48,878 nucleotides of DNA, from positions 1 through 48,878 of the IMG/VR virus record IMGVR_UViG_3300037183_000039. One strand, 5' to 3'. The stretch comes from a virus (lineage: Duplodnaviria; Caudoviricetes). The notes under the pieces are model-generated. The model was not told the origin of the DNA and made no database searches. It worked only from the letters and a program-made list of their open reading frames with translations. Of this stretch, positions 1-48,878 are shown piece by piece. Each line of letters begins with the position of its first letter. Within the stretch, counting starts at the first letter, position 1. The position numbers and the translations under genes were made by a program.

Positions 1-14
1 AGGTCATCTTGCCC

Positions 15-260
15 TCATTTCTCCAGCCGGAACGCCCGGCAGGCACAACCCCGTTCACGGCACCCGGTCGAGAGTTCGAGAGCGGGCATGAGGGTAACGA
101 CAGTGACTTTCCTGCCGTCGCGCTGCTTGAACCCATGCACCATCAGGGGTTTATGGGCCGGGAACTGGTGGTGCTGACAGTCGGCGCACTTAGGGCCGTT
201 GATCAGGTCCCTGGTCGCCGCCGTCGACCGTCCGTGTCTGAGTTGCTTGGTCCGGCTCAC
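15..260 (-). CDS. small Cys/His-containing hypothetical protein
   Basis: GTG start overlaps the polymerase stop (GTGA); CxxC and CxC motifs; in the circular form the C-terminus reads ...RLHKSEEK* and overlaps the ATG of the gene at 48751. Confidence 0.6.
   Translation of the reverse strand: MSRTKQLRHGRSTAATRDLINGPKCADCQHHQFPAHKPLMVHGFKQRDGRKVTVVTLMPALELSTGCRERGCACRAFRLEK
24..133. repeat. 110-bp terminal direct repeat, copy 1 (circularity overlap)
   Basis: cagccggaacgcccggcaggcac...cgctgcttgaacc is identical to 48769-48878; bases 1-23 do not match the sequence preceding the other copy. Confidence 0.95.
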
Positions 261-2683
261 GAGGCTTCCCCCCAACGTTTTGTTATTGAGACGTCGATTT
301 CGAGCTTCACCAGGAGCCACGGGCACCGGGCCATCATGAGAGTCGACATCTGATCAACGCAAATCTGGGCGGCAGCCTTCGCCTCGGCGGCCGGAGCGTC
401 CAGCAGGATCGAATCATGCACCGGGAGGACGAGCATGGTCTTCATTCCCAGCCGCCGGAGTTCCCGGTCGACATGAATCGTCGCCAGATTGTTGATATCG
501 GCGCCCTGGGAGGCGATCATGAAATTCGCCGCTTCCCGGTGAATGGCATCGATCTTCCACTCCACCCGGTCCCGCAGAAGATTCTTGATCTCTGGGAACC
601 GGCGGTGGAGGCCGAAGCGATTGACCATGAAGCCGTACTTGTCCACGGTCGCGTGTTGCTTCCTGATCCACTTGAATACGTTGGGGTAAGCCCGCTCGTA
701 GGAGGCCAGCATCGCCTCCGCTTCCTGCTCCGTCATCCCGAACTCGGCCGCCAGGGCGTAGGCGGTGACACCGTACACGATGGCAAAGTTGATGCGCTTG
801 GCAATGGAGTACAGGCGGTGGGTCTTCTCCTTGCCCAGGTACTTCTCCTTGAACATCAGCCGGGCCGTCAGTTCGTGGAGGTTCTGGCCGGTCGTGATGG
901 CCCCGATCAGCGTCTTGTCCTCGGATTCCGACGCCACCAGCCGGACCTCGAGCTGTTTGTAGTCGGCCGAGATCACGGACCCGCCGTCGAACCGGCTGAT
1001 GACCATGCCCCGGACGAGCGGATCCTCCGGCATAGCCTGAAATGGTGGCTTGGTGACCGACAACCGATCGGTGACCACGAAAGCGGAGTTCATGGAAGGC
1101 CGGACGATGCCGTGCTCGTCGGCGAACGTGGGGAACTTCTGGAGGAAGTTGTTCTTGAGGGTCTTCATTCCCTTCCATTCCAGGTAGTTCTTGACCACCA
1201 CCGACTTGTCGGCCAGCGTCTTGATGGACGCCTCGGCCACGGAGTTCTGGCCCGTGTCGGTCTTGACGTCCGTCTTAAACTTCATGATGTCGAAGAAGAG
1301 ACGCCGCATCTGGGTGTCCGAGTTGAAGTTGAGTTCCTTCTTCTCTGACTCCAACTTCTCGACCAGTTTCTTGACCGGCGGCTGGGCCATAAGCGCCGTG
1401 GCCAGCGTGTCCATCTTCTCCTGGTATTCAGCGTCGATCTTCTCACAGTACGGCACGTCGATCTTGATGCCGCGGACCTCCATCCTGGCCGTCATCTTGG
1501 CCATGGGGAGGGCTATCGTCTTGTAATGGTTCGCCATGAGCGGATTGTAGAGCTTCTTGAGTGGTTCGATCAGATGGGCTGTCTCCCAGGAGTCGATCCC
1601 GCCGTAGGCCCCGGCCCCTGGGAACGCCGGTACTGGGCCGTCGTCCCCGACATAGGAGGCGATCCGGTCGATGGGAACGGTCTCGTAGTCCCAGCCGCGC
1701 TCCTTCATGACCGGCCAGACGTCCCAGTCAGGAGTGCCGCGGAGCTGGGCGGCCACGTCGTTGAGGCGGTGGCTCGAGTTCTCGTCCACCTGCCGGTGCA
1801 TGACCATGGTATCGTAGTGGAGGTTGACCGGCTCGACGCCGTACTCGTCGATGGCCCACCGGGTCTCGAACGCGCAGTTATGGGCGCCCTTTGCGACCGG
1901 GCTTTCCAGGAACTCCTTTATGACCTCGTGGGCACGAATGCCCCACTTTTCCACGTTGAGCCAGATAGCTTGCTTCCCGTCTGACCAGCTCGACGTCCGA
2001 ATCCGGCCGCCCTCCGATTTGAATTTCCCAGTCGTTTCCAAGTCCCAGGTAACGGGCCCCTGGAACATCCGGAGTAACCCTCGGCACTCCTTCGGACCAA
2101 CCTCGAACACCGGAGGCCCTTTCGGCTTCGTTTCCGGCCTGAGGAGGTATCCAAGTTCCCGGCAGTGAGACTCGAAGGTGGCCTTGTTGCGTGGATACCG
2201 CAAAATGTAGGACGGGTGAAGGAGCGCAAAAACTGGGACACCCTGGGCCTCCCCCACAACTCGTCCACTCCAAGTGGAAATGCCGGTCTTCCCCACCAGA
2301 GCCTTGAGTGCTATGTTGCCCAGGGCCACTAGCATCTTCGGTTTTGCGGCGGCGATCTCGGCGTCCAGGTACGGTCGGCATGCGGCAAGCTCCTCTTTAT
2401 TAGGGTCCCGGTCCTTGTGCTTGTGGTCTTGTGGGAAACACTTCACCGCGTTGGTTACGTAGGCGGGTTGGAGCTTGTACAGCCGGATGGCCTGGGTGAG
2501 GAGCTGGCCCGCCGGTCCGATGAAGCACCGCCCGTCCCGGTCCTCGTCCTTGCCCGGCGCCTGCCCCACGAACATCAGGGCCGGAGCCGCCGTCGTGCCC
2601 CGGCCCGGAATGCAGACCCGGTTAGAAGTCTGGTGTAGGGGACATTTGGTGCACCCAGGATCGGACAACAGTTGAGTGGTCAT
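257..2683 (-). CDS. polA: family A DNA polymerase with N-terminal uracil-DNA glycosylase family 4-like domain and 3'-5' exonuclease (SPO1-type architecture)
   Basis: N-term CTKC...GQAPG..ED..G..F.G.AG, NAVKC, LHPSYILR (UDG4 Fe-S fold); exo I WDLETTG, exo II HN..FE; motif A ADYKQLEVR, motif B AKRINFAIVYG, motif C VHDS. Confidence 0.95.
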   Translation of the reverse strand: MTTQLLSDPGCTKCPLHQTSNRVCIPGRGTTAAPALMFVGQAPGKDEDRDGRCFIGPAGQLLTQAIRLYKLQPAYVTNAVKCFPQDHKHKDRDPNKEELAACRPYLDAEIAAAKPKMLVALGNIALKALVGKTGISTWSGRVVGEAQGVPVFALLHPSYILRYPRNKATFESHCRELGYLLRPETKPKGPPVFEVGPKECRGLLRMFQGPVTWDLETTGKFKSEGGRIRTSSWSDGKQAIWLNVEKWGIRAHEVIKEFLESPVAKGAHNCAFETRWAIDEYGVEPVNLHYDTMVMHRQVDENSSHRLNDVAAQLRGTPDWDVWPVMKERGWDYETVPIDRIASYVGDDGPVPAFPGAGAYGGIDSWETAHLIEPLKKLYNPLMANHYKTIALPMAKMTARMEVRGIKIDVPYCEKIDAEYQEKMDTLATALMAQPPVKKLVEKLESEKKELNFNSDTQMRRLFFDIMKFKTDVKTDTGQNSVAEASIKTLADKSVVVKNYLEWKGMKTLKNNFLQKFPTFADEHGIVRPSMNSAFVVTDRLSVTKPPFQAMPEDPLVRGMVISRFDGGSVISADYKQLEVRLVASESEDKTLIGAITTGQNLHELTARLMFKEKYLGKEKTHRLYSIAKRINFAIVYGVTAYALAAEFGMTEQEAEAMLASYERAYPNVFKWIRKQHATVDKYGFMVNRFGLHRRFPEIKNLLRDRVEWKIDAIHREAANFMIASQGADINNLATIHVDRELRRLGMKTMLVLPVHDSILLDAPAAEAKAAAQICVDQMSTLMMARCPWLLVKLEIDVSITKRWGEAS

Positions 2684-3060
2684 CCCTGCTTGTTGCGTGG
2701 TTTGTCGAGTTCGATGTACGTGATCTTCATTTCCAGCATGCGTCCCAGGTCCTTATGGCACTCATTGAAAACGATGCTGAGCATGTTGGGCATCAACTCT
2801 GAGAGCCAGTGCTTGACGGACTTAGGTTCCATGTCCACCTTGTCCATAAGATGGGTGACCATGTCGATTCGGTGGGCGGTATAACAAGCCTCCACTCCAA
2901 GAATAGCTACGAGTTGCATCTTCGCGGCCTCGCGGTCGCCACGGTCGATGGCGTCTATTACTATCCTATAGGTGCTACCAACATCCTGCAGGGCCAGTTC
3001 CCTGCCAGCCATGTCAGAGAGCCGTGCTGTCAGTTCAACGTCTTTATTCTTCGCTTCCAT
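2680..3060 (-). CDS. hypothetical protein
   Basis: 126-aa ORF translationally coupled (ATGA) to polA, SD AAGGAG upstream. Confidence 0.7.
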   Translation of the reverse strand: MEAKNKDVELTARLSDMAGRELALQDVGSTYRIVIDAIDRGDREAAKMQLVAILGVEACYTAHRIDMVTHLMDKVDMEPKSVKHWLSELMPNMLSIVFNECHKDLGRMLEMKITYIELDKPRNKQG

Positions 3061-3460
3061 CCGTCGTCTCCTTCTGATCCTGGGAACGCGCCGACCGCAA
3101 TTCCCGTTCTACGACCCCCAAGATGTCAGCTCCCAGAGGTACCACCAGAAAGAAGCGATTGAGACCCTTCTTGTAGATCACCAGGATCGGGGTCTTAGTA
3201 GGGCAGCCAAGCCTGTGCTCAATACACGCCCCGGTGCGGGCGTTGCGGAACTCACAAATATACTCTCTGGCCGCCAGTTGCTCCGCGTTGAGGTACCAGT
3301 CGATGACCTGGAACGACTGGCGCTCCTTACACTCCACGTGTAGCCTGGGGTGGTCCAGGTCGCCGCCGTCACGCGTCAGGTCACACCCTGACCCGATCTT
3401 CCTCCTCACCCCGAATATCTTCCCCAGCCTCAGTTCCACCGCCTTCCACAATTTTCCCAT
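3044..3460 (-). CDS. putative Holliday junction resolvase (PD-(D/E)xK nuclease)
   Basis: WKAVE...GSG...GDL...VECK pattern; start moved to the ATG at 3460 behind AAGGAG. Confidence 0.7.
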   Translation of the reverse strand: MGKLWKAVELRLGKIFGVRRKIGSGCDLTRDGGDLDHPRLHVECKERQSFQVIDWYLNAEQLAAREYICEFRNARTGACIEHRLGCPTKTPILVIYKKGLNRFFLVVPLGADILGVVERELRSARSQDQKETTDGSEE

Positions 3461-3788
3461 TTTGATGCTCCTTCTCTTTCTTCTTGGCGTCCAAGATGTT
3501 GGGCAGTTGGACTGGGGCCAGTACCATCCTGTACTGGCTGTGGTCGACATTATAAGCTTTCAGACAGAACGCGCAGGTCTCACCTTTGAAAACGTCACGG
3601 GCGGTATAGGCGTGGAGCTTCCTGATGCTGTTGACCACATAGACCCCCACCCGGACGGTACCACAATAGACGCAGCATACCAGGGAATCACCCCACCCGG
3701 ACTTCTCCTGGTACTGACCCTCCCGGTCAGCCTTCTCTCGATACGTTGGTTTGCTCAAATTTCCCCCTGCAATTACCCCAATGACCAC
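3381..3788 (-). CDS. hypothetical protein with two CxxC pairs (start uncertain)
   Basis: CVYC and CAFC; fills the gap between exonuclease and resolvase but overlaps both. Confidence 0.4.
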   Translation of the reverse strand: MVIGVIAGGNLSKPTYREKADREGQYQEKSGWGDSLVCCVYCGTVRVGVYVVNSIRKLHAYTARDVFKGETCAFCLKAYNVDHSQYRMVLAPVQLPNILDAKKKEKEHQNGKIVEGGGTEAGEDIRGEEEDRVRV

Positions 3789-4608
3789 AACGATCTGGAG
3801 CGCACCACCACGGCGGCGGGATGGACCCCGGGTTAGTCATCGGGAAGGAACCCCGCCTGATGCCGTCGACGACCGACGCCAGGACCTCCAGGCCCCACAT
3901 CCACATCCCGGGTGACTTCTCGCCAGAGATCCGTTGGACGTACGGCGTCTTGGTTTTGATGAATGAGATGTACGAGACCTTCTTCTTCTTACGGGCCCAG
4001 GAGTAGCCGGTGAGCTGGAGGGACCGCATGAGGTCGTCGTGGGACTTGGGACGGGCGGCGGTCTTGTAATCCACCACGAGGTCCTTCTCCTCGACGTCGG
4101 TCTGTCCCTGGAGCCGGAACTCTAGGGCACCGACCTTCACGTTGTCGGAGAACGGTTCCTCGACGCTGGTCGGGTCGACCCCCTTGGAGAAGTCGGCGGC
4201 ATATTGATTCATGAAGACCTTGCCACGGGTGAACATGGTCTCCTGGTCCTCACCGTCCCAGTCGAATTTGGCCTTCTGTTCCTCACAGAGCTTAGTGAAT
4301 TCTTCGTCGGTCTTCTTGAACGAGGCCTCGTAGACGCCCATCAGGTTCTTGGCCGCCAGGGCCTTCCCTTTCTTGAGCTTCGTCTTGTTGTCCTCCTCCA
4401 TGGCCGCGTGGACAGCGATTCCTTCCAGGAGGTTCCCGTTGGGCGGCGACCGCTGGCCCAGCACGTACTTCCGGTAATAGGCTTGCGGGCACCGGAGGTA
4501 CTGGTCGGCCGCCGAGAAGTCGATGGCCTTGAGATTGACGGAACCGTCCTCATTGACGGACGGGAGGTTGATTTCCCGGAGCTTCCTGATGTCGATGTCC
4601 AAACTCAT
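3727..4608 (-). CDS. Cas4/RecB-like PD-(D/E)xK exonuclease with Fe-S cysteines
   Basis: CPQAYY, G.AVH...E, G.TD..VDYKT, QL.GY and C-terminal WC...RC....NC. Confidence 0.85.
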   Translation of the reverse strand: MSLDIDIRKLREINLPSVNEDGSVNLKAIDFSAADQYLRCPQAYYRKYVLGQRSPPNGNLLEGIAVHAAMEEDNKTKLKKGKALAAKNLMGVYEASFKKTDEEFTKLCEEQKAKFDWDGEDQETMFTRGKVFMNQYAADFSKGVDPTSVEEPFSDNVKVGALEFRLQGQTDVEEKDLVVDYKTAARPKSHDDLMRSLQLTGYSWARKKKKVSYISFIKTKTPYVQRISGEKSPGMWMWGLEVLASVVDGIRRGSFPMTNPGSIPPPWWCAPDRCGHWGNCRGKFEQTNVSREG

Positions 4609-5150
4609 TGCGACTTTCTCCCGAATTCAAGTACCTGCATTCCCACGTATTCATGTAGGAGTTTGTCTTCCGGCCAGCCACCGTTCACGACCTCACAGGC
4701 CGAAGCGATGCCCAGATTGTCTACTAACATCTTGGCTATCTCACGCGCTTGTTCCCAGCTCTGTTCCCGGGTTTGGGGCGCCACCCGCATCGTGTCGCGG
4801 GAGAGGGTCTTCCGGCTGGAAGGGCCGACCACGACAGGGAACGGTGGGAACTTGGAGTGAAAGATTTGCTGGGTCCACTCCTCCGAGTACATACCGACGA
4901 CTTTCCCCATGCAGGTATCCAGGTCTTTGCCGGAGTGGACGACAATGTGCCAGAATTCCAGGACGCTCTTCTCCTGAGCCGAACCCGGTTTGATTTTGTG
5001 CCGGAAGAATCTCCTGCCGACGGCCTTCGAATATGCCCTCGCCACCATTTCGACTATGATCGGGGTTGTGTGGCTCAGATCTAACATTCGCTGCCACAAC
5101 GTCTGCCGGGTCGGAACAATTCTGCCGAATACGCGACCGAACGGTTCCAC
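4605..5150 (-). CDS. hypothetical protein (start uncertain)
   Basis: ORF coupled (ATGA) to the exonuclease; first gene of this run. Confidence 0.6.
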   Translation of the reverse strand: MEPFGRVFGRIVPTRQTLWQRMLDLSHTTPIIVEMVARAYSKAVGRRFFRHKIKPGSAQEKSVLEFWHIVVHSGKDLDTCMGKVVGMYSEEWTQQIFHSKFPPFPVVVGPSSRKTLSRDTMRVAPQTREQSWEQAREIAKMLVDNLGIASACEVVNGGWPEDKLLHEYVGMQVLEFGRKSQ

Positions 5151-5262
5151 GTTAGTTTATCTGGGGCGGGTCGGAACCCGCGTCGCTCCGGCGACCACAA
5201 CAACACCGCTAACAGGTGACAGCAGCCAACTCCAGAATGGAGAAGCTGCCAGTGGAGGAAAA

Positions 5263-5832
5263 GTGATCAAGGAAGGGGTTCTCATCCAGGAAAATTTCCT
5301 GTCGGCCACCCAGTGCAAAGTCCTGCGTGGCCTCTACAACGACTATCATACGAAAGTAAAAGGTCTGGACTACAACCGCCGACCGACCGTACACTATCTT
5401 GACATTCAATCACCTATTGATCAGATGAGAAAGTACAACTTCAGGTCGGCGGCGGAGAGAGCCGTCCAGAAGGCGGCCGACGTCTCCGGTATGAAACTCT
5501 TCCCAGAGGCAGTGTTTCTGGCTAAGATCGGAGTCGGCGAGAGGCACCCTCTCCACTGTGATAACGTAGAAGTGGGCCAGGACGGGAAGTGGAGGCCGAA
5601 TCACACTCCTCAGAGGGACTACTCGGCCCTGATCTACCTCAATTCAGACTTCTCGGGCGGTGAACTCCACCTACCGGGACGCTTCGAAATCAAGCCGGAG
5701 GAGGGTCTCCTGGTAGGGTTCCCTAGCACCCAGGACTTCCCGCATGAGGTCTACCCGGTCACCGATGGAGTGAGGTACTCACTGCCTGTCTGGATGACGA
5801 AGGACACCAGATTCAGGCTTCATCTCCTTTAG
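5263..5832 (+). CDS. 2OG-Fe(II) oxygenase, prolyl-4-hydroxylase-like
   Basis: ENFLS, HCD iron motif, SALIYLNSDFSGGEL, distal PHEV, RYSL; GTG start behind GGAGG; lone plus-strand gene in this part. Confidence 0.85.
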   Translation: MIKEGVLIQENFLSATQCKVLRGLYNDYHTKVKGLDYNRRPTVHYLDIQSPIDQMRKYNFRSAAERAVQKAADVSGMKLFPEAVFLAKIGVGERHPLHCDNVEVGQDGKWRPNHTPQRDYSALIYLNSDFSGGELHLPGRFEIKPEEGLLVGFPSTQDFPHEVYPVTDGVRYSLPVWMTKDTRFRLHLL

Positions 5833-5834
5833 AG

Positions 5835-5888
5835 GGTGTCTACCGGGTGCGCCGCCTACCCCCAGGCAAACACTGCCCGGTAGACACC
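5835..5888. terminator. 13-bp inverted repeat between convergent genes
   Basis: ggtgtctaccggg (5835-5847) / cccggtagacacc (5876-5888); no U-tract. Confidence 0.6.
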
Positions 5889-5901
5889 GAAGGAGGAATT
5901 G

Positions 5902-6378
5902 CTACAGTTTGAGGACCGGTTGGATCATGTCCTGGTGGTGGCCGTCGACCCCGGCCGCATCATGGGCGGAGTCCAAAGCGTGAATCATAATCTTGGCCTG
6001 TTCAACCCCAAGAGTGTTTGCGGCATTTTGCAAACCTACCCCGGTAGCTGCCATGGCCTTATTCTTCTTGTCGATTTCCAGGTTTAAAGCATCGACTTCA
6101 TCGTCGACCTTCTTCTTCCGGCTGGCCTGGAAGAGAGCCAAGAGGGTGAGGAGGCCTTCTCCAACGTAATGGCCAATCGGCCCGGTGGCGTCCCCGGCTG
6201 TTTTGATGATCATGCCGGGAGCTGTCTCTGCCGGTGGTGTCACTTCGGTGTACCACCGCCCGTCCGGGGCCTGGACCTTGTGGACGCCAGAGGCGCTGTC
6301 GACCGTCTCCGAACAGGAGGACGCGCCCATGGTCATGACGACCAACAGTGCGAGTCCGAACATCATAAAGAGCTTCAT
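5902..6378 (-). CDS. putative lipoprotein / lysis accessory protein
   Basis: signal peptide MKLFMMFGLALLVVMTMGASS-C, second hydrophobic stretch followed by RKKK and coiled coil. Confidence 0.55.
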   Translation of the reverse strand: MKLFMMFGLALLVVMTMGASSCSETVDSASGVHKVQAPDGRWYTEVTPPAETAPGMIIKTAGDATGPIGHYVGEGLLTLLALFQASRKKKVDDEVDALNLEIDKKNKAMAATGVGLQNAANTLGVEQAKIMIHALDSAHDAAGVDGHHQDMIQPVLKL

Positions 6379-6394
6379 AGAGCCCTCCTTTCTT

Positions 6395-6823
6395 CTAGTG
6401 GGTGGGGGTTTTATCGGAATAAGTCAGGATGGAATGCAAGATCTTACCGGCGGCGGCGATACCGGCAGAGACGAGGGCCAGCAACCCAAGGAATTTCTTG
6501 GGATTGTGGGCGGCCGAATTCCACTCGTGCTTCTTGATCTCTTCCTCACACTTGTGCGGGGTGCTGGCTTCGCCTATCTTCAGGTGGTTCACCGCGGAAC
6601 CTACACTCTTGAGACCTTCGACGAGCGATTTGTTCAGCATGTTCTGGTTTTCCGTGTACACGACCAGACGGGTGCTGACTTCGGTCAACTTCACGGTAGC
6701 CGCGTCCAGCTTTTCATTCTGATCTTTGACTTGTTCGTGAAGTGCCTCGGCCACCTGGATCTTGCCGGACATCTGGTCCACGCGGTCCCGGAGACGGCTG
6801 AACTCCCGCTCTTCTGTCGTCAT
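6395..6823 (-). CDS. coiled-coil protein with C-terminal TM helix (holin/XhlA-like candidate)
   Basis: N-terminal heptads, KKFLGLLALVSAGIAAAGKIL TM segment, end of the late operon. Confidence 0.5.
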   Translation of the reverse strand: MTTEEREFSRLRDRVDQMSGKIQVAEALHEQVKDQNEKLDAATVKLTEVSTRLVVYTENQNMLNKSLVEGLKSVGSAVNHLKIGEASTPHKCEEEIKKHEWNSAAHNPKKFLGLLALVSAGIAAAGKILHSILTYSDKTPTH

Positions 6824-7602
6824 GTGGGCGCCCTCTTCGTATAGATCTTGGTCATAGCTTGAACGCGTCCGGTCCTGGGGGAGATGAAAGCGTGAGCCTT
6901 CATTTCACACCCGTAGGACACTACGATCCGGTCTACGTGAGCGGCGCACAGACGCTCGTTGAGCTGGGCCGAAGACAGGTTGTTCTCCGAGCCGTCGAAG
7001 GCCCGTTCCCTGATCCAGCGCGTAGCAACGACCTTCTGGCCGGACTGTACCGGGAGACCGGTATGCATCGTCCGATGGTCGATGCCACCGTCCTGCATGG
7101 TGTTGTCCCACATGAGGGCGGCGCCAACTTCCGGCTTCACTTTGATCTTGAGCTTGGTGAACTCCGTCTCACCACCGGAAGTCGGCGCTTTCAGGTACAC
7201 CATGACGGTACGGATACGCTGGCCGCCCTGGGCCAGATGTTTCCCGGCCGATGGGAGGCCCGGGTCGAACCAGTCGTGGTGGGGCTTGTACTTCTGCCAA
7301 CGCTTGTAGCCGATGATCTGGATGGGCTCCCCCTGCTCCACTCTGGTCCTGGAGACCTGGGAGATGCGACGTTCGAGGGCGTCTACGAGCGAGTCCTCCG
7401 CTCCACGGAGCATGGTGAGGAACCCGGTCCGGTAGTCGGACTCTATGGACGAGCCGGTAGCATTGTCTACCACCGTAGAATTGACCTGCCTGCCTTCCGA
7501 AATATGGAGCAAATGGTCGCACTCTTCGGGAGACATGAAACTACGGAGCAGGACCACCCGGGGGGAGTCGCTGAGCTGGACGACTAGTTCCTGTGGTTTC
7601 AC
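6820..7602 (-). CDS. prolyl 4-hydroxylase (2OG-Fe(II) oxygenase)
   Basis: PRVVLLRSFMSPEECDHL, S.YRT, GEPIQI..Y...QKYKPHHDWF, GGQRIRTVMVYL, GGETEF, H.GLPV..G.K.VATRW; GTG start overlaps the upstream stop. Confidence 0.9.
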   Translation of the reverse strand: MKPQELVVQLSDSPRVVLLRSFMSPEECDHLLHISEGRQVNSTVVDNATGSSIESDYRTGFLTMLRGAEDSLVDALERRISQVSRTRVEQGEPIQIIGYKRWQKYKPHHDWFDPGLPSAGKHLAQGGQRIRTVMVYLKAPTSGGETEFTKLKIKVKPEVGAALMWDNTMQDGGIDHRTMHTGLPVQSGQKVVATRWIRERAFDGSENNLSSAQLNERLCAAHVDRIVVSYGCEMKAHAFISPRTGRVQAMTKIYTKRAPT

Positions 7603-7826
7603 GTGGCCTGGACTCCCCAGGAGGTCTTGATCAGACCCTCCCCGTCGATTCCGGCTACCGTGGCGATGGCGCAGTTGTGCTTGTTCAGGACGGCTAGGAT
7701 CTCGTCGTGACACTCCCGGGCCCGGCGGTCCAAGTCGAACTTCGCCGCTGCCTCGAGTTCCGCCGGGGTACGGGTGACCTGGGCTGGAGTAGACTTCGCT
7801 TTGGACTCTTTCATTTTCGGGGCCAT
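7599..7826 (-). CDS. hypothetical protein
   Basis: strong SD GGAGGAGG, coupled to P4H. Confidence 0.65.
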   Translation of the reverse strand: MAPKMKESKAKSTPAQVTRTPAELEAAAKFDLDRRARECHDEILAVLNKHNCAIATVAGIDGEGLIKTSWGVQAT

Positions 7827-7837
7827 AATTCCTCCTC

Positions 7838-8353
7838 CTAAGTCGCGTTCTCGGGGAGAGGCGGAACACTGTCCTTGCCGAGGAGTTTCATCTTGGTCTC
7901 GGGCTTCTCTTCCTCGAACGGGACGCCCTCCAGTTCCTTGGACTCGTCCAGATCCGCATTCTCTGGTAGGATGGCTGCCTTACGGACCAGACGACCGAAT
8001 TCCTCACCGATGGAATCGGCCGCGCTGAAGAGGTCCTGTCGCTCACGGAACCCGGTGGGCTCCCCGGTCATGTGATCCTTGACCGCGCCCTGGACGATTG
8101 CCAATTTCACGCCGGATAGGGCTTCGAACGAGAGCTTGAGATCCACCTTCTCAGAAGGCTTCTCGATGTTGTCGATGCCGATGCTGCCACCGACATTGAT
8201 TCGGACTGCGGCGTGGGGCTCCAACTCCCGGTCGGCCGCCAGGAGCCAGTTCTCCTGGGTGCGGTTGCCGCTCTTGGCGACCTGGACTTTCAGCCAGATG
8301 ACTCGGACGTGCAACCGGGCTACGGACACCGGGAACTTCCTGGGGTTTGCCAT
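7838..8353 (-). CDS. hypothetical protein
   Basis: strong SD GGAGGAGG, in late-operon orientation. Confidence 0.7.
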   Translation of the reverse strand: MANPRKFPVSVARLHVRVIWLKVQVAKSGNRTQENWLLAADRELEPHAAVRINVGGSIGIDNIEKPSEKVDLKLSFEALSGVKLAIVQGAVKDHMTGEPTGFRERQDLFSAADSIGEEFGRLVRKAAILPENADLDESKELEGVPFEEEKPETKMKLLGKDSVPPLPENAT

Positions 8354-8405
8354 AAATTCCTCCTCCTATAAAGGTCGGGTTTCACGGTCCCGACCGCCGA
8401 CCGGA

Positions 8406-8813
8406 CTACTTGGACGAAACGTCCGGCGCGACTTCGGCCTTCACCGGGGCAACGAGGTCCAGGGCCGCCAGATCCTTGTCGTCGACCTGTTGGGCCTTGG
8501 GCTTCCCGTCCTCGACGACCTGGATCGACTTCTTGGGCATGGCCACGGGCTTCGGGTCTTCCGGGGCTGCGTCCCAAGAAGCGAAAAAAGCATCCATCGC
8601 CGGACGGACGACATCGACGAACGGGACGGCGCAAGACTTCGCGTGGACGTGACCGGGAGTCGGGTCTTTGCAAAAGACCGTCTCGCCGTGCCCGGCCAGG
8701 GGCTCGAACTTCTCGCCGGACGGCTTGTACTTGATGTCGTCCTTGAAGATCTCGCCGAGGATGACGACTTCGCCGTCGTCCATGACCCGCATCGCTTCGT
8801 AGTAGATTTTCAC
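8406..8813 (-). CDS. hypothetical protein (possible fibre chaperone)
   Basis: AAGGAGG + GTG directly downstream of the tail fibre. Confidence 0.65.
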   Translation of the reverse strand: MKIYYEAMRVMDDGEVVILGEIFKDDIKYKPSGEKFEPLAGHGETVFCKDPTPGHVHAKSCAVPFVDVVRPAMDAFFASWDAAPEDPKPVAMPKKSIQVVEDGKPKAQQVDDKDLAALDLVAPVKAEVAPDVSSK

Positions 8814-8823
8814 TGGATCCTCC

Positions 8824-10887
8824 TTAAGCGTAGATGGCGTCGACCGCAGTCACCTGGGCCCGCTTCCATCCACCGTTGTAAACATAAACCTTGTTGTTGG
8901 TCGAGTCGTAGGTCATGGCCACCTGCCCCGTGGGGACGTTTGCCGGAACGCCGGTTGGGGTGCCCGCACAAGACGGGATCGTCAGCCAGCCGGTGGTCGC
9001 GTTGGTCGCCTGGGCGGCGGTGGCGAACGACACGCAGCCCGTGGGCAGTCCCAGGTAGGCCCCGTAGTTGACGATGGACGTGCCCACGTAGATGGTGCGG
9101 ACCCGGTTGGCCCCGGCGGTGCCGAAGTCGAGCGCGTTGTCGGAGTTCGACACCCAGTGGCCGGACGCCTGGATGATCCAGCGAGTCGAGCCGGACTGGA
9201 CGAACAGGACGCTCGACGTGTTGGCCGACCCGGTGCCGAAGCTGACCGAGCGGCCGGTGCCGGTGCCCCCAATCGTCGCCTGGATGTTGTAGCCGCCCGC
9301 CGCCGTGGTGAACTCCATCCGGCCGTAGTTGACCGGCGTCGTGTCCGAGTCCGTCGTCTCGTACAAGTAGTTGGACTGGGCGTTGGTCGTCCTGGACTGC
9401 GCCAGAATGTCGGACGCCGCATACCGCAGGAACACGGTGTTGTTCCAGTTGATCACTCCGGCCGTGTCGAACCGGACCGACGTTCCCGGGTAGATCGTGC
9501 GGGGGCGGGTCGCGCCCGAAGCGCCGATGTCCTGCACGTTGTCGGTCGACGTAATCCAGTGTGCTGCCGCCGCTGTCACCTGCCAGTTGTTAACGCTGCT
9601 GATGCCGATACCGACGTTGCGTTGAACTCCGGTGCCCCCCTTGGACCCGAGCAGGTAGCAGACGTTTCCGGTCCATACCAGCCCGGTCCGCTCGTAGTTT
9701 ACGGGCGTCGAGTCCGAATCCGTCGTGTTATAGAGGTAGTAGGTCTGGGCGTTCGTGGTGTTGGACTGACTGAGCACGTTGGCCGCACTGCGCCGAAGGA
9801 ACAGGTCGGTGCTCCAAGCCAGAACTCCGGCCGTGTCGAACGTGACCGACGTGCCGGGGTAGATCGTGCGAGGACGCGTGGCACCGCTGGCTCCGATGTC
9901 GAACGTGTTGTCGACCTGCGCACCGAAATGTCCGGTGGTCGACTGCAGGAACCATCGTGCGGTGTTGTCGCTGCCGAGGTACAGGTGGCCGCCGCCTGTA
10001 TTGGAGCGCAGATAGGCGTTCGACCCGTCGTGCAGCATCTCGATGTACAGTGGCCCCGTGGTCGTGCCGTAGACTCGGAAGAGTTGGGCGTTCGCGCCGT
10101 TCTTGAGAGCGAGTCTCCCGCCCGCACTGTCTCGCGCGAGGATGACGTCTGCCGAAGTGACGCCGGACGACCCCCAGGCAAGACTGCCACCGGCGGGTAG
10201 AGAGAAAAGAAGCGGTTGAATCCGAAGGGCGTCCGTGCCAGCAACGGAGAAGCGGATGTCTGAAGACCCGGACCTCCAGAGCCCAGTGTTGGTCTCGTTC
10301 TCGAAGCTGTACGACGGCGTTCCGACCAGTCCGTTCGGCCCGAGCGTCTGTGTCCCGAAGTAGAGGCTGCGGATCTGCCCGGACGTCGCCTTGCCGATGT
10401 CCTTGGTGTTGCTGCCGCTGGGGAGCAAGTGCCCGGTCGACCCGGCGCCGTCGATGGTCCAGCGGTCCGAGCCGCCCGTGTTGAAGACGATGTCGGTGGA
10501 GCCCGTCGTGGAGATGGTGATGTTGTAATTGTTGCCCGAGCCCAGGGCTTCCTGGCGGAGTTGAGTGCCCAGCCCGGCACTGGCGTCGATCACGAAGCGG
10601 GAATAGTTCGAGCCGTCAACGTACTGGTTGTAGACGCGGTACGCCTGGGCTTGGCCGACCACGCGCTGGGCGAGGACACCCGCGGCGTCACGGGTAAGCT
10701 GGATGTCGACCGGATTCGTGCCGTCCCCCCAGGACATCGACCCGGCGGCGGTCATGTTGTAGCGCTTAACCACGTCCGTAACGACCCGGGCCGTAAGGAC
10801 GACGGTTCCCGAAGTCGCACCGACGAGGTCGATGAGTCCGAAGGACTCAGAGTCGCCGACTACCGGTGGATTATCGAATTCCGCCAT
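8824..10887 (-). CDS. tail fibre / receptor-binding protein with internal repeats
   Basis: Gly/Thr/Ser/Asn-rich beta sequence; repeated DIGASGATRPRTIYPGTS unit; C-terminal YDSTNNKVYVYNGGW fibre-tip-like motif. Confidence 0.8.
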   Translation of the reverse strand: MAEFDNPPVVGDSESFGLIDLVGATSGTVVLTARVVTDVVKRYNMTAAGSMSWGDGTNPVDIQLTRDAAGVLAQRVVGQAQAYRVYNQYVDGSNYSRFVIDASAGLGTQLRQEALGSGNNYNITISTTGSTDIVFNTGGSDRWTIDGAGSTGHLLPSGSNTKDIGKATSGQIRSLYFGTQTLGPNGLVGTPSYSFENETNTGLWRSGSSDIRFSVAGTDALRIQPLLFSLPAGGSLAWGSSGVTSADVILARDSAGGRLALKNGANAQLFRVYGTTTGPLYIEMLHDGSNAYLRSNTGGGHLYLGSDNTARWFLQSTTGHFGAQVDNTFDIGASGATRPRTIYPGTSVTFDTAGVLAWSTDLFLRRSAANVLSQSNTTNAQTYYLYNTTDSDSTPVNYERTGLVWTGNVCYLLGSKGGTGVQRNVGIGISSVNNWQVTAAAAHWITSTDNVQDIGASGATRPRTIYPGTSVRFDTAGVINWNNTVFLRYAASDILAQSRTTNAQSNYLYETTDSDTTPVNYGRMEFTTAAGGYNIQATIGGTGTGRSVSFGTGSANTSSVLFVQSGSTRWIIQASGHWVSNSDNALDFGTAGANRVRTIYVGTSIVNYGAYLGLPTGCVSFATAAQATNATTGWLTIPSCAGTPTGVPANVPTGQVAMTYDSTNNKVYVYNGGWKRAQVTAVDAIYA

Positions 10888-10895
10888 TTTTACCT

Positions 10896-11303
10896 CTAGA
10901 CGACGAGATCCTGGACCGCGGTTTCACCGCTGAGCTGGACTTCGATTGGCCCGATGGTTCCCTGCTTGTACCGGACCCGGAACCACTGTCCCTGCTTGAC
11001 CTTGAGGGGGGCCGTGTACGACCGCATCACGTTGCCGTAATCGGCGATGCGGACGGTCGCCCTGATGGCCCAGGTGCCTGGGGTGCCGTTGTTGTCCGGG
11101 GCGACCTCAAACTGGACCTTGGCGTTCCTGGCCGAGGAGTCCATCGAGGCCACGATGTCCTTGATGGAAAGCTCATTACCCACGTCGTTGGGGATCTTGC
11201 TCACCGGGACCAAAGTCTGAGCTATGATGACGGTGAGGGCGAGGTTACCTACTGCGTCTTCGCCGTACGCGTTGAAATTGCCTTGAGGATTCACTAGACC
11301 CAT
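10896..11303 (-). CDS. putative small virion protein
   Basis: beta-rich 135 aa, SD AGGAG, upstream of the fibre. Confidence 0.6.
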   Translation of the reverse strand: MGLVNPQGNFNAYGEDAVGNLALTVIIAQTLVPVSKIPNDVGNELSIKDIVASMDSSARNAKVQFEVAPDNNGTPGTWAIRATVRIADYGNVMRSYTAPLKVKQGQWFRVRYKQGTIGPIEVQLSGETAVQDLVV

Positions 11304-11326
11304 AAATGCTCCTACGGTTCACTCCC

Positions 11327-11355
11327 ATTAGACCACGAGAAACGTTTTCCGTCAA
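11327..11355 (-). promoter_or_regulatory. sigma-70-type promoter for the fibre/P4H/lysis genes
   Basis: TTGACG-N17-TCTAAT with TGn extension, intergenic. Confidence 0.7.
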
Positions 11356-11369
11356 TGAGAGTTACAGAA

Positions 11370-14309
11370 CTAGACGTACGCCTCGACGTACCGTTGGGTG
11401 CCGTCACTACACATCACCAAAATCCACTTGTCGAACCCGGTGATAGGGCCGGGTCCGCCGAGCTTCCCGGCCGCGACCGGCGCCCCGGCTCCGTCGACGT
11501 AAAGGTTGGCTGTTACCATCACGGTGCCCGAGATGTCAGGGCAGAAGTAGGCACGGCCTGTAGTGTTCGCATGCCAGATTTCACCGTACTTAGCCGGGTC
11601 CTTGCTCATGGACAGCCAACGGATGCGCTGGTTGCCCTTGGTAAACCGGACGGCCTCATACCGGAACTGACTGGACGTCATCGATTCGAATACCAGATCC
11701 CCAGTCGCTTCGTCGGTTCCCCAGAAGTACCCCTCTTTGAGCTGTCCGTTTACGAGTTCCGGCGTTCCGGCCCCGAAGTAAGCGTTGGGAGCTACAATGA
11801 GTGAAGTCTTGGAACGGCTGACCCCGGAACCGGGTTTCATGTTTCTACGGGCGGCGTCCCTAAGATCAGTCTCAGGCGGATGGATGACGAGGCCGCCGTC
11901 AGCAGTGCCGCCCGACCACTTGGACGGTGATTTGCCGGAAAGCCGGGTCCCCTTCGGGGCTTGGGTGTAATTAAAAGGATCACCACCGGCCGGGACCGTA
12001 GACGGTGAGGAACTGGGCGGCGGAGGAGGCGGGGGTGGCGGCGACGGCGGCCCCGGCGGGGGAGGCGGGGGCGACGGCGGGGGAGCAAACGGCGACGGCG
12101 GCGTCGTGGGAATGACGGCCCCGGCAATCGTACCACCCTGGGCTCCAAAGGCACTGGCCACCAGAGTCGTCGGGTTCGAGTGAATAGCTTTGCTGACCGA
12201 AGCCGTCGTCGGCTGGCTAAATACTCCGGTGTCCGTCGCCCCGGGCGTATAGTTCTGAGCCTGGGCGGCGAAGGCCGAAGCCTGGGTGGGACTGACCGAA
12301 GTCGTGGTCCTCATTCCTTCACCGACGTTAGAGTCGGTAGCGACGATCTGCGGGTCCTGATAAGAAAGCTGACCGACAGGCGCCCCACTCTTGTGGTAAT
12401 TGGGATCGTTCCGGTAAGGGTCGAGCGGGTCCGTGGTAGGCACACACGGTTGGGGGCTGCAAGGCGACATGGGCGGCGACCCGGGCGACATCGGAGGCGA
12501 AGGATACATAGGAGGAGAAGGCGGAGACCCCGGTGGGTAACACGGAGTCGGCGGCGCCATGTTGGGATCACAAGGCGGCGGCATCGGGTCCGACGGCGGG
12601 GGCGGCGGGTAGTAAGGCGGCGGTGGGTAAGGCGGCGGCGGGGAGTAGTGGTCCGTCGTCGACCACCACATCCACATTTGAGCCCCGTCGTTCCACCCCA
12701 GGTGGACCGGGACTACCACGCTCTTGTCCTGGCCGGACCTCCACTCGGTTTCGAAGGCAAGTGGACCATCATAGCGGTCGTCACGTTTGAAGAGAGCCCC
12801 CGTCCACAAGTGAAGAGGGTTGATAGGGAAGTTGTCTCCGGTCTTGCCCAGCTTGTGCTTGTCGGTCGCCGACCCCACCCAAAGCGGTCCGCCGTGCCAG
12901 CGGGAGCCGTGTCCCACGATCCGGCTCTTGCTCTTGTCGGCCGTAGGGTCACCGGGTTTCGGGGCGGCCACGGCTCCAGTGACCGGGTCCGCGCCCGAAG
13001 ACATGGGCGGCGGGGCCGCCTGTTCGCCACGGTCTATGAAGAATCCGCCCTCGGTGTCCTGACACCCGGACGGTCCCAGTTGGAAAGCCACCGAATTCAT
13101 CCCGCCGAGCGGTTTCTTGAGGACCCAGAACACTGATTGGAGTGGGGCCTTACGCTGGCGGTCGGCTTCAAACTTCTTAGTTACGTCATAGACGAGCGTT
13201 CCCATGCCAGGGTCGCCGCCGTGATTGACCGCGTACAGGTTCGGGTCGGTCGGGAAGAAGAGTTCAACTTGTTTGGACTCGTCCGTCGCCGATACCACGA
13301 GCCCGGGCGTACCTTTGGGAAATTTGGGCCAGAGGTTGTCTTTACCAACCTTCGGGAAATTGGCGTCGATGCCTTTATATCGTTTATCGGGCTTCCAAGA
13401 ATCGTCCTTAACTGGGCGAAGCTGGCTGTCGCCCGGCATCATGACGCCGCAACCGTCTTGCTTGTCGCCGCCAGTGCCGGGTGATTTGGCTCCGGGAACC
13501 CCACGGAGGCCTTCCGCGCCGGAGTCACCGTTAAGCCCAACCTGAGCACCGTTCCCGTCGCCACCCCACTGGCCCGGGCCGACCGGACGACCGCCCGGAT
13601 TCTGCTGACCCTGTGGGGAGTTCTTATTGCCAAAAGGATTCCTATAAGGGTCCGCCGGTTGAATGAAATGAGCAAAGCCGGACCCGGCGCCGACACCCTG
13701 CAGCCCAGTGAGTGCTTCCGTCGACCGACTTCCGCCGTAGGAAAAACCGCCAAATCCGCCTACGTTGCCGACGCCCTGGAGACCGGAGAGTGCCTCGAGA
13801 CCGCCCTTGCCACCAACGGTAAACGGGTAGAAACCCTGCCCACCGTTGATTCCTGGGCGACCCTTGTTAATACCAAGAGTCAGGACGTCGCCCTTAGCGT
13901 TGGGGGAGGAAGGACCACCCGGCGAGAACCCGTTAGGGGGTCCAAGACTCTGCAGGAGACCCGGGTCGTTGGGGTCGCCAGCCTGAGCGATGACTACTCC
14001 GCCCGTATCCTCGGAGGCTACGTCTTCCGGCTGGTCCCCGGCCTCACCGTAGAGGGCAGGCCAAACCCAAGACCACCCGGGCATGGGACGGGAGTCGTTG
14101 GGCCAGCACAAGGCTCCGACGACGTCCCCGACTTTTGTCTGATCATGGTGCCACTCGCCAATGTTGTCGTCGCCAACAAAACGGTCAAGGACTGCGTAGC
14201 CCCACAGGGCCGAACGCATCTCCAGGTCCCATCCGTTGGCGTCGTACTTGTCGTGCCGGAGTGGCAGGAACCCGGCCCCCTGAGGACCTCTCGAATCTGC
14301 GTTCTTCAA
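11370..14309 (-). CDS. large tail-module protein with Gly-rich and extensin-like polyproline segments
   Basis: 979 aa coupled to the upstream tail gene; YSPPPPYPPPPYYPPPPPS and PPPSPPPPPPGPPSPPPPPPPPS tracts. Confidence 0.8.
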   Translation of the reverse strand: MKNADSRGPQGAGFLPLRHDKYDANGWDLEMRSALWGYAVLDRFVGDDNIGEWHHDQTKVGDVVGALCWPNDSRPMPGWSWVWPALYGEAGDQPEDVASEDTGGVVIAQAGDPNDPGLLQSLGPPNGFSPGGPSSPNAKGDVLTLGINKGRPGINGGQGFYPFTVGGKGGLEALSGLQGVGNVGGFGGFSYGGSRSTEALTGLQGVGAGSGFAHFIQPADPYRNPFGNKNSPQGQQNPGGRPVGPGQWGGDGNGAQVGLNGDSGAEGLRGVPGAKSPGTGGDKQDGCGVMMPGDSQLRPVKDDSWKPDKRYKGIDANFPKVGKDNLWPKFPKGTPGLVVSATDESKQVELFFPTDPNLYAVNHGGDPGMGTLVYDVTKKFEADRQRKAPLQSVFWVLKKPLGGMNSVAFQLGPSGCQDTEGGFFIDRGEQAAPPPMSSGADPVTGAVAAPKPGDPTADKSKSRIVGHGSRWHGGPLWVGSATDKHKLGKTGDNFPINPLHLWTGALFKRDDRYDGPLAFETEWRSGQDKSVVVPVHLGWNDGAQMWMWWSTTDHYSPPPPYPPPPYYPPPPPSDPMPPPCDPNMAPPTPCYPPGSPPSPPMYPSPPMSPGSPPMSPCSPQPCVPTTDPLDPYRNDPNYHKSGAPVGQLSYQDPQIVATDSNVGEGMRTTTSVSPTQASAFAAQAQNYTPGATDTGVFSQPTTASVSKAIHSNPTTLVASAFGAQGGTIAGAVIPTTPPSPFAPPPSPPPPPPGPPSPPPPPPPPPSSSPSTVPAGGDPFNYTQAPKGTRLSGKSPSKWSGGTADGGLVIHPPETDLRDAARRNMKPGSGVSRSKTSLIVAPNAYFGAGTPELVNGQLKEGYFWGTDEATGDLVFESMTSSQFRYEAVRFTKGNQRIRWLSMSKDPAKYGEIWHANTTGRAYFCPDISGTVMVTANLYVDGAGAPVAAGKLGGPGPITGFDKWILVMCSDGTQRYVEAYV

Positions 14310-16495
14310 ACCATCACCTGCTTGGAGAGAATGGACCGGGCTCCCGACGACAAGAGCGAATCAATCGGTAACGCGTCCGCTTTCTCCTTCATATTCACTT
14401 TCGTCACCACTTCACCACGCGTGGTAACTGAATGGGCAATCCTTTCGACGTAACCCGACGGTGAGAGCGACGGCGCAAAGTCCCCGGTGCCGTCTCCCAG
14501 GTAACGGTCGGCGTATAGGGCCCAAGTACGGGCGGCTTCGGCCTTGGCCAGGGCCCACAAGGAAACTGAATTGCCCTGGGTTCCGGTGTCCCCACGTTCC
14601 CCCTCGTTAATGACGAGGCCCTTTAGATTGGGGGGTGTCTCATTCCGGTTGAGACCGAGCATTTTCTTAATATCCTCAGCTCTGGAATCGAGCCACTGTA
14701 CTCGGGCCGTTTCTACGCCTGGACCGATGAGGACGTTCATGGTGGGGCCGTTACAATTGGCGATAGTAGAGAAGCCGCCCGGCACGATGTCCTTCACGTC
14801 GTCCGGAGAAACTTCAATCATGAAGTAACGGTTCATGTTGTTGGGGGAACCCGGGACTACGGTAAAGATGAAAGCGATGTTCATCGAAGCCGATAGTTTG
14901 GGGAGTTGCTGCCCGGGTTGGCCGACCGAATCGAAACTGATCGACTGGTTCCCCTTTTTAGTGTAGTCACCGTGCGGAATCGATCCTGGGTCTACTTGGG
15001 AAGGGAAGAACGTCGTATAGATACCGAACGGGTCGTAATACTCTACCCTGATGATGCCCTGGTCGCGGTCCTCCTGAGTGACTCGGGCCGGAGACGGGGA
15101 GGCGCCGTTGTCTATGATGCCGGAAGCCGGGTAACCCTTACGATTGAAGATGTAGTAGAGAGCCTCGCCTTTGCGTTTATAGCAAGACCGGACGTTGTTA
15201 AGGAATGAGTAGTCGCCCCAAGCCATCGCCGGGGCCCTCTGGCCGGAAGTCCGATCAATGGTAGCGACCCGGTAAGCCTTCCAGTCGGCGATCCGGTCCA
15301 TGATCCTGGAGTTGATGCGGAACGAGGTCCGGTAATGGCCGTGTACCGCTGCCAGCCTGGGCCCCCAAGCTTGGTTAGGTGAGAAACTTCCAATGAGACC
15401 GGTCCTGGCCCACAGGTCATTAAATGGCATGAAAGCTTTTTGAATCAACGGGTGGTCGAGCTTCTTGCTACCACCACCAAACGGATTGGGCAAATTGCCC
15501 CACGCGTTGAATGCGTAGTCCACCCCGATCCAGGTACCTTGAGCTGTCGCGTTGGGGCCGCCACCGATCGGTAACTGGTAGTCCGGCTGGGGAAGCACGT
15601 TGTCAACGTGTAGGGTATCCTGGCCTTCAACGACCGTCGAGGAGGAAGTGGCGTTCTCCTTGTAGTCGACTCTCAACTCAGACTCAATCTGGAAGAAAAT
15701 CCTCATCTTACCCGGCCGCATGATAGACTGGTTGATCCATTCAAAGTGACCGCGACCGACGATCTCGGGGCCCAGAGTCTTGATGACGTTGGCGTCCGTG
15801 CCATCGACCCTACTGTACACCATTACCTGACCCTTAGCGTCGAGAGCGACTTCCGCTTCTGGGAAGGAGGCCAGTACCCGGTTGAGAGCCATGTCACCAG
15901 AGTCATGGAGTGACATATCCTCAACTGGGAGGCCCTTAATCGACGATCCGACGGCAGCACTGATCTGGGGAGTGAAGCCGGAGCCACCGTAATCGGACTC
16001 GATTTTAGAGATTTCTTTGAACACGTCCTGGAGGACGTCCTCGGGCGTCCACTTGGAAGCTGGGGGGTCAGCCTCAGACTTGAGTGACCACTTCTGGTAG
16101 GTGTATTTGGGAACGATGGGATTAGTGGCCGGTTGGTCGGACGCCGTTGCCACTTTAGTCCCGACTTTCCGTCGCATGTTGTAGTCACGACACACCAGGG
16201 CATTTGACCAGAACCAGCGGCGGTCGGCCACCACGATCCTGGAAATGAACTTGTTTTCACCCGGCGCTAGACGGAGTACCCACAAATTCTCAAAAGTTTG
16301 AGACTTGCCGTTGACCTCGTTTTTGATCTCCAGTTTGATCGGCTTCTTGTTGCCGATGGCCAGTGAGAACAGAGCACTGGCGTGTTGGGGCTCCATATCA
16401 AACGAAGAAATACTGGGCTTCACTCCGGGCCGGAGGACCCATTGGATTTCGGAAGACCCGAGAAGGGCGAACCCGCCCAATTTAGCTATGGTCAT
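14306..16495 (-). CDS. putative tail hub/baseplate protein
   Basis: 729 aa; position in the tail module; ADRRWFW and C-terminal VERIAHSV resemble hub proteins. Confidence 0.55.
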   Translation of the reverse strand: MTIAKLGGFALLGSSEIQWVLRPGVKPSISSFDMEPQHASALFSLAIGNKKPIKLEIKNEVNGKSQTFENLWVLRLAPGENKFISRIVVADRRWFWSNALVCRDYNMRRKVGTKVATASDQPATNPIVPKYTYQKWSLKSEADPPASKWTPEDVLQDVFKEISKIESDYGGSGFTPQISAAVGSSIKGLPVEDMSLHDSGDMALNRVLASFPEAEVALDAKGQVMVYSRVDGTDANVIKTLGPEIVGRGHFEWINQSIMRPGKMRIFFQIESELRVDYKENATSSSTVVEGQDTLHVDNVLPQPDYQLPIGGGPNATAQGTWIGVDYAFNAWGNLPNPFGGGSKKLDHPLIQKAFMPFNDLWARTGLIGSFSPNQAWGPRLAAVHGHYRTSFRINSRIMDRIADWKAYRVATIDRTSGQRAPAMAWGDYSFLNNVRSCYKRKGEALYYIFNRKGYPASGIIDNGASPSPARVTQEDRDQGIIRVEYYDPFGIYTTFFPSQVDPGSIPHGDYTKKGNQSISFDSVGQPGQQLPKLSASMNIAFIFTVVPGSPNNMNRYFMIEVSPDDVKDIVPGGFSTIANCNGPTMNVLIGPGVETARVQWLDSRAEDIKKMLGLNRNETPPNLKGLVINEGERGDTGTQGNSVSLWALAKAEAARTWALYADRYLGDGTGDFAPSLSPSGYVERIAHSVTTRGEVVTKVNMKEKADALPIDSLLSSGARSILSKQVMV

Positions 16496-18030
16496 GGTAG
16501 TTGCGAAGTCACCACGCCAGCGTTGGGACCAAAGAAGTTGGTACCCGGTGAAGAAGTGGCCACGGACCCGTCACCACCGCCGCCCTGGCTTGAAGTCGGC
16601 GGGGGACTGGTCGAGCCGCCACCGGAATCATAGAATTCCAGGACCGTGTAGATGTTGACGTCGGTCGCCTGGAACTGATTGCCCGGCAGGCCGATCATGA
16701 CGGGCGTCTGGTCCGAGTCCCTGGAGACCGGGACCGAATTGCTCATCGGAGACGGTTCCTTGCCCAGGACGTCCGGCGTGACCCGGTAGACCCGGCGGGT
16801 CTCGGTGACGACGCGGAGTTGCTGGGCGGGACCCTGGTAGCGGTACTTGCTGAGCGGCTTCCCGTCCCACCGGGCGACCAGGACCCAGCCATAGGAAGGT
16901 TTCGACTCCTTGGTGGTGATGCGTTGCTCGATGATGTTGGCGGGACCGACGCACCAGAACTCGAGATCGACGGCTATCCGGTTGTCGGTCCGGTCCGGGT
17001 CGAAGCTCTCATTGACCAGGACGAGCGGTCCGTACCCGGCCGCCATAACCTTGGCGGCTTCCGTGATGAGCCACGGCCGGATGGTGCCGTTGTATTTGCT
17101 GACAAGATCAATAGTAAGAGTGGAATCGACCGACGCCTCCCAGTGGAGGGCCACCCGGCCGAGTCTAGCCGTCGAAGCGCCGCCCTGCTGGTTGGGACTC
17201 CCACCCGTCATGACCCCGGTGTCGGCGCCGCCGGACCCTGTGGAGAAACCGCCGCCGGACTGGCCGAAGTCGACCCCGGTGCCCGGTGAGTCACCCGGTC
17301 CCGTCGTGATCCAGTTCAGCCGGAAGATCTGGTTGACGAGCTGCGGGTCGTCCGGTACGCTGGACGACTTCCCAGCATCGGGGTAGAGGAGCTGCTGGTA
17401 GACGAGCGTGAACTCCAGAATCTTGTTGGTGGAGTTGAATTCGACCCTGGGGCGGCCCTGTTCTTCCCAATCAGCCGCCGCATCAACTAGAGTGAGCTGG
17501 GCCGCCGCCCAGGTGGCGATGTTGGCCAGGAAAGTATCATAAGCGGCCCCGGTCGTCGGGGTGGCGGTCCAGGTGCCGGACATCGTGACCGTCTTGCGCC
17601 GGGCCTCATTATAGGCCACATTCACCGTCGAGAACCGTAGATGTTCGGTGTCCACGTTGTTGGCCGGGCGGCCGAAATTGATGCGGACTGTGTACCTACG
17701 AGACCGGCCCGTATCGACTTTGTGTTCACCCTTCTGGATGATGGGGTCCGCGTCCAGGCCCGTGTTGTCGGACTGTTTGAGTGATAGGAGGGTGGCCGAC
17801 CCCTGCTTGACGACGAGGTCCTGCCTGGGCTTCCGGAAGGCCACTTCCACTGCCGTACACTTGGAGGTAAACCCGGCTTCCGTCGTGTCGTAGACTATGA
17901 AAGAGAACTCGTAAGAGGCCAGTATGAAGCCGTCTTCCACCCTGGTATGGCCGTCGATGATGCGCTCCGTCGCCCCGCCGACGACGAATCCACCGTATGT
18001 GATCTCGAGTTCACGAGGTACAAGAGGCAT
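16492..18030 (-). CDS. putative distal tail / virion protein
   Basis: 512 aa, follows the tape-measure-like gene, Gly/Ser linkers. Confidence 0.55.
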   Translation of the reverse strand: MPLVPRELEITYGGFVVGGATERIIDGHTRVEDGFILASYEFSFIVYDTTEAGFTSKCTAVEVAFRKPRQDLVVKQGSATLLSLKQSDNTGLDADPIIQKGEHKVDTGRSRRYTVRINFGRPANNVDTEHLRFSTVNVAYNEARRKTVTMSGTWTATPTTGAAYDTFLANIATWAAAQLTLVDAAADWEEQGRPRVEFNSTNKILEFTLVYQQLLYPDAGKSSSVPDDPQLVNQIFRLNWITTGPGDSPGTGVDFGQSGGGFSTGSGGADTGVMTGGSPNQQGGASTARLGRVALHWEASVDSTLTIDLVSKYNGTIRPWLITEAAKVMAAGYGPLVLVNESFDPDRTDNRIAVDLEFWCVGPANIIEQRITTKESKPSYGWVLVARWDGKPLSKYRYQGPAQQLRVVTETRRVYRVTPDVLGKEPSPMSNSVPVSRDSDQTPVMIGLPGNQFQATDVNIYTVLEFYDSGGGSTSPPPTSSQGGGGDGSVATSSPGTNFFGPNAGVVTSQLP

Positions 18031-18032
18031 AG

Positions 18033-18707
18033 TTACCTACCGAAAGCCTGCGAGGCGGCCTCGCCGAGCTTCTCCATGATGTCCTTATCGATCTCCTTGT
18101 CGATCCTGCTCTGCATCTTCTCCTGAGCTAGATTCGTATCGTATAAAAAGCTCATGAGGTCACGAGCCCCACCGATTGATACGTGCTGGCCAAGCCTGAG
18201 TGAAGCCTTCGCCACTTCTATCGATTCGTCCTTGGTAGTCATGAAGGCCGAGAGGCTGGCCTTGATCTTAGTGATTTCGTCCGACAGGTAGTCGACGATG
18301 GGCACCCCGCCCTTCATTCCAACCAAACCCTGGACGAAAGAAACGAACTTTGGTGATTGTTCGATGGTGTCGACGATTTCCTTCACCGCGTAGGCAGCGA
18401 TAGCAGCCTTGAGGGTAGCGGCCATCCCAGCCTCGGCCGACGCTTCAAACGTCGCCGTCCGGCCAGGGTTGAAGCGCGACATCGCATACTTCTTGAAGCT
18501 GAAGTTTTCCACTTCCTCAGCCGACATCTCTGAGAAGAGCTTGCTCATGTGATACAGGTCGCCCTGAAGCGACTGACGGCGCGACTGCTTGCGGGACCCG
18601 ACGGGCTCACCGAAGCCAGAACCCGTAGGAATGTTCTTCGCGTCCCGCTCGAGCGCGGACGTGTCCAGTGATACCTTGACTTTGGCGTCACCGATGATAG
18701 AACTCAC
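18033..18707 (-). CDS. short tape-measure-like protein
   Basis: N-term IGDAKVKVSLDTS typical of TMP starts, Ala-rich helical, expected position; only 224 aa. Confidence 0.45.
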   Translation of the reverse strand: MSSIIGDAKVKVSLDTSALERDAKNIPTGSGFGEPVGSRKQSRRQSLQGDLYHMSKLFSEMSAEEVENFSFKKYAMSRFNPGRTATFEASAEAGMAATLKAAIAAYAVKEIVDTIEQSPKFVSFVQGLVGMKGGVPIVDYLSDEITKIKASLSAFMTTKDESIEVAKASLRLGQHVSIGGARDLMSFLYDTNLAQEKMQSRIDKEIDKDIMEKLGEAASQAFGR

Positions 18708-19504
18708 GTCAGCACCACTGAAATAGAGATGGGGGCCGAGTAGTTCTTGGCGGCGTAGTCCAGGTATTCCATGAAGACTGAATAACTGTACTGCCCGGCG
18801 CCCGGAGCGTCGGTCGCCGTCGTTCCGAAGGCGCCACCGATTACAGCAACTCCCGTGCCATCAGTCGGTATGGTGGGCGGAACGGTTCCCGTGGCCCTCC
18901 GGACGATGATCTTGCTGCTGGAGGCTACGATGGCGGGGTTGGTCCAGGAGAGGGCCACGGCACCCCCACCGGAGGGCACGGCGGCCACCGTCGTGGGCGT
19001 CTGGTATGTCGCCTCCCCCATGCAGATGAGCTGGAAAGCGAAGTCCTTCGTTGCGCGGTACCCACCTGCCGTCTCGTAGACGGTGGCCCGGTTGCCATTG
19101 GCGACGAGCTGCAGCTCCACGCCGTCGATAGTGTTGAGCTTCTGCAGGACCGCCATGACCTCCGGCTCTATCTCATCGAGTCCCCGGCCCTTGGAGGTCA
19201 GGTTGCCGCCGATCTTGTTGGACCCGATCAGGGCCGCCTCACCGATCGAATCCTGGTGAGCAACCCCAACCTTGACCACTACGGGTCCCATCATGAGGTT
19301 GGGCTCTTCCTGGTGGACCGGGTCCGACTGGAAGTCACCTGGGGTAATGAGAGCGAACGGAGTAGGCAGGGTTAGGAAGGCCTGACGGTCAGGATTGGCC
19401 GTGATCTTGACCGCGTTATAGGCGAACACCTTCTCCGTGCCGCCCGTCCAGACCCGGGCCATGAGCAGGGCCTTCATCTGCTGCAGGACTTGGTAAGTGT
19501 TCAC
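18704..19504 (-). CDS. putative tail terminator-like protein with C-terminal FN3/Ig-like domain
   Basis: C-term VALSWTNP...IIVRR...YSYSVF is FN3-like. Confidence 0.5.
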   Translation of the reverse strand: MNTYQVLQQMKALLMARVWTGGTEKVFAYNAVKITANPDRQAFLTLPTPFALITPGDFQSDPVHQEEPNLMMGPVVVKVGVAHQDSIGEAALIGSNKIGGNLTSKGRGLDEIEPEVMAVLQKLNTIDGVELQLVANGNRATVYETAGGYRATKDFAFQLICMGEATYQTPTTVAAVPSGGGAVALSWTNPAIVASSSKIIVRRATGTVPPTIPTDGTGVAVIGGAFGTTATDAPGAGQYSYSVFMEYLDYAAKNYSAPISISVVLT

Positions 19505-20061
19505 AACGTGAGTGCCCCCAACTTGCCGACGGCGACGGTGCGCCCGGTGGCGTCCGGCAGCGACCGGAACCGCATCTCGATGCCGACTTCTTCTTTGAGC
19601 TGGAGTTCAATGCCGGAGTCCGGTTCGATCATTGGGATGGCTTGGTAGAGTAGGACGCATGGGTGACGGTCGGTGTCCTTGGGAACGAACATGATCTTGA
19701 TGTTGAAAATGGAGGACATCAGGGTCCCGGCCCGGACGGCTCCGGCGCCGAATACTCCTTCCTCGAGCAGGATTCCGTAGGAACCGATGGTAGAGTCGAT
19801 GAACAAATACCGGAGCGCGTCAACGTCCAGTCCGCGGACTGTGCATTTGAGTTCCGTGGTGCCACCACAATAGATGCCCTCGATGGCGTTGGCATACTCC
19901 TCCGCGTCCGGGAAGTGGAACTCGTCGTTGAACCGGAGTTCGACGTCCCGGTGGATGCCGAGTTCCGTACCGCCGTACGGGTAAGGGAGCGCCAGATTCG
20001 TCGGGTTAACGATGACACGGCCCGGGATTCGGACGACGCGGGATAGATTGGGAGCAGCCAT
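19501..20061 (-). CDS. putative tail tube (major tail) protein
   Basis: 186 aa, PGRV...ELG..R.VEL pattern, downstream of neck genes. Confidence 0.55.
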   Translation of the reverse strand: MAAPNLSRVVRIPGRVIVNPTNLALPYPYGGTELGIHRDVELRFNDEFHFPDAEEYANAIEGIYCGGTTELKCTVRGLDVDALRYLFIDSTIGSYGILLEEGVFGAGAVRAGTLMSSIFNIKIMFVPKDTDRHPCVLLYQAIPMIEPDSGIELQLKEEVGIEMRFRSLPDATGRTVAVGKLGALTL

Positions 20062-20865
20062 TTACTCTACGTCTCCACCTGGAGTGCCGTTGACTTTCTT
20101 CTCGAACCAGTCAGTCACCGTCTGCAGGATCTTGGGCTTGTATTCGTCGGTGACCCCCAGGAACGGACGCTGGTTGACACGGGTCACGAGCATCCGGCGC
20201 CGGAAGATGATGCCCGCCAGCCAGCCGAACCGTTCCTTCCTGGTCAGGGCCCCGATGTACCCGGTCTTGGAGTCGTTCTTTACCGACCGGACGTCCGGCT
20301 CGTAGGTCCTGGTAGTCTTCTTCTCGTAATCAAACTTGCCGAAGATTCCAAGATCGACGTTGCCGCGCTTGGTAGTGGTCCGGCTCCGGGTCCAGTTGGG
20401 ACCGCCGCCGAACCATTCCTTCGCATTGTCCCGGACTTTGTCTGTGATGAACTCCTCCGACTGGCCGCCCCACTGGTGCTTGCCCGCGTTGGGGTCCGTG
20501 GTGCCGACCTCGACCACATGGACGCCCAGGAGATGGACAGACCGGGAGCGGTCCTTGAGGGTTTTTCTCAGCCACCCAGTGTCGAGCAGCGGCGGCCGGG
20601 CCCGGAATCGCCGGACCGGGGGCTCCTTGCCTTCCGCAAAGTCGTTGATGATCCCGGCCACGTTGACGAAGCGGTCACCCTCACCCTGGTTGGGGTAGCG
20701 CCTCGCCCACTGAAAGTCACCGAAGGAGGACTGGTCGAAGGCTTGGCCTGCCTGGGCGCACAGTAGCCCGCCGATCTGCTTCATGAGGCCGCCCGTCTGC
20801 TGGGCGACTCTTTGCAAGCGGACCCGGAGTCCCTTCAGGTACCTCCGCAAGATTTCAGGTTCCAA
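20062..20865 (-). CDS. virion morphogenesis / tail completion protein (Mu gpG / P2 gpS-like)
   Basis: LLDTGWLR, VEVGT...AGKHQWGG, QRPFLG; TTG start behind GGAGG. Confidence 0.8.
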   Translation of the reverse strand: MEPEILRRYLKGLRVRLQRVAQQTGGLMKQIGGLLCAQAGQAFDQSSFGDFQWARRYPNQGEGDRFVNVAGIINDFAEGKEPPVRRFRARPPLLDTGWLRKTLKDRSRSVHLLGVHVVEVGTTDPNAGKHQWGGQSEEFITDKVRDNAKEWFGGGPNWTRSRTTTKRGNVDLGIFGKFDYEKKTTRTYEPDVRSVKNDSKTGYIGALTRKERFGWLAGIIFRRRMLVTRVNQRPFLGVTDEYKPKILQTVTDWFEKKVNGTPGGDVE

Positions 20866-20875
20866 GATTCCTCCT

Positions 20876-21340
20876 TCACTGGTTCTCCGTGGGCAGGCCG
20901 GACGCGGTGGAACCACCGGGTGAGTTGGGGGTAAGGTGGTCGAACCGGGAACGGTCGAATTCAGGGTGGGAGCCGACCTCGTCGGCCGACGGGGTGGCGA
21001 CGGCGTCGGAGACGGGCTGAGTCTTCGTCCGGCCGCCCACCGACTGGCCCAGGGCCTCGAGCATCTCGATCCACTGCTTCCTGAGGTCGGAGGGGTCGGC
21101 GTTGAGTTGCCGCATCTGGAGCTTAAGGATCACACCTTCCACCCCGGTGGCGATGTGGTCGTCGTTCGTCTGGTCGAACACGGTGTTGGCGTGGACGTTG
21201 AAGTCCGAGATCACGTCCCGCACCGCGTTGGCCAGCCGGACCGTATCAACGGTAAGAGCGTTGGGCACGTCCGGATTGGTGAGCTGGGCGATTTTCTCAG
21301 CCGAGTACCGGGCCTGGACTTCCGTGGCAAGGTCGGCCAC
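20876..21340 (-). CDS. head-tail adaptor (Mu gp36/DUF1320-like)
   Basis: ARYSAEKIAQLT...D.VRLANA..D helical pattern and position. Confidence 0.65.
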   Translation of the reverse strand: MADLATEVQARYSAEKIAQLTNPDVPNALTVDTVRLANAVRDVISDFNVHANTVFDQTNDDHIATGVEGVILKLQMRQLNADPSDLRKQWIEMLEALGQSVGGRTKTQPVSDAVATPSADEVGSHPEFDRSRFDHLTPNSPGGSTASGLPTENQ

Positions 21341-21343
21341 GGA

Positions 21344-21697
21344 CTACACCCTCACCGGGGTGTCGGCCAGCAAGGTAAGGATGCGATCCGCGCCCTGGGC
21401 TGTCGGGGCGCCGGAAGTCCCGGACTGGATCTTGAGGAACTGGTACCGGGCCATGATACGCTTGAGGTCGTTGCGGAAGGCCGTCGTCTTGTTGGCCGTC
21501 GGGGCGGTGACCGTAACCTCGTTGCCCGCGTCGTCGATGAGGACTTGATAGGTCACGTTGTCCTGGGAAACCTGGAACGTGATCGACGCCGCCGTCCAGG
21601 CGGCAGGCATCTGGATGCCGACCAGCCGGGCGATGACGCCGAAATCAACGGCGCCGGAGAGCGACTGCCCGTTCAGGATCGTTACGGTCTTCTGCAT
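21344..21697 (-). CDS. conserved small phage virion-associated protein
   Basis: TILNGQSLSGAVD...GIQMPAAWTAASITFQVS motif. Confidence 0.7.
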   Translation of the reverse strand: MQKTVTILNGQSLSGAVDFGVIARLVGIQMPAAWTAASITFQVSQDNVTYQVLIDDAGNEVTVTAPTANKTTAFRNDLKRIMARYQFLKIQSGTSGAPTAQGADRILTLLADTPVRV

Positions 21698-21707
21698 AAA
21701 GTCCTCT

Positions 21708-23324
21708 TTAGGGGTCCGTCCAGGTGACTCCGGCCGGGGCGACGGCGCCGAGCGAACCATCGGCCACGTTGTCCTGGAAGGTCGTGGTGACGTTATCCGC
21801 GATGGTGCCCACCAGCTTAGGGCTCCCGGCGTCGGCCGTGATCGTCCGGTAGACCTTGCGGGAGACGGTTCCGGCCGGTCCGAGCGGGATGCCGGTCAGG
21901 TTGACCTTACCGTCAACCGCGTTGTTGGCGACGTTGAGTACGTTCGACTTCGGTCCCACTGCCGACTCGCCGACCCCGGTCGGGCCGGTGCAAGTGATGT
22001 ACCAGGAGTGGGTACCGTTGGTGACGTTACCTGCCCCGGCTCCGGCCAGGGCTGCCGTGCAAGCCACCGTCGGGGCCGCCACCGCACTCGGCAAGTACAT
22101 ACCGTAAGTGCGCCACCCGATCCACTGCTGGATCACGGCGTCCGAGCCGTACAAGGCGTCGACGTACTGGTACTTGTCGTACCTGAGCCACTTGGTCCGA
22201 CCGCCGACCATGGCGATGAACGTTCCATCAAGGAAAGACATTGGGGCCAGGATGATGTCATCGACCAGGACGTACCCGGTCGTCCGACCTGCCAGTTGGA
22301 CCGAGACCAGGAAGGTCGACTGGTCGAAATTCTTAAACCAGTTCCCGGTACCGAGAGGAATCCTGAGAATCTGCCAGCCGACCTGGGCCGCCAGGACGAC
22401 GGAGACCGTCTGGGCGCCGACCCGGAAGGTGAGGGTACCGTCACCCAGGCCGACCTCACGGTTCCAAGCAACCTGAGCATAGTACGGGATTGAAGGTGTG
22501 AAGTTGGCCCGGCGGGTCGTCACGTCCTGTTGGATGGTGTCGTTGCCCTTGATCTTCAGGGCGGCCGGGGTGACCGCTCCCTCGAAATCACGGTAGTAGT
22601 TGGTCGTGTCGACTTCGAAATTGGCCGCCGACGCGTAGGTCCAGTCCGTGATCGGGTCCGGGGAAGCAATCGAAGTCCCGCCGTAATTGTCGAACGACGG
22701 GTTGCTGAGGAGCTGTTGGGAGTCCCGGGCCGACAAGCCACGCAGACTGGTGTAAACGTTTGAACCCGTGATCTTGAGCAGGTCCCGTTCTGCCGCCTGA
22801 CCACGGACTTCAAACTGTTCCTCGTGCTTGTTCGCGCCGGAATGCTCGTCGTACAGACACCGGAAGATCTTGGTGTCGGTGTTGCACGATTCACAGGCGA
22901 AGCCGTTCTCGTCAACCGTCAAACGGTTGATGACGCCGTCGCCGACCGACGAGACCGCCCCGGCGGCCCCGAAGTTGATCATCCTGGACTGAACCCGGAA
23001 GGTGGAGTCGATGTAATACTGGTAAAGGCGCCGGAAGATGAGGGCCCCGACGGTCTCCGGGACGTTGATCACCTGAGCGTAATCCCTCATCAGAGGCTCT
23101 ACTACGGAGGCAAGGCGCAGCACGAATGTGTTGAGATCACCACGTGCCACACCGAGAGCGACGGAGAAAGCATCGTAGAACTGGGACTTGAGTTCCTGAA
23201 TGACCGTCTGCTCACGGGTCAGGTAAGGAGTGGCCGTGACGCCTACGTATTTACGGAACTCCTCCCAGATCTTAACCGTGTCCGAAAGTTGCTGCTTGGC
23301 CTGCGCCTCTGTCGGGGTTGCCAC
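21708..23324 (-). CDS. large virion protein with C-terminal Ig-like domain
   Basis: 538 aa between capsid and adaptor; GES...VNLTGIP.GP...RKVYRT...TTFQDN. Confidence 0.65.
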   Translation of the reverse strand: MATPTEAQAKQQLSDTVKIWEEFRKYVGVTATPYLTREQTVIQELKSQFYDAFSVALGVARGDLNTFVLRLASVVEPLMRDYAQVINVPETVGALIFRRLYQYYIDSTFRVQSRMINFGAAGAVSSVGDGVINRLTVDENGFACESCNTDTKIFRCLYDEHSGANKHEEQFEVRGQAAERDLLKITGSNVYTSLRGLSARDSQQLLSNPSFDNYGGTSIASPDPITDWTYASAANFEVDTTNYYRDFEGAVTPAALKIKGNDTIQQDVTTRRANFTPSIPYYAQVAWNREVGLGDGTLTFRVGAQTVSVVLAAQVGWQILRIPLGTGNWFKNFDQSTFLVSVQLAGRTTGYVLVDDIILAPMSFLDGTFIAMVGGRTKWLRYDKYQYVDALYGSDAVIQQWIGWRTYGMYLPSAVAAPTVACTAALAGAGAGNVTNGTHSWYITCTGPTGVGESAVGPKSNVLNVANNAVDGKVNLTGIPLGPAGTVSRKVYRTITADAGSPKLVGTIADNVTTTFQDNVADGSLGAVAPAGVTWTDP

Positions 23325-23339
23325 TTAGTTTACCCCTCC

Positions 23340-23843
23340 TTAGACCATCGTCGGGGCCATCTGCCTCGAACGGTCGAAAGGCTTGCCTTCCTCGACGATG
23401 ACCATGTACAGACACTTGCCGACGGGCTTGTCCGACGGGTCGTGCCAGTAGTCGTCCTTGGTCACGTCGTACACCGTGACCCGGCCGCCTTCCATCCGGA
23501 AGACGAGCTTGGCCACGCACTCCATGACCTCCCGGACCCGCATCTTGGTGAGCTGGTGGTAGTTGCCGTCCTCGGGAACCACCTGATCCGGGGAGCCGTG
23601 GGCTCCGGGGCGGATCTTGTAGACCTCCCGGGCAAAGCAGATGCCGCCGACTCCGAAATTTTCGAAGGGACAGTCCGGCTTGGAGCCGTACCAGACCCAG
23701 ACGCGACCCAGCTCTTCCTGCTTGGCCTCGACGGCTGGGCGGACGGGTTTAACCTTGAGCGGACCGACGTCGACGGCCAGGAGCTTCTCGGCTTCCGGCT
23801 TGACTTCGGGCTTGGTGGGAGCTGCGGATTTGGGGTCGGCCAT
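23340..23843 (-). CDS. hypothetical protein
   Basis: SD AAGGAGG, immediately after the major capsid gene. Confidence 0.7.
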   Translation of the reverse strand: MADPKSAAPTKPEVKPEAEKLLAVDVGPLKVKPVRPAVEAKQEELGRVWVWYGSKPDCPFENFGVGGICFAREVYKIRPGAHGSPDQVVPEDGNYHQLTKMRVREVMECVAKLVFRMEGGRVTVYDVTKDDYWHDPSDKPVGKCLYMVIVEEGKPFDRSRQMAPTMV

Positions 23844-23917
23844 GATTCGTTCCTCCTTCTACGGGAGCCGTCAGGCCGGAGACTGTAGCGCCTCCGGCCC
23901 GGCCCCTCGGCTGTCGC

Positions 23918-24910
23918 TTAGGTGATCTGGACCGCCCCGTAGGCGGGGCCGACGGCGGCCGAACCACGGGACTTCCACTGGACGTATTCCGCGCCCGTGT
24001 CGCGGGACAGGTCCGAGTTGTCCTCGGTGGCGTAGACCTCGTAGATGCCCTCACGGGTCTGCGAGAAGATCGGTTTCTTCTTGGCCCCGTTGGCGATCAC
24101 GTACCACGTGTTGCCCGTGAGGCGCTGGGTCGGCCAGAGCGTGACCTTGAGACCGGCGTCGAAGATGACGTTGCTGACCCCGGCGTTCGAGGTCGCGGTC
24201 GTCGCCGCCTGGGCGTTCTGCTTCTGGTTGAACGCTTCGGCGTAGGCCATCAGGTTGACGGCCGGGTAGATGACCGTGAAACCCTCATCGATCACGGACT
24301 CATCCCAGAGGGGCTGACCTTCCGTGTCCTGGAAGCGCTTGAACAGGGCCACCGCCTTGAAGAAGTCCGTGCGGATGGCCGCGCCCGTGCTGACGCCGCC
24401 GTTGGCGAACAGGTTTCCGCCCGAGACGCCGAAGCGGTTGCCGCCGTCGCCGTCCGTCGCATTGAAGAGGGCCGCGCCGTCCGGCGCGATGGGGATCACC
24501 GGCAGGAGCTTGGGGTCCGTGGCTCCCGTGAGGATCTGGAAGAACAGGCGCTCTTCCAGGGTCGCCCAGTGCTCACCCGCCGACCGCGCCTGATCGGGCA
24601 GCGTCTTGGTCTGCTCGTCCTTGCGGTCGTTGATGTGCCACTCGACGCGGCGCATCCAGTCGTAGTTCGTCACGCTGAACGAACGGGACTTGAAGTTCTT
24701 GCTGGGCGGGTTCTGGCCCATCGGGACGCGCTCCGGGTAAGGAGCAGTCTCGTAGTAGCCGTAGAACTCGATGCGGCGGTCGGACGGGATGCCGAGGTCC
24801 ATGACCCGGCCGAGACGACCCCGCATGGCGTCGTAGCTGATGCGGTACGAATCCGCGAAATTCGTCCGCAGGAAGGTCACGAGCTGTGACCCGGTGATGA
24901 CAGGGTTCAT
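23918..24910 (-). CDS. major capsid protein (Mu gpT-like)
   Basis: PSD...EFYG...P, VTN.DW...V....D..D, LFFQIL....PDGAALF, KPIFSQ.RE; strongly biased codons. Confidence 0.85.
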   Translation of the reverse strand: MNPVITGSQLVTFLRTNFADSYRISYDAMRGRLGRVMDLGIPSDRRIEFYGYYETAPYPERVPMGQNPPSKNFKSRSFSVTNYDWMRRVEWHINDRKDEQTKTLPDQARSAGEHWATLEERLFFQILTGATDPKLLPVIPIAPDGAALFNATDGDGGNRFGVSGGNLFANGGVSTGAAIRTDFFKAVALFKRFQDTEGQPLWDESVIDEGFTVIYPAVNLMAYAEAFNQKQNAQAATTATSNAGVSNVIFDAGLKVTLWPTQRLTGNTWYVIANGAKKKPIFSQTREGIYEVYATEDNSDLSRDTGAEYVQWKSRGSAAVGPAYGAVQIT

Positions 24911-24947
24911 GGTTCAGCCTCCGTAAAGGTTTCTATCAAGTCCGGCT

Positions 24948-25811
24948 TTAGACGCCGGGCAGCGAGACGTATTCGGCGTACAGGTCGTAGAGCCCGGCCG
25001 TGAAGGCGACGACACCCGAGATCACGAACCGCAGGGTGTCGCCGTCATGGAAGACATCGAGCGGCGAGAACGCCGTCAAGGCGGTGCCCGTCTTCTGCTG
25101 GTAGAGCGTGTCGGCCAGGAGCAGGGTGATCACACCCGCCGAGCAGTTGACGCCGTTGATCTGGGGGGTCAGGGTCGCCGTGGCGCCCGCGCCCGTGTTC
25201 ACCTTCTTGTTGACCGCGTAGATGGTCTTGAGGCGACCGTGGGCGGTCATCGCCAGGGAGTTCATGTTGCCGTTCGCCAGGGAGATGGAGTCCAGGACTC
25301 CCAGGTACATCAGGTTGTGGCCGGAGCCCGCCAGGGCCATGGCCAGCAGGGTCTCGACCGAGAAGGACATGACGTCGGCGGTCGTCGCGGAGGTCGACCG
25401 GACGATGATGCCCATGGGGATTCCGCGCGTGGGCCGGGTGAGGGTCCACGTGTTGTCGTCGGACATGTAGACCTCGCGGCCCACGTCCGTCTGGTCGCCC
25501 GTCAGGCCCGTGACGGTGACGGCTTCCCAGAAGCGGGAACCCTGGTAGACCTCGCCTTCCGGGATCTGGACGCCGGAGCCGGGCGACGTGTTGCCCAGGA
25601 CGGAGGCGAAGATCTTCCAGCCGAACGGAACTTCGCCCGCCACCGCCGCGTACGCCTTGAGGCGTCCACGGTTGGCCGCCGTGGCGTGGTCGAAGCCGCA
25701 GAGCGCGGCCTGGGAGCCGGAGAAGATGGTCTGCCCGTTGACCACCTGGACCTGGGACTTGGGATAGGTGGCGGGACGGACTTCCACCTTCGAATCAACG
25801 GTTGCGGCCAT
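24948..25811 (-). CDS. head decoration / cement protein
   Basis: upstream of MCP; TDVGREVYMSDDNTWTLT...MG motif; extra C-terminal domain. Confidence 0.65.
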   Translation of the reverse strand: MAATVDSKVEVRPATYPKSQVQVVNGQTIFSGSQAALCGFDHATAANRGRLKAYAAVAGEVPFGWKIFASVLGNTSPGSGVQIPEGEVYQGSRFWEAVTVTGLTGDQTDVGREVYMSDDNTWTLTRPTRGIPMGIIVRSTSATTADVMSFSVETLLAMALAGSGHNLMYLGVLDSISLANGNMNSLAMTAHGRLKTIYAVNKKVNTGAGATATLTPQINGVNCSAGVITLLLADTLYQQKTGTALTAFSPLDVFHDGDTLRFVISGVVAFTAGLYDLYAEYVSLPGV

Positions 25812-25852
25812 GATCTCCTCCGAGTTTTCAGTTCAAAAAGTCGTCTTCGGTA

Positions 25853-27217
25853 CTACCGACGCTTCTCCTGCATGGGAGGAAGCGCCATGTTGATCTCGAG
25901 GTACCGCTCGAGGCTCATGCTCGTGGGGACGTGTCCGGTCTTCGAGGCCAGATCGAACTCGGCCGCGATCTTCCGGGCACGGGCGTGGACGTCGGCGCCC
26001 TTGGCCGCGAACTTCGCGACCGCGTCCGACTCCTGGGCGGCGGGGATCGACTCGCGACGGCCGAAGGCGGGTTCCTCGCCCTCCTCGCCGGGGACCTCGT
26101 CGGGCGGGACGTTCTTCAAATAGACCTTGACGAAGTTCGCCGTGGTCTTGCCCGTCAGGTCCGCGACGGCGGTCTCCTGGATGTGGGCCTTCGTCTCGGC
26201 CGACAGGTAGCGACCCTTGAGCGCGTCCATCGACTTGTCGACGATGGACTTGATCTTGTCCTTGCGCTCCCGGTTCTCGTCCTTGCGCTTGAGCGTGTCG
26301 ACCGTCGCCGAGAGCTTGGCGATCTTGTCGTCCTTCTCGCCGTCGTCGCCCTGCTCGACGGGCTTCCGGGAGATGGTCTCCTCGTCCTCGTCGGCGATCT
26401 CTTCCTCGGCTTCCTGCTCGTCAGCCTCCTCGGCTTCCGGCTTCACGCCCAGGTGGGCGCTCAGATCGGCCTTGAACTTGGCGACGGCGGCCTCGTCCTT
26501 CTCGTCGACCCCGGCGGCCTTCATCGCGGCCTTCAGGTGGGCGTCGAAGCCCTTGACTTCTTCCTTGGGCTCCTGGGTGGGGGCCTTCTTCGTGATCTTC
26601 TTGGACATGGGTCCTCCGAGGTTGAAAAGGATGAAAGCGCCTTCCCCGGCTCTCGCCATGGCGTAGGCGCTGGACTCGTCGGCGTGAAGGAGTTCGACCG
26701 CTTTGGAAGCCCTGATCTTCTTCCCGGTCGTCAGCATCGGCAGGCTGAAGAACGGGGCCTTGTCCGGCATGAGGGCCAGCGAGGCGATCTCGGGCTCGTC
26801 CCAGGACGCGACCTCGACCGACACGTAAGGCAGTTCTGCCCGGTCGATCCGTTCGAAGATGGCGTTGGGGATTCTCAGTAGGTCGGCGTAGAGGCAGGAC
26901 TGTTCGCGCCCATCACAGGTGACGGTGCCCACCCGCCGGAGCCGGAGGAACCCGGCCCGCTTGGTCTCCACGCCCTTGTCGTGATGGTGGACGTGAGTCG
27001 GCGCCCAGTGGCCTTCCGATTCCCGGAGTTCGGCTTTCGCCAGGGCCGCCTTGTGCCACTCGGCACCCAGGTCGAACGGGACGCCCTTCTCACCTTCGGA
27101 CAGCTCCCCCATAATGGGAACGTCCAGCATGTTCCAGGTGCCGTCCCCGTTGTCCTGGCAGGTGTGGTGACCGCCAGGGACGTCGTCGAGCGTGATGGGC
27201 TTCTTCGCCTTGTTCAT
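25853..27217 (-). CDS. capsid maturation protease + scaffold (Mu gpI-like)
   Basis: HHH...AGF, LPYVSVE, SLAL...APFF protease part, then acidic coiled-coil scaffold with possible internal start at MSKK. Confidence 0.75.
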   Translation of the reverse strand: MNKAKKPITLDDVPGGHHTCQDNGDGTWNMLDVPIMGELSEGEKGVPFDLGAEWHKAALAKAELRESEGHWAPTHVHHHDKGVETKRAGFLRLRRVGTVTCDGREQSCLYADLLRIPNAIFERIDRAELPYVSVEVASWDEPEIASLALMPDKAPFFSLPMLTTGKKIRASKAVELLHADESSAYAMARAGEGAFILFNLGGPMSKKITKKAPTQEPKEEVKGFDAHLKAAMKAAGVDEKDEAAVAKFKADLSAHLGVKPEAEEADEQEAEEEIADEDEETISRKPVEQGDDGEKDDKIAKLSATVDTLKRKDENRERKDKIKSIVDKSMDALKGRYLSAETKAHIQETAVADLTGKTTANFVKVYLKNVPPDEVPGEEGEEPAFGRRESIPAAQESDAVAKFAAKGADVHARARKIAAEFDLASKTGHVPTSMSLERYLEINMALPPMQEKRR

Positions 27218-27222
27218 TCAGA

Positions 27223-27243
27223 CCCGAGTATATCACACTCGGG
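27223..27243 (-). promoter_or_regulatory. extended -10 promoter embedded in a 7-bp inverted repeat
   Basis: CCCGAGT-gtgatat-ACTCGGG containing TGaTATACT 9 nt before the protease ATG; no SD. Confidence 0.55.
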
Positions 27244-27280
27244 CCCGAAGGCCGAATAACCCTACAGAACGCTACAGAAC

Positions 27281-27538
27281 TCAGATAGCCGAGGATCGTT
27301 TCGGCGGAGTCTTGGCCGGAACCCTTTCCATAGCCGGGTAAATATCACGGACGACTTGCCGGACGGGGGGCGGCGGCGACACCGACGTGAGCCCGGCGCG
27401 GATGGCGAACTGGGTCGCCGCCCTGATGAACTTGGACTTATGGCAGCCGAGCTGCCTGATGTACAGCTCCAGCTCCTCATTCTCATCTTCCGTGAAATCG
27501 ACGGTGGCCCGGCGGTACTTACCCTTGGTGATAGGCAT
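27281..27538 (-). CDS. ribbon-helix-helix (CopG/Arc-like) regulator
   Basis: RATVDF beta strand, ENEELELYIRQLG helix, KSKFIRAA helix. Confidence 0.65.
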   Translation of the reverse strand: MPITKGKYRRATVDFTEDENEELELYIRQLGCHKSKFIRAATQFAIRAGLTSVSPPPPVRQVVRDIYPAMERVPAKTPPKRSSAI

Positions 27539-27549
27539 GATTCCTCCTC

Positions 27550-28458
27550 CTATTTGAATGCGTACGTGCTTCTCTGGTCCGGCCTCCCTGACTGGAAGCC
27601 AGGGTCGGGGTGGGCTTCTGAATAACTGTACGGCAGGTACCGGATGACCTGCCCGTTCTTATCCAGGAGGCCGTGCTTCTGGAGTTCAAAGCGATCCTTC
27701 AGTACCAAGTCACAACGACAGTTGAACCCGAGCGGTGGGCTGAGACGCTGCCAGATCGGGTCATCCACGGCGGCGATAAGACCGTGTGCAGCGGCGTGGT
27801 TCGGTCGTACGTCGGCATCGCGAACGGCTGAGAATTGCAGACCCGGAATTGTGTGCTTGACATCTGGGTCTGAAAGTTGTTTAAATCTACCTGCCGAATA
27901 ACACGTGGCTCCAGTAGTCCGGAAGACGTTTTCGGCGTAGGAACGGGTCCACTGTGCACCGCTGATATCCTTAATAATATTCGTGCCGAGTTCGACACTG
28001 TTGTACTCTGGGTGTGCCATGATTCGGCCCATGGTGTCCCGGACTTTCTTCGCGATCTCTACCGAGCAGGACTTCCCGAGCTGGAAGCCGTTGTCTCTCC
28101 ACGTGGTAGCGATCTCAGCCCTGGTAATTCCGGCCGCCGTCGCATGGGGTTCCCGGTCGTAGAGCGCGTCGAGGGCCTCCTGGAAAACGACCTTGGGCAC
28201 GTCGCCCTTCGGCTGGACCTTCATGTGCTGTGGGGGCGTCCATCCACGGATGCTGGCCTCGTGTAAAGTGCGGACCCGACCGGCGAGATCGGCGACTGCC
28301 ATCATACCACCCAGGACGAGAGAGAGTCGCTCGTAGGCTTTCACCAAGTCCCCGGCCTTGCCTGAGGCGACGGCCAGGGCGTACATTTCGACGGCTTCCT
28401 CACCCTCTGGGGTCAGGTCGTCCAGCAGTCGCAGGAAGTCGTCGAAGCGTTTACTCAT
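27550..28458 (-). CDS. head morphogenesis protein (Mu gpF / SPP1 gp7)
   Basis: FRT....YSAGR, SAVRD..VRPNH...HG....DDPIW....PPLGFNCRC. Confidence 0.9.
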   Translation of the reverse strand: MSKRFDDFLRLLDDLTPEGEEAVEMYALAVASGKAGDLVKAYERLSLVLGGMMAVADLAGRVRTLHEASIRGWTPPQHMKVQPKGDVPKVVFQEALDALYDREPHATAAGITRAEIATTWRDNGFQLGKSCSVEIAKKVRDTMGRIMAHPEYNSVELGTNIIKDISGAQWTRSYAENVFRTTGATCYSAGRFKQLSDPDVKHTIPGLQFSAVRDADVRPNHAAAHGLIAAVDDPIWQRLSPPLGFNCRCDLVLKDRFELQKHGLLDKNGQVIRYLPYSYSEAHPDPGFQSGRPDQRSTYAFK

Positions 28459-28762
28459 CGTTCCTCTGATTGTAAATGTTCCTGGAGGGAATCTCTCCCT
28501 TAGGCGTCCTGATGGCTTCCAGGTTGATCCTAGTGCCGAACTCACGCTCGACCCGGGCCGCCTCCTCCTTTGCCTTGTCCAGACCTTCAGGCGGCGGAAT
28601 TTTGAATGGCAAGTGGCCGGTCTCCTTCCGACACTTGTTGCACCAAGCAAGGCCGACCAGGGCCCACTCACCCGGCATGTCCTCCTTGGCCGTGAACTTC
28701 CACGAATGACGGCACCAAAGGCGCTCCCACCAGACCCGAACGACCGCCCACCAAAACCTCAT
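28451..28762 (-). CDS. hypothetical protein
   Basis: SD AAGGAGG; CRHSW and CNKC motifs. Confidence 0.6.
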   Translation of the reverse strand: MRFWWAVVRVWWERLWCRHSWKFTAKEDMPGEWALVGLAWCNKCRKETGHLPFKIPPPEGLDKAKEEAARVEREFGTRINLEAIRTPKGEIPSRNIYNQRNDE

Positions 28763-28772
28763 AATTCCTCCT

Positions 28773-29018
28773 TCACTCGTGATACAGGCCCGTCATGTCT
28801 AGAACGTCCCCGCCGGGCAGATAATCCTTCTCTATCCAAATGAAGTCTGGACAGCACTTGTACCGACATAGTGATACCTTGGCTTCGAACCACCTGCCGG
28901 TTTCGTGACACCGGACGAAGATGACCTTGCTACGCACTTCCCAGTTGGTCACCCGGGACGGGCAGCCCGGGTGGGCCAACTTCGGGTAGACGCAGGACGA
29001 GTGGGGCTTGTGACTCAT
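28773..29018 (-). CDS. hypothetical Cys-rich protein
   Basis: coupled (ATGA) to the upstream ORF. Confidence 0.5.
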   Translation of the reverse strand: MSHKPHSSCVYPKLAHPGCPSRVTNWEVRSKVIFVRCHETGRWFEAKVSLCRYKCCPDFIWIEKDYLPGGDVLDMTGLYHE

Positions 29019-29428
29019 TTCAATCTTCTGAGACGGAAATTCTTGAGGGCATCCTGGACGGCGACTTCCTTGAGCATGGACTCCCCGTTCTCCGGGGTAA
29101 TCTCCGCCCAGGCGGCTTCGAAACCCTTGACCATGTCGTCGGTCGGGACGTGAATGGCCCAGAAGGAATCACGCCGGAGGAGACTCTCACCCTTTGTCAT
29201 GCCCAGTTTCTCCGGCCAAACGCCGAGCGTCTGAATGAACATCTTGGGCTGGGTGACCAGGAAGACGTCGGTGACCCGAGTGGCCTTGACGTATTCCAAG
29301 CCGTAGATCAGGTCCAGGTGTTCGCCGAGGTTGTCCTGATTGACCTTTTCCCCGAGGTCGATCATGAAGGCCTTGTACTCCGCGTGACCCAAAGCCACTA
29401 AGACCCACACGTGATTCTTGAGATGCAT
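29015..29428 (-). CDS. hypothetical protein
   Basis: SD AAGGAGG, downstream of the portal. Confidence 0.65.
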   Translation of the reverse strand: MHLKNHVWVLVALGHAEYKAFMIDLGEKVNQDNLGEHLDLIYGLEYVKATRVTDVFLVTQPKMFIQTLGVWPEKLGMTKGESLLRRDSFWAIHVPTDDMVKGFEAAWAEITPENGESMLKEVAVQDALKNFRLRRLK

Positions 29429-29452
29429 AGTTCCTCCTTCAAAAGCGAAAGG

Positions 29453-30880
29453 TTACGGACCGTCCGTCTCCTCTTCGCGTTTTCTACCTTGATCGTCGTC
29501 CTTGGCCCGGCCCTGTTCCGGCTTGGCTTTCGTGCCGAAAGTCCCGCCGGGCCCACGGGGCTGGCCCGGGCCGCCCTCGCCTTCCATGCCGGGCGCCATC
29601 ATGGGCTCAATGACTTCGTCCGTGTCCTTGGGCGGCGTGTAGCCGACCTTGACGTACGCCTCATCCTTGCGGATCTTCATACCGGAAGTGAGCAGGACCG
29701 AGAGCACCCGGGCGTTGACCTCCGGGTCCTCGTGCGTCTCCTGGACCGTCTCGAATACGGGGCGCTGGGCCTTACCCAGGCCGAGTTCCTCAATGATGGG
29801 ACGGTTCAGCCGGAGGAAGAGTCCGATCAGGTCCCGCTTGATGTCCTCGTCGATCTTGTCCCGGTCGTATTGGAGGAGCGATTCTGAGACCTCACGTTCC
29901 GTCCGGGCCCGGGCCAGGGAGCCGCCCTGGGAACCACCGCCGAACGGGAGGACCGACCCCAGGATGAGGGCTACCATGGCGTCGTCCAGGTAGTGAATCA
30001 TCTCCATGCAGAGCTGATGGCCCGTGCCCATCGTCTCATGGACCTGGATGTCGTCCTTGGCGTCGAACACCAGCGAGTTCTTGGTCCGCTGCTTCTTGAT
30101 GATCTCCAGCCAGTAGTTGGCTTGGCTCTGATTCGTGTTGGCCGGGGAGGCCCGGCGGAGGCCGTCGATCTTCACCGTGACCATGCCCTGGGCCCATCTT
30201 TCGATGCCGCCGAGGCACTGCTCCATCACGATGCCCTTGGCCCAGTGGTAGAAGTAAAGGGCCTCGCAGAGTCCGCGGCCGTAGCCGAGTCGGGACTCCT
30301 CGTCGTTGTAGATGACCTTGACGTAGCGGCGCTGCTCCTCGAGCGGCATGGGCTCCCAGACGTTGCGCTCGAGAGACCACATCTCGACCGTAATCTTCAG
30401 CTTCGTGTTCGTCCCGGTCGACCACTGGGGCACCAGCCGGAAGCGGCGGCGGTCGACCTCCTTGAGTTTCGTCGGGACCCACCACTCCTTCTCGCCCGTC
30501 TTCCCTAGGTCGAGGACCTTGCGCGAACCGTAAATCCTCTGGAAAGTTCGAGCCCGAACGACGGCAAGCGCCATGTTCTTGCGGGCTTCGGTAAACCCGT
30601 CGATGTGGGAGAGACCCTGCTCCACGACTGCGGCCAGTTTGATGTCTTCTTCCGAGTCAGAGGCGGCGAGAACTCGGAAACGGCGGGCAGCGACTCCGTG
30701 AAGTCGGAGGTTGATTGCATGGTTGATGACTGGATCCCTGAGTACGAGTTCGAAGATGTCGGGCTCGTTGAGTAGTGCATAGTCCGGGTCGTAGACCCTG
30801 TACCCCTGATAAGCGGAGTGAAGTGCCCAGACGTACATGTCCTGGGCTACGGACCGCTGATAGACGATAGGCGTTCCCAT
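29453..30880 (-). CDS. portal protein (DUF935 / Mu gp29-like)
   Basis: follows terminase; RDPVI...R, GYGRGL....Y, ERWA.G, ILG......GGSLAR. Confidence 0.85.
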   Translation of the reverse strand: MGTPIVYQRSVAQDMYVWALHSAYQGYRVYDPDYALLNEPDIFELVLRDPVINHAINLRLHGVAARRFRVLAASDSEEDIKLAAVVEQGLSHIDGFTEARKNMALAVVRARTFQRIYGSRKVLDLGKTGEKEWWVPTKLKEVDRRRFRLVPQWSTGTNTKLKITVEMWSLERNVWEPMPLEEQRRYVKVIYNDEESRLGYGRGLCEALYFYHWAKGIVMEQCLGGIERWAQGMVTVKIDGLRRASPANTNQSQANYWLEIIKKQRTKNSLVFDAKDDIQVHETMGTGHQLCMEMIHYLDDAMVALILGSVLPFGGGSQGGSLARARTEREVSESLLQYDRDKIDEDIKRDLIGLFLRLNRPIIEELGLGKAQRPVFETVQETHEDPEVNARVLSVLLTSGMKIRKDEAYVKVGYTPPKDTDEVIEPMMAPGMEGEGGPGQPRGPGGTFGTKAKPEQGRAKDDDQGRKREEETDGP

Positions 30881-30889
30881 ATTTCCCTC

Positions 30890-31162
30890 TTAAGGTCCTA
30901 CGTACCCGAGCCCGAGAGCACCTTCCTGTTGACGATTGGTCTCTTCCTGGACCCACTTCTCGAGACGGTCGAGCGCGGCATTTTCCAGAGAGTTGATGAG
31001 TGGGAGATCGTGCTCGTCCCAGGGTTCATACCTGAATTCTTCCCGGTGCTGAACTCCGTTTACGTTTACGGTGAAGAAGACGACGTATTGGCCTGTCGCG
31101 GAGTCGGTGGTCTGCTGCCGGAAGCGATTCGGCGCCTCTTGACCCAGGTCACGATTCGCCAT
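30890..31162 (-). CDS. hypothetical protein
   Basis: ATG behind GGAGGAGG, between terminase and portal. Confidence 0.6.
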   Translation of the reverse strand: MANRDLGQEAPNRFRQQTTDSATGQYVVFFTVNVNGVQHREEFRYEPWDEHDLPLINSLENAALDRLEKWVQEETNRQQEGALGLGYVGP

Positions 31163-32681
31163 GGAGCCTCCTCCCTCTGATCCAGTCGCGGCCGATGCGG
31201 TTCCTGTCGCCGCGCCGGAAGTCGCCGAGCGGATTATGGACCCTGGGAGCGTCTTCGTCCTCATCCTGGGAGCCGGGTTCCGCCGGGGTCCCACGGTGGG
31301 AAAAGTCCGGCGGGGAGTTGGCCGCTAGGTAGTTGTAAGCCAACGTCGTAGCGTCGACTTGGTCCATGTACTTCCCGTCTGGGAAAACGTCCAGCTCATC
31401 GAGGTACTCGGTAATCCAGTCCCCGCCTTCCACCAATCGTACGAACCCTCGGTGCGCCATCGCCGAGAACGGCCCCGCCCTGAGGACTTTGTCGTTAGAA
31501 CCGCCTCCGACCCGTATAGACTCAACGTGCCATTTGGCAAGCGTGAGATGTAGGTGATCATTCTGTGCGATCCCGCCAGAGGCGGGTTCCTCTTCGATGA
31601 GAATCGTCACGTTGTCGCCGTCGCCCTCGGCCGTCTGCTTGATGATCTCATCACGTTCGCCTGGGCGCTTCTGGAACTTGATCACGTGTTCGATGTTGAA
31701 CAGGCCGTCCGGCGTCCTGGACATCAGGACCCCGCAAGTGCGCTTGCCGTCGGTGGTGGCCGCGAGGTCCCAGGCGCGGACCCGGACTGGCGTCCAGGGC
31801 CGACCTGGGAGGAACTGGGTGAACCAGCTCCGAGAAATGACTTTTCCTCCCTCGGTGACGTCCCAGTTCCCCTCGAGGAGCTGGGCCCGTAGCACGGGCG
31901 GCAACTCCGAAAGCGTCTTCTCGTACTCCTCGACGCGGAGTGACGGGTTGTCTTTCACCTTGGCCGGAATGAAGACCCGACCCTTCTCGGCGCCCTCAGT
32001 GATGAAACGGCGCTTTACCCACGAATGTCCCAGGCCGCCCGGGTTAGAGGCACCGCGCTGCTTGAGCGGGACCTCGACCGTCCTGAGGCGCCGGAGGCGG
32101 GTCGACATGTAGGTCCAGTCGTCTTCTTCAAACTGTGTGAGTTCGTCGAAGGAGATGTTCTGAAACTCGGACGACTGGTAGCGGTAACGGTGCTTTGGAA
32201 TCTCCAAGTATCCAAAGGTGATCGACCCCTTGCCCGGGTAGGACCACGTGTGGGAGTCTTGCTGCCACTTGGCGCCGGAGCCTGTGAACCATTCGGCCGC
32301 CCGGTCCATGAGTGCGCCTGGGAGGGCAAGGTCAGCGTATGACTTGCGCAGGATCAGGGCGGCATAGTTGGGAACTTCGAAGAACTCAGCCGCTCCCATG
32401 AGGATGGTATCCGACTTGCCGCCGCCAGCCGCGCCGCCGTAGAGGGCTTCCCTGCACTCCAGGTCCAGGAAAAGCCTCTGCGGCGGGTGCGGCGCATGGG
32501 GAACGAACTGATTCGGGAAAGAAGATTTGTTCCAGACGAACGGTTTGACTTGGCCGTCAGGCCCCGTCTGCTCCTGAGTCAACTCGCTGATCTGGGCTTG
32601 CCGTCTCTGCTTTTCCTCCAGCAGGGCTGCCAGCTCTTGCTTTTCGCGTAAGCTGAGCGATCCGGACTTCGATTTGCTCAT
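31149..32681 (-). CDS. terL: terminase large subunit
   Basis: Walker A YGGAAGGGKS, Walker B FDELTQF, ASNPGG, nuclease AWDLA and DQVDA. Confidence 0.95.
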   Translation of the reverse strand: MSKSKSGSLSLREKQELAALLEEKQRRQAQISELTQEQTGPDGQVKPFVWNKSSFPNQFVPHAPHPPQRLFLDLECREALYGGAAGGGKSDTILMGAAEFFEVPNYAALILRKSYADLALPGALMDRAAEWFTGSGAKWQQDSHTWSYPGKGSITFGYLEIPKHRYRYQSSEFQNISFDELTQFEEDDWTYMSTRLRRLRTVEVPLKQRGASNPGGLGHSWVKRRFITEGAEKGRVFIPAKVKDNPSLRVEEYEKTLSELPPVLRAQLLEGNWDVTEGGKVISRSWFTQFLPGRPWTPVRVRAWDLAATTDGKRTCGVLMSRTPDGLFNIEHVIKFQKRPGERDEIIKQTAEGDGDNVTILIEEEPASGGIAQNDHLHLTLAKWHVESIRVGGGSNDKVLRAGPFSAMAHRGFVRLVEGGDWITEYLDELDVFPDGKYMDQVDATTLAYNYLAANSPPDFSHRGTPAEPGSQDEDEDAPRVHNPLGDFRRGDRNRIGRDWIRGRRLHGES

Positions 32682-33147
32682 GAGACAGGGTCTCCTTGTC
32701 CTTGCCGTCATAGATCTCGGTACGGTCGCGGTACTTCTCGGGCGAGGCACCCTTGAGCAGGAAGATAAGCAGGACGTCCGAATAGGTCCTCTTCCGGCCG
32801 ACAACCCGGCCCTGGAAGTAGACGTCCTCGAGAGTGCCCTGGGTGGCCCGCCGACGGGCCTCCTGCTCGAGCAGGCCGATGGAGTGGTTATGGGCTTCCT
32901 TGAAGGCTTCGCAGTATTGGTCGGCCTCCTCGGGGTAGACGTCGTCGTTCATCCACTTGTAGTGAGCGGTATGACCGACTCCGGCGTCCTTGAGGGCGTG
33001 GGAGATGACGCCACAGGAACGGAAGAGCGTTAGGAAGAGGCGCTTCTTGGGGTTGACGTGCTTTTCCCACAGGAGTGGGTAGTCCCGGAGCCACTCAAAC
33101 GGGTCTTCCTTGGGCTCCTCACTCTTGGGTGGTGGTTTCTTTGCCAT
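32557..33147 (-). CDS. terS: terminase small subunit
   Basis: FL..F...G.I..A...AGV....HY.W HTH; LEQEARRRA..G...YSDVLLIFLLKG..PEKYRDR. Confidence 0.85.
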   Translation of the reverse strand: MAKKPPPKSEEPKEDPFEWLRDYPLLWEKHVNPKKRLFLTLFRSCGVISHALKDAGVGHTAHYKWMNDDVYPEEADQYCEAFKEAHNHSIGLLEQEARRRATQGTLEDVYFQGRVVGRKRTYSDVLLIFLLKGASPEKYRDRTEIYDGKDKETLSHEQIEVRIAQLTRKARAGSPAGGKAETASPDQRVDSGADGA

Positions 33148-33149
33148 GC

Positions 33150-33183
33150 CCCCATAATACCACATGGGGACCCAGAGGGTCAA
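33150..33183 (-). promoter_or_regulatory. sigma-70-type promoter, probably leaderless terS mRNA
   Basis: TTGACC-N18-TATTAT, 6 nt before ATG; -10 overlaps CCCCAT-N8-ATGGGG. Confidence 0.65.
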
Positions 33184-33346
33184 TGGTAGTTCTGTGCCCG
33201 AATTTACCCACTACCGCATCATGTTGCGGACACCGTGCCTACTCGATTCGGCCCAGGCACACACGGTTTAACAGACCGTGGCGCTTTCGGCCGTCAGGTA
33301 TCGAACCTGATCGGGGACTGCTTTATCGGCAAGTCCTTAGTGGGTT

Positions 33347-33589
33347 CTATTCTCCTGGGTTGTACTGGCCGAAGACCGGGCTCGTCATGCCGAAGATGTC
33401 GGCATTGTCGTCGAGCCACTCCCCGGTGAGGTTCATCTCACAGCCGGGGCTGAGGTCCTTGGCAAAATGTGGGTAGCGTTCCTTGATTTCCCGCCAGAGG
33501 GCCAGATGGGTGGCGTGTCCGGAACTGTCGAACAGGAACACCACGTCCCCAACGTACCCGCGCATCAGGACGAAAATTTCTATTTCCAT
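33347..33589 (-). CDS. hypothetical protein
   Basis: overlapping chain of small minus-strand ORFs. Confidence 0.55.
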   Translation of the reverse strand: MEIEIFVLMRGYVGDVVFLFDSSGHATHLALWREIKERYPHFAKDLSPGCEMNLTGEWLDDNADIFGMTSPVFGQYNPGE

Positions 33590-33813
33590 TTTTCAATATT
33601 AAATAGGGCTCTGTTTTCAGCCAGTTTCTTGAAGTACACGGCTTCCCACGCGGCTTTGTCAATCCATATGCCCCACCCAGGCTCTAGAACGAGGACTTTC
33701 TCAGTAGTGAACCGAACCGTGACGGATTTTGGTCTTGATTTTGGTACAGGAATCTTCGCCGCCAGTGGGGCGGCGGCCAGCAGTCCTAGGAACTTCCGGC
33801 GTCCTATTTCCAT
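33580..33813 (-). CDS. small protein with twin-arginine (Tat)-like signal
   Basis: GRRKFLGLLAAAPLAA. Confidence 0.6.
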   Translation of the reverse strand: MEIGRRKFLGLLAAAPLAAKIPVPKSRPKSVTVRFTTEKVLVLEPGWGIWIDKAAWEAVYFKKLAENRALFNIEKWK

Positions 33814-34349
33814 ATCATGTCGTAAACGACCGTCCAGGTCCCGGTCTTCGGGTCGTCCCAGATGCCGATGCCTATGTGATTGACGGTTTCACTGAAAATT
33901 GCTTCTGATGCGAGGGGTTGAGTCGCATCGTCCACACGTGCCGATAGTTCGAGTAGACGAACGTACCAAGCGCCCATCTGTAGATACCGAGTGAAAGCGT
34001 TATCACCTTCGGGGTTTTGGTCCCCTGAAAACCCATGCACCACCTGATGAAAAGCGTGAGCACGAGCACCCTCAATTGCCAGAGGCTCGACCTCGAGCGG
34101 CGGTAGACCACGTATTCCTCGCATTTCATTGATGGCTCCATAGTGTTTAGCCTCCAGTTCTGGACATTGGGCGGCGTAGGGCCAGCAGACCGGGTGGCCG
34201 CCTGGGTACGTGAGCAAGCCGCAGTAGTAAGGTGCAATGCTCTTAGCTGCTGCCGGAGCCGCAGGTAGCTGGGAAGCGTCATATTTACCCCCACAAGCCG
34301 GAACCGCCATTGCCACCAGGACCGCTAGGAGCGCGTGTGAATATTTCAT
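33804..34349 (-). CDS. CAP/SCP-domain lipoprotein
   Basis: signal with VPA-C; INEMR..RGLPPL......ARAHA, NPEG....R, HIGIG. Confidence 0.75.
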   Translation of the reverse strand: MKYSHALLAVLVAMAVPACGGKYDASQLPAAPAAAKSIAPYYCGLLTYPGGHPVCWPYAAQCPELEAKHYGAINEMRGIRGLPPLEVEPLAIEGARAHAFHQVVHGFSGDQNPEGDNAFTRYLQMGAWYVRLLELSARVDDATQPLASEAIFSETVNHIGIGIWDDPKTGTWTVVYDMIWK

Positions 34350-34646
34350 TTAATGATCCGCCTTCTTAGCGTTGGTACAATCGATGCACAGGCAAATACA
34401 CTGGCGCTGCCACCCGTACCGGCAGTAAGAACCGTTATCGCAATGGTGTATCGAGGGTTTTACCAGAAATTTGAGCATCTTCTCGTCGATGCCACCCGGC
34501 CTGAACTGTGACCCAAGCGTCTGCTGGGAAATGACAGCTAGGGTCAATTGCTCTACTTGGTCCACGCTAAAAGCGGGCCGACCTTCCGAGTCCTGAGCCA
34601 TCTTGAGAGCCCGGACGATGTCGTCGAGAGACTTGCCGGAGATCAC
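34350..34646 (-). CDS. hypothetical protein, Cys-rich C-terminus
   Basis: coupled ORF; HC....C.....CICLC..C. Confidence 0.55.
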   Translation of the reverse strand: MISGKSLDDIVRALKMAQDSEGRPAFSVDQVEQLTLAVISQQTLGSQFRPGGIDEKMLKFLVKPSIHHCDNGSYCRYGWQRQCICLCIDCTNAKKADH

Positions 34647-34834
34647 TTGATCCTCTCCTTAAGCAGAGCGTCGGCGTACCGGTAGCACCATTCGGCGGTC
34701 CGTTCCGGGTCCGGCCTCTCCATGATTTCCGGGTCGGCGCACATGGCAATGAGCCCGGTCAATGCCTTCGCCGCGAAGTAATCACGCAAAGTCATCTTAG
34801 AGACGTTCCTCGTCTTAGGTACCTGTGGGGTCAC
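34643..34834 (-). CDS. conserved small phage protein
   Basis: MTLRDYFAAKAL.GL...Y.YADALL.ER motif. Confidence 0.75.
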   Translation of the reverse strand: MTPQVPKTRNVSKMTLRDYFAAKALTGLIAMCADPEIMERPDPERTAEWCYRYADALLKERIK

Positions 34835-34842
34835 AGTTCCTC

Positions 34843-35097
34843 CTACACGTTGGGGGCGTCCTTGTAGACCAGTCCGGACTTCAGGCCGATAGCCTGGGCC
34901 AGATCCTTGTCGATGTCGCGGAACCTGTCGCCGAGTTTCTCTCTCATGGACCGGAGCTTGTTCGAGAGGTCGTTCCTCTTGTTCCTGAGGTCCGTCTCCT
35001 GGCGGGATAGGTTGTCGATCTCACGCATCACGGCCCGGTACTCTTCCAGTTCCTCGACGATCAGTTGTTCAATGGTCTTCTCTTCGTCGTTCACCAT
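34843..35097 (-). CDS. coiled-coil hypothetical protein
   Basis: SD GAAGGAGG before ATG 35097. Confidence 0.65.
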   Translation of the reverse strand: MVNDEEKTIEQLIVEELEEYRAVMREIDNLSRQETDLRNKRNDLSNKLRSMREKLGDRFRDIDKDLAQAIGLKSGLVYKDAPNV

Positions 35098-35249
35098 GGT
35101 TCCTCCTTCGCCGTTGGCCGTGCGGGGCGGCTGGTGCCTTAGGGTGGACGGCCCAGTTGCCACCTATCGGTCTCACCCAGCCGCCCCCGACTGGGCGGGT
35201 TCGCGGTCTCGGCCGTTGCCCCAGGAACGGTTAGAGCCCGCCCAGGGTT

Positions 35250-35549
35250 CTATCTCCTGTCTGTGAAATCCAGGAGCCGGGTGGGCTGGGTGTGGAACCC
35301 GCAGGCCGGATGGGAACACTGTACCGACGGCTCCAGGTGCCCCCGGGCGTCCAGGTCGTGGTAGAACCCCGGCCGGGCCCCCTTCCGGTGCAGGGTGGAC
35401 AGGTTCCCACAGTCCGGGCATCTTGCCCACACCATCAGCCCCAGACCCTCCCTGTGCACCCACGACCACTCCCCGTGCCTGATCAGGTTCTCGTCATCCT
35501 GCGCCCTGGCGTCTGCCAACTTGAAATCATACGCCCCGGTGGTGCCCAT
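35250..35549 (-). CDS. zinc-binding hypothetical protein
   Basis: CPDCG...H.....LEPSVQC....CGFH; SD GGAGG. Confidence 0.65.
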   Translation of the reverse strand: MGTTGAYDFKLADARAQDDENLIRHGEWSWVHREGLGLMVWARCPDCGNLSTLHRKGARPGFYHDLDARGHLEPSVQCSHPACGFHTQPTRLLDFTDRR

Positions 35550-35598
35550 CTTGACCTCCCATCATCCTAACCATGTGACCACTACCGTGTTCATCAGG

Positions 35599-35925
35599 CG
35601 ACAACCAGTTGTCGTCCGTCAGCACCATTCGTGCTGTACGTACCCCTGTCATGCTGTTGCAGGGGTAGCGCTCTCAATGCTTTTTGAGCGCCAACGCATG
35701 CCACGGACGTATCGTTTGGTACCAGGAGGGACCCAGGAGGACCCCGGCAAGAGGACCCAAGTTTAATACCTCTAGAAGGGACCCCTGGGACCAGGAGGGG
35801 GACCCGGCGAGAAGGATCAAGAACGGAACACATGATATATATTAAGTACTTAATATGTAAAGAAGGGACCCAAGAAAACGAGCTTGAGAAAAGAACGCCC
35901 CCCTCCCCTCTTCCGAGGACCCACT
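35599..35925. other. candidate replication origin: hairpins, GGACCC repeats, AT-rich palindrome
   Basis: non-coding strand-switch region; seven GGACCC and one GGACCA at 35728-35922; perfect 18-bp ATATTAAGTACTTAATAT at 35839-35856. Confidence 0.5.
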
Positions 35926-35951
35926 CCCGCATCGTGGAGCGAGCTTGACCT

Positions 35952-36288
35952 TGGCATGTGGCTTGCTATAGCAAACACCTTGCCTGAGCTTGGGTCAAGA
36001 CCCCAAGCAAACAACGTGCCTTTTGGGAGCAGGAGACAGAAGGGCGAGACAGGGCGAGGACGGGTCGTTGGGCTCTTCTGGCATGTCCCTTGCTGAGGTC
36101 CTTTTTTCTTGACCCTGGCTCCTGTCCCCTGGCACGTGGCTTGCTTGGTCAAGCTCCTGGCACGACGCTTGCCTTAGCTTGACAAAGCTTGTCGACAACG
36201 CGTGTCTTGTCATCAAGCTTGGTCAAGCTAAGGCCTCGATGCCCCAAGGAAAACGGGCTTGAGGTTCTGAGCTGGCACGAGGCTTGCT
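35952..36288. promoter_or_regulatory. cluster of seven sigma-54-type -24/-12 boxes
   Basis: plus strand 35952, 36079, 36130, 36158, 36273 (TGGCAY-N5-TTGCY); minus strand 35970-35985 and 36006-36021 (AGGCA-N6-TTGCT). Confidence 0.8.
36171..36234. repeat. 64-bp imperfect palindrome
   Basis: 28-bp arms with 3 mismatches (gccttagcttgac.../...gtcaagctaaggc), 8-nt loop. Confidence 0.85.
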
Positions 36289-36333
36289 CTATCTAGGGTG
36301 CCGGGCGAAGGGCCCGGACGAAGGAGGAACACG

Positions 36334-36576
36334 ATGACGATTCCGGAGATGGGCGCACAAGTGGCGACGATGTCGGGAGGGAAGCTGTCGATCCCCCAAG
36401 CGCTCCAGGGTTGTGGCTTCTGGGTGGCGAAGGACGGGGGTGTCTGGGAGTTCTCCTGGGACTCCCGGCGGGCTCACTGGGTCGCCTGCTTCCAGGGTGA
36501 GGTGCTGGCGGAGATCAACGCGAAGGATTCGCTGGCAACCCTGCTCCTGGCGGCGCTGGTGGGGGCGAGAGGCTAA
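36334..36576 (+). CDS. early hypothetical protein
   Basis: GACGAAGGAGG leader, just downstream of the best sigma-54 box. Confidence 0.65.
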   Translation: MTIPEMGAQVATMSGGKLSIPQALQGCGFWVAKDGGVWEFSWDSRRAHWVACFQGEVLAEINAKDSLATLLLAALVGARG

Positions 36577-36664
36577 TGAGCGACACGGAGCTTTTGGTTC
36601 TGCTGCTGGGGACGGAGGACGCCGCCCCATGCGTTCTGTTCCTGGTAGACGAAGGAGGCAACAA

Positions 36665-36940
36665 GTGATCGGCACGAAGCTTTGGTTGGTTGTGCTCGAG
36701 GAGTGGGACGGCCGGGAGTTCATGGGCCGGACGACGTGGGGGCCGTTCCTGGACAAGCCGACCCCGGAGGAGGCACGGGCCGTTGCCTTCCGGTCGCTGG
36801 TCGACGATGCCTGCGAAGACGGCGCTGAAGGGGCCGAGGCCCGCGAAGAGGCCGCAGGCCGGATCGATGAGGACGGCAACGACCTGGGGGTCGAGGAGTT
36901 CACCGTCGCTGACCTGAAGGCCGAGCTGAACCGGGCCTAG
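36665..36940 (+). CDS. small acidic early protein
   Basis: GACGAAGGAGG + GTG; D/E-rich C-terminal half. Confidence 0.65.
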   Translation: MIGTKLWLVVLEEWDGREFMGRTTWGPFLDKPTPEEARAVAFRSLVDDACEDGAEGAEAREEAAGRIDEDGNDLGVEEFTVADLKAELNRA

Positions 36941-37019
36941 CGCTCCTTGGGTCTCCCGGGACCGCAACCGGGAGCCGCAAGGCGCACTTTCGCGCCAGAG
37001 ACAGACGAAGGAGGAACCG

Positions 37020-37940
37020 ATGATCAAGCACGGAGAATGGACGACCCCGGCCGAAGCGATGCATGCCTGCGGCCTCAACTGGGGCGTCCGGCTCAGCGAA
37101 CTGACCCTGAAGGGAACGTCGACGGTGGCACCCGCTCACCGGGCCGTGGTCCGCGACGACAACGGCGAAGTCCTGGGGGTGGTCGGCCGTCAATGGTCGC
37201 CCGTCCAGCCCGCCCGGGCCTTTGACTTCCTCAACCGTCTCGCCCCCGACCTGGGCATGCGGTTTGTGAACGCGGGAGAGTTCCAGGGAGGGCGCAAGGT
37301 CTTCGTGCAGGCGAAGCTGCCGGAGGTCATGACCGTCCTGCCGGGCGACGACACGCTCGAGCACATCACCTTCACGACTGGGCTCGATGGCGGGCTGGCG
37401 ACCACGATCAACGAGACCGCGGTCCGGATCATCTGCCAGAACACGTTCAGGATGGCCCGGCTGGACGACAAGGGCGAGTTCCGGTTTGTCATCCGCCACA
37501 CGGGGAATCAGGAGCAGAAGCTCGAGGCGGTCCGTCGGCAGGTGCAGGCCGTCATCAATCGCTTCGCCGCGATCCGCGACGACATGAAGCGGTTCGTGCA
37601 GTTCAGCCCGAGCAAGGCGCAGGTCTCGAGCCTGCTGAGCCAGATCCTCCCCTACGAGGTCACGGAGCGCACCACGGCCGACTCGATGGTCGGGAACGCC
37701 GGGTCCCAGAACCGGGTGAGGGAGCTGATGGAGACCGGGAAGGGCACGGAGATCCCGGGAGTCAAGGGGTCCGCGTGGGGGCTCTTTAACGCGGTCACGG
37801 AGTTCGTCGACCACGAGCGCGTCACGACCGGGAAGACGGACGCCATCCGGGCCGAGAACCGGATGAGGTCCGCGACCCTGGGTTCCGGTGCGACCCTCAA
37901 GGACAAGGCTTATGCTGGCATCCTGGAGATGGTCAGCTAA
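37020..37940 (+). CDS. DUF932-family protein
   Basis: GLNW.V, AVVR.D...VLGVVG..W.PVQ...AFDF, AG...GGRKVF, DG.......VRIICQNT, IRHT, GSAWGLFNAVTEF.DH. Confidence 0.9.
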   Translation: MIKHGEWTTPAEAMHACGLNWGVRLSELTLKGTSTVAPAHRAVVRDDNGEVLGVVGRQWSPVQPARAFDFLNRLAPDLGMRFVNAGEFQGGRKVFVQAKLPEVMTVLPGDDTLEHITFTTGLDGGLATTINETAVRIICQNTFRMARLDDKGEFRFVIRHTGNQEQKLEAVRRQVQAVINRFAAIRDDMKRFVQFSPSKAQVSSLLSQILPYEVTERTTADSMVGNAGSQNRVRELMETGKGTEIPGVKGSAWGLFNAVTEFVDHERVTTGKTDAIRAENRMRSATLGSGATLKDKAYAGILEMVS

Positions 37941-38031
37941 GAGCGAACGGACGGCTGGGGGAGCCCCCGGGCCTGGACAGCCTGGGGCGCTCACCCAGTC
38001 ACCCGTTGTGGGTTGACGAAGGAGGAGACGA

Positions 38032-38226
38032 GTGATCAACAGGAAAGAGGCGGCACGGCTGAAGGCCAGCTTTATCAATCTGGTGTCGGCCCATGCGCGG
38101 GACTTCGTGGTTTTCGCCCAAGGTGAAGGGTCGAACCTGTACGAGGCAAAGGTGGTGATGGCGTCGGCTCTGCGGGAAATCGCCGCTACCCTGGACGCCG
38201 AAGCCGAAGCGGAAGTGTCCCGGTGA
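38032..38226 (+). CDS. hypothetical protein
   Basis: GACGAAGGAGG + GTG. Confidence 0.6.
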   Translation: MINRKEAARLKASFINLVSAHARDFVVFAQGEGSNLYEAKVVMASALREIAATLDAEAEAEVSR

Positions 38227-38438
38227 ACGAAGGACGCCGCATCAAGGGAGTGATCCTGACCCCTGGCTTTAAGCAGGTGGTCGAGGCTTCCACAATCGGC
38301 CTGCCGCCGGGCTGCTGGCCCGCCATGCTGATCGTGGGGGAGACGCCGCTTGCCCTGGTGGCTGCCGTGGACGACGGGTCGCCGCACCGTTACGTCAACC
38401 TGTGGGATGCTTGCGAACTCATCGTCGTCAACGACTGA
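38223..38438 (+). CDS. hypothetical protein
   Basis: GTGA-coupled; EAS.IGLPPG.WP motif. Confidence 0.6.
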   Translation: MNEGRRIKGVILTPGFKQVVEASTIGLPPGCWPAMLIVGETPLALVAAVDDGSPHRYVNLWDACELIVVND

Positions 38439-38442
38439 GGAC

Positions 38443-38471
38443 TTGACAGAGAACCGTTTGTGTGCTTTAAT
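38443..38471 (+). promoter_or_regulatory. near-consensus sigma-70 promoter
   Basis: TTGACA-N17-TTTAAT with TGn. Confidence 0.8.
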
Positions 38472-38537
38472 GGTCTGGACCGAATACGGCACCCGTAGTG
38501 ACCGCGTTCAGTCCAGCAGGAACGAAGGAGGATCACA

Positions 38538-39182
38538 ATGAAGACCCACATCAGCAAGCACGTGCTGTCGGCCCTGAAGGAAGTCAAGGCCAACGGTGGG
38601 ACAAACCTGGATGAGGACAGCAAGATTTCCCTGCGTACGCTGGACTTCGCGTTGGACACGGACGACAACGCGGCGCCCATGAAACTCACGGAGTCCGGTG
38701 AACTCGCGATCACGAATGCCGTGACGCATAAGGAGGATAGTGACATGGCGACCAAGAAGGGCAAGAAGTCCAAGCCCGTGTCGAAGGCCAGCATCGGCCA
38801 CCGCGACGGAGTCATGACGAAGAAGTACAAGCACTTCGTCGCCGGGTCGCTCCGGGCGAAGAGCGGCAGCTCCAAGCTCCAGTGCGAGATCAAATGCCTC
38901 GCCGGAGCGCCGGGCCTCGTCAAGAAGAGCCCGGGCTGCACGGGTGAGCGGACGGTCTTCTCGTCCGACGTCTTCCAGGTCAAGGTCTGCGAGGCCTGCC
39001 GCGATTTCCGGGAGCCCAAGGTCAAGGCGGCGCCCAAAAAGAAGTCCGAGAGGGCCCGGGTGACCATCAACAAGGCGACGGCGGCGAAGCGGAAGGCGAA
39101 GTCCCCCGTCCGCACCCTGTCGGCCGACTCCCAGGAGTCCGAAGCCCCCGTCGAGAAGACGTCGGAGGCGGCGGCCGAATAA
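38538..39182 (+). CDS. Lys-rich, Cys-containing putative DNA-binding protein (second in-frame start at 38745)
   Basis: two AAGGAGG SDs; basic tracts; C..C...C...CEAC. Confidence 0.7.
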   Translation: MKTHISKHVLSALKEVKANGGTNLDEDSKISLRTLDFALDTDDNAAPMKLTESGELAITNAVTHKEDSDMATKKGKKSKPVSKASIGHRDGVMTKKYKHFVAGSLRAKSGSSKLQCEIKCLAGAPGLVKKSPGCTGERTVFSSDVFQVKVCEACRDFREPKVKAAPKKKSERARVTINKATAAKRKAKSPVRTLSADSQESEAPVEKTSEAAAE

Positions 39183-39307
39183 CAGCCCTTAAACCCCCTC
39201 TCCCGGTGGCCCCGGGCCGGACTCACCGTCTGGTACCGGGGCCCCTTTCGGGAGCTGGTGAGCCAGCTTCCAAGAGGTTAGGAATGAGGGTTTAAGGAGG
39301 CGAGAGA

Positions 39308-39844
39308 GTGGACTTTCACAAGGCTTTGGCGCAGCTCGACCAGTTCGTACGTGGGGTCTGCAGAGCATCAAGCAAGTGTCCCGGCACTCAGGACGACCTG
39401 TACCAGGAGGCGATGATCTGCCTCATCGACCTCACCCAGCGCTACGCGGATAAGCCCGTGGACGAGTTCATGCTCCTGGCCCGGACTTCCATCAGGAACC
39501 GCCTGACCTCGATGGCCCGCAAGCGTCAGGTCTACTCCAGGACCCTGGACAGGATCGAGCCCCAGGAGTCGGTGGAGCCCCAGCAGTTCCAGGAGGCCCT
39601 GGCCCGGGAGGTCTTCTCCTACGTGGAGGCCCGGCTCACCGATCGGGAGCGGACGGTCCTGGCCCTGACCAAGAAGGGAATCCCACCCCACCACATCGCC
39701 AAGATCACGGGTCGTGGCAAGGTCGGCGTCTTCAAGTCCTTGCGCATCATCAGGGAGGAGATTGCCACCTACCACGGCCGGAGTGAGGACCTGGACACCT
39801 GGATCAGCCGCCAACTGGCCACGATCCGGGCCCTGTTCTACTGA
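39308..39844 (+). CDS. RNA polymerase sigma factor (ECF/SigH-like)
   Basis: region 2 QDDLYQEAMI.L...Y...F...AR..IRN; region 4 LTDRERTVL...G.....IA...G. Confidence 0.85.
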   Translation: MDFHKALAQLDQFVRGVCRASSKCPGTQDDLYQEAMICLIDLTQRYADKPVDEFMLLARTSIRNRLTSMARKRQVYSRTLDRIEPQESVEPQQFQEALAREVFSYVEARLTDRERTVLALTKKGIPPHHIAKITGRGKVGVFKSLRIIREEIATYHGRSEDLDTWISRQLATIRALFY

Positions 39845-40101
39845 TGGGCATGAGCAAGGGCGGTCCCGGGTGCGAAAAGTGCGCTTGCCAGGACCCGGAC
39901 GTCATGGTAACACAGAGACGGTGCAACCATTCGGCCTTTAACGGCTACCATTGGACGGCGTCCGACTATTCAACCGTCCGGTGTTTATGGTGTGAAACCA
40001 CCTGGAGAACGAAAGCCAAGTATGTAACTGTAAAACCAGACGCACCGCAAACCTGGAGAAGCCAAACCATAGAGGAAACACGTGCCCTACTCAAACAATG
40101 A
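39844..40101 (+). CDS. small Cys-rich hypothetical protein
   Basis: NHSAFNG...T.SDYS.VRC..C...WRTKAKYV. Confidence 0.7.
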   Translation: MGMSKGGPGCEKCACQDPDVMVTQRRCNHSAFNGYHWTASDYSTVRCLWCETTWRTKAKYVTVKPDAPQTWRSQTIEETRALLKQ

Positions 40102-40384
40102 AGAACGTCGGGAGAAGAACCGCGTCTTCAACATAGCCTACCGTCGGCGCTTGCAGGCGAGGCGTCTAGCACTCATCGACCGCCTGGGCGGCAAATGTTT
40201 TGACTGTCACGCGACCGTGGGACTCGAGGTCGACCACGTGGTAGTGGACAAGCCGAGCCGCATGAGGGAGAAGTCCCACGTCGCCCGAATCCTGGAGTAC
40301 GAGGCCCAAGAGAAGAAGGGCAACGCCATGGTTCGGTGCAAGGTCTGTAACGGTAGCAAGCAGGACAGGTTCGGCCACTACTAG
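40082..40384 (+). CDS. HNH endonuclease-like protein
   Basis: LGGKCFDC....LEVDH...C..CN..K. Confidence 0.75.
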   Translation: MPYSNNEERREKNRVFNIAYRRRLQARRLALIDRLGGKCFDCHATVGLEVDHVVVDKPSRMREKSHVARILEYEAQEKKGNAMVRCKVCNGSKQDRFGHY

Positions 40385-40647
40385 GGCCTGAGGTTCGGCC
40401 CAGTAGATGGGTCGTCAGGGTGAAAGGCCGCCAGATCACCGTGAACCGTACAGATGGCTATGATGTCTTTGGATGAACAGCGACCCGCGGCCCTTCCGGT
40501 TAAAAGAGTCAACGTGGTCGGACTCTGTGGCAACTCCTGGGAACCATCCATCAGAAACGTCTGGCGGGCGCCGCAACGGTGACAGTGGGCTACACGTACT
40601 TCATTCAGACCGTCGTTTACCATTAAAAGAGTCTCCTTCTGTGCCAA
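40381..40647 (-). CDS. hypothetical protein
   Basis: last ORF of the replication run; CHRCG. Confidence 0.5.
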   Translation of the reverse strand: MAQKETLLMVNDGLNEVRVAHCHRCGARQTFLMDGSQELPQSPTTLTLLTGRAAGRCSSKDIIAICTVHGDLAAFHPDDPSTGPNLRP

Positions 40648-41531
40648 AGAAGCTTGAGGATCTCCGTATCAGAAAGGGCTTTCGGGTCCGGACCGTTCCG
40701 TACCTGGGCGTCGTAGACCTGGGAGACCCCTCTCCCACGCAAGTCCCGTGCCACACGTTCCGTGGCCCGCCGTCCGGCCGGGTCGGAATCGTAGAAGAGG
40801 GTCACGGAACGGGGTCGCTTGCGCAGGAGGCTCCCCAGGGCCCATCCGCCCAAGCTCGTGCCCAGGGAGGCGGCAACGCGGCCCGCCGTAATAGTACGGG
40901 AGACGACCCGCCAATCCCACACCCCCTCCACGAGGACCACGTCCTGGTTCTGTGCCAGTCCGTCGATACCGTAGGCGACCTTCTCCTTCGGCCACCAACC
41001 TTGCTTCTCCGGGCCGGACTTCTCCTTCGGCTCGACCAGACCGTTGGCCGACCGGGCGAGGTACTGGACGAGCACCCCGTCCAGGTAGACGGGCACAATC
41101 AGCCGGTAGGAGAGCCAAGTCTCGTCGGAGTAGCCCCAACCGAGCTTCACCAGCTCCGGCAGGTCGATCTTGGCTTTCATCCAGCACATGCGGATGATGT
41201 CGTCGATGATCACGCCGGAGCCGCCGTCGTTCAGGCCGAAAGGCACGAAGCCCGGTATGAAAACGGGCGTTTCTACCTCAGGTAGGACCTCCTCCCGGAC
41301 CGTCGTGACCGAGATCGACAGGTCAATGTGGAGTTCCTCGAGGAGGTCCCGGACGAACCCGCCGGAGTGACACCGGAAGCAGTGGTAGTGACCCCGGCGG
41401 AGGTTGACACCGAATTTCTTCTTGCCGTCCTGCTTACAGCCGGGCCGCGGGCACTCGTAGTTGTACTCGTACTTGCCCTGACGTTCCGGCAGGCCGAGCT
41501 TCCGGGCCAGGGCGGAGGCGATGTGGTTCAC
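40623..41531 (-). CDS. DNA primase (zinc finger + TOPRIM)
   Basis: CP..GC...HCFRC, RLIVPV, VLVEGVWD, LGTSLG, FYDSDPAG, DPK. Confidence 0.9.
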   Translation of the reverse strand: MNHIASALARKLGLPERQGKYEYNYECPRPGCKQDGKKKFGVNLRRGHYHCFRCHSGGFVRDLLEELHIDLSISVTTVREEVLPEVETPVFIPGFVPFGLNDGGSGVIIDDIIRMCWMKAKIDLPELVKLGWGYSDETWLSYRLIVPVYLDGVLVQYLARSANGLVEPKEKSGPEKQGWWPKEKVAYGIDGLAQNQDVVLVEGVWDWRVVSRTITAGRVAASLGTSLGGWALGSLLRKRPRSVTLFYDSDPAGRRATERVARDLRGRGVSQVYDAQVRNGPDPKALSDTEILKLLWHRRRLF

Positions 41532-41938
41532 TCGGCGCCGACGGCTTTGAGGGCTGCAAGGCAAATGGACATACAGGTGGTAACAGTCAGTTCGTCGGGC
41601 CACCGTTCCGTCCCACACCGTTCATCGGTACGGACGACGATATCGTCCTCCTGGTCAATGGATTTGCACCGCCCAATCCTGAACTCGTACGGACCGTCAT
41701 GTTCGAAGAATTCAAGCCTGATGACCGGCTTGTAAACGCCCTTGTCCCTCATGAAGGTCAACCTCTTCACCACTTCCCAAGCCGCTGAGATGTCACTTGA
41801 ATACGACGGCGTGGACTTCCAGTTGCCATTGTGGTCCAGACCGGCGGACAGGTGGGACCCAGGCTGGAAAGACCACCCCATCACCTTCTCGGCGACCAGG
41901 GCGTCGAGCTTCATCCCAGGCTCATGCTCTGTCGTCAT
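41528..41938 (-). CDS. phage ABA-sandwich-domain protein
   Basis: LDALVAEKVMGW, PSYSSDISAAWEVV, ICLAALKA. Confidence 0.8.
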   Translation of the reverse strand: MTTEHEPGMKLDALVAEKVMGWSFQPGSHLSAGLDHNGNWKSTPSYSSDISAAWEVVKRLTFMRDKGVYKPVIRLEFFEHDGPYEFRIGRCKSIDQEDDIVVRTDERCGTERWPDELTVTTCMSICLAALKAVGAE

Positions 41939-42138
41939 CCGCTGTTCCCGTAGTAAACCCACTTCTGGATGGTTTGCATGATGAACCGGCAGATGTGACT
42001 CTGGGAGCGCGATTCGTTGCAGGCTTTAATGGCGTCCTTACGGGCTTCCTCGGTCTTCTCCTTGGTCAGCCCCAAGTCCATGGAACCTATCAGGCTTAGG
42101 CATTCTTCTTCGCAGTTGTCCGGCACCATGAAGCTCAC
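41935..42138 (-). CDS. hypothetical protein
   Basis: coupled at both ends. Confidence 0.5.
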   Translation of the reverse strand: MSFMVPDNCEEECLSLIGSMDLGLTKEKTEEARKDAIKACNESRSQSHICRFIMQTIQKWVYYGNSG

Positions 42139-42308
42139 CGGTTCACCCGGTCTACGATCTTGGTGGCCATCTGGACGCAGGACTCGATATAAACGTCGGC
42201 ATTCGGGTGGCCGTTGGCAATCGCCGGTCCCAGGTGACCGGCCAGCAGGCCGGACAGTAGGACGATGGCCGCCGCCTCGATGCGGGCCTTTCTCTCCTGG
42301 TCTGTCAT
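42135..42308 (-). CDS. hypothetical protein
   Basis: ATGA-coupled; R.EAA...LSGLLA motif. Confidence 0.55.
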   Translation of the reverse strand: MTDQERKARIEAAAIVLLSGLLAGHLGPAIANGHPNADVYIESCVQMATKIVDRVNR

Positions 42309-42577
42309 TTTGCCCTCTGCCAGATCTCGAGTAGCTTCTGCTCCTGCCGGTCGGAGAGCGGGAACCCGTCCTTCACACGATTGGAGATCGACTCGAGGAA
42401 CTCCGTCTCCCATTCGTTCAGCGAGAAGGTGTCGTCCGCGACGGCGCGGTTGATGTCAGCGATCATCTCTTTCAGGTCGTTCAAGCGAACCTCCAGCATC
42501 GACGAGACAAACAACCCCAGGACGAAACCGAAGCAGAAGAGCAGGACACCCAGGAGACCGTCCAGGAGTTCAAGCAC
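42305..42577 (-). CDS. hypothetical protein
   Basis: LNEWETEFLESI......LSDRQ...L.EIW motif; hydrophobic N-terminus. Confidence 0.6.
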   Translation of the reverse strand: MLELLDGLLGVLLFCFGFVLGLFVSSMLEVRLNDLKEMIADINRAVADDTFSLNEWETEFLESISNRVKDGFPLSDRQEQKLLEIWQRAK

Positions 42578-42868
42578 CGGCCGCGGGCCTCAGTCGCTCA
42601 ATGTACGGCGCCATCTTCTCAGGACGCCGGAACCGGCGGATGTACTCGGCCGCCGCGTCCGTGAGCGTGGGACCGTTAGGGCCGAAACCACACAGTTTGA
42701 GAGCTGCCGCCGCTCGTCTGGGCCACTTCCTGGTTGATGCTCTCAAAATTTCCTGTCTTTCTTAATATCACTTAGAATTGAAAGTCCAATACAGAAAGCG
42801 ACGAAGGCCGCCCCTAATGCGAAAATGACTACACTGAGCTCCAATGCCCACGTAAACGCAGCTTCCAT

Positions 42869-44134
42869 TTAAACCTCATCAGAAAGGGCCGTGATCCGGC
42901 TCGTCTCCCAATCCACCGAGCAGTCGACGCCGAATTCCGATTCCCCAATCCGGGAACCCATGACGTACAGCGACAGTTCGGCGCGGCGGGCCGGGTCGTG
43001 ATTGACCGACACCGCCAGCTCGACGATGCCCGTGATCTCGAAACACTCCGACATGTGGTCCATATAGAGGACCTTGGCATTCACTCCGGGCCGGTTCGCT
43101 TGGTGGGCCGTCCAGATCGGGACGCCGCACTCGCCGGAGATCCGGCCGAGTTGTTCATAAATGTCCATAAGCTGGAGGCGCTTCTCGTCCTTCGGGTTGG
43201 TAGGACGCATGAGGGCGGCGTAGTCCAGGATGACGACGTCCACCTTACCGGCTCCCTCGATGCAGGTCTCCAACATGGGAGGAGTCAGGGTCTTCTTCGG
43301 GAACCATTTGATCTGGAGCTTGGACTTGAGCTTGGCCTGGAGTTCACCCATGACGCGGGTGAACCGGTTCGGGACCTTGGCGAGGACCTTCTGTCCACGG
43401 CCGTAGAACCGGGCGTCGTACATCTGGGCGACTTCGTCGAGCCGGTTCTCTAGAGAAACGTGGAGGACGGAACGTCCGGTAAGGACGGCGTGAGCCGCAA
43501 CGGTCCGGAGAGCCGTCGACTTGCCGTGCTTGGGGAGTCCCATGAAGCAACCAACTTGCCCCGCCCCGAGCCCGCCCCCACAAGCCTGATCGAGAGGGCC
43601 CAGCCCTGTTGGAATCTTGAGAGTTCCGTCCGATCCATCGAGACCTGCATATCGACGAGCACGTGCCCCGGCTCCAGCGAAGAAGTCGTAATAGATCGAA
43701 GATCCAGTTGAACCGACTTTTTGGGCACGGTCGATGATCGGCCGGACCTTGTCGAGTTCGCCCGCTTCCGCCGCCGCGTGGGCTTCGGAGACGGCCTGGA
43801 GGAGCGCGGCGCGTTTACCAAACTCTACCGCCCTTTCCTTATAATGTTCCGTGTTCGTACCACGAAGCTTATAGACGGTCCGAGCTTCCTTCTCGTACTC
43901 AGCGAACTGGCGACCGTCGGCGACAACTGCTTTGAGTTCCTCCAGACAGACCGGAAGATCGATAGACCCGGCGGGGAGACCGGAATCTTGAAACACCGCG
44001 AGAATGGTTCCCAGGATCTCGTCGGTGAAGAACTCGGGCCGGAGGACGTCCGCGTTCGCCCTCGCCCACTTCTGGTCTTCCCAGGCGGCGGCGAGGATAC
44101 GACGTTGGAACGGGATCTCGAATTCGTAGGACAC
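42869..44134 (-). CDS. dnaB: replicative DNA helicase, DnaB/SF4
   Basis: IPTG...LD...GG, GLPKHGKST, VSLE, ILDYA, IWTAHQANR. Confidence 0.9.
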   Translation of the reverse strand: MSYEFEIPFQRRILAAAWEDQKWARANADVLRPEFFTDEILGTILAVFQDSGLPAGSIDLPVCLEELKAVVADGRQFAEYEKEARTVYKLRGTNTEHYKERAVEFGKRAALLQAVSEAHAAAEAGELDKVRPIIDRAQKVGSTGSSIYYDFFAGAGARARRYAGLDGSDGTLKIPTGLGPLDQACGGGLGAGQVGCFMGLPKHGKSTALRTVAAHAVLTGRSVLHVSLENRLDEVAQMYDARFYGRGQKVLAKVPNRFTRVMGELQAKLKSKLQIKWFPKKTLTPPMLETCIEGAGKVDVVILDYAALMRPTNPKDEKRLQLMDIYEQLGRISGECGVPIWTAHQANRPGVNAKVLYMDHMSECFEITGIVELAVSVNHDPARRAELSLYVMGSRIGESEFGVDCSVDWETSRITALSDEV

Positions 44135-44140
44135 TTTTTC

Positions 44141-44581
44141 TTAGTCCTGGTCACGGAGCAACAGTTTAAGGTGAAGAATCAACTCCGGAAGTGACTCGGA
44201 CATTTTACGACGATCGATCATGACATGCGCTGGAGCCAGGAACCGAGCCCAAGCGGCGTACGGTTCACCTTTGAAGAAGACGCCAACCATAGACCGACCA
44301 AGTGACCTCCTGATAGCCATTTCGGACCCCAGGCCAGTAGACGGATCGGTAGCCACACATACCATGAGTTTGCAGTTAGCCACGCAGAGCTGGTTGGCTG
44401 AACAGACGAGGTCGAACTCGGTGTCCGGCTTCGCCCACTCCGCCGGGTCGTCAACCGAGATGCCGACACTACGGAGCCCCAGCAGGAGGCGGTTGGTGAG
44501 TTCCACTGTCGCACGGCTGGCCTTGAACATCGGGTGGGCGAGGTATACTTCCGAGAAGGTCCGCTCCGATAGCCCGGTCAT
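44141..44581 (-). CDS. nucleoside 2-deoxyribosyltransferase / DNPH1-like N-glycosidase
   Basis: VYLAHPMF, V.DP, PSTGLGSEMAI...GR; ATG behind GGAG. Confidence 0.65.
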   Translation of the reverse strand: MTGLSERTFSEVYLAHPMFKASRATVELTNRLLLGLRSVGISVDDPAEWAKPDTEFDLVCSANQLCVANCKLMVCVATDPSTGLGSEMAIRRSLGRSMVGVFFKGEPYAAWARFLAPAHVMIDRRKMSESLPELILHLKLLLRDQD

Positions 44582-45101
44582 CGTTACTCCGGAATCCTTC
44601 GATTTGCCTTTTGAAGTTGAGCGCACGTTTTTCATAAACGATCTCCGCGAATTCCTTCCCTGTCATCCCCGCCACGACTGCCGCCGTAACAACGAAGTGG
44701 AATAGGTCGACAATTTCCACCCTAGTGTTCTGGATGTCTGTCTTGGTACCGGGCTTCCACCACTTCCAGGCCAGGGACTCCTTGAACTCACGGAGTTCGT
44801 CCTCCATGGCCTTGCCAAAACGGTGAAGCCACACCGTGGGCAGGTCGTTGGGGCCGATCTTCCCTTGCCTAGCCATCTCGCCCACCTGCTGGAGGTTAGG
44901 AGAGATCTCGTTCTTCTTGAATATGAAATCCGACAGCGACAGGATGTCGTCGAACATCTTGCCAAAACCCTCTGACACGATCATGGGAGGGTGCTGCTGG
45001 ACCTTCGCTGACGGTTCCTTGCCCTGGAGAAGCAAGAACATGTTCTCCTCAGGGAACGGGTCCAGTACCCCGGCGTCGATGGGCGGTTCTTCGTCCTTCA
45101 C
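44469..45101 (-). CDS. dimeric dUTPase-family (all-alpha) dNTP pyrophosphatase
   Basis: E.E..E...WKWWK, EIVDLFHF, Y.K...N..RQ..G. Confidence 0.85.
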   Translation of the reverse strand: MKDEEPPIDAGVLDPFPEENMFLLLQGKEPSAKVQQHPPMIVSEGFGKMFDDILSLSDFIFKKNEISPNLQQVGEMARQGKIGPNDLPTVWLHRFGKAMEDELREFKESLAWKWWKPGTKTDIQNTRVEIVDLFHFVVTAAVVAGMTGKEFAEIVYEKRALNFKRQIEGFRSNDDRAIGADLLGSIPRPPDVQGQPCDSGTHQPPPAGAP

Positions 45102-45556
45102 CGAGCCACCCTCTTCTCGATGCGGATCACTTCCGGCTCTTCGATCGGTGCGGGTCCGGTGTCGAACTGGGACAGGAGTTCGTTGATCACACGCTGGCCA
45201 TCCGACCGCTTGATGGCTTCGAACGGATCACCAGCCCGGCCGACGACTGGCGGCGGCATGGTACGGACGGCGACGGTGTACGGCTGTTCCCACATCTTGC
45301 GACGATCAACATAATACCGGAACCGTTCCATTCCCTCGTACCGCACCCGCTCTTCGTAAGCCTGGGAATAGTTGCGGTCCGGACCACGTCGAGACCTATA
45401 CTCTCTGTCGTAGATCACACAGGCTGTGTCCATGTCGACGCCGTGTTCCATCATGATAGATTTCACAATGAATTTAACTTCCTCGGCCTCTTGACGCGAG
45501 TAGACGACCGGGCAAGGACAGCATGGACAGTTATCAGGGTGGCCACAAATCTTCAT
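45098..45556 (-). CDS. hypothetical protein, Cys-rich N-terminus
   Basis: coupled to both neighbours; CGH..NCPCCPC. Confidence 0.6.
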   Translation of the reverse strand: MKICGHPDNCPCCPCPVVYSRQEAEEVKFIVKSIMMEHGVDMDTACVIYDREYRSRRGPDRNYSQAYEERVRYEGMERFRYYVDRRKMWEQPYTVAVRTMPPPVVGRAGDPFEAIKRSDGQRVINELLSQFDTGPAPIEEPEVIRIEKRVAR

Positions 45557-46131
45557 TTCTGAATCCCGTTTACGATTTCCAAGTGGACGTCGGCGACCGT
45601 GGGCAGCCACCGGAGCAGGGGCTCGAGCGTGGAGGCTTCGTCCTGGAAGCGCTTCTCGGCCACCAGAGCGTCCCACTTATCGGACCGGGCCTTGACCCTG
45701 GCCCGCCGGACTTCCAGGTCGGCCTTCACCACCACGATGGCGACCCGGTAGCCATACTGTTGGGCCTTGCCGGTCAGCCACATGAACTGGGCCCGGGACC
45801 TGGGGAATCCATCAATGACGACGGACTTGAGCCTGGACCCGGCCTTGATGGCCTGCAGGATATGGGCCCGGACGAGGTCCTCCGTCGACTCCGGCGCCAG
45901 CTTCCCAAGGTCCGGGAGATCGTGGCCGGACATCGTCGCTCGGACGAACTTACCCGGAAACACTACCGAGTAAGGAGCGATACGGGCCATGTTGTCGATC
46001 AGAGTTGTCTTGCCCGAGCCCGTACCGCCCGTAACTCCTATGAGGAACCCCTCCCTGGGCAGGACCCCGGCGATGGCACGAGCCCAGTAGTCGGATTCGA
46101 CCGTGACCGGATCGATGTCTGTCGGTTTCAT
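45553..46131 (-). CDS. adenylate-kinase-like (d)NMP kinase
   Basis: P-loop GGTGSGKTT, DGFPRS..Q, R.R...R.D lid; ATGA-coupled to purZ. Confidence 0.85.
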   Translation of the reverse strand: MKPTDIDPVTVESDYWARAIAGVLPREGFLIGVTGGTGSGKTTLIDNMARIAPYSVVFPGKFVRATMSGHDLPDLGKLAPESTEDLVRAHILQAIKAGSRLKSVVIDGFPRSRAQFMWLTGKAQQYGYRVAIVVVKADLEVRRARVKARSDKWDALVAEKRFQDEASTLEPLLRWLPTVADVHLEIVNGIQK

Positions 46132-47282
46132 GCGAGTTCAATCATATCAGAGACCTTCGGCCCCGTCCCGACGTGGGACAGGAGCGGCTTGGGGATGAAC
46201 GGGATCGTACCGTCGTCCATCAGTCCCTCCACGTAACGGACGAACTGCCGGGAAGGTTCCGTCAGCTCCGACAGCGACCGCTTGCCGCCGTCCTCCGCCC
46301 GGACGTGGTTGATGAAGTTGAGGAAGACATGAGTCGGGGCGCATACCCGGAGGGCCTTCTTGAACTGGGTCTCGGAGAAGGTGAACACGCGCCGGATCTT
46401 GTTGGTCACCGTGGTCCGCTCCACCAGCGAGAGCTTGGAGTCCGACATCCGCTCCAGGTCCTCCCATTTGATCTCCGACTGGTCCGCGTAGAAGGGACCG
46501 GAGTCGCCGACCTTGACCATGACGTCGTCCTTGCCGTACATGCCCTTGGGGTCCTGGACAATTCCTGGTCCCTTCTCCATCTGGTGGCCGACCCGGATCG
46601 GGAAGGCCCTGATGCACCCATAGACGTCCCCGATGAGCTGGGGCGGCACCCCGGCATCATTGAGGATCTGGGACGGAGTCACGTCACGGGAAGTGCAGTA
46701 GGGCCACAGGTGGCCGTGGTTGATGGACAGGTCGAATCCCTGGGCCCCCTCGGCGAGGCACAGCGCCCCACCCGCCAGGAAGGTCCGTAGGTAGGCGGTC
46801 GTGTCGCCGATCCACTCCTTCAGCTCCCGGCAGTCCTTGGCCAGAACTGTCAACGTGGCACCCGGGGTGCGCATCATCTTTCCAACCATAGAAGCTGCGG
46901 TCCCCTGCTGGGTGGAGGAGATGTGCTTCAACGACTCCCTCTCCTTGGTCTTGTGGATTTCCAGGACCACTGCCGCGTGAGGGTGAATCATGAGCCGCTT
47001 CTGGGCCTTGTGGGTCTCGACCTCCTCCAGGAGTCGGTAGATATCGATGACCGAGCCCGGGTTGAGAAGGAGGCGGGTGTCCGGGTCCAGGGCCGCGACC
47101 GGAAGCATCTTGAACACGTGCTTCTTGCCGTCGTCCAGGACCGCTGTGTGTCCGGCGTTGGGGCCGAAGTTAGTTGTGGCCGCCGCGATCTCGTGCTTGT
47201 CCGACAGCCAGTGGACCATCTTCCCCTTGGCCTCGGAACCCCACTGGAGTCCCATCACTACGTTCAGCGCGTACCGTCTCAT
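46128..47282 (-). CDS. purZ: PurZ-type adenylosuccinate synthetase paralogue (2-amino-dAMP-succinate synthetase candidate)
   Basis: QWGSEAKGK (Ser for PurA Asp13), GPNAGHT, EGAQG, PYCTSR, RAFPIRV, ERTTVT..IRRVF, FLNFIN, GTGP; short archaeal-type length. Confidence 0.88.
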   Translation of the reverse strand: MRRYALNVVMGLQWGSEAKGKMVHWLSDKHEIAAATTNFGPNAGHTAVLDDGKKHVFKMLPVAALDPDTRLLLNPGSVIDIYRLLEEVETHKAQKRLMIHPHAAVVLEIHKTKERESLKHISSTQQGTAASMVGKMMRTPGATLTVLAKDCRELKEWIGDTTAYLRTFLAGGALCLAEGAQGFDLSINHGHLWPYCTSRDVTPSQILNDAGVPPQLIGDVYGCIRAFPIRVGHQMEKGPGIVQDPKGMYGKDDVMVKVGDSGPFYADQSEIKWEDLERMSDSKLSLVERTTVTNKIRRVFTFSETQFKKALRVCAPTHVFLNFINHVRAEDGGKRSLSELTEPSRQFVRYVEGLMDDGTIPFIPKPLLSHVGTGPKVSDMIELA

Positions 47283-47585
47283 ATCTTCCTCGTCCTAAAA
47301 GTTTAAGGGCGGTGGCGTACCCTGCTAGACCCACCGCAGACCGGAGTCTCCTCTAACGGGCCGGATAGAGAGTTAAGACCCGAGCAGGATTTAACGGCCC
47401 AGCACTTAGAGCCCTAAAAGATCAAACCGTTTCCCAACGTGCCAATCCGGGCTCTCTGTGGCACTGGCGTTAGCGGTATCACTCCGTCAGCTCCGGCGTC
47501 CCGGGGCCCAACCTCGAGGCTTTCCGCCAGCACCACAGGGAGCCCCCGGGCTTTTGAGGGCCCGGGAGCGAGAGACGAGGGAAGT

Positions 47586-48515
47586 CTATTTCTTCTTCGT
47601 CACCGCGCCCTTCACAGGCGGCTTGGCGACGGTCTTCTTGGGCGGCGGGGCGGGTTCCTCCTCCGTCTCGAGGTCGACGTTCTCCTCCTCGGCGGGGACG
47701 TCCTCGGCCGACTCGGACTCCTCGGCGGGAGTCTCCTCTTCCTCGGCGGGGGTCTCCTCAGCCGTCTCCTCGACGGCTTCCTCGGTGACCTCCTCCTCAG
47801 CCGTCTCCTCGACGGCTTCCTCCTCGGAGGCGGCTTCGGCGCCGGGCGCGGGCAGGATTCCCAGCTCCAGGAAGCCCTCGGGCGTGTAGAAGTCCTTGAC
47901 CTCGGCGAGGATCGTCGGCGGGATGGGCTTGCAGTTCGCCGCATCCCGGACCTGGACCTTGTACATGTCCGAGCCCTTCGCCTTGGAGTTGAACGAGATG
48001 ACGAAGTCCCGAGCCTTGCATCCCAGGAGCTTCTCCCCGCCGGGGCCGTAGTCGGTGTCGGCGAGGCAGCCCAGCATGGAGTTGTAGACGCTCTTGGGGA
48101 GCATCACGTGGCGCATCTTGAAGCCCTTGGTCACCGGGTCGCGCTCCTCGGTGTCCACGATGTTGACCGCGTACTTGGTCTGGGGTGCCATGTCCTTCCC
48201 GCGCTTCTGGTCCTGTTCGGCCTTGGAGGCCAGGAGCCGGGCCGACTGCTTCACCAGCTCCGGCGAGGTCATGCACGGGCGGTTGTCCTTGGCGACCCCG
48301 AAGTGGATCGTGACCGGGCGGTCGGCCTCCTCCACCACCTTACCCAGCTTCTCCTTCGGGAAGTAGCCGTTCTTCACGTCGTCCGGCGTGACCTTGTGCT
48401 TGAATGAGAAGAGCCGGATCCGATTGGGCTTCCCATCCTTGAACTTGAAGCGATCCCCCGACGACTTGGAGGACTCTTCCTTCCTCTGCTCGATGCGCGA
48501 AATGTCCAGACCCAC
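47586..48515 (-). CDS. single-stranded DNA-binding protein (gp32-like) with long acidic tail
   Basis: FKFKDG.NRIR, Y.VNIVD, DF.I....G...YKV; Glu-rich EETAEEE repeats; SD AAGGAG + GTG. Confidence 0.7.
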   Translation of the reverse strand: MGLDISRIEQRKEESSKSSGDRFKFKDGKPNRIRLFSFKHKVTPDDVKNGYFPKEKLGKVVEEADRPVTIHFGVAKDNRPCMTSPELVKQSARLLASKAEQDQKRGKDMAPQTKYAVNIVDTEERDPVTKGFKMRHVMLPKSVYNSMLGCLADTDYGPGGEKLLGCKARDFVISFNSKAKGSDMYKVQVRDAANCKPIPPTILAEVKDFYTPEGFLELGILPAPGAEAASEEEAVEETAEEEVTEEAVEETAEETPAEEEETPAEESESAEDVPAEEENVDLETEEEPAPPPKKTVAKPPVKGAVTKKK

Positions 48516-48538
48516 TGATATCTCCTTAAAGTTGAAAA

Positions 48539-48751
48539 CTAGGAGCGGGCGGTCCGCTGGGACTTGCCGACGGCGGTCTCCACTTCCTTGACCGCGTCGT
48601 TGAGCCAGCCTTCGGCGACGTTCTTGAGCCGGGTCTTGGCTTCCGACGGCTTCTCCCCGGCCTTGACGACGTCGTCGACCGAGAACTCGTACCGGACCGA
48701 CTCGTAATTGCCGATGTTGATGGTCCGGCCGACACTTACCATTACTCTCAT
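48539..48751 (-). CDS. conserved small phage protein
   Basis: GRTINIGNYESVR motif; SD GGAGG. Confidence 0.75.
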   Translation of the reverse strand: MRVMVSVGRTINIGNYESVRYEFSVDDVVKAGEKPSEAKTRLKNVAEGWLNDAVKEVETAVGKSQRTARS

Positions 48752-48768
48752 TTTTCCTCCGATTTGTG

Positions 48769-48878
48769 CAGCCGGAACGCCCGGCAGGCACAACCCCGTT
48801 CACGGCACCCGGTCGAGAGTTCGAGAGCGGGCATGAGGGTAACGACAGTGACTTTCCTGCCGTCGCGCTGCTTGAACC
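48769..48878. repeat. 110-bp terminal direct repeat, copy 2
   Basis: identical to 24-133. Confidence 0.95.

What the first reader, a model, noticed from the sequence alone, without database searches (positions are those of the whole stretch)
490..1075. PolA has lost several near-invariant minor-groove and dNTP-contact residues
By-eye alignment to E. coli Pol I. TGRLSS..PNLQNIP becomes TDRLSVTKPPFQAMP (G667D, N675P, N678A; R668 kept). RRSAKAINFGLIYG becomes YSIAKRINFAIVYG (R754Y; K758, F762, Y766 kept). AINAPMQGTAAD becomes AANFMIASQGAD (Q849A, with a Gln two residues later). Established: R668 and Q849 read the minor groove at the primer terminus, and R754 contacts the dNTP. Z carries an extra 2-amino group in the minor groove. 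Inference: this may be a polymerase adapted to Z or another modified base, from a lineage different from described DpoZ enzymes.
Basis: partly seen in the sequence, partly recalled or inferred. Interest (0 to 1): 0.8.

Follow-up and report, generated by a model that had tools for sequence, protein, structure and literature searches.

The report
Z-phage polymerase outside known DpoZ lineages
This peat phage encodes genes for making the alternative DNA base Z next to a DNA polymerase outside both known Z-polymerase families; the polymerase likely copies Z-DNA, most of its odd active-site residues also occur in relatives without the Z genes, and only two rare losses (Q849A, R754Y) remain untested candidates for favouring Z.

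Summary
All five substitutions are real, and a run from a second study shows the same letters. The gene is an 808-aa UDG + 3'-5' exo + PolA. On the circular map it lies about 1.7 kb upstream of an ATP-type purZ cluster. It belongs to an uncultured clade of 36 distinct proteins, separate from both DpoZ families.

The substitutions are not one Z signature. N675P and N678X are clade-wide and occur in a complete syntenic relative without purZ (G001). G667D plus N678A occur in purZ-less phage Crosby. A purZ-bearing relative and five DpoZ-family enzymes keep G667 and Q849. R754Y is private. Q849A (5 proteins) occurs only with purZ where status is known (3 of 3, two indirect), but three purZ-bearing members keep Q849.

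Making room for the 2-amino group is unlikely, because G:C pairs already carry one. Q849A and R754A are published antimutator changes, so a looser grip favouring three-bond Z:T pairs is a testable idea. Verdict: likely a third PolA lineage copying Z-DNA; Z-selectivity unshown.

The parts
257..2683 (-). UDG(family 4)-3'-5' exo-PolA DNA polymerase, 808 aa (P0001); the only DNA polymerase found among 60 ORFs scanned
   Evidence: AF2 pLDDT 88.8, PolA fold, Z 37.7 (rmsd 2.4, 566 aligned) to Bst fragment
1067..1069 (-). D539 (= G667D); D in 1 of 37 clade rows, also in purZ-less Crosby
1034..1045 (-). P547 and A550 (= N675P, N678A); clade-wide background, P in 32 of 37 rows
809..811 (-). Y625 (= R754Y), private to this protein; follows an insertion before helix O
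512..514 (-). A724 (= Q849A), shared with P0003-P0006 only within the clade
410..964 (-). Catalytic and core residues retained: D574, E579, K629, Y637, N720, H756, D757; E883S in 29 of 37 clade rows
1592..2044 (-). Proofreading exonuclease motifs with D214, E216, Y360, D364 intact
47586..48506 (-). Single-strand DNA-binding protein, between pol and purZ on the circular map
46128..47282 (-). PurZ-like enzyme with S16, I229, T290, F323, N325 (= phiVC8 S14, I234, T262, F295, N297); ATP-type
45553..46131 (-). Nucleoside-monophosphate-kinase-like P-loop protein; also after purZ in L003
44469..45101 (-). dUTPase_2-like (dimeric family) pyrophosphatase, candidate dATP/dGTP hydrolase (inferred); 42% to L003 counterpart
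44141..44635 (-). NDT-fold protein, candidate DmtZ-like dAMP hydrolase (inferred); no Pfam hit by HMM
42869..44134 (-). DnaB-like helicase closing the cluster
24..133 (.). 110-bp terminal repeat, identical to 48769-48878: the record is circular, so pol is upstream of SSB-purZ

Best explanation
The gene encodes a UDG-fused family A polymerase with intact catalytic and proofreading residues, 1.7 kb upstream of a purZ cluster on a circular phage genome, and it likely copies Z-containing DNA as a third PolA lineage whose Z content is probably set mainly by the nucleotide pool. PurZ and the kinase would make dZTP, and the Dut-like and NDT-fold proteins would drain dATP and dAMP (inferred). The listed substitutions form three layers. 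N675P and N678X are old clade background that works without purZ. Q849A marks one subgroup. G667D and R754Y belong to a private remodelling of the palm and fingers. By analogy with Klenow and Pol gamma mutants, Q849A and R754Y likely loosen the grip on the primer end and dNTP and shift the enzyme towards proofreading. They are not needed to fit the 2-amino group.
For: PurZ has S14, I234, T262, F295 and N297 equivalents. The order pol-SSB-purZ-kinase-Dut-like-NDT-DnaB is repeated in L003. The clade is separate from both DpoZ groups (99.8/100), and the DpoZ models score 64 of 500 and 52 of 350 bits.

purZ-less G001 has N675P and N678T. Crosby has G667D and N678A and no PF00709 match.

Q849A is an antimutator in Pol I, and the Pol gamma equivalent Q1102A raises exonuclease and lowers polymerase activity (PMC4773887). 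Q849A and R754A lower T:G misinsertion (PMC10520511). S-2L reaches full Z substitution without a selective polymerase (PMC10201439).

Weak genome signal: G001 strongly avoids 21 of 64 six-base palindromes, the window only 3.
Against: Z in this DNA was not measured. PurZ scores 242 bits, under the NCBIfam cut-off of 300. No DatZ (HD_3) was found, and the substrates of the Dut-like and NDT-fold proteins are guessed. Within one subgroup Q849A does follow purZ, which pure background would not predict. Private changes concentrate in palm and fingers (15 of 71 against 2 of 77), which fits adaptation or decay better than even drift. The palindrome value of the window (0.80) is ordinary: 57% of 61 viral loci reach it.
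Confidence: 0.5

Rival explanations
1. The enzyme is a convergent Z-selective polymerase. Loss of Q849, then R754 and neighbours, weakens the hold on the nascent pair, so two-bond A:T ends fray into the exonuclease while three-bond Z:T ends are extended.
For: Close relatives L002 (purZ absent) and P0008 (no purZ match) have Q849. With the five motif columns removed the Q849A label needs 2 changes, consistent with a reversion in the purZ-less branch or two gains (p-AU 0.046). The exonuclease motifs are intact. The pol-to-exo switch is the published proposal for phiVC8 DpoZ (PMC8599892). Private changes are enriched in palm and fingers, p=3.5e-4, lowest of 37 rows.
Against: The correlation rests on one or two evolutionary events. 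Polymerase-domain trees make Q849A one group (86; 95/98 for the three included), so a reversion is not established. Exonuclease-dead phiVC8 DpoZ keeps its Z preference. The enrichment test is biased because the protein was picked for these changes.
Confidence: 0.2
2. One reading: the residues were lost to make room for, or directly read, the 2-amino group of Z in the minor groove (for example through D539 beside R540).
For: R668 and Q849 contact the minor groove of the terminal pair (PMC3347538); purZ is present.
Against: G:C pairs already carry the 2-amino group (established chemistry). Removing it from G had little effect on T7 polymerase or Dpo4 (PMC3377560). Q5 polymerase made PCR products with 98.6% dZ. 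Q849A did not affect substrate identification in Klenow. G667D occurs in purZ-less Crosby.
Confidence: 0.08
3. The polymerase site is under relaxed selection or is decaying. The protein serves mainly as an exonuclease/UDG editing module while host polymerases copy the genome.
For: 15 private departures at conserved palm and finger columns against 2 elsewhere. The R754 arginine is described as non-mutable in Taq Pol I (PMC8599892). The Pol gamma Q-to-A mutant fails long rolling-circle synthesis.
Against: All catalytic residues are kept. The phage has its own helicase, primase and SSB and no other polymerase was found. The frame is intact and identical in a second study. Four other proteins share Q849A. 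R623, R630 or the insertion may stand in for R754, as an insertion hides the arginine in phiVC8 DpoZ.
Confidence: 0.1
4. The genome is canonical or only partly Z, or carries another modification; the purZ cassette is incidental to the polymerase.
For: purZ is patchy in the clade. PurZ is below the family cut-off and DatZ is absent. Other UDG-PolAs occur in phages with modified uracil.
Against: Diagnostic PurZ residues are intact and the cassette is conserved in L003. No pyrimidine-modifying family was hit among 60 ORFs scanned.
Confidence: 0.12

Closest known systems
DpoZ, phiVC8-like (NF038380; PDB 7PBK)
   Same: Family A phage polymerase with active-type 3'-5' exonuclease, near an ATP-type purZ; serine at E883.
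   Different: No UDG domain; keeps Q849 and G667; has Y766F, F762L and three insertions; cluster uses DatZ and MazZ. The query scores 64 of 500 bits and falls in another clade.
DpoZ, Wayne-like (NF038381; Ghobes, Preamble)
   Same: N678A; Arg after K758; cluster with a dUTPase-like and an NDT gene instead of DatZ (PMC12884076).
   Different: Uses PurZ0 (D at position 297; the query has N), a Dut homologous to E. coli trimeric Dut rather than dUTPase_2, has Y766F, keeps R754 and Q849. Score 52 of 350 bits. A sister grouping vanished when Crosby, Hiyaa and D29 were added.
SPO1-type UDG-PolA (Bacillus phages SPO1, SP-10)
   Same: Same three-domain layout; best cultured hits, 25-28% identity.
   Different: Linked to modified uracil, not purZ (SPO1L1 has no PF00709 match); keeps G667, N675, R754 and Q849.
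Klenow Q849A / R754A and Pol gamma Q1102A laboratory mutants
   Same: Same positions; Q-to-A is identical.
   Different: Engineered alleles with reduced polymerase activity; here the change is natural and fixed, with unknown compensations.
Cyanophage S-2L Z system
   Same: Model for pool-driven Z incorporation with a non-selective polymerase.
   Different: Uses PrimPol and DatZ; the window has PolA and no HD_3 match.

Membership tests
Family A DNA polymerase | Motifs A, B, C with catalytic D705, K758, D882 and PolA fold | tested here: met
UDG-PolA fusion | [quoted passage not shown] | tested here: met
   PF03167 E 3.6e-32
UDG-PolA fusion | Catalytically active UDG domain | not testable with these tools
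   GQAPG and HPSY motifs present; the canonical Glu at the Gln position is recalled, not from a call
DpoZ (either clade) | Score above NCBIfam DpoZ cut-off | tested here: not met
   64.1 of 500 and 52.3 of 350 bits
DpoZ (either clade) | Tyr-to-Phe at Y766, the one change shared by both clades | tested here: not met
   Y637; Y in 36 of 36 ungapped clade rows
DpoZ (either clade) | Groups with a DpoZ clade in a tree | tested here: not met
   separate clade 99.8/100; a quick tree with fewer neighbours joined it to Wayne-like at 91 on a long branch
DpoZ (functional sense) | purZ in the same genome | tested here: met
DpoZ (functional sense) | dZTP preferred over dATP | not testable with these tools
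   needs kinetics
PurZ | Ser at PurA D13, plus I234, T262, F295, N297 | tested here: met
PurZ | Score above NF038379 cut-off | tested here: not met
   242.4 of 300 bits, though the best of 6 families
DmtZ / NDT | NDT fold and catalytic Tyr/Glu | tested here: inconclusive
   Atlas NDT-like clusters 0.93-0.94, TM 0.74-0.80; no PF05014 match in the window, weak match in the L003 counterpart; residues not aligned to DmtZ
phiVC8/S-2L Z cluster | DatZ (HD_3) | tested here: not met
   0 of 3 records

The most novel reading that the evidence does not exclude
A third, independently evolved Z-selective polymerase lineage (UDG-fused) that gains selectivity by naturally fixing the classic antimutator change Q849A and, in this phage, discarding the near-invariant helix O arginine. 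Its purZ-less close relatives carry Gln, giving a natural residue-level switch for Z-over-A selection.
Probability: 0.2. Interest if true: 0.8.

Novelty: new variant of a known kind. Interest (0 to 1): 0.5.

Why it matters
How DpoZ enzymes prefer Z over A is unresolved: no single residue explains it in phiVC8 (PMC8599892). This clade offers syntenic genomes with and without purZ, and polymerases with and without Q849, so the proposed grip-versus-proofreading mechanism can be tested with few constructs. A working PolA without R754 would also revise what counts as essential in motif B. The cassette (ATP-type PurZ, kinase, dUTPase_2-like, NDT-fold, no DatZ) is a combination not seen in the papers read. 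If the enzyme proves non-selective, the result is an ordinary divergent phage PolA in a new Z-phage group.

Tried and rejected
Searches that gave no clade members: single-protein scans of viral contigs with the polymerase and PurZ; the metagenome scan, whose patterns fell in the UDG domain, so no locus over the full protein above background; the genome contigs pattern, 2 loci with no match to window genes; a motif-A pattern that returned 120 loci of other PolAs at 22-38%; 20 of 22 loci from the motif-6 pattern, the other two being the known L002/L003 records. No cultured phage has a near-full-length match above 28% among the 40 listed of 4848 records. Context was therefore read directly for only 2 relatives.

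Rejected: assembly error; a shifted Gln replacing Q849; kinship with Wayne-like DpoZ; the purA-like gene beside a PolA in L076, which is canonical PurA with GDEGKG.

Inconclusive: the AF2 model gives a continuous helix 620-634 with Y625 four residues before K629, but pLDDT is 68-80 over 611-630 and side-chain positions were not available. Palindrome avoidance is only a hint, since host differences could explain it and PvuII and SacI sites were untested on dZ. Nine clade contigs of 14-51 kb had no PurZ of equal contig length among the 120 listed of 7524; this is weak and only two (P0008, P0014) have DnaB on a contig of equal length. Three look-ups of earlier scan findings returned nothing.

Full report
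**Observation.** The stretch lies in ORF 257-2683 (-), an 808-aa protein with UDG, 3'-5' exonuclease and PolA domains. Alignment to E. coli PolA from NC_000913.3 confirms G667D (D539), N675P (P547), N678A (A550), R754Y (Y625) and Q849A (A724). R668, D705, E710, K758, F762, Y766, N845, H881 and D882 are kept. A contig from a second peat study covers 254-1284 with no differences. Q849 and R754 are near-invariant elsewhere: 236 of 236 and 236 of 237 ungapped rows in one set, 130 and 132 of 133 in another. G667, N675 and especially N678 vary more.

**Genome context.** The record is a phage genome with terminase, portal, capsid, primase and DnaB hits. A 110-bp terminal repeat and a loose contig end make it circular. 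The order is then pol, small ORF, SSB, purZ, kinase, unknown ORF, dUTPase_2-like, NDT-fold, DnaB. PurZ has the phiVC8 residues S14, I234, T262, F295 and N297, so it is the ATP type rather than PurZ0. It scores 242 bits on NF038379, below the cut-off of 300 but above every PurA model. No HD_3/DatZ was found. The 44141-44635 product looks NDT-like by features and structure but not by HMM. NDT (DmtZ) and Dut enzymes drain dATP and dAMP in Wayne-like Z phages (PMC12884076, Results read). The same roles here are inferred.

**The clade.** Protein searches gave 21 relatives at 37-52%, then a drop to 28% or less. The profile search added 13 more; with L002 and L003 the alignment has 37 rows, 36 distinct. 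No near-full-length match above 28% appears among the 40 cultured records listed. One unnamed predicted structure, A0A1B1IWN2, is 41% identical. The clade is separate from both DpoZ groups (99.8/100), scores far below both DpoZ models and lacks their shared Y766F. An earlier quick tree joined it to Wayne-like DpoZ at 91 on a long branch; adding Crosby, Hiyaa and D29 removed that join.

**Do the changes follow purZ?** Mostly not. Of 37 rows, 32 have N675P, 30 have lost N678, 32 keep G667, 36 keep R754, and 30 of 35 ungapped keep Q849. G001 is a 50,214-bp syntenic relative rated 100% complete. It has no purZ anywhere in the record and only GroES and a short stretch between SSB and DnaB. Its polymerase has N675P and N678T. 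L003 has the full purZ cassette and keeps G667, N675, R754 and Q849. Crosby, a complete cultured genome without a PF00709 match, has G667D and N678A. All five DpoZ-family sequences aligned keep G667, R668 and Q849. Caveat: G001 retains a dATP/dGTP diphosphohydrolase and an NDT gene, and Crosby groups with Wayne-like DpoZ. Both may be secondary losers of purZ, which would still show that these residues work without it.

**Q849A is the exception.** It occurs in the query and P0003-P0006. P0003 and P0004 have PurZ hits on contigs of identical length (16,242 and 15,884), which is indirect evidence. So Q849A is with purZ in 3 of 3 known cases. Their close relatives L002, P0007 and P0008 have Q849; L002 lacks purZ directly and P0008 has no purZ match. 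But P0015 and P0273 (indirect) and L003 (direct) carry purZ with Q849. Trees disagree. Polymerase-domain trees make the Q849A proteins one group. A full-length tree without the five motif columns needs two changes (0% of 200 bootstrap trees with one; p-AU 0.046), which fits a reversion in the purZ-less branch or two gains. One or two events carry no statistical weight. An out-of-clade protein, P0277, also has Q849A; its context is unknown.

**Private remodelling.** The query departs from clade-conserved columns at 15 of 71 palm/finger positions and 2 of 77 elsewhere (Fisher p=3.5e-4, lowest of 37 rows, but it was picked for this). An insertion precedes helix O. The model keeps helix O continuous with Y625 at the R754 position, with moderate confidence there. 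In phiVC8 DpoZ an insertion hides a structurally conserved arginine, so R623 or R630 may compensate here.

**Mechanism.** Shown: residues, domain layout, gene order, clade and distribution. Inferred: Z-DNA, enzyme roles and any selectivity. Making room for the 2-amino group is unlikely. G:C pairs already present it (established chemistry), its removal from G barely affects T7 polymerase (PMC3377560 passages), Q5 makes 98.6% dZ products (PMC12944874 section 3.1), and Klenow Q849A did not alter substrate identification (PMC3347538 passage). What the positions are known to do is shift the balance towards proofreading. Q849A is an antimutator, and Pol gamma Q1102A has more exonuclease and less polymerase activity (PMC4773887 section and passages). 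Q849A and R754A reduce T:G misinsertion (PMC10520511 passages). The pol-to-exo switch is the proposed basis of DpoZ selectivity, although exonuclease-dead DpoZ stays selective (PMC8599892 parts 2-4 of 6). I put pool-driven Z replication with mostly background substitutions at 0.5, and selectivity through loosened grip at 0.2.

**Indirect sign of Z-DNA.** A/T-containing six-base palindromes are at 0.80 of expectation in the window and 0.43 in G001; partial loci of four Z phages give 0.69-0.87. G001 strongly avoids 21 of 64 sites, the window 3. Several sites avoided only by G001 (BamHI, PstI, PvuI, NruI, BspEI) are resistant when dZ-modified (supplement Table S1 passages). Against: 57% of 61 background viral loci reach 0.80, GC-only sites are also less avoided in the window (0.70 against 0.54), and hosts may differ.

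**Novelty.** Z genomes, PurZ, DpoZ and UDG-PolA fusions are known. A preprint reports the UDG domain enriched in dZ-resistant contigs without explaining it (10.1101/2025.10.22.683976, parts 1-4 of 5); this clade may account for that. PMC10201439 (passages) links UDG-PolA to modified uracil, not Z. Searches listed no paper describing a UDG-PolA beside purZ. The library lacks most subscription papers, including the 2021 Science reports (recalled). The preprint's supplements and the supplementary genome tables of PMC12884076 were not seen and could list members.

**Verdict.** Observation confirmed; interpretation partly supported. New variant of a known kind, interest 0.5.

Noticed in passing
window 44141-47282: Z cassette of unusual make-up: ATP-type PurZ, kinase, dUTPase_2-like and NDT-fold genes, no DatZ; repeated in L003 11250-13701.
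   Followed up: partly
L002 14000-14919: The purZ-less relative keeps a dATP/dGTP diphosphohydrolase (PF18909) and an NDT gene after DnaB, possibly relics of a lost Z system; GroES sits where purZ lies in relatives.
   Followed up: partly
L314 5995-8007: Streptomyces phage Crosby polymerase groups with Wayne-like DpoZ and has Y766F and G667D but its genome has no purZ: a cultured control for DpoZ selectivity.
   Followed up: partly
window 1613-1660 (approx., residues 342-357 of P0001): A 16-residue insertion before the ExoIII motif, absent from the 21 other rows of A1 and of low pLDDT.
   Followed up: no
window 4990-5832 (+) and 6820-7869 (-): Two 2OG-Fe(II) oxygenase genes (PF13640) on opposite strands near the tail region; no evidence that they act on DNA.
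   Followed up: no
window 1-48878: GCCGGC (0 against 40 expected), CAGCTG (0 against 11.5) and GAGCTC (1 against 17.5) are nearly absent, hinting at host restriction sites.
   Followed up: partly
window 1-23: The first 23 bases lie outside the terminal repeat and run X1 departs from the window before position 17: probably an assembly end artefact.
   Followed up: partly
window 39308-39844 (+): Phage-encoded sigma-70/ECF-like factor on the opposite strand.
   Followed up: no
P0143-P0182: Dozens of related PurZ proteins with Ser14 lie on 30-57 kb contigs with no matching clade polymerase, so further polymerase types probably accompany this PurZ group.
   Followed up: no
P0277 and P0299: Independent Q849A and Q849S changes in UDG-PolAs outside the clade; genomic context unknown.
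   Followed up: no
L002 16179-16799: Poly-G-rich stretch downstream of the primase, possibly a sequencing artefact in G001.
   Followed up: no

Follow-up and report, generated by a model that had tools for sequence, protein, structure and literature searches.

A phage prolyl 4-hydroxylase fused to a tail-associated domain, and its candidate polyproline substrate in a tail protein

Introduction

Plant extensins and algal hydroxyproline-rich glycoproteins carry Ser-Pro4 motifs and proline runs that contain tyrosine. The closest described enzyme to the one reported here is Chlamydomonas reinhardtii prolyl 4-hydroxylase 1 (P4H-1; 2jig, 3gze), the best match by both sequence and fold, which was solved with a (Ser-Pro)5 substrate resembling the phage tracts described below. 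The roles of its active-site residues are given in PMC5684110. The same fold and catalytic set occur in bacterial peptidyl P4Hs, including those of Bacillus anthracis (5v7y) and Pseudomonas putida (4iw3), with EF-Tu as the substrate according to the PDB titles, and in proteobacterial homologs.

A viral P4H has also been described. The enzyme of chlorovirus PBCV-1 (vCPH, 5c5t; E = 4.7e-19 to the phage enzyme) is active on Pro-containing peptides, and according to a review it has long been known with no proven viral substrate, hydroxyproline having been sought in PBCV-1 virions and not detected (PMC7019647). An earlier note on the DNA studied here cited PBCV-1 as encoding a P4H for Pro-rich viral proteins; the activity on peptides stands, but as a precedent for virion modification it is weaker than claimed. 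PBCV-1 is, moreover, a eukaryotic giant virus, and its P4H has no tail-linked domain. Among phages, P4H-like genes are carried as "P4HA" auxiliary metabolic genes (PHROG 61, K00472), which PMC9301287 describes as abundant in viromes and of "cryptic" viral use, with a mention of collagen tail fibres. Iyer et al. (2010; PMC2938197) predict that tail-collar or collagen-like proteins are modified by hydroxylases encoded alongside them; those operons are bacterial and the enzymes belong to the beta-hydroxylase and phytanoyl-CoA-hydroxylase families, whereas here a P4H accompanies a phage's own polyproline tail protein. Literature searches that covered mainly openly available papers gave no account of a tailed-phage virion protein containing hydroxyproline.

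Here we analyze a 48,878-nucleotide stretch of DNA (the window) from an uncultured phage from peat. What is new, judged from sequence, is a phage P4H fused to a domain that otherwise occurs as a stand-alone gene after tail-fibre genes. Beyond the phage "P4HA" genes, this phage offers a specific candidate substrate and a putative targeting domain.

Results

The phage P4H looks like an intact peptidyl hydroxylase

The P4H gene (6820 to 7602, minus strand) encodes a PF13640 protein that matches Chlamydomonas P4H (2jig) at E = 3.9e-37, with a catalytic domain at residues 1 to 205 followed by a C-terminal helix and beta-hairpin at 210 to 255. Its start is most likely the GTG at 7602, giving 260 aa, since a distinct gene of 75 aa that has its own GGAGG site occupies 7826 to 7599 and meets it in a GTGA overlap. 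The 349-aa reading from 7869 was therefore rejected; the sequence collection's own call (P0007) is 238 aa. The earlier note was right that a complete P4H lies downstream of the Pro-rich gene; the two genes are not adjacent, being separated by five genes and 3.8 kb.

The iron triad H108, D110 and H180 aligned with Chlamydomonas H143, D145 and H227, and the peptide-positioning residues E92, Y105, R129 and W196 aligned with E127, Y140, R161 and W243. K190, which we take to be the 2-oxoglutarate-binding lysine, aligned with the algal Lys and was invariant in 24 sequences. The predicted structure (pLDDT 91.9) had as its best fold match 3gze, the algal P4H with (Ser-Pro)5 (Foldseek E = 3.6e-22, TM 0.86 by target), while HIF-type and other 2OG oxygenases were weaker (E = 1e-7 to 1e-8). 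Alignment and model together suggest an intact-looking peptidyl P4H in which all Fe-, 2OG- and peptide-binding residues are kept. Unlike P4H-1, it has no N-terminal signal or anchor, it carries a C-terminal phage domain, and its candidate substrate is a putative virion protein. The label "plant/algal-type" used in the earlier note names the fold; equally similar P4Hs are present in 30 proteobacterial genomes. Matches in cultured phages were all below 60% identity, with 80% query coverage in 1 of 174.

Two polyproline tracts lie within a tail fibre/spike-family protein

The candidate substrate is a 979-aa protein (11370 to 14309, minus strand) that had no Pfam or PHROG match and is assigned through its relatives, of which 1231 were found at E <= 0.001 (a deeper search with the tail family returned 8 proteins). 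Its gene sits where the tail module ends, the protein has a conserved N-terminal part and a swappable tip, and at 26 of 28 loci a homolog comes after the 729-aa gene. Exchangeable tips in the family include PF07484, PF25692 and PF01391: the C-terminus of relative L120 matched tail-collar PF07484 (E = 3.8e-20), and of 27 relatives scanned two had a match, Phage_depo_C in P0135 and collagen in P0005. The protein thus belongs to a tail fibre/spike family, as the earlier note's assignment to the tail module implied. Its predicted model was poor (pLDDT 57, with the tracts mostly at low confidence), and fold searches with it gave no clear named match (best PDB rows E = 0.2, Z <= 5.9). There was no usable Atlas match for the conserved core, nothing among viral contigs in a single-protein locus search, nothing among GTDB genomes for the tail-family alignment and no match among cultured phages for the 729-aa neighbour.

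A conserved core (approximately residues 285 to 553) is followed by the first Pro linker, a small conserved block, the second Pro linker, a conserved beta-rich block (approximately 777 to 920) and a short variable tip. Tract 1 (12447 to 12647, minus strand; residues 555 to 621; YSPPPPYPPPPYYPPPPPSDPMPPPC) is a candidate P4H substrate with Tyr-Pro, Ser-Pro and Met/Cys-Pro, and counted over 72 residues it holds 37 Pro, 9 Ser, 6 Tyr and 4 Cys, with six YP/PY dipeptides. Tract 2 (12015 to 12110, minus strand; residues 734 to 765), also a candidate substrate, has Ser-Pro and runs of up to 9 Pro, with 26 Pro within a 49-residue linker. With three SPPPP and 18 SP the protein has the Ser-Pro4 motif and Tyr-containing Pro runs of extensins. 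Unlike extensins, it is not a secreted protein made mostly of repeats: the tracts are two short linkers that account for roughly 100 of its 979 residues and separate folded blocks which the phage tail family conserves.

The tracts themselves, which the earlier note had pointed out, proved real. The richest 60-residue window is 57% Pro, the highest of 152 homologs (median best fraction 0.28, at least 0.5 in 1 of 152), and 1000 shuffles of the protein gave a mean best fraction of 0.25 and a maximum of 0.33. The codons are a mixture of CCG, CCT, CCC and CCA, so the tracts are not a simple DNA repeat. Contigs from a second study (run X2) span both tracts with zero differences (11415 to 12340 and 12320 to 12865), and another spans the P4H (6853 to 7911) with one; a different run, X1, may be where the window itself comes from. 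On the mixed codons and agreeing contigs we rejected an assembly artefact.

The P4H carries a domain otherwise found after tail fibres

The phage P4H ends in a domain of about 55 aa homologous to a stand-alone phage gene found after tail fibres. In the window this is the 75-aa gene (7599 to 7826, minus strand), whose product was found by an HMM of the P4H C-terminal domain at E = 8e-6 (19,428 sequences) and by hhalign (58%, E = 1e-4). Stand-alone homologs lie directly after tail fibres here and in G003 (E = 1e-9), G020 (E = 0.004) and G004 (E = 0.09), and the family is small and virus-associated, the three nearest Atlas structural clusters being 83 to 100% viral.

The domain is present in 32 of 59 close P4H matches, 24 of which went into building the profile and 8 of which lay outside it. 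It was absent from all 30 P4H loci of bacterial genomes and from all 32 of metagenomes. In a tree of the catalytic domain alone, fused P4Hs formed one clade (90/92; 45 rows) with the 30 bacterial P4Hs outside it; the P4H trees contained no algal sequence. The fusion has been retained over 32 sequences at 31 to 56% identity with two near-invariant Cys, which, together with the full set of peptide-binding residues, suggests that both parts are under selection and that the substrate is a peptide. Because DNA-pattern scans for a fused-clade motif gave only G004 among viral contigs and 0 in GTDB, gene order is visible for only two enzyme-positive genomes.

Tyr-Pro linkers, and not proline content, tend to track the enzyme

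A fused P4H and this tail family share a contig in six cases. Two were seen directly and four are inferred from contigs of a P4H and a tail homolog that are identical in exact size and source (9221, 15571, 20045 and 55235); about 0.015 such pairings would be expected by chance in 30 x 30 comparisons, versus the four found. The fused domain and this co-location support a tie between the enzyme clade and the tail module. Tyr-Pro/Pro-Tyr dipeptides in linker 1 had a median of 5 in the six enzyme-positive cases versus 0 in 151 other homologs (p = 1.5e-4), a measure picked post hoc once the sequences had been inspected and a comparison group mostly not established as enzyme-negative. Relatives that are enzyme-negative have at most one such dipeptide each, one enzyme-positive case (P0113) has zero Tyr-Pro, and the six positives come from only three tail subclades. 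The second Pro linker was found in 4/6 enzyme-positive cases versus 4/40 (p = 0.012).

Overall Pro fraction did not separate enzyme-positive from other homologs (p = 0.087), and Pro-rich picks were paired with a P4H in 3/10 cases versus 0/10 for low-Pro controls (Fisher p = 0.105). Pro-rich linkers occur family-wide, with at least 30% Pro in 69/152 homologs and a run of at least 4 Pro in 50/152. A P4H is absent from G008 and G021, which have Pro windows of 42%, and from the 22 kb of prophage locus L120, where the tail homolog has a long Pro run, while G004 has a P4H with a tail window of 28% Pro. On G008, G021, G004 and the overall Pro fraction we rejected a rule by which more Pro means a P4H, and a strict pairing of enzyme and polyproline, whose co-occurrence the earlier note had proposed to examine, is not supported; that note had also held that relatives keeping the P4H without the tracts would speak against its proposal, and G004 shows this in part. 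Co-divergence was likewise rejected: across 15 pairs, enzyme identity did not correlate with tail identity (rho 0.15, p = 0.6). We conclude that Tyr-Pro linkers tend to track the P4H and that Pro content as such does not. Any modification would be optional within the tail family, as most relatives make the same tail without a P4H (6/7 complete relatives lack it, two of them despite having polyproline).

A proposed role in tail modification

We propose that the P4H acts on the tail protein of its own phage, hydroxylating the Tyr-Pro and Ser-Pro linkers of the 979-aa chain, with the fused domain predicted to target the tail fibre, a reading that we consider plausible and about evenly poised between right and wrong. 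The two proteins would be co-expressed in the late gene run, the C-terminal domain would bring the enzyme to the fibre, and the linkers would be hydroxylated in late infection. Hydroxyproline could then stiffen or hydrate the polyproline-II linkers or shield them from proteases, and it could act as a sugar acceptor in relatives of the G004 type. The earlier note had likewise suggested that the phage hydroxylates its own virion protein; the intact-looking P4H, the tail family and the fused domain with its co-location speak for this, but there is no strict pairing of P4H and polyproline.

It is unlikely, in our view, that the P4H instead modifies a host protein, in the way that EF-Tu is modified by the enzymes of Bacillus and Pseudomonas, with the tracts being ordinary unmodified linkers. 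Close structural matches of the phage enzyme do include 5v7y and 4iw3, similar P4Hs are common in Proteobacteria, and Pro linkers are also found in relatives without a P4H. However, a host substrate leaves unexplained the fusion to a tail-associated domain, the late-gene position and the Tyr-Pro enrichment.

The enzyme might also tailor the virion through another phage protein, such as a second fibre or a head protein, or prime glycosylation elsewhere on the particle, which we rate as quite unlikely. In G004 the P4H is far from the tail and closes a glycosyl/methyltransferase block (GT2, TylF, FkbM) between the portal and minor head genes, the tail tract is mild, and the stand-alone domain gene follows the second fibre both there and in the window. 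Yet no other window ORF of at least 350 aa exceeds 20% Pro in 60 residues, no window ORF has at least 8 Gly-X-Y triplets, and Pfam found no glycosyltransferase or peroxidase among 70 window ORFs. The last result also sets this phage apart from extensin systems and leaves the earlier note's idea of glycosylated or Tyr-cross-linked tracts without backing. Least probable is that P4H and tracts are linked by shared ancestry only, the fusion having arisen by chance beside a tail gene and the enzyme acting on a small molecule or being dispensable; the six positives do occupy only three tail subclades, the P4H is patchy (1/7 complete relatives) and its position differs between the window and G004, but the near-invariant Cys pair and full peptide-binding residues kept throughout the 32 divergent fusions favour selection over chance.

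Returning to hydroxylation of the tail linkers, a wider version would have a dedicated pathway in a large uncultured phage family, in which a tail-targeted P4H acts on extensin-like fibre linkers, sugars are added to hydroxyproline in some members (the G004-type block) and this phage has an additional 3-hydroxylase step; we hold this only tentatively and think it doubtful as a whole. If true, phages would have a counterpart to the protein chemistry of plant cell walls, and some of the P4H genes that phages carry as "metabolic" genes would be virion-tailoring enzymes. Hydroxylation of the linkers, if real, would itself mean proline hydroxylation in a tailed-phage virion and would shift phage P4H genes from "metabolic" to "structural tailoring". 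As the locus provides a soluble-looking P4H, two candidate substrates short enough to synthesise and a putative targeting domain that can be deleted, the question can be tested without phage culture. The production of hydroxylated recombinant proteins could also benefit from a monomeric P4H that carries a small targeting domain.

Neighbouring genes and a second oxygenase

Next to the 979-aa gene lies a 135-aa tail-module protein (10896 to 11303, minus strand; tblastn to G003, E = 2e-11, and G004, E = 3e-7), followed by a probable second fibre-like protein of 687 aa (8824 to 10887, minus strand). The latter had no family match and was assigned by eye, its C-terminus resembling those of tail homologs P0004 and P0220. 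A 135-aa ORF (8406 to 8813, minus strand) and a 171-aa ORF (7838 to 8353, minus strand) had no family match and no homolog among 8 related genomes. Promoter and terminator scans were close to shuffle level (4 vs 1.8 and 10 vs 8.5).

On the plus strand, at 5263 to 5832, the window encodes a second 2OG-Fe(II) oxygenase of 189 aa, which the earlier note had not mentioned. It had no ortholog among the 8 relatives, and a locus search returned nothing among viral contigs. The protein resembles prolyl 3-hydroxylase 1 (P3H1, leprecan) and has H98-x-D100, H161 and R171; its sole PDB match is human P3H1 (8k0e, E = 9e-11, residues 94 to 185), and it lacks the large N-terminal region of the 736-aa P3H1, to which it has no N-terminal match.

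A predicted peptide-type prolyl 4-hydroxylase

The P4H gene (6820..7602, minus strand, 260 aa) that the earlier note placed downstream of the Pro-rich gene is real; its start is most likely a GTG at 7602 that is coupled to the stop codon of a 75-aa gene (7599..7826, minus strand), and it sits five genes after the Pro-rich gene. The best PDB sequence match is Chlamydomonas P4H-1 (E 3.9e-37), followed by the B. anthracis, human, and PBCV-1 P4Hs. In the Chlamydomonas alignment, K190 falls on a conserved algal Lys, which we take to be the 2-oxoglutarate-binding Lys. The same alignment pairs E92, Y105, H108, D110, R129, H180, and W196 with algal E127, Y140, H143, D145, R161, H227, and W243, which one report describes as iron ligands and substrate-positioning residues (PMC5684110). 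The structure model (pLDDT 91.9) has as its best fold match the algal P4H with bound (Ser-Pro)5. Because sequence, residue alignment, and fold match all agree, the enzyme is predicted to be a peptide-type P4H by every available test.

A second, prolyl 3-hydroxylase-like oxygenase (5263-5832, plus strand), with a GGAGG site ahead of its GTG start, lies between the late and replication modules on the opposite strand. Its only PDB match is human prolyl 3-hydroxylase 1, its distant cyanophage matches carry the label leprecan or 2OG-Fe(II) oxygenase, and no ortholog was found in the eight genomes of relatives searched.

Proline linkers in a putative tail fibre or spike

Both proline tracts previously noticed in the 979-aa protein (11370..14309, minus strand), its linkers 1 and 2, proved to be present and correctly placed. 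Pro makes up 57% of the best 60-residue window, where 1000 shuffles reach at most 33%, and this value tops every one of 152 homologs (median 28%); by these comparisons the tracts are not chance. An assembly artefact is ruled out, since the codons are mixed and contigs from a second study are identical over both tracts.

We read this protein as a putative tail fibre or spike, although its structure model was poor and fold searches gave no confirmation of that assignment. Its family (1231 clusters) has conserved blocks with variable linkers between them and an exchangeable tip, and a member comes after the gene for a 729-aa tail-module protein in 26 of 28 loci. Tips include a tail collar in a GTDB prophage locus (L120) and, as the two matches in a scan of 27 long homologs, a depolymerase C-terminal domain (P0135) and collagen (P0005). 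The description of an extensin-like tail protein holds for the two linkers but not for the protein as a whole. Collagen-like or Gly-periodic runs occur in tail proteins of relatives (L003 9968-12964, L005 16179-16799, genome G002; L048 9042-12308, genome G021), and no P4H was found in their complete records.

A fused domain ties the P4H lineage to the tail module

Behind the catalytic domain, P4H residues 210-255 are modelled as a helix and a beta-hairpin, with two near-invariant Cys. A profile built from 24 sequences finds this domain in 32 of 59 close P4H hits (8 of the 32 being relatives outside its training set), in one of four viral loci (that of the related phage genome G004), and in none of 30 bacterial-genome or 32 metagenome P4H loci. 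Stand-alone homologs detected by the same profile are the 75-aa gene of the window (E 8e-6) and genes in G003 (1e-9), G020 (0.004), and G004 (0.09), each directly after a tail fibre gene; in the Atlas, the structural clusters closest to the 75-aa protein are mostly viral and without names. In trees of only the catalytic domain, the fused P4Hs form one clade, both in a quick one (117 rows, SH-aLRT 92) and in a careful one of 45 rows (90/92); the latter leaves out 8 near-duplicates among the fused rows and most of the non-fused ones, and counts the C-terminally cut P0022 as fused. Because the stand-alone homologs adjoin tail fibres and the fused P4Hs are a single clade, this enzyme lineage is tied to the tail module, and we infer that the domain targets the enzyme to the fibre. 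This tail-associated domain is the new element here and the best handle for testing. A different P4H, with an N-terminal extension and without the C-terminal domain, is encoded within the replication module of an unrelated phage (L055 3337-4179).

Co-occurrence of the enzyme and the linkers

Among 26 related records searched directly (two further loci lay outside the search), one has a P4H, G004, which is also the one among the seven complete records; a filter-free search of eight genomes agrees. A strict pairing of P4H with polyproline tracts is not supported, as G008 and G021 have 42% Pro windows without a P4H and G004 keeps the enzyme with a best window of 28% Pro. In G004 the P4H lies away from the tail, closing a block that includes GT2, TylF, and FkbM genes. 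This block (L038 6824-15410), with about ten genes of glycosyltransferase-like or methyltransferase type, is inserted between the portal and minor head genes, and its transferases are followed by the fused P4H together with a double-Cpn10 co-chaperonin.

Four fused P4H/tail pairs (P0023/P0092, P0016/P0113, P0019/P0096, and P0021/P0218) were inferred from exactly equal longest-contig sizes and the same source, with ~0.015 expected by chance. A fused P4H matched 3 of 10 Pro-rich tail picks versus 0 of 10 low-Pro controls (p 0.105). Across 157 tails with a placeable core end, the Pro fraction of linker 1 did not differ between enzyme-positive and other tails (p 0.087). Tyr-Pro/Pro-Tyr counts in linker 1 were 6, 4, 17, 5, 0, and 5 in the six enzyme-positive cases against a median of 0 (p 1.5e-4; at least three in 9 of 151 other tails), and a second Pro linker was present in 4 of 6 versus 4 of 40, both measures having been chosen after seeing the data and the six cases falling in three subclades. 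Together this is suggestive of a link between the P4H and such tails, not proof of one. Pairwise identities of enzyme and tail showed no correlation.

Proposed role of the enzyme

The most likely reading, at about even odds, is that the P4H hydroxylates the phage's own tail linkers late in infection. With Fe(II), 2OG, and O2, it would convert linker Pro to 4-hydroxyproline, the fused domain would bring it to the fibre, and the linkers may become stiffer or better protected. Glycosylation or Tyr cross-linking, also suggested earlier, found no backing, with no glycosyltransferase or peroxidase among the 70 window ORFs scanned; sugars on hydroxylated linkers are plausible only in G004-type relatives. 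A host protein such as EF-Tu is an unlikely substrate for an enzyme whose fused domain has its relatives beside tail fibre genes. Less probable again is another virion protein, which the gene's position away from the tail in G004 would allow, and least probable is shared ancestry as the only connection between P4H and tracts.

The PBCV-1 precedent is weaker than the earlier note had it: its P4H is active on Pro peptides, but its role is reported as not known and hydroxyproline as not detected in virions (PMC7019647). Phage P4HA genes are common, and their use has been called cryptic (PMC9301287). Iyer et al. predicted that bacterial hydroxylases modify tail-collar and collagen-like proteins encoded alongside them (PMC2938197), and another report mentions EGLN3-like proteins in phages, with no substrate named for them (PMC12774648). 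The earlier note knew of no such system in a tailed phage, and our searches, over literature available partly in excerpt, likewise found no report of it. Overall, the feature is real and its first interpretation is partly supported.

Other features of the genome

The 48,878-base virus record, rated complete, is that of a tailed phage, with a terminase, a Mu-like portal, and head genes followed by a tail module that has no annotation; all of these are encoded on the minus strand. The region was found in two runs, both peat metagenomes from separate studies, one of which may be the window's own source. In GTDB, a relative of the 729-aa protein turned up in a single genome, a Planctomycetota MAG (L120, 28% identity), which is a weak hint at that host group. 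A PurZ-like adenylosuccinate synthetase (46128-47282, minus strand; PHROG 1211, E 3e-67) has top PDB rows including 6fm1 and PurZ 7odx, a Ser in its GSxxKG motif, and a dUTPase-like gene and a UDG-fused PolA nearby. It was not found in eight relatives, and it points to a 2-aminoadenine (Z) genome that would be peculiar to this phage.

After the P4H come 142-aa and 158-aa ORFs (5902-6823, minus strand), by eye possibly lysis genes; the former has a hydrophobic C-terminal stretch and a weak match in G004, and the latter a lipoprotein-like N-terminus. A direct repeat of ~110 bases near both ends (approximately 24-135 and 48767-48878, start offset ~23 bases) would fit a genome that is circular or terminally redundant. 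A short plus-strand island (37020-40384) in this minus-strand genome encodes DUF932 and sigma-70 region 2 proteins.
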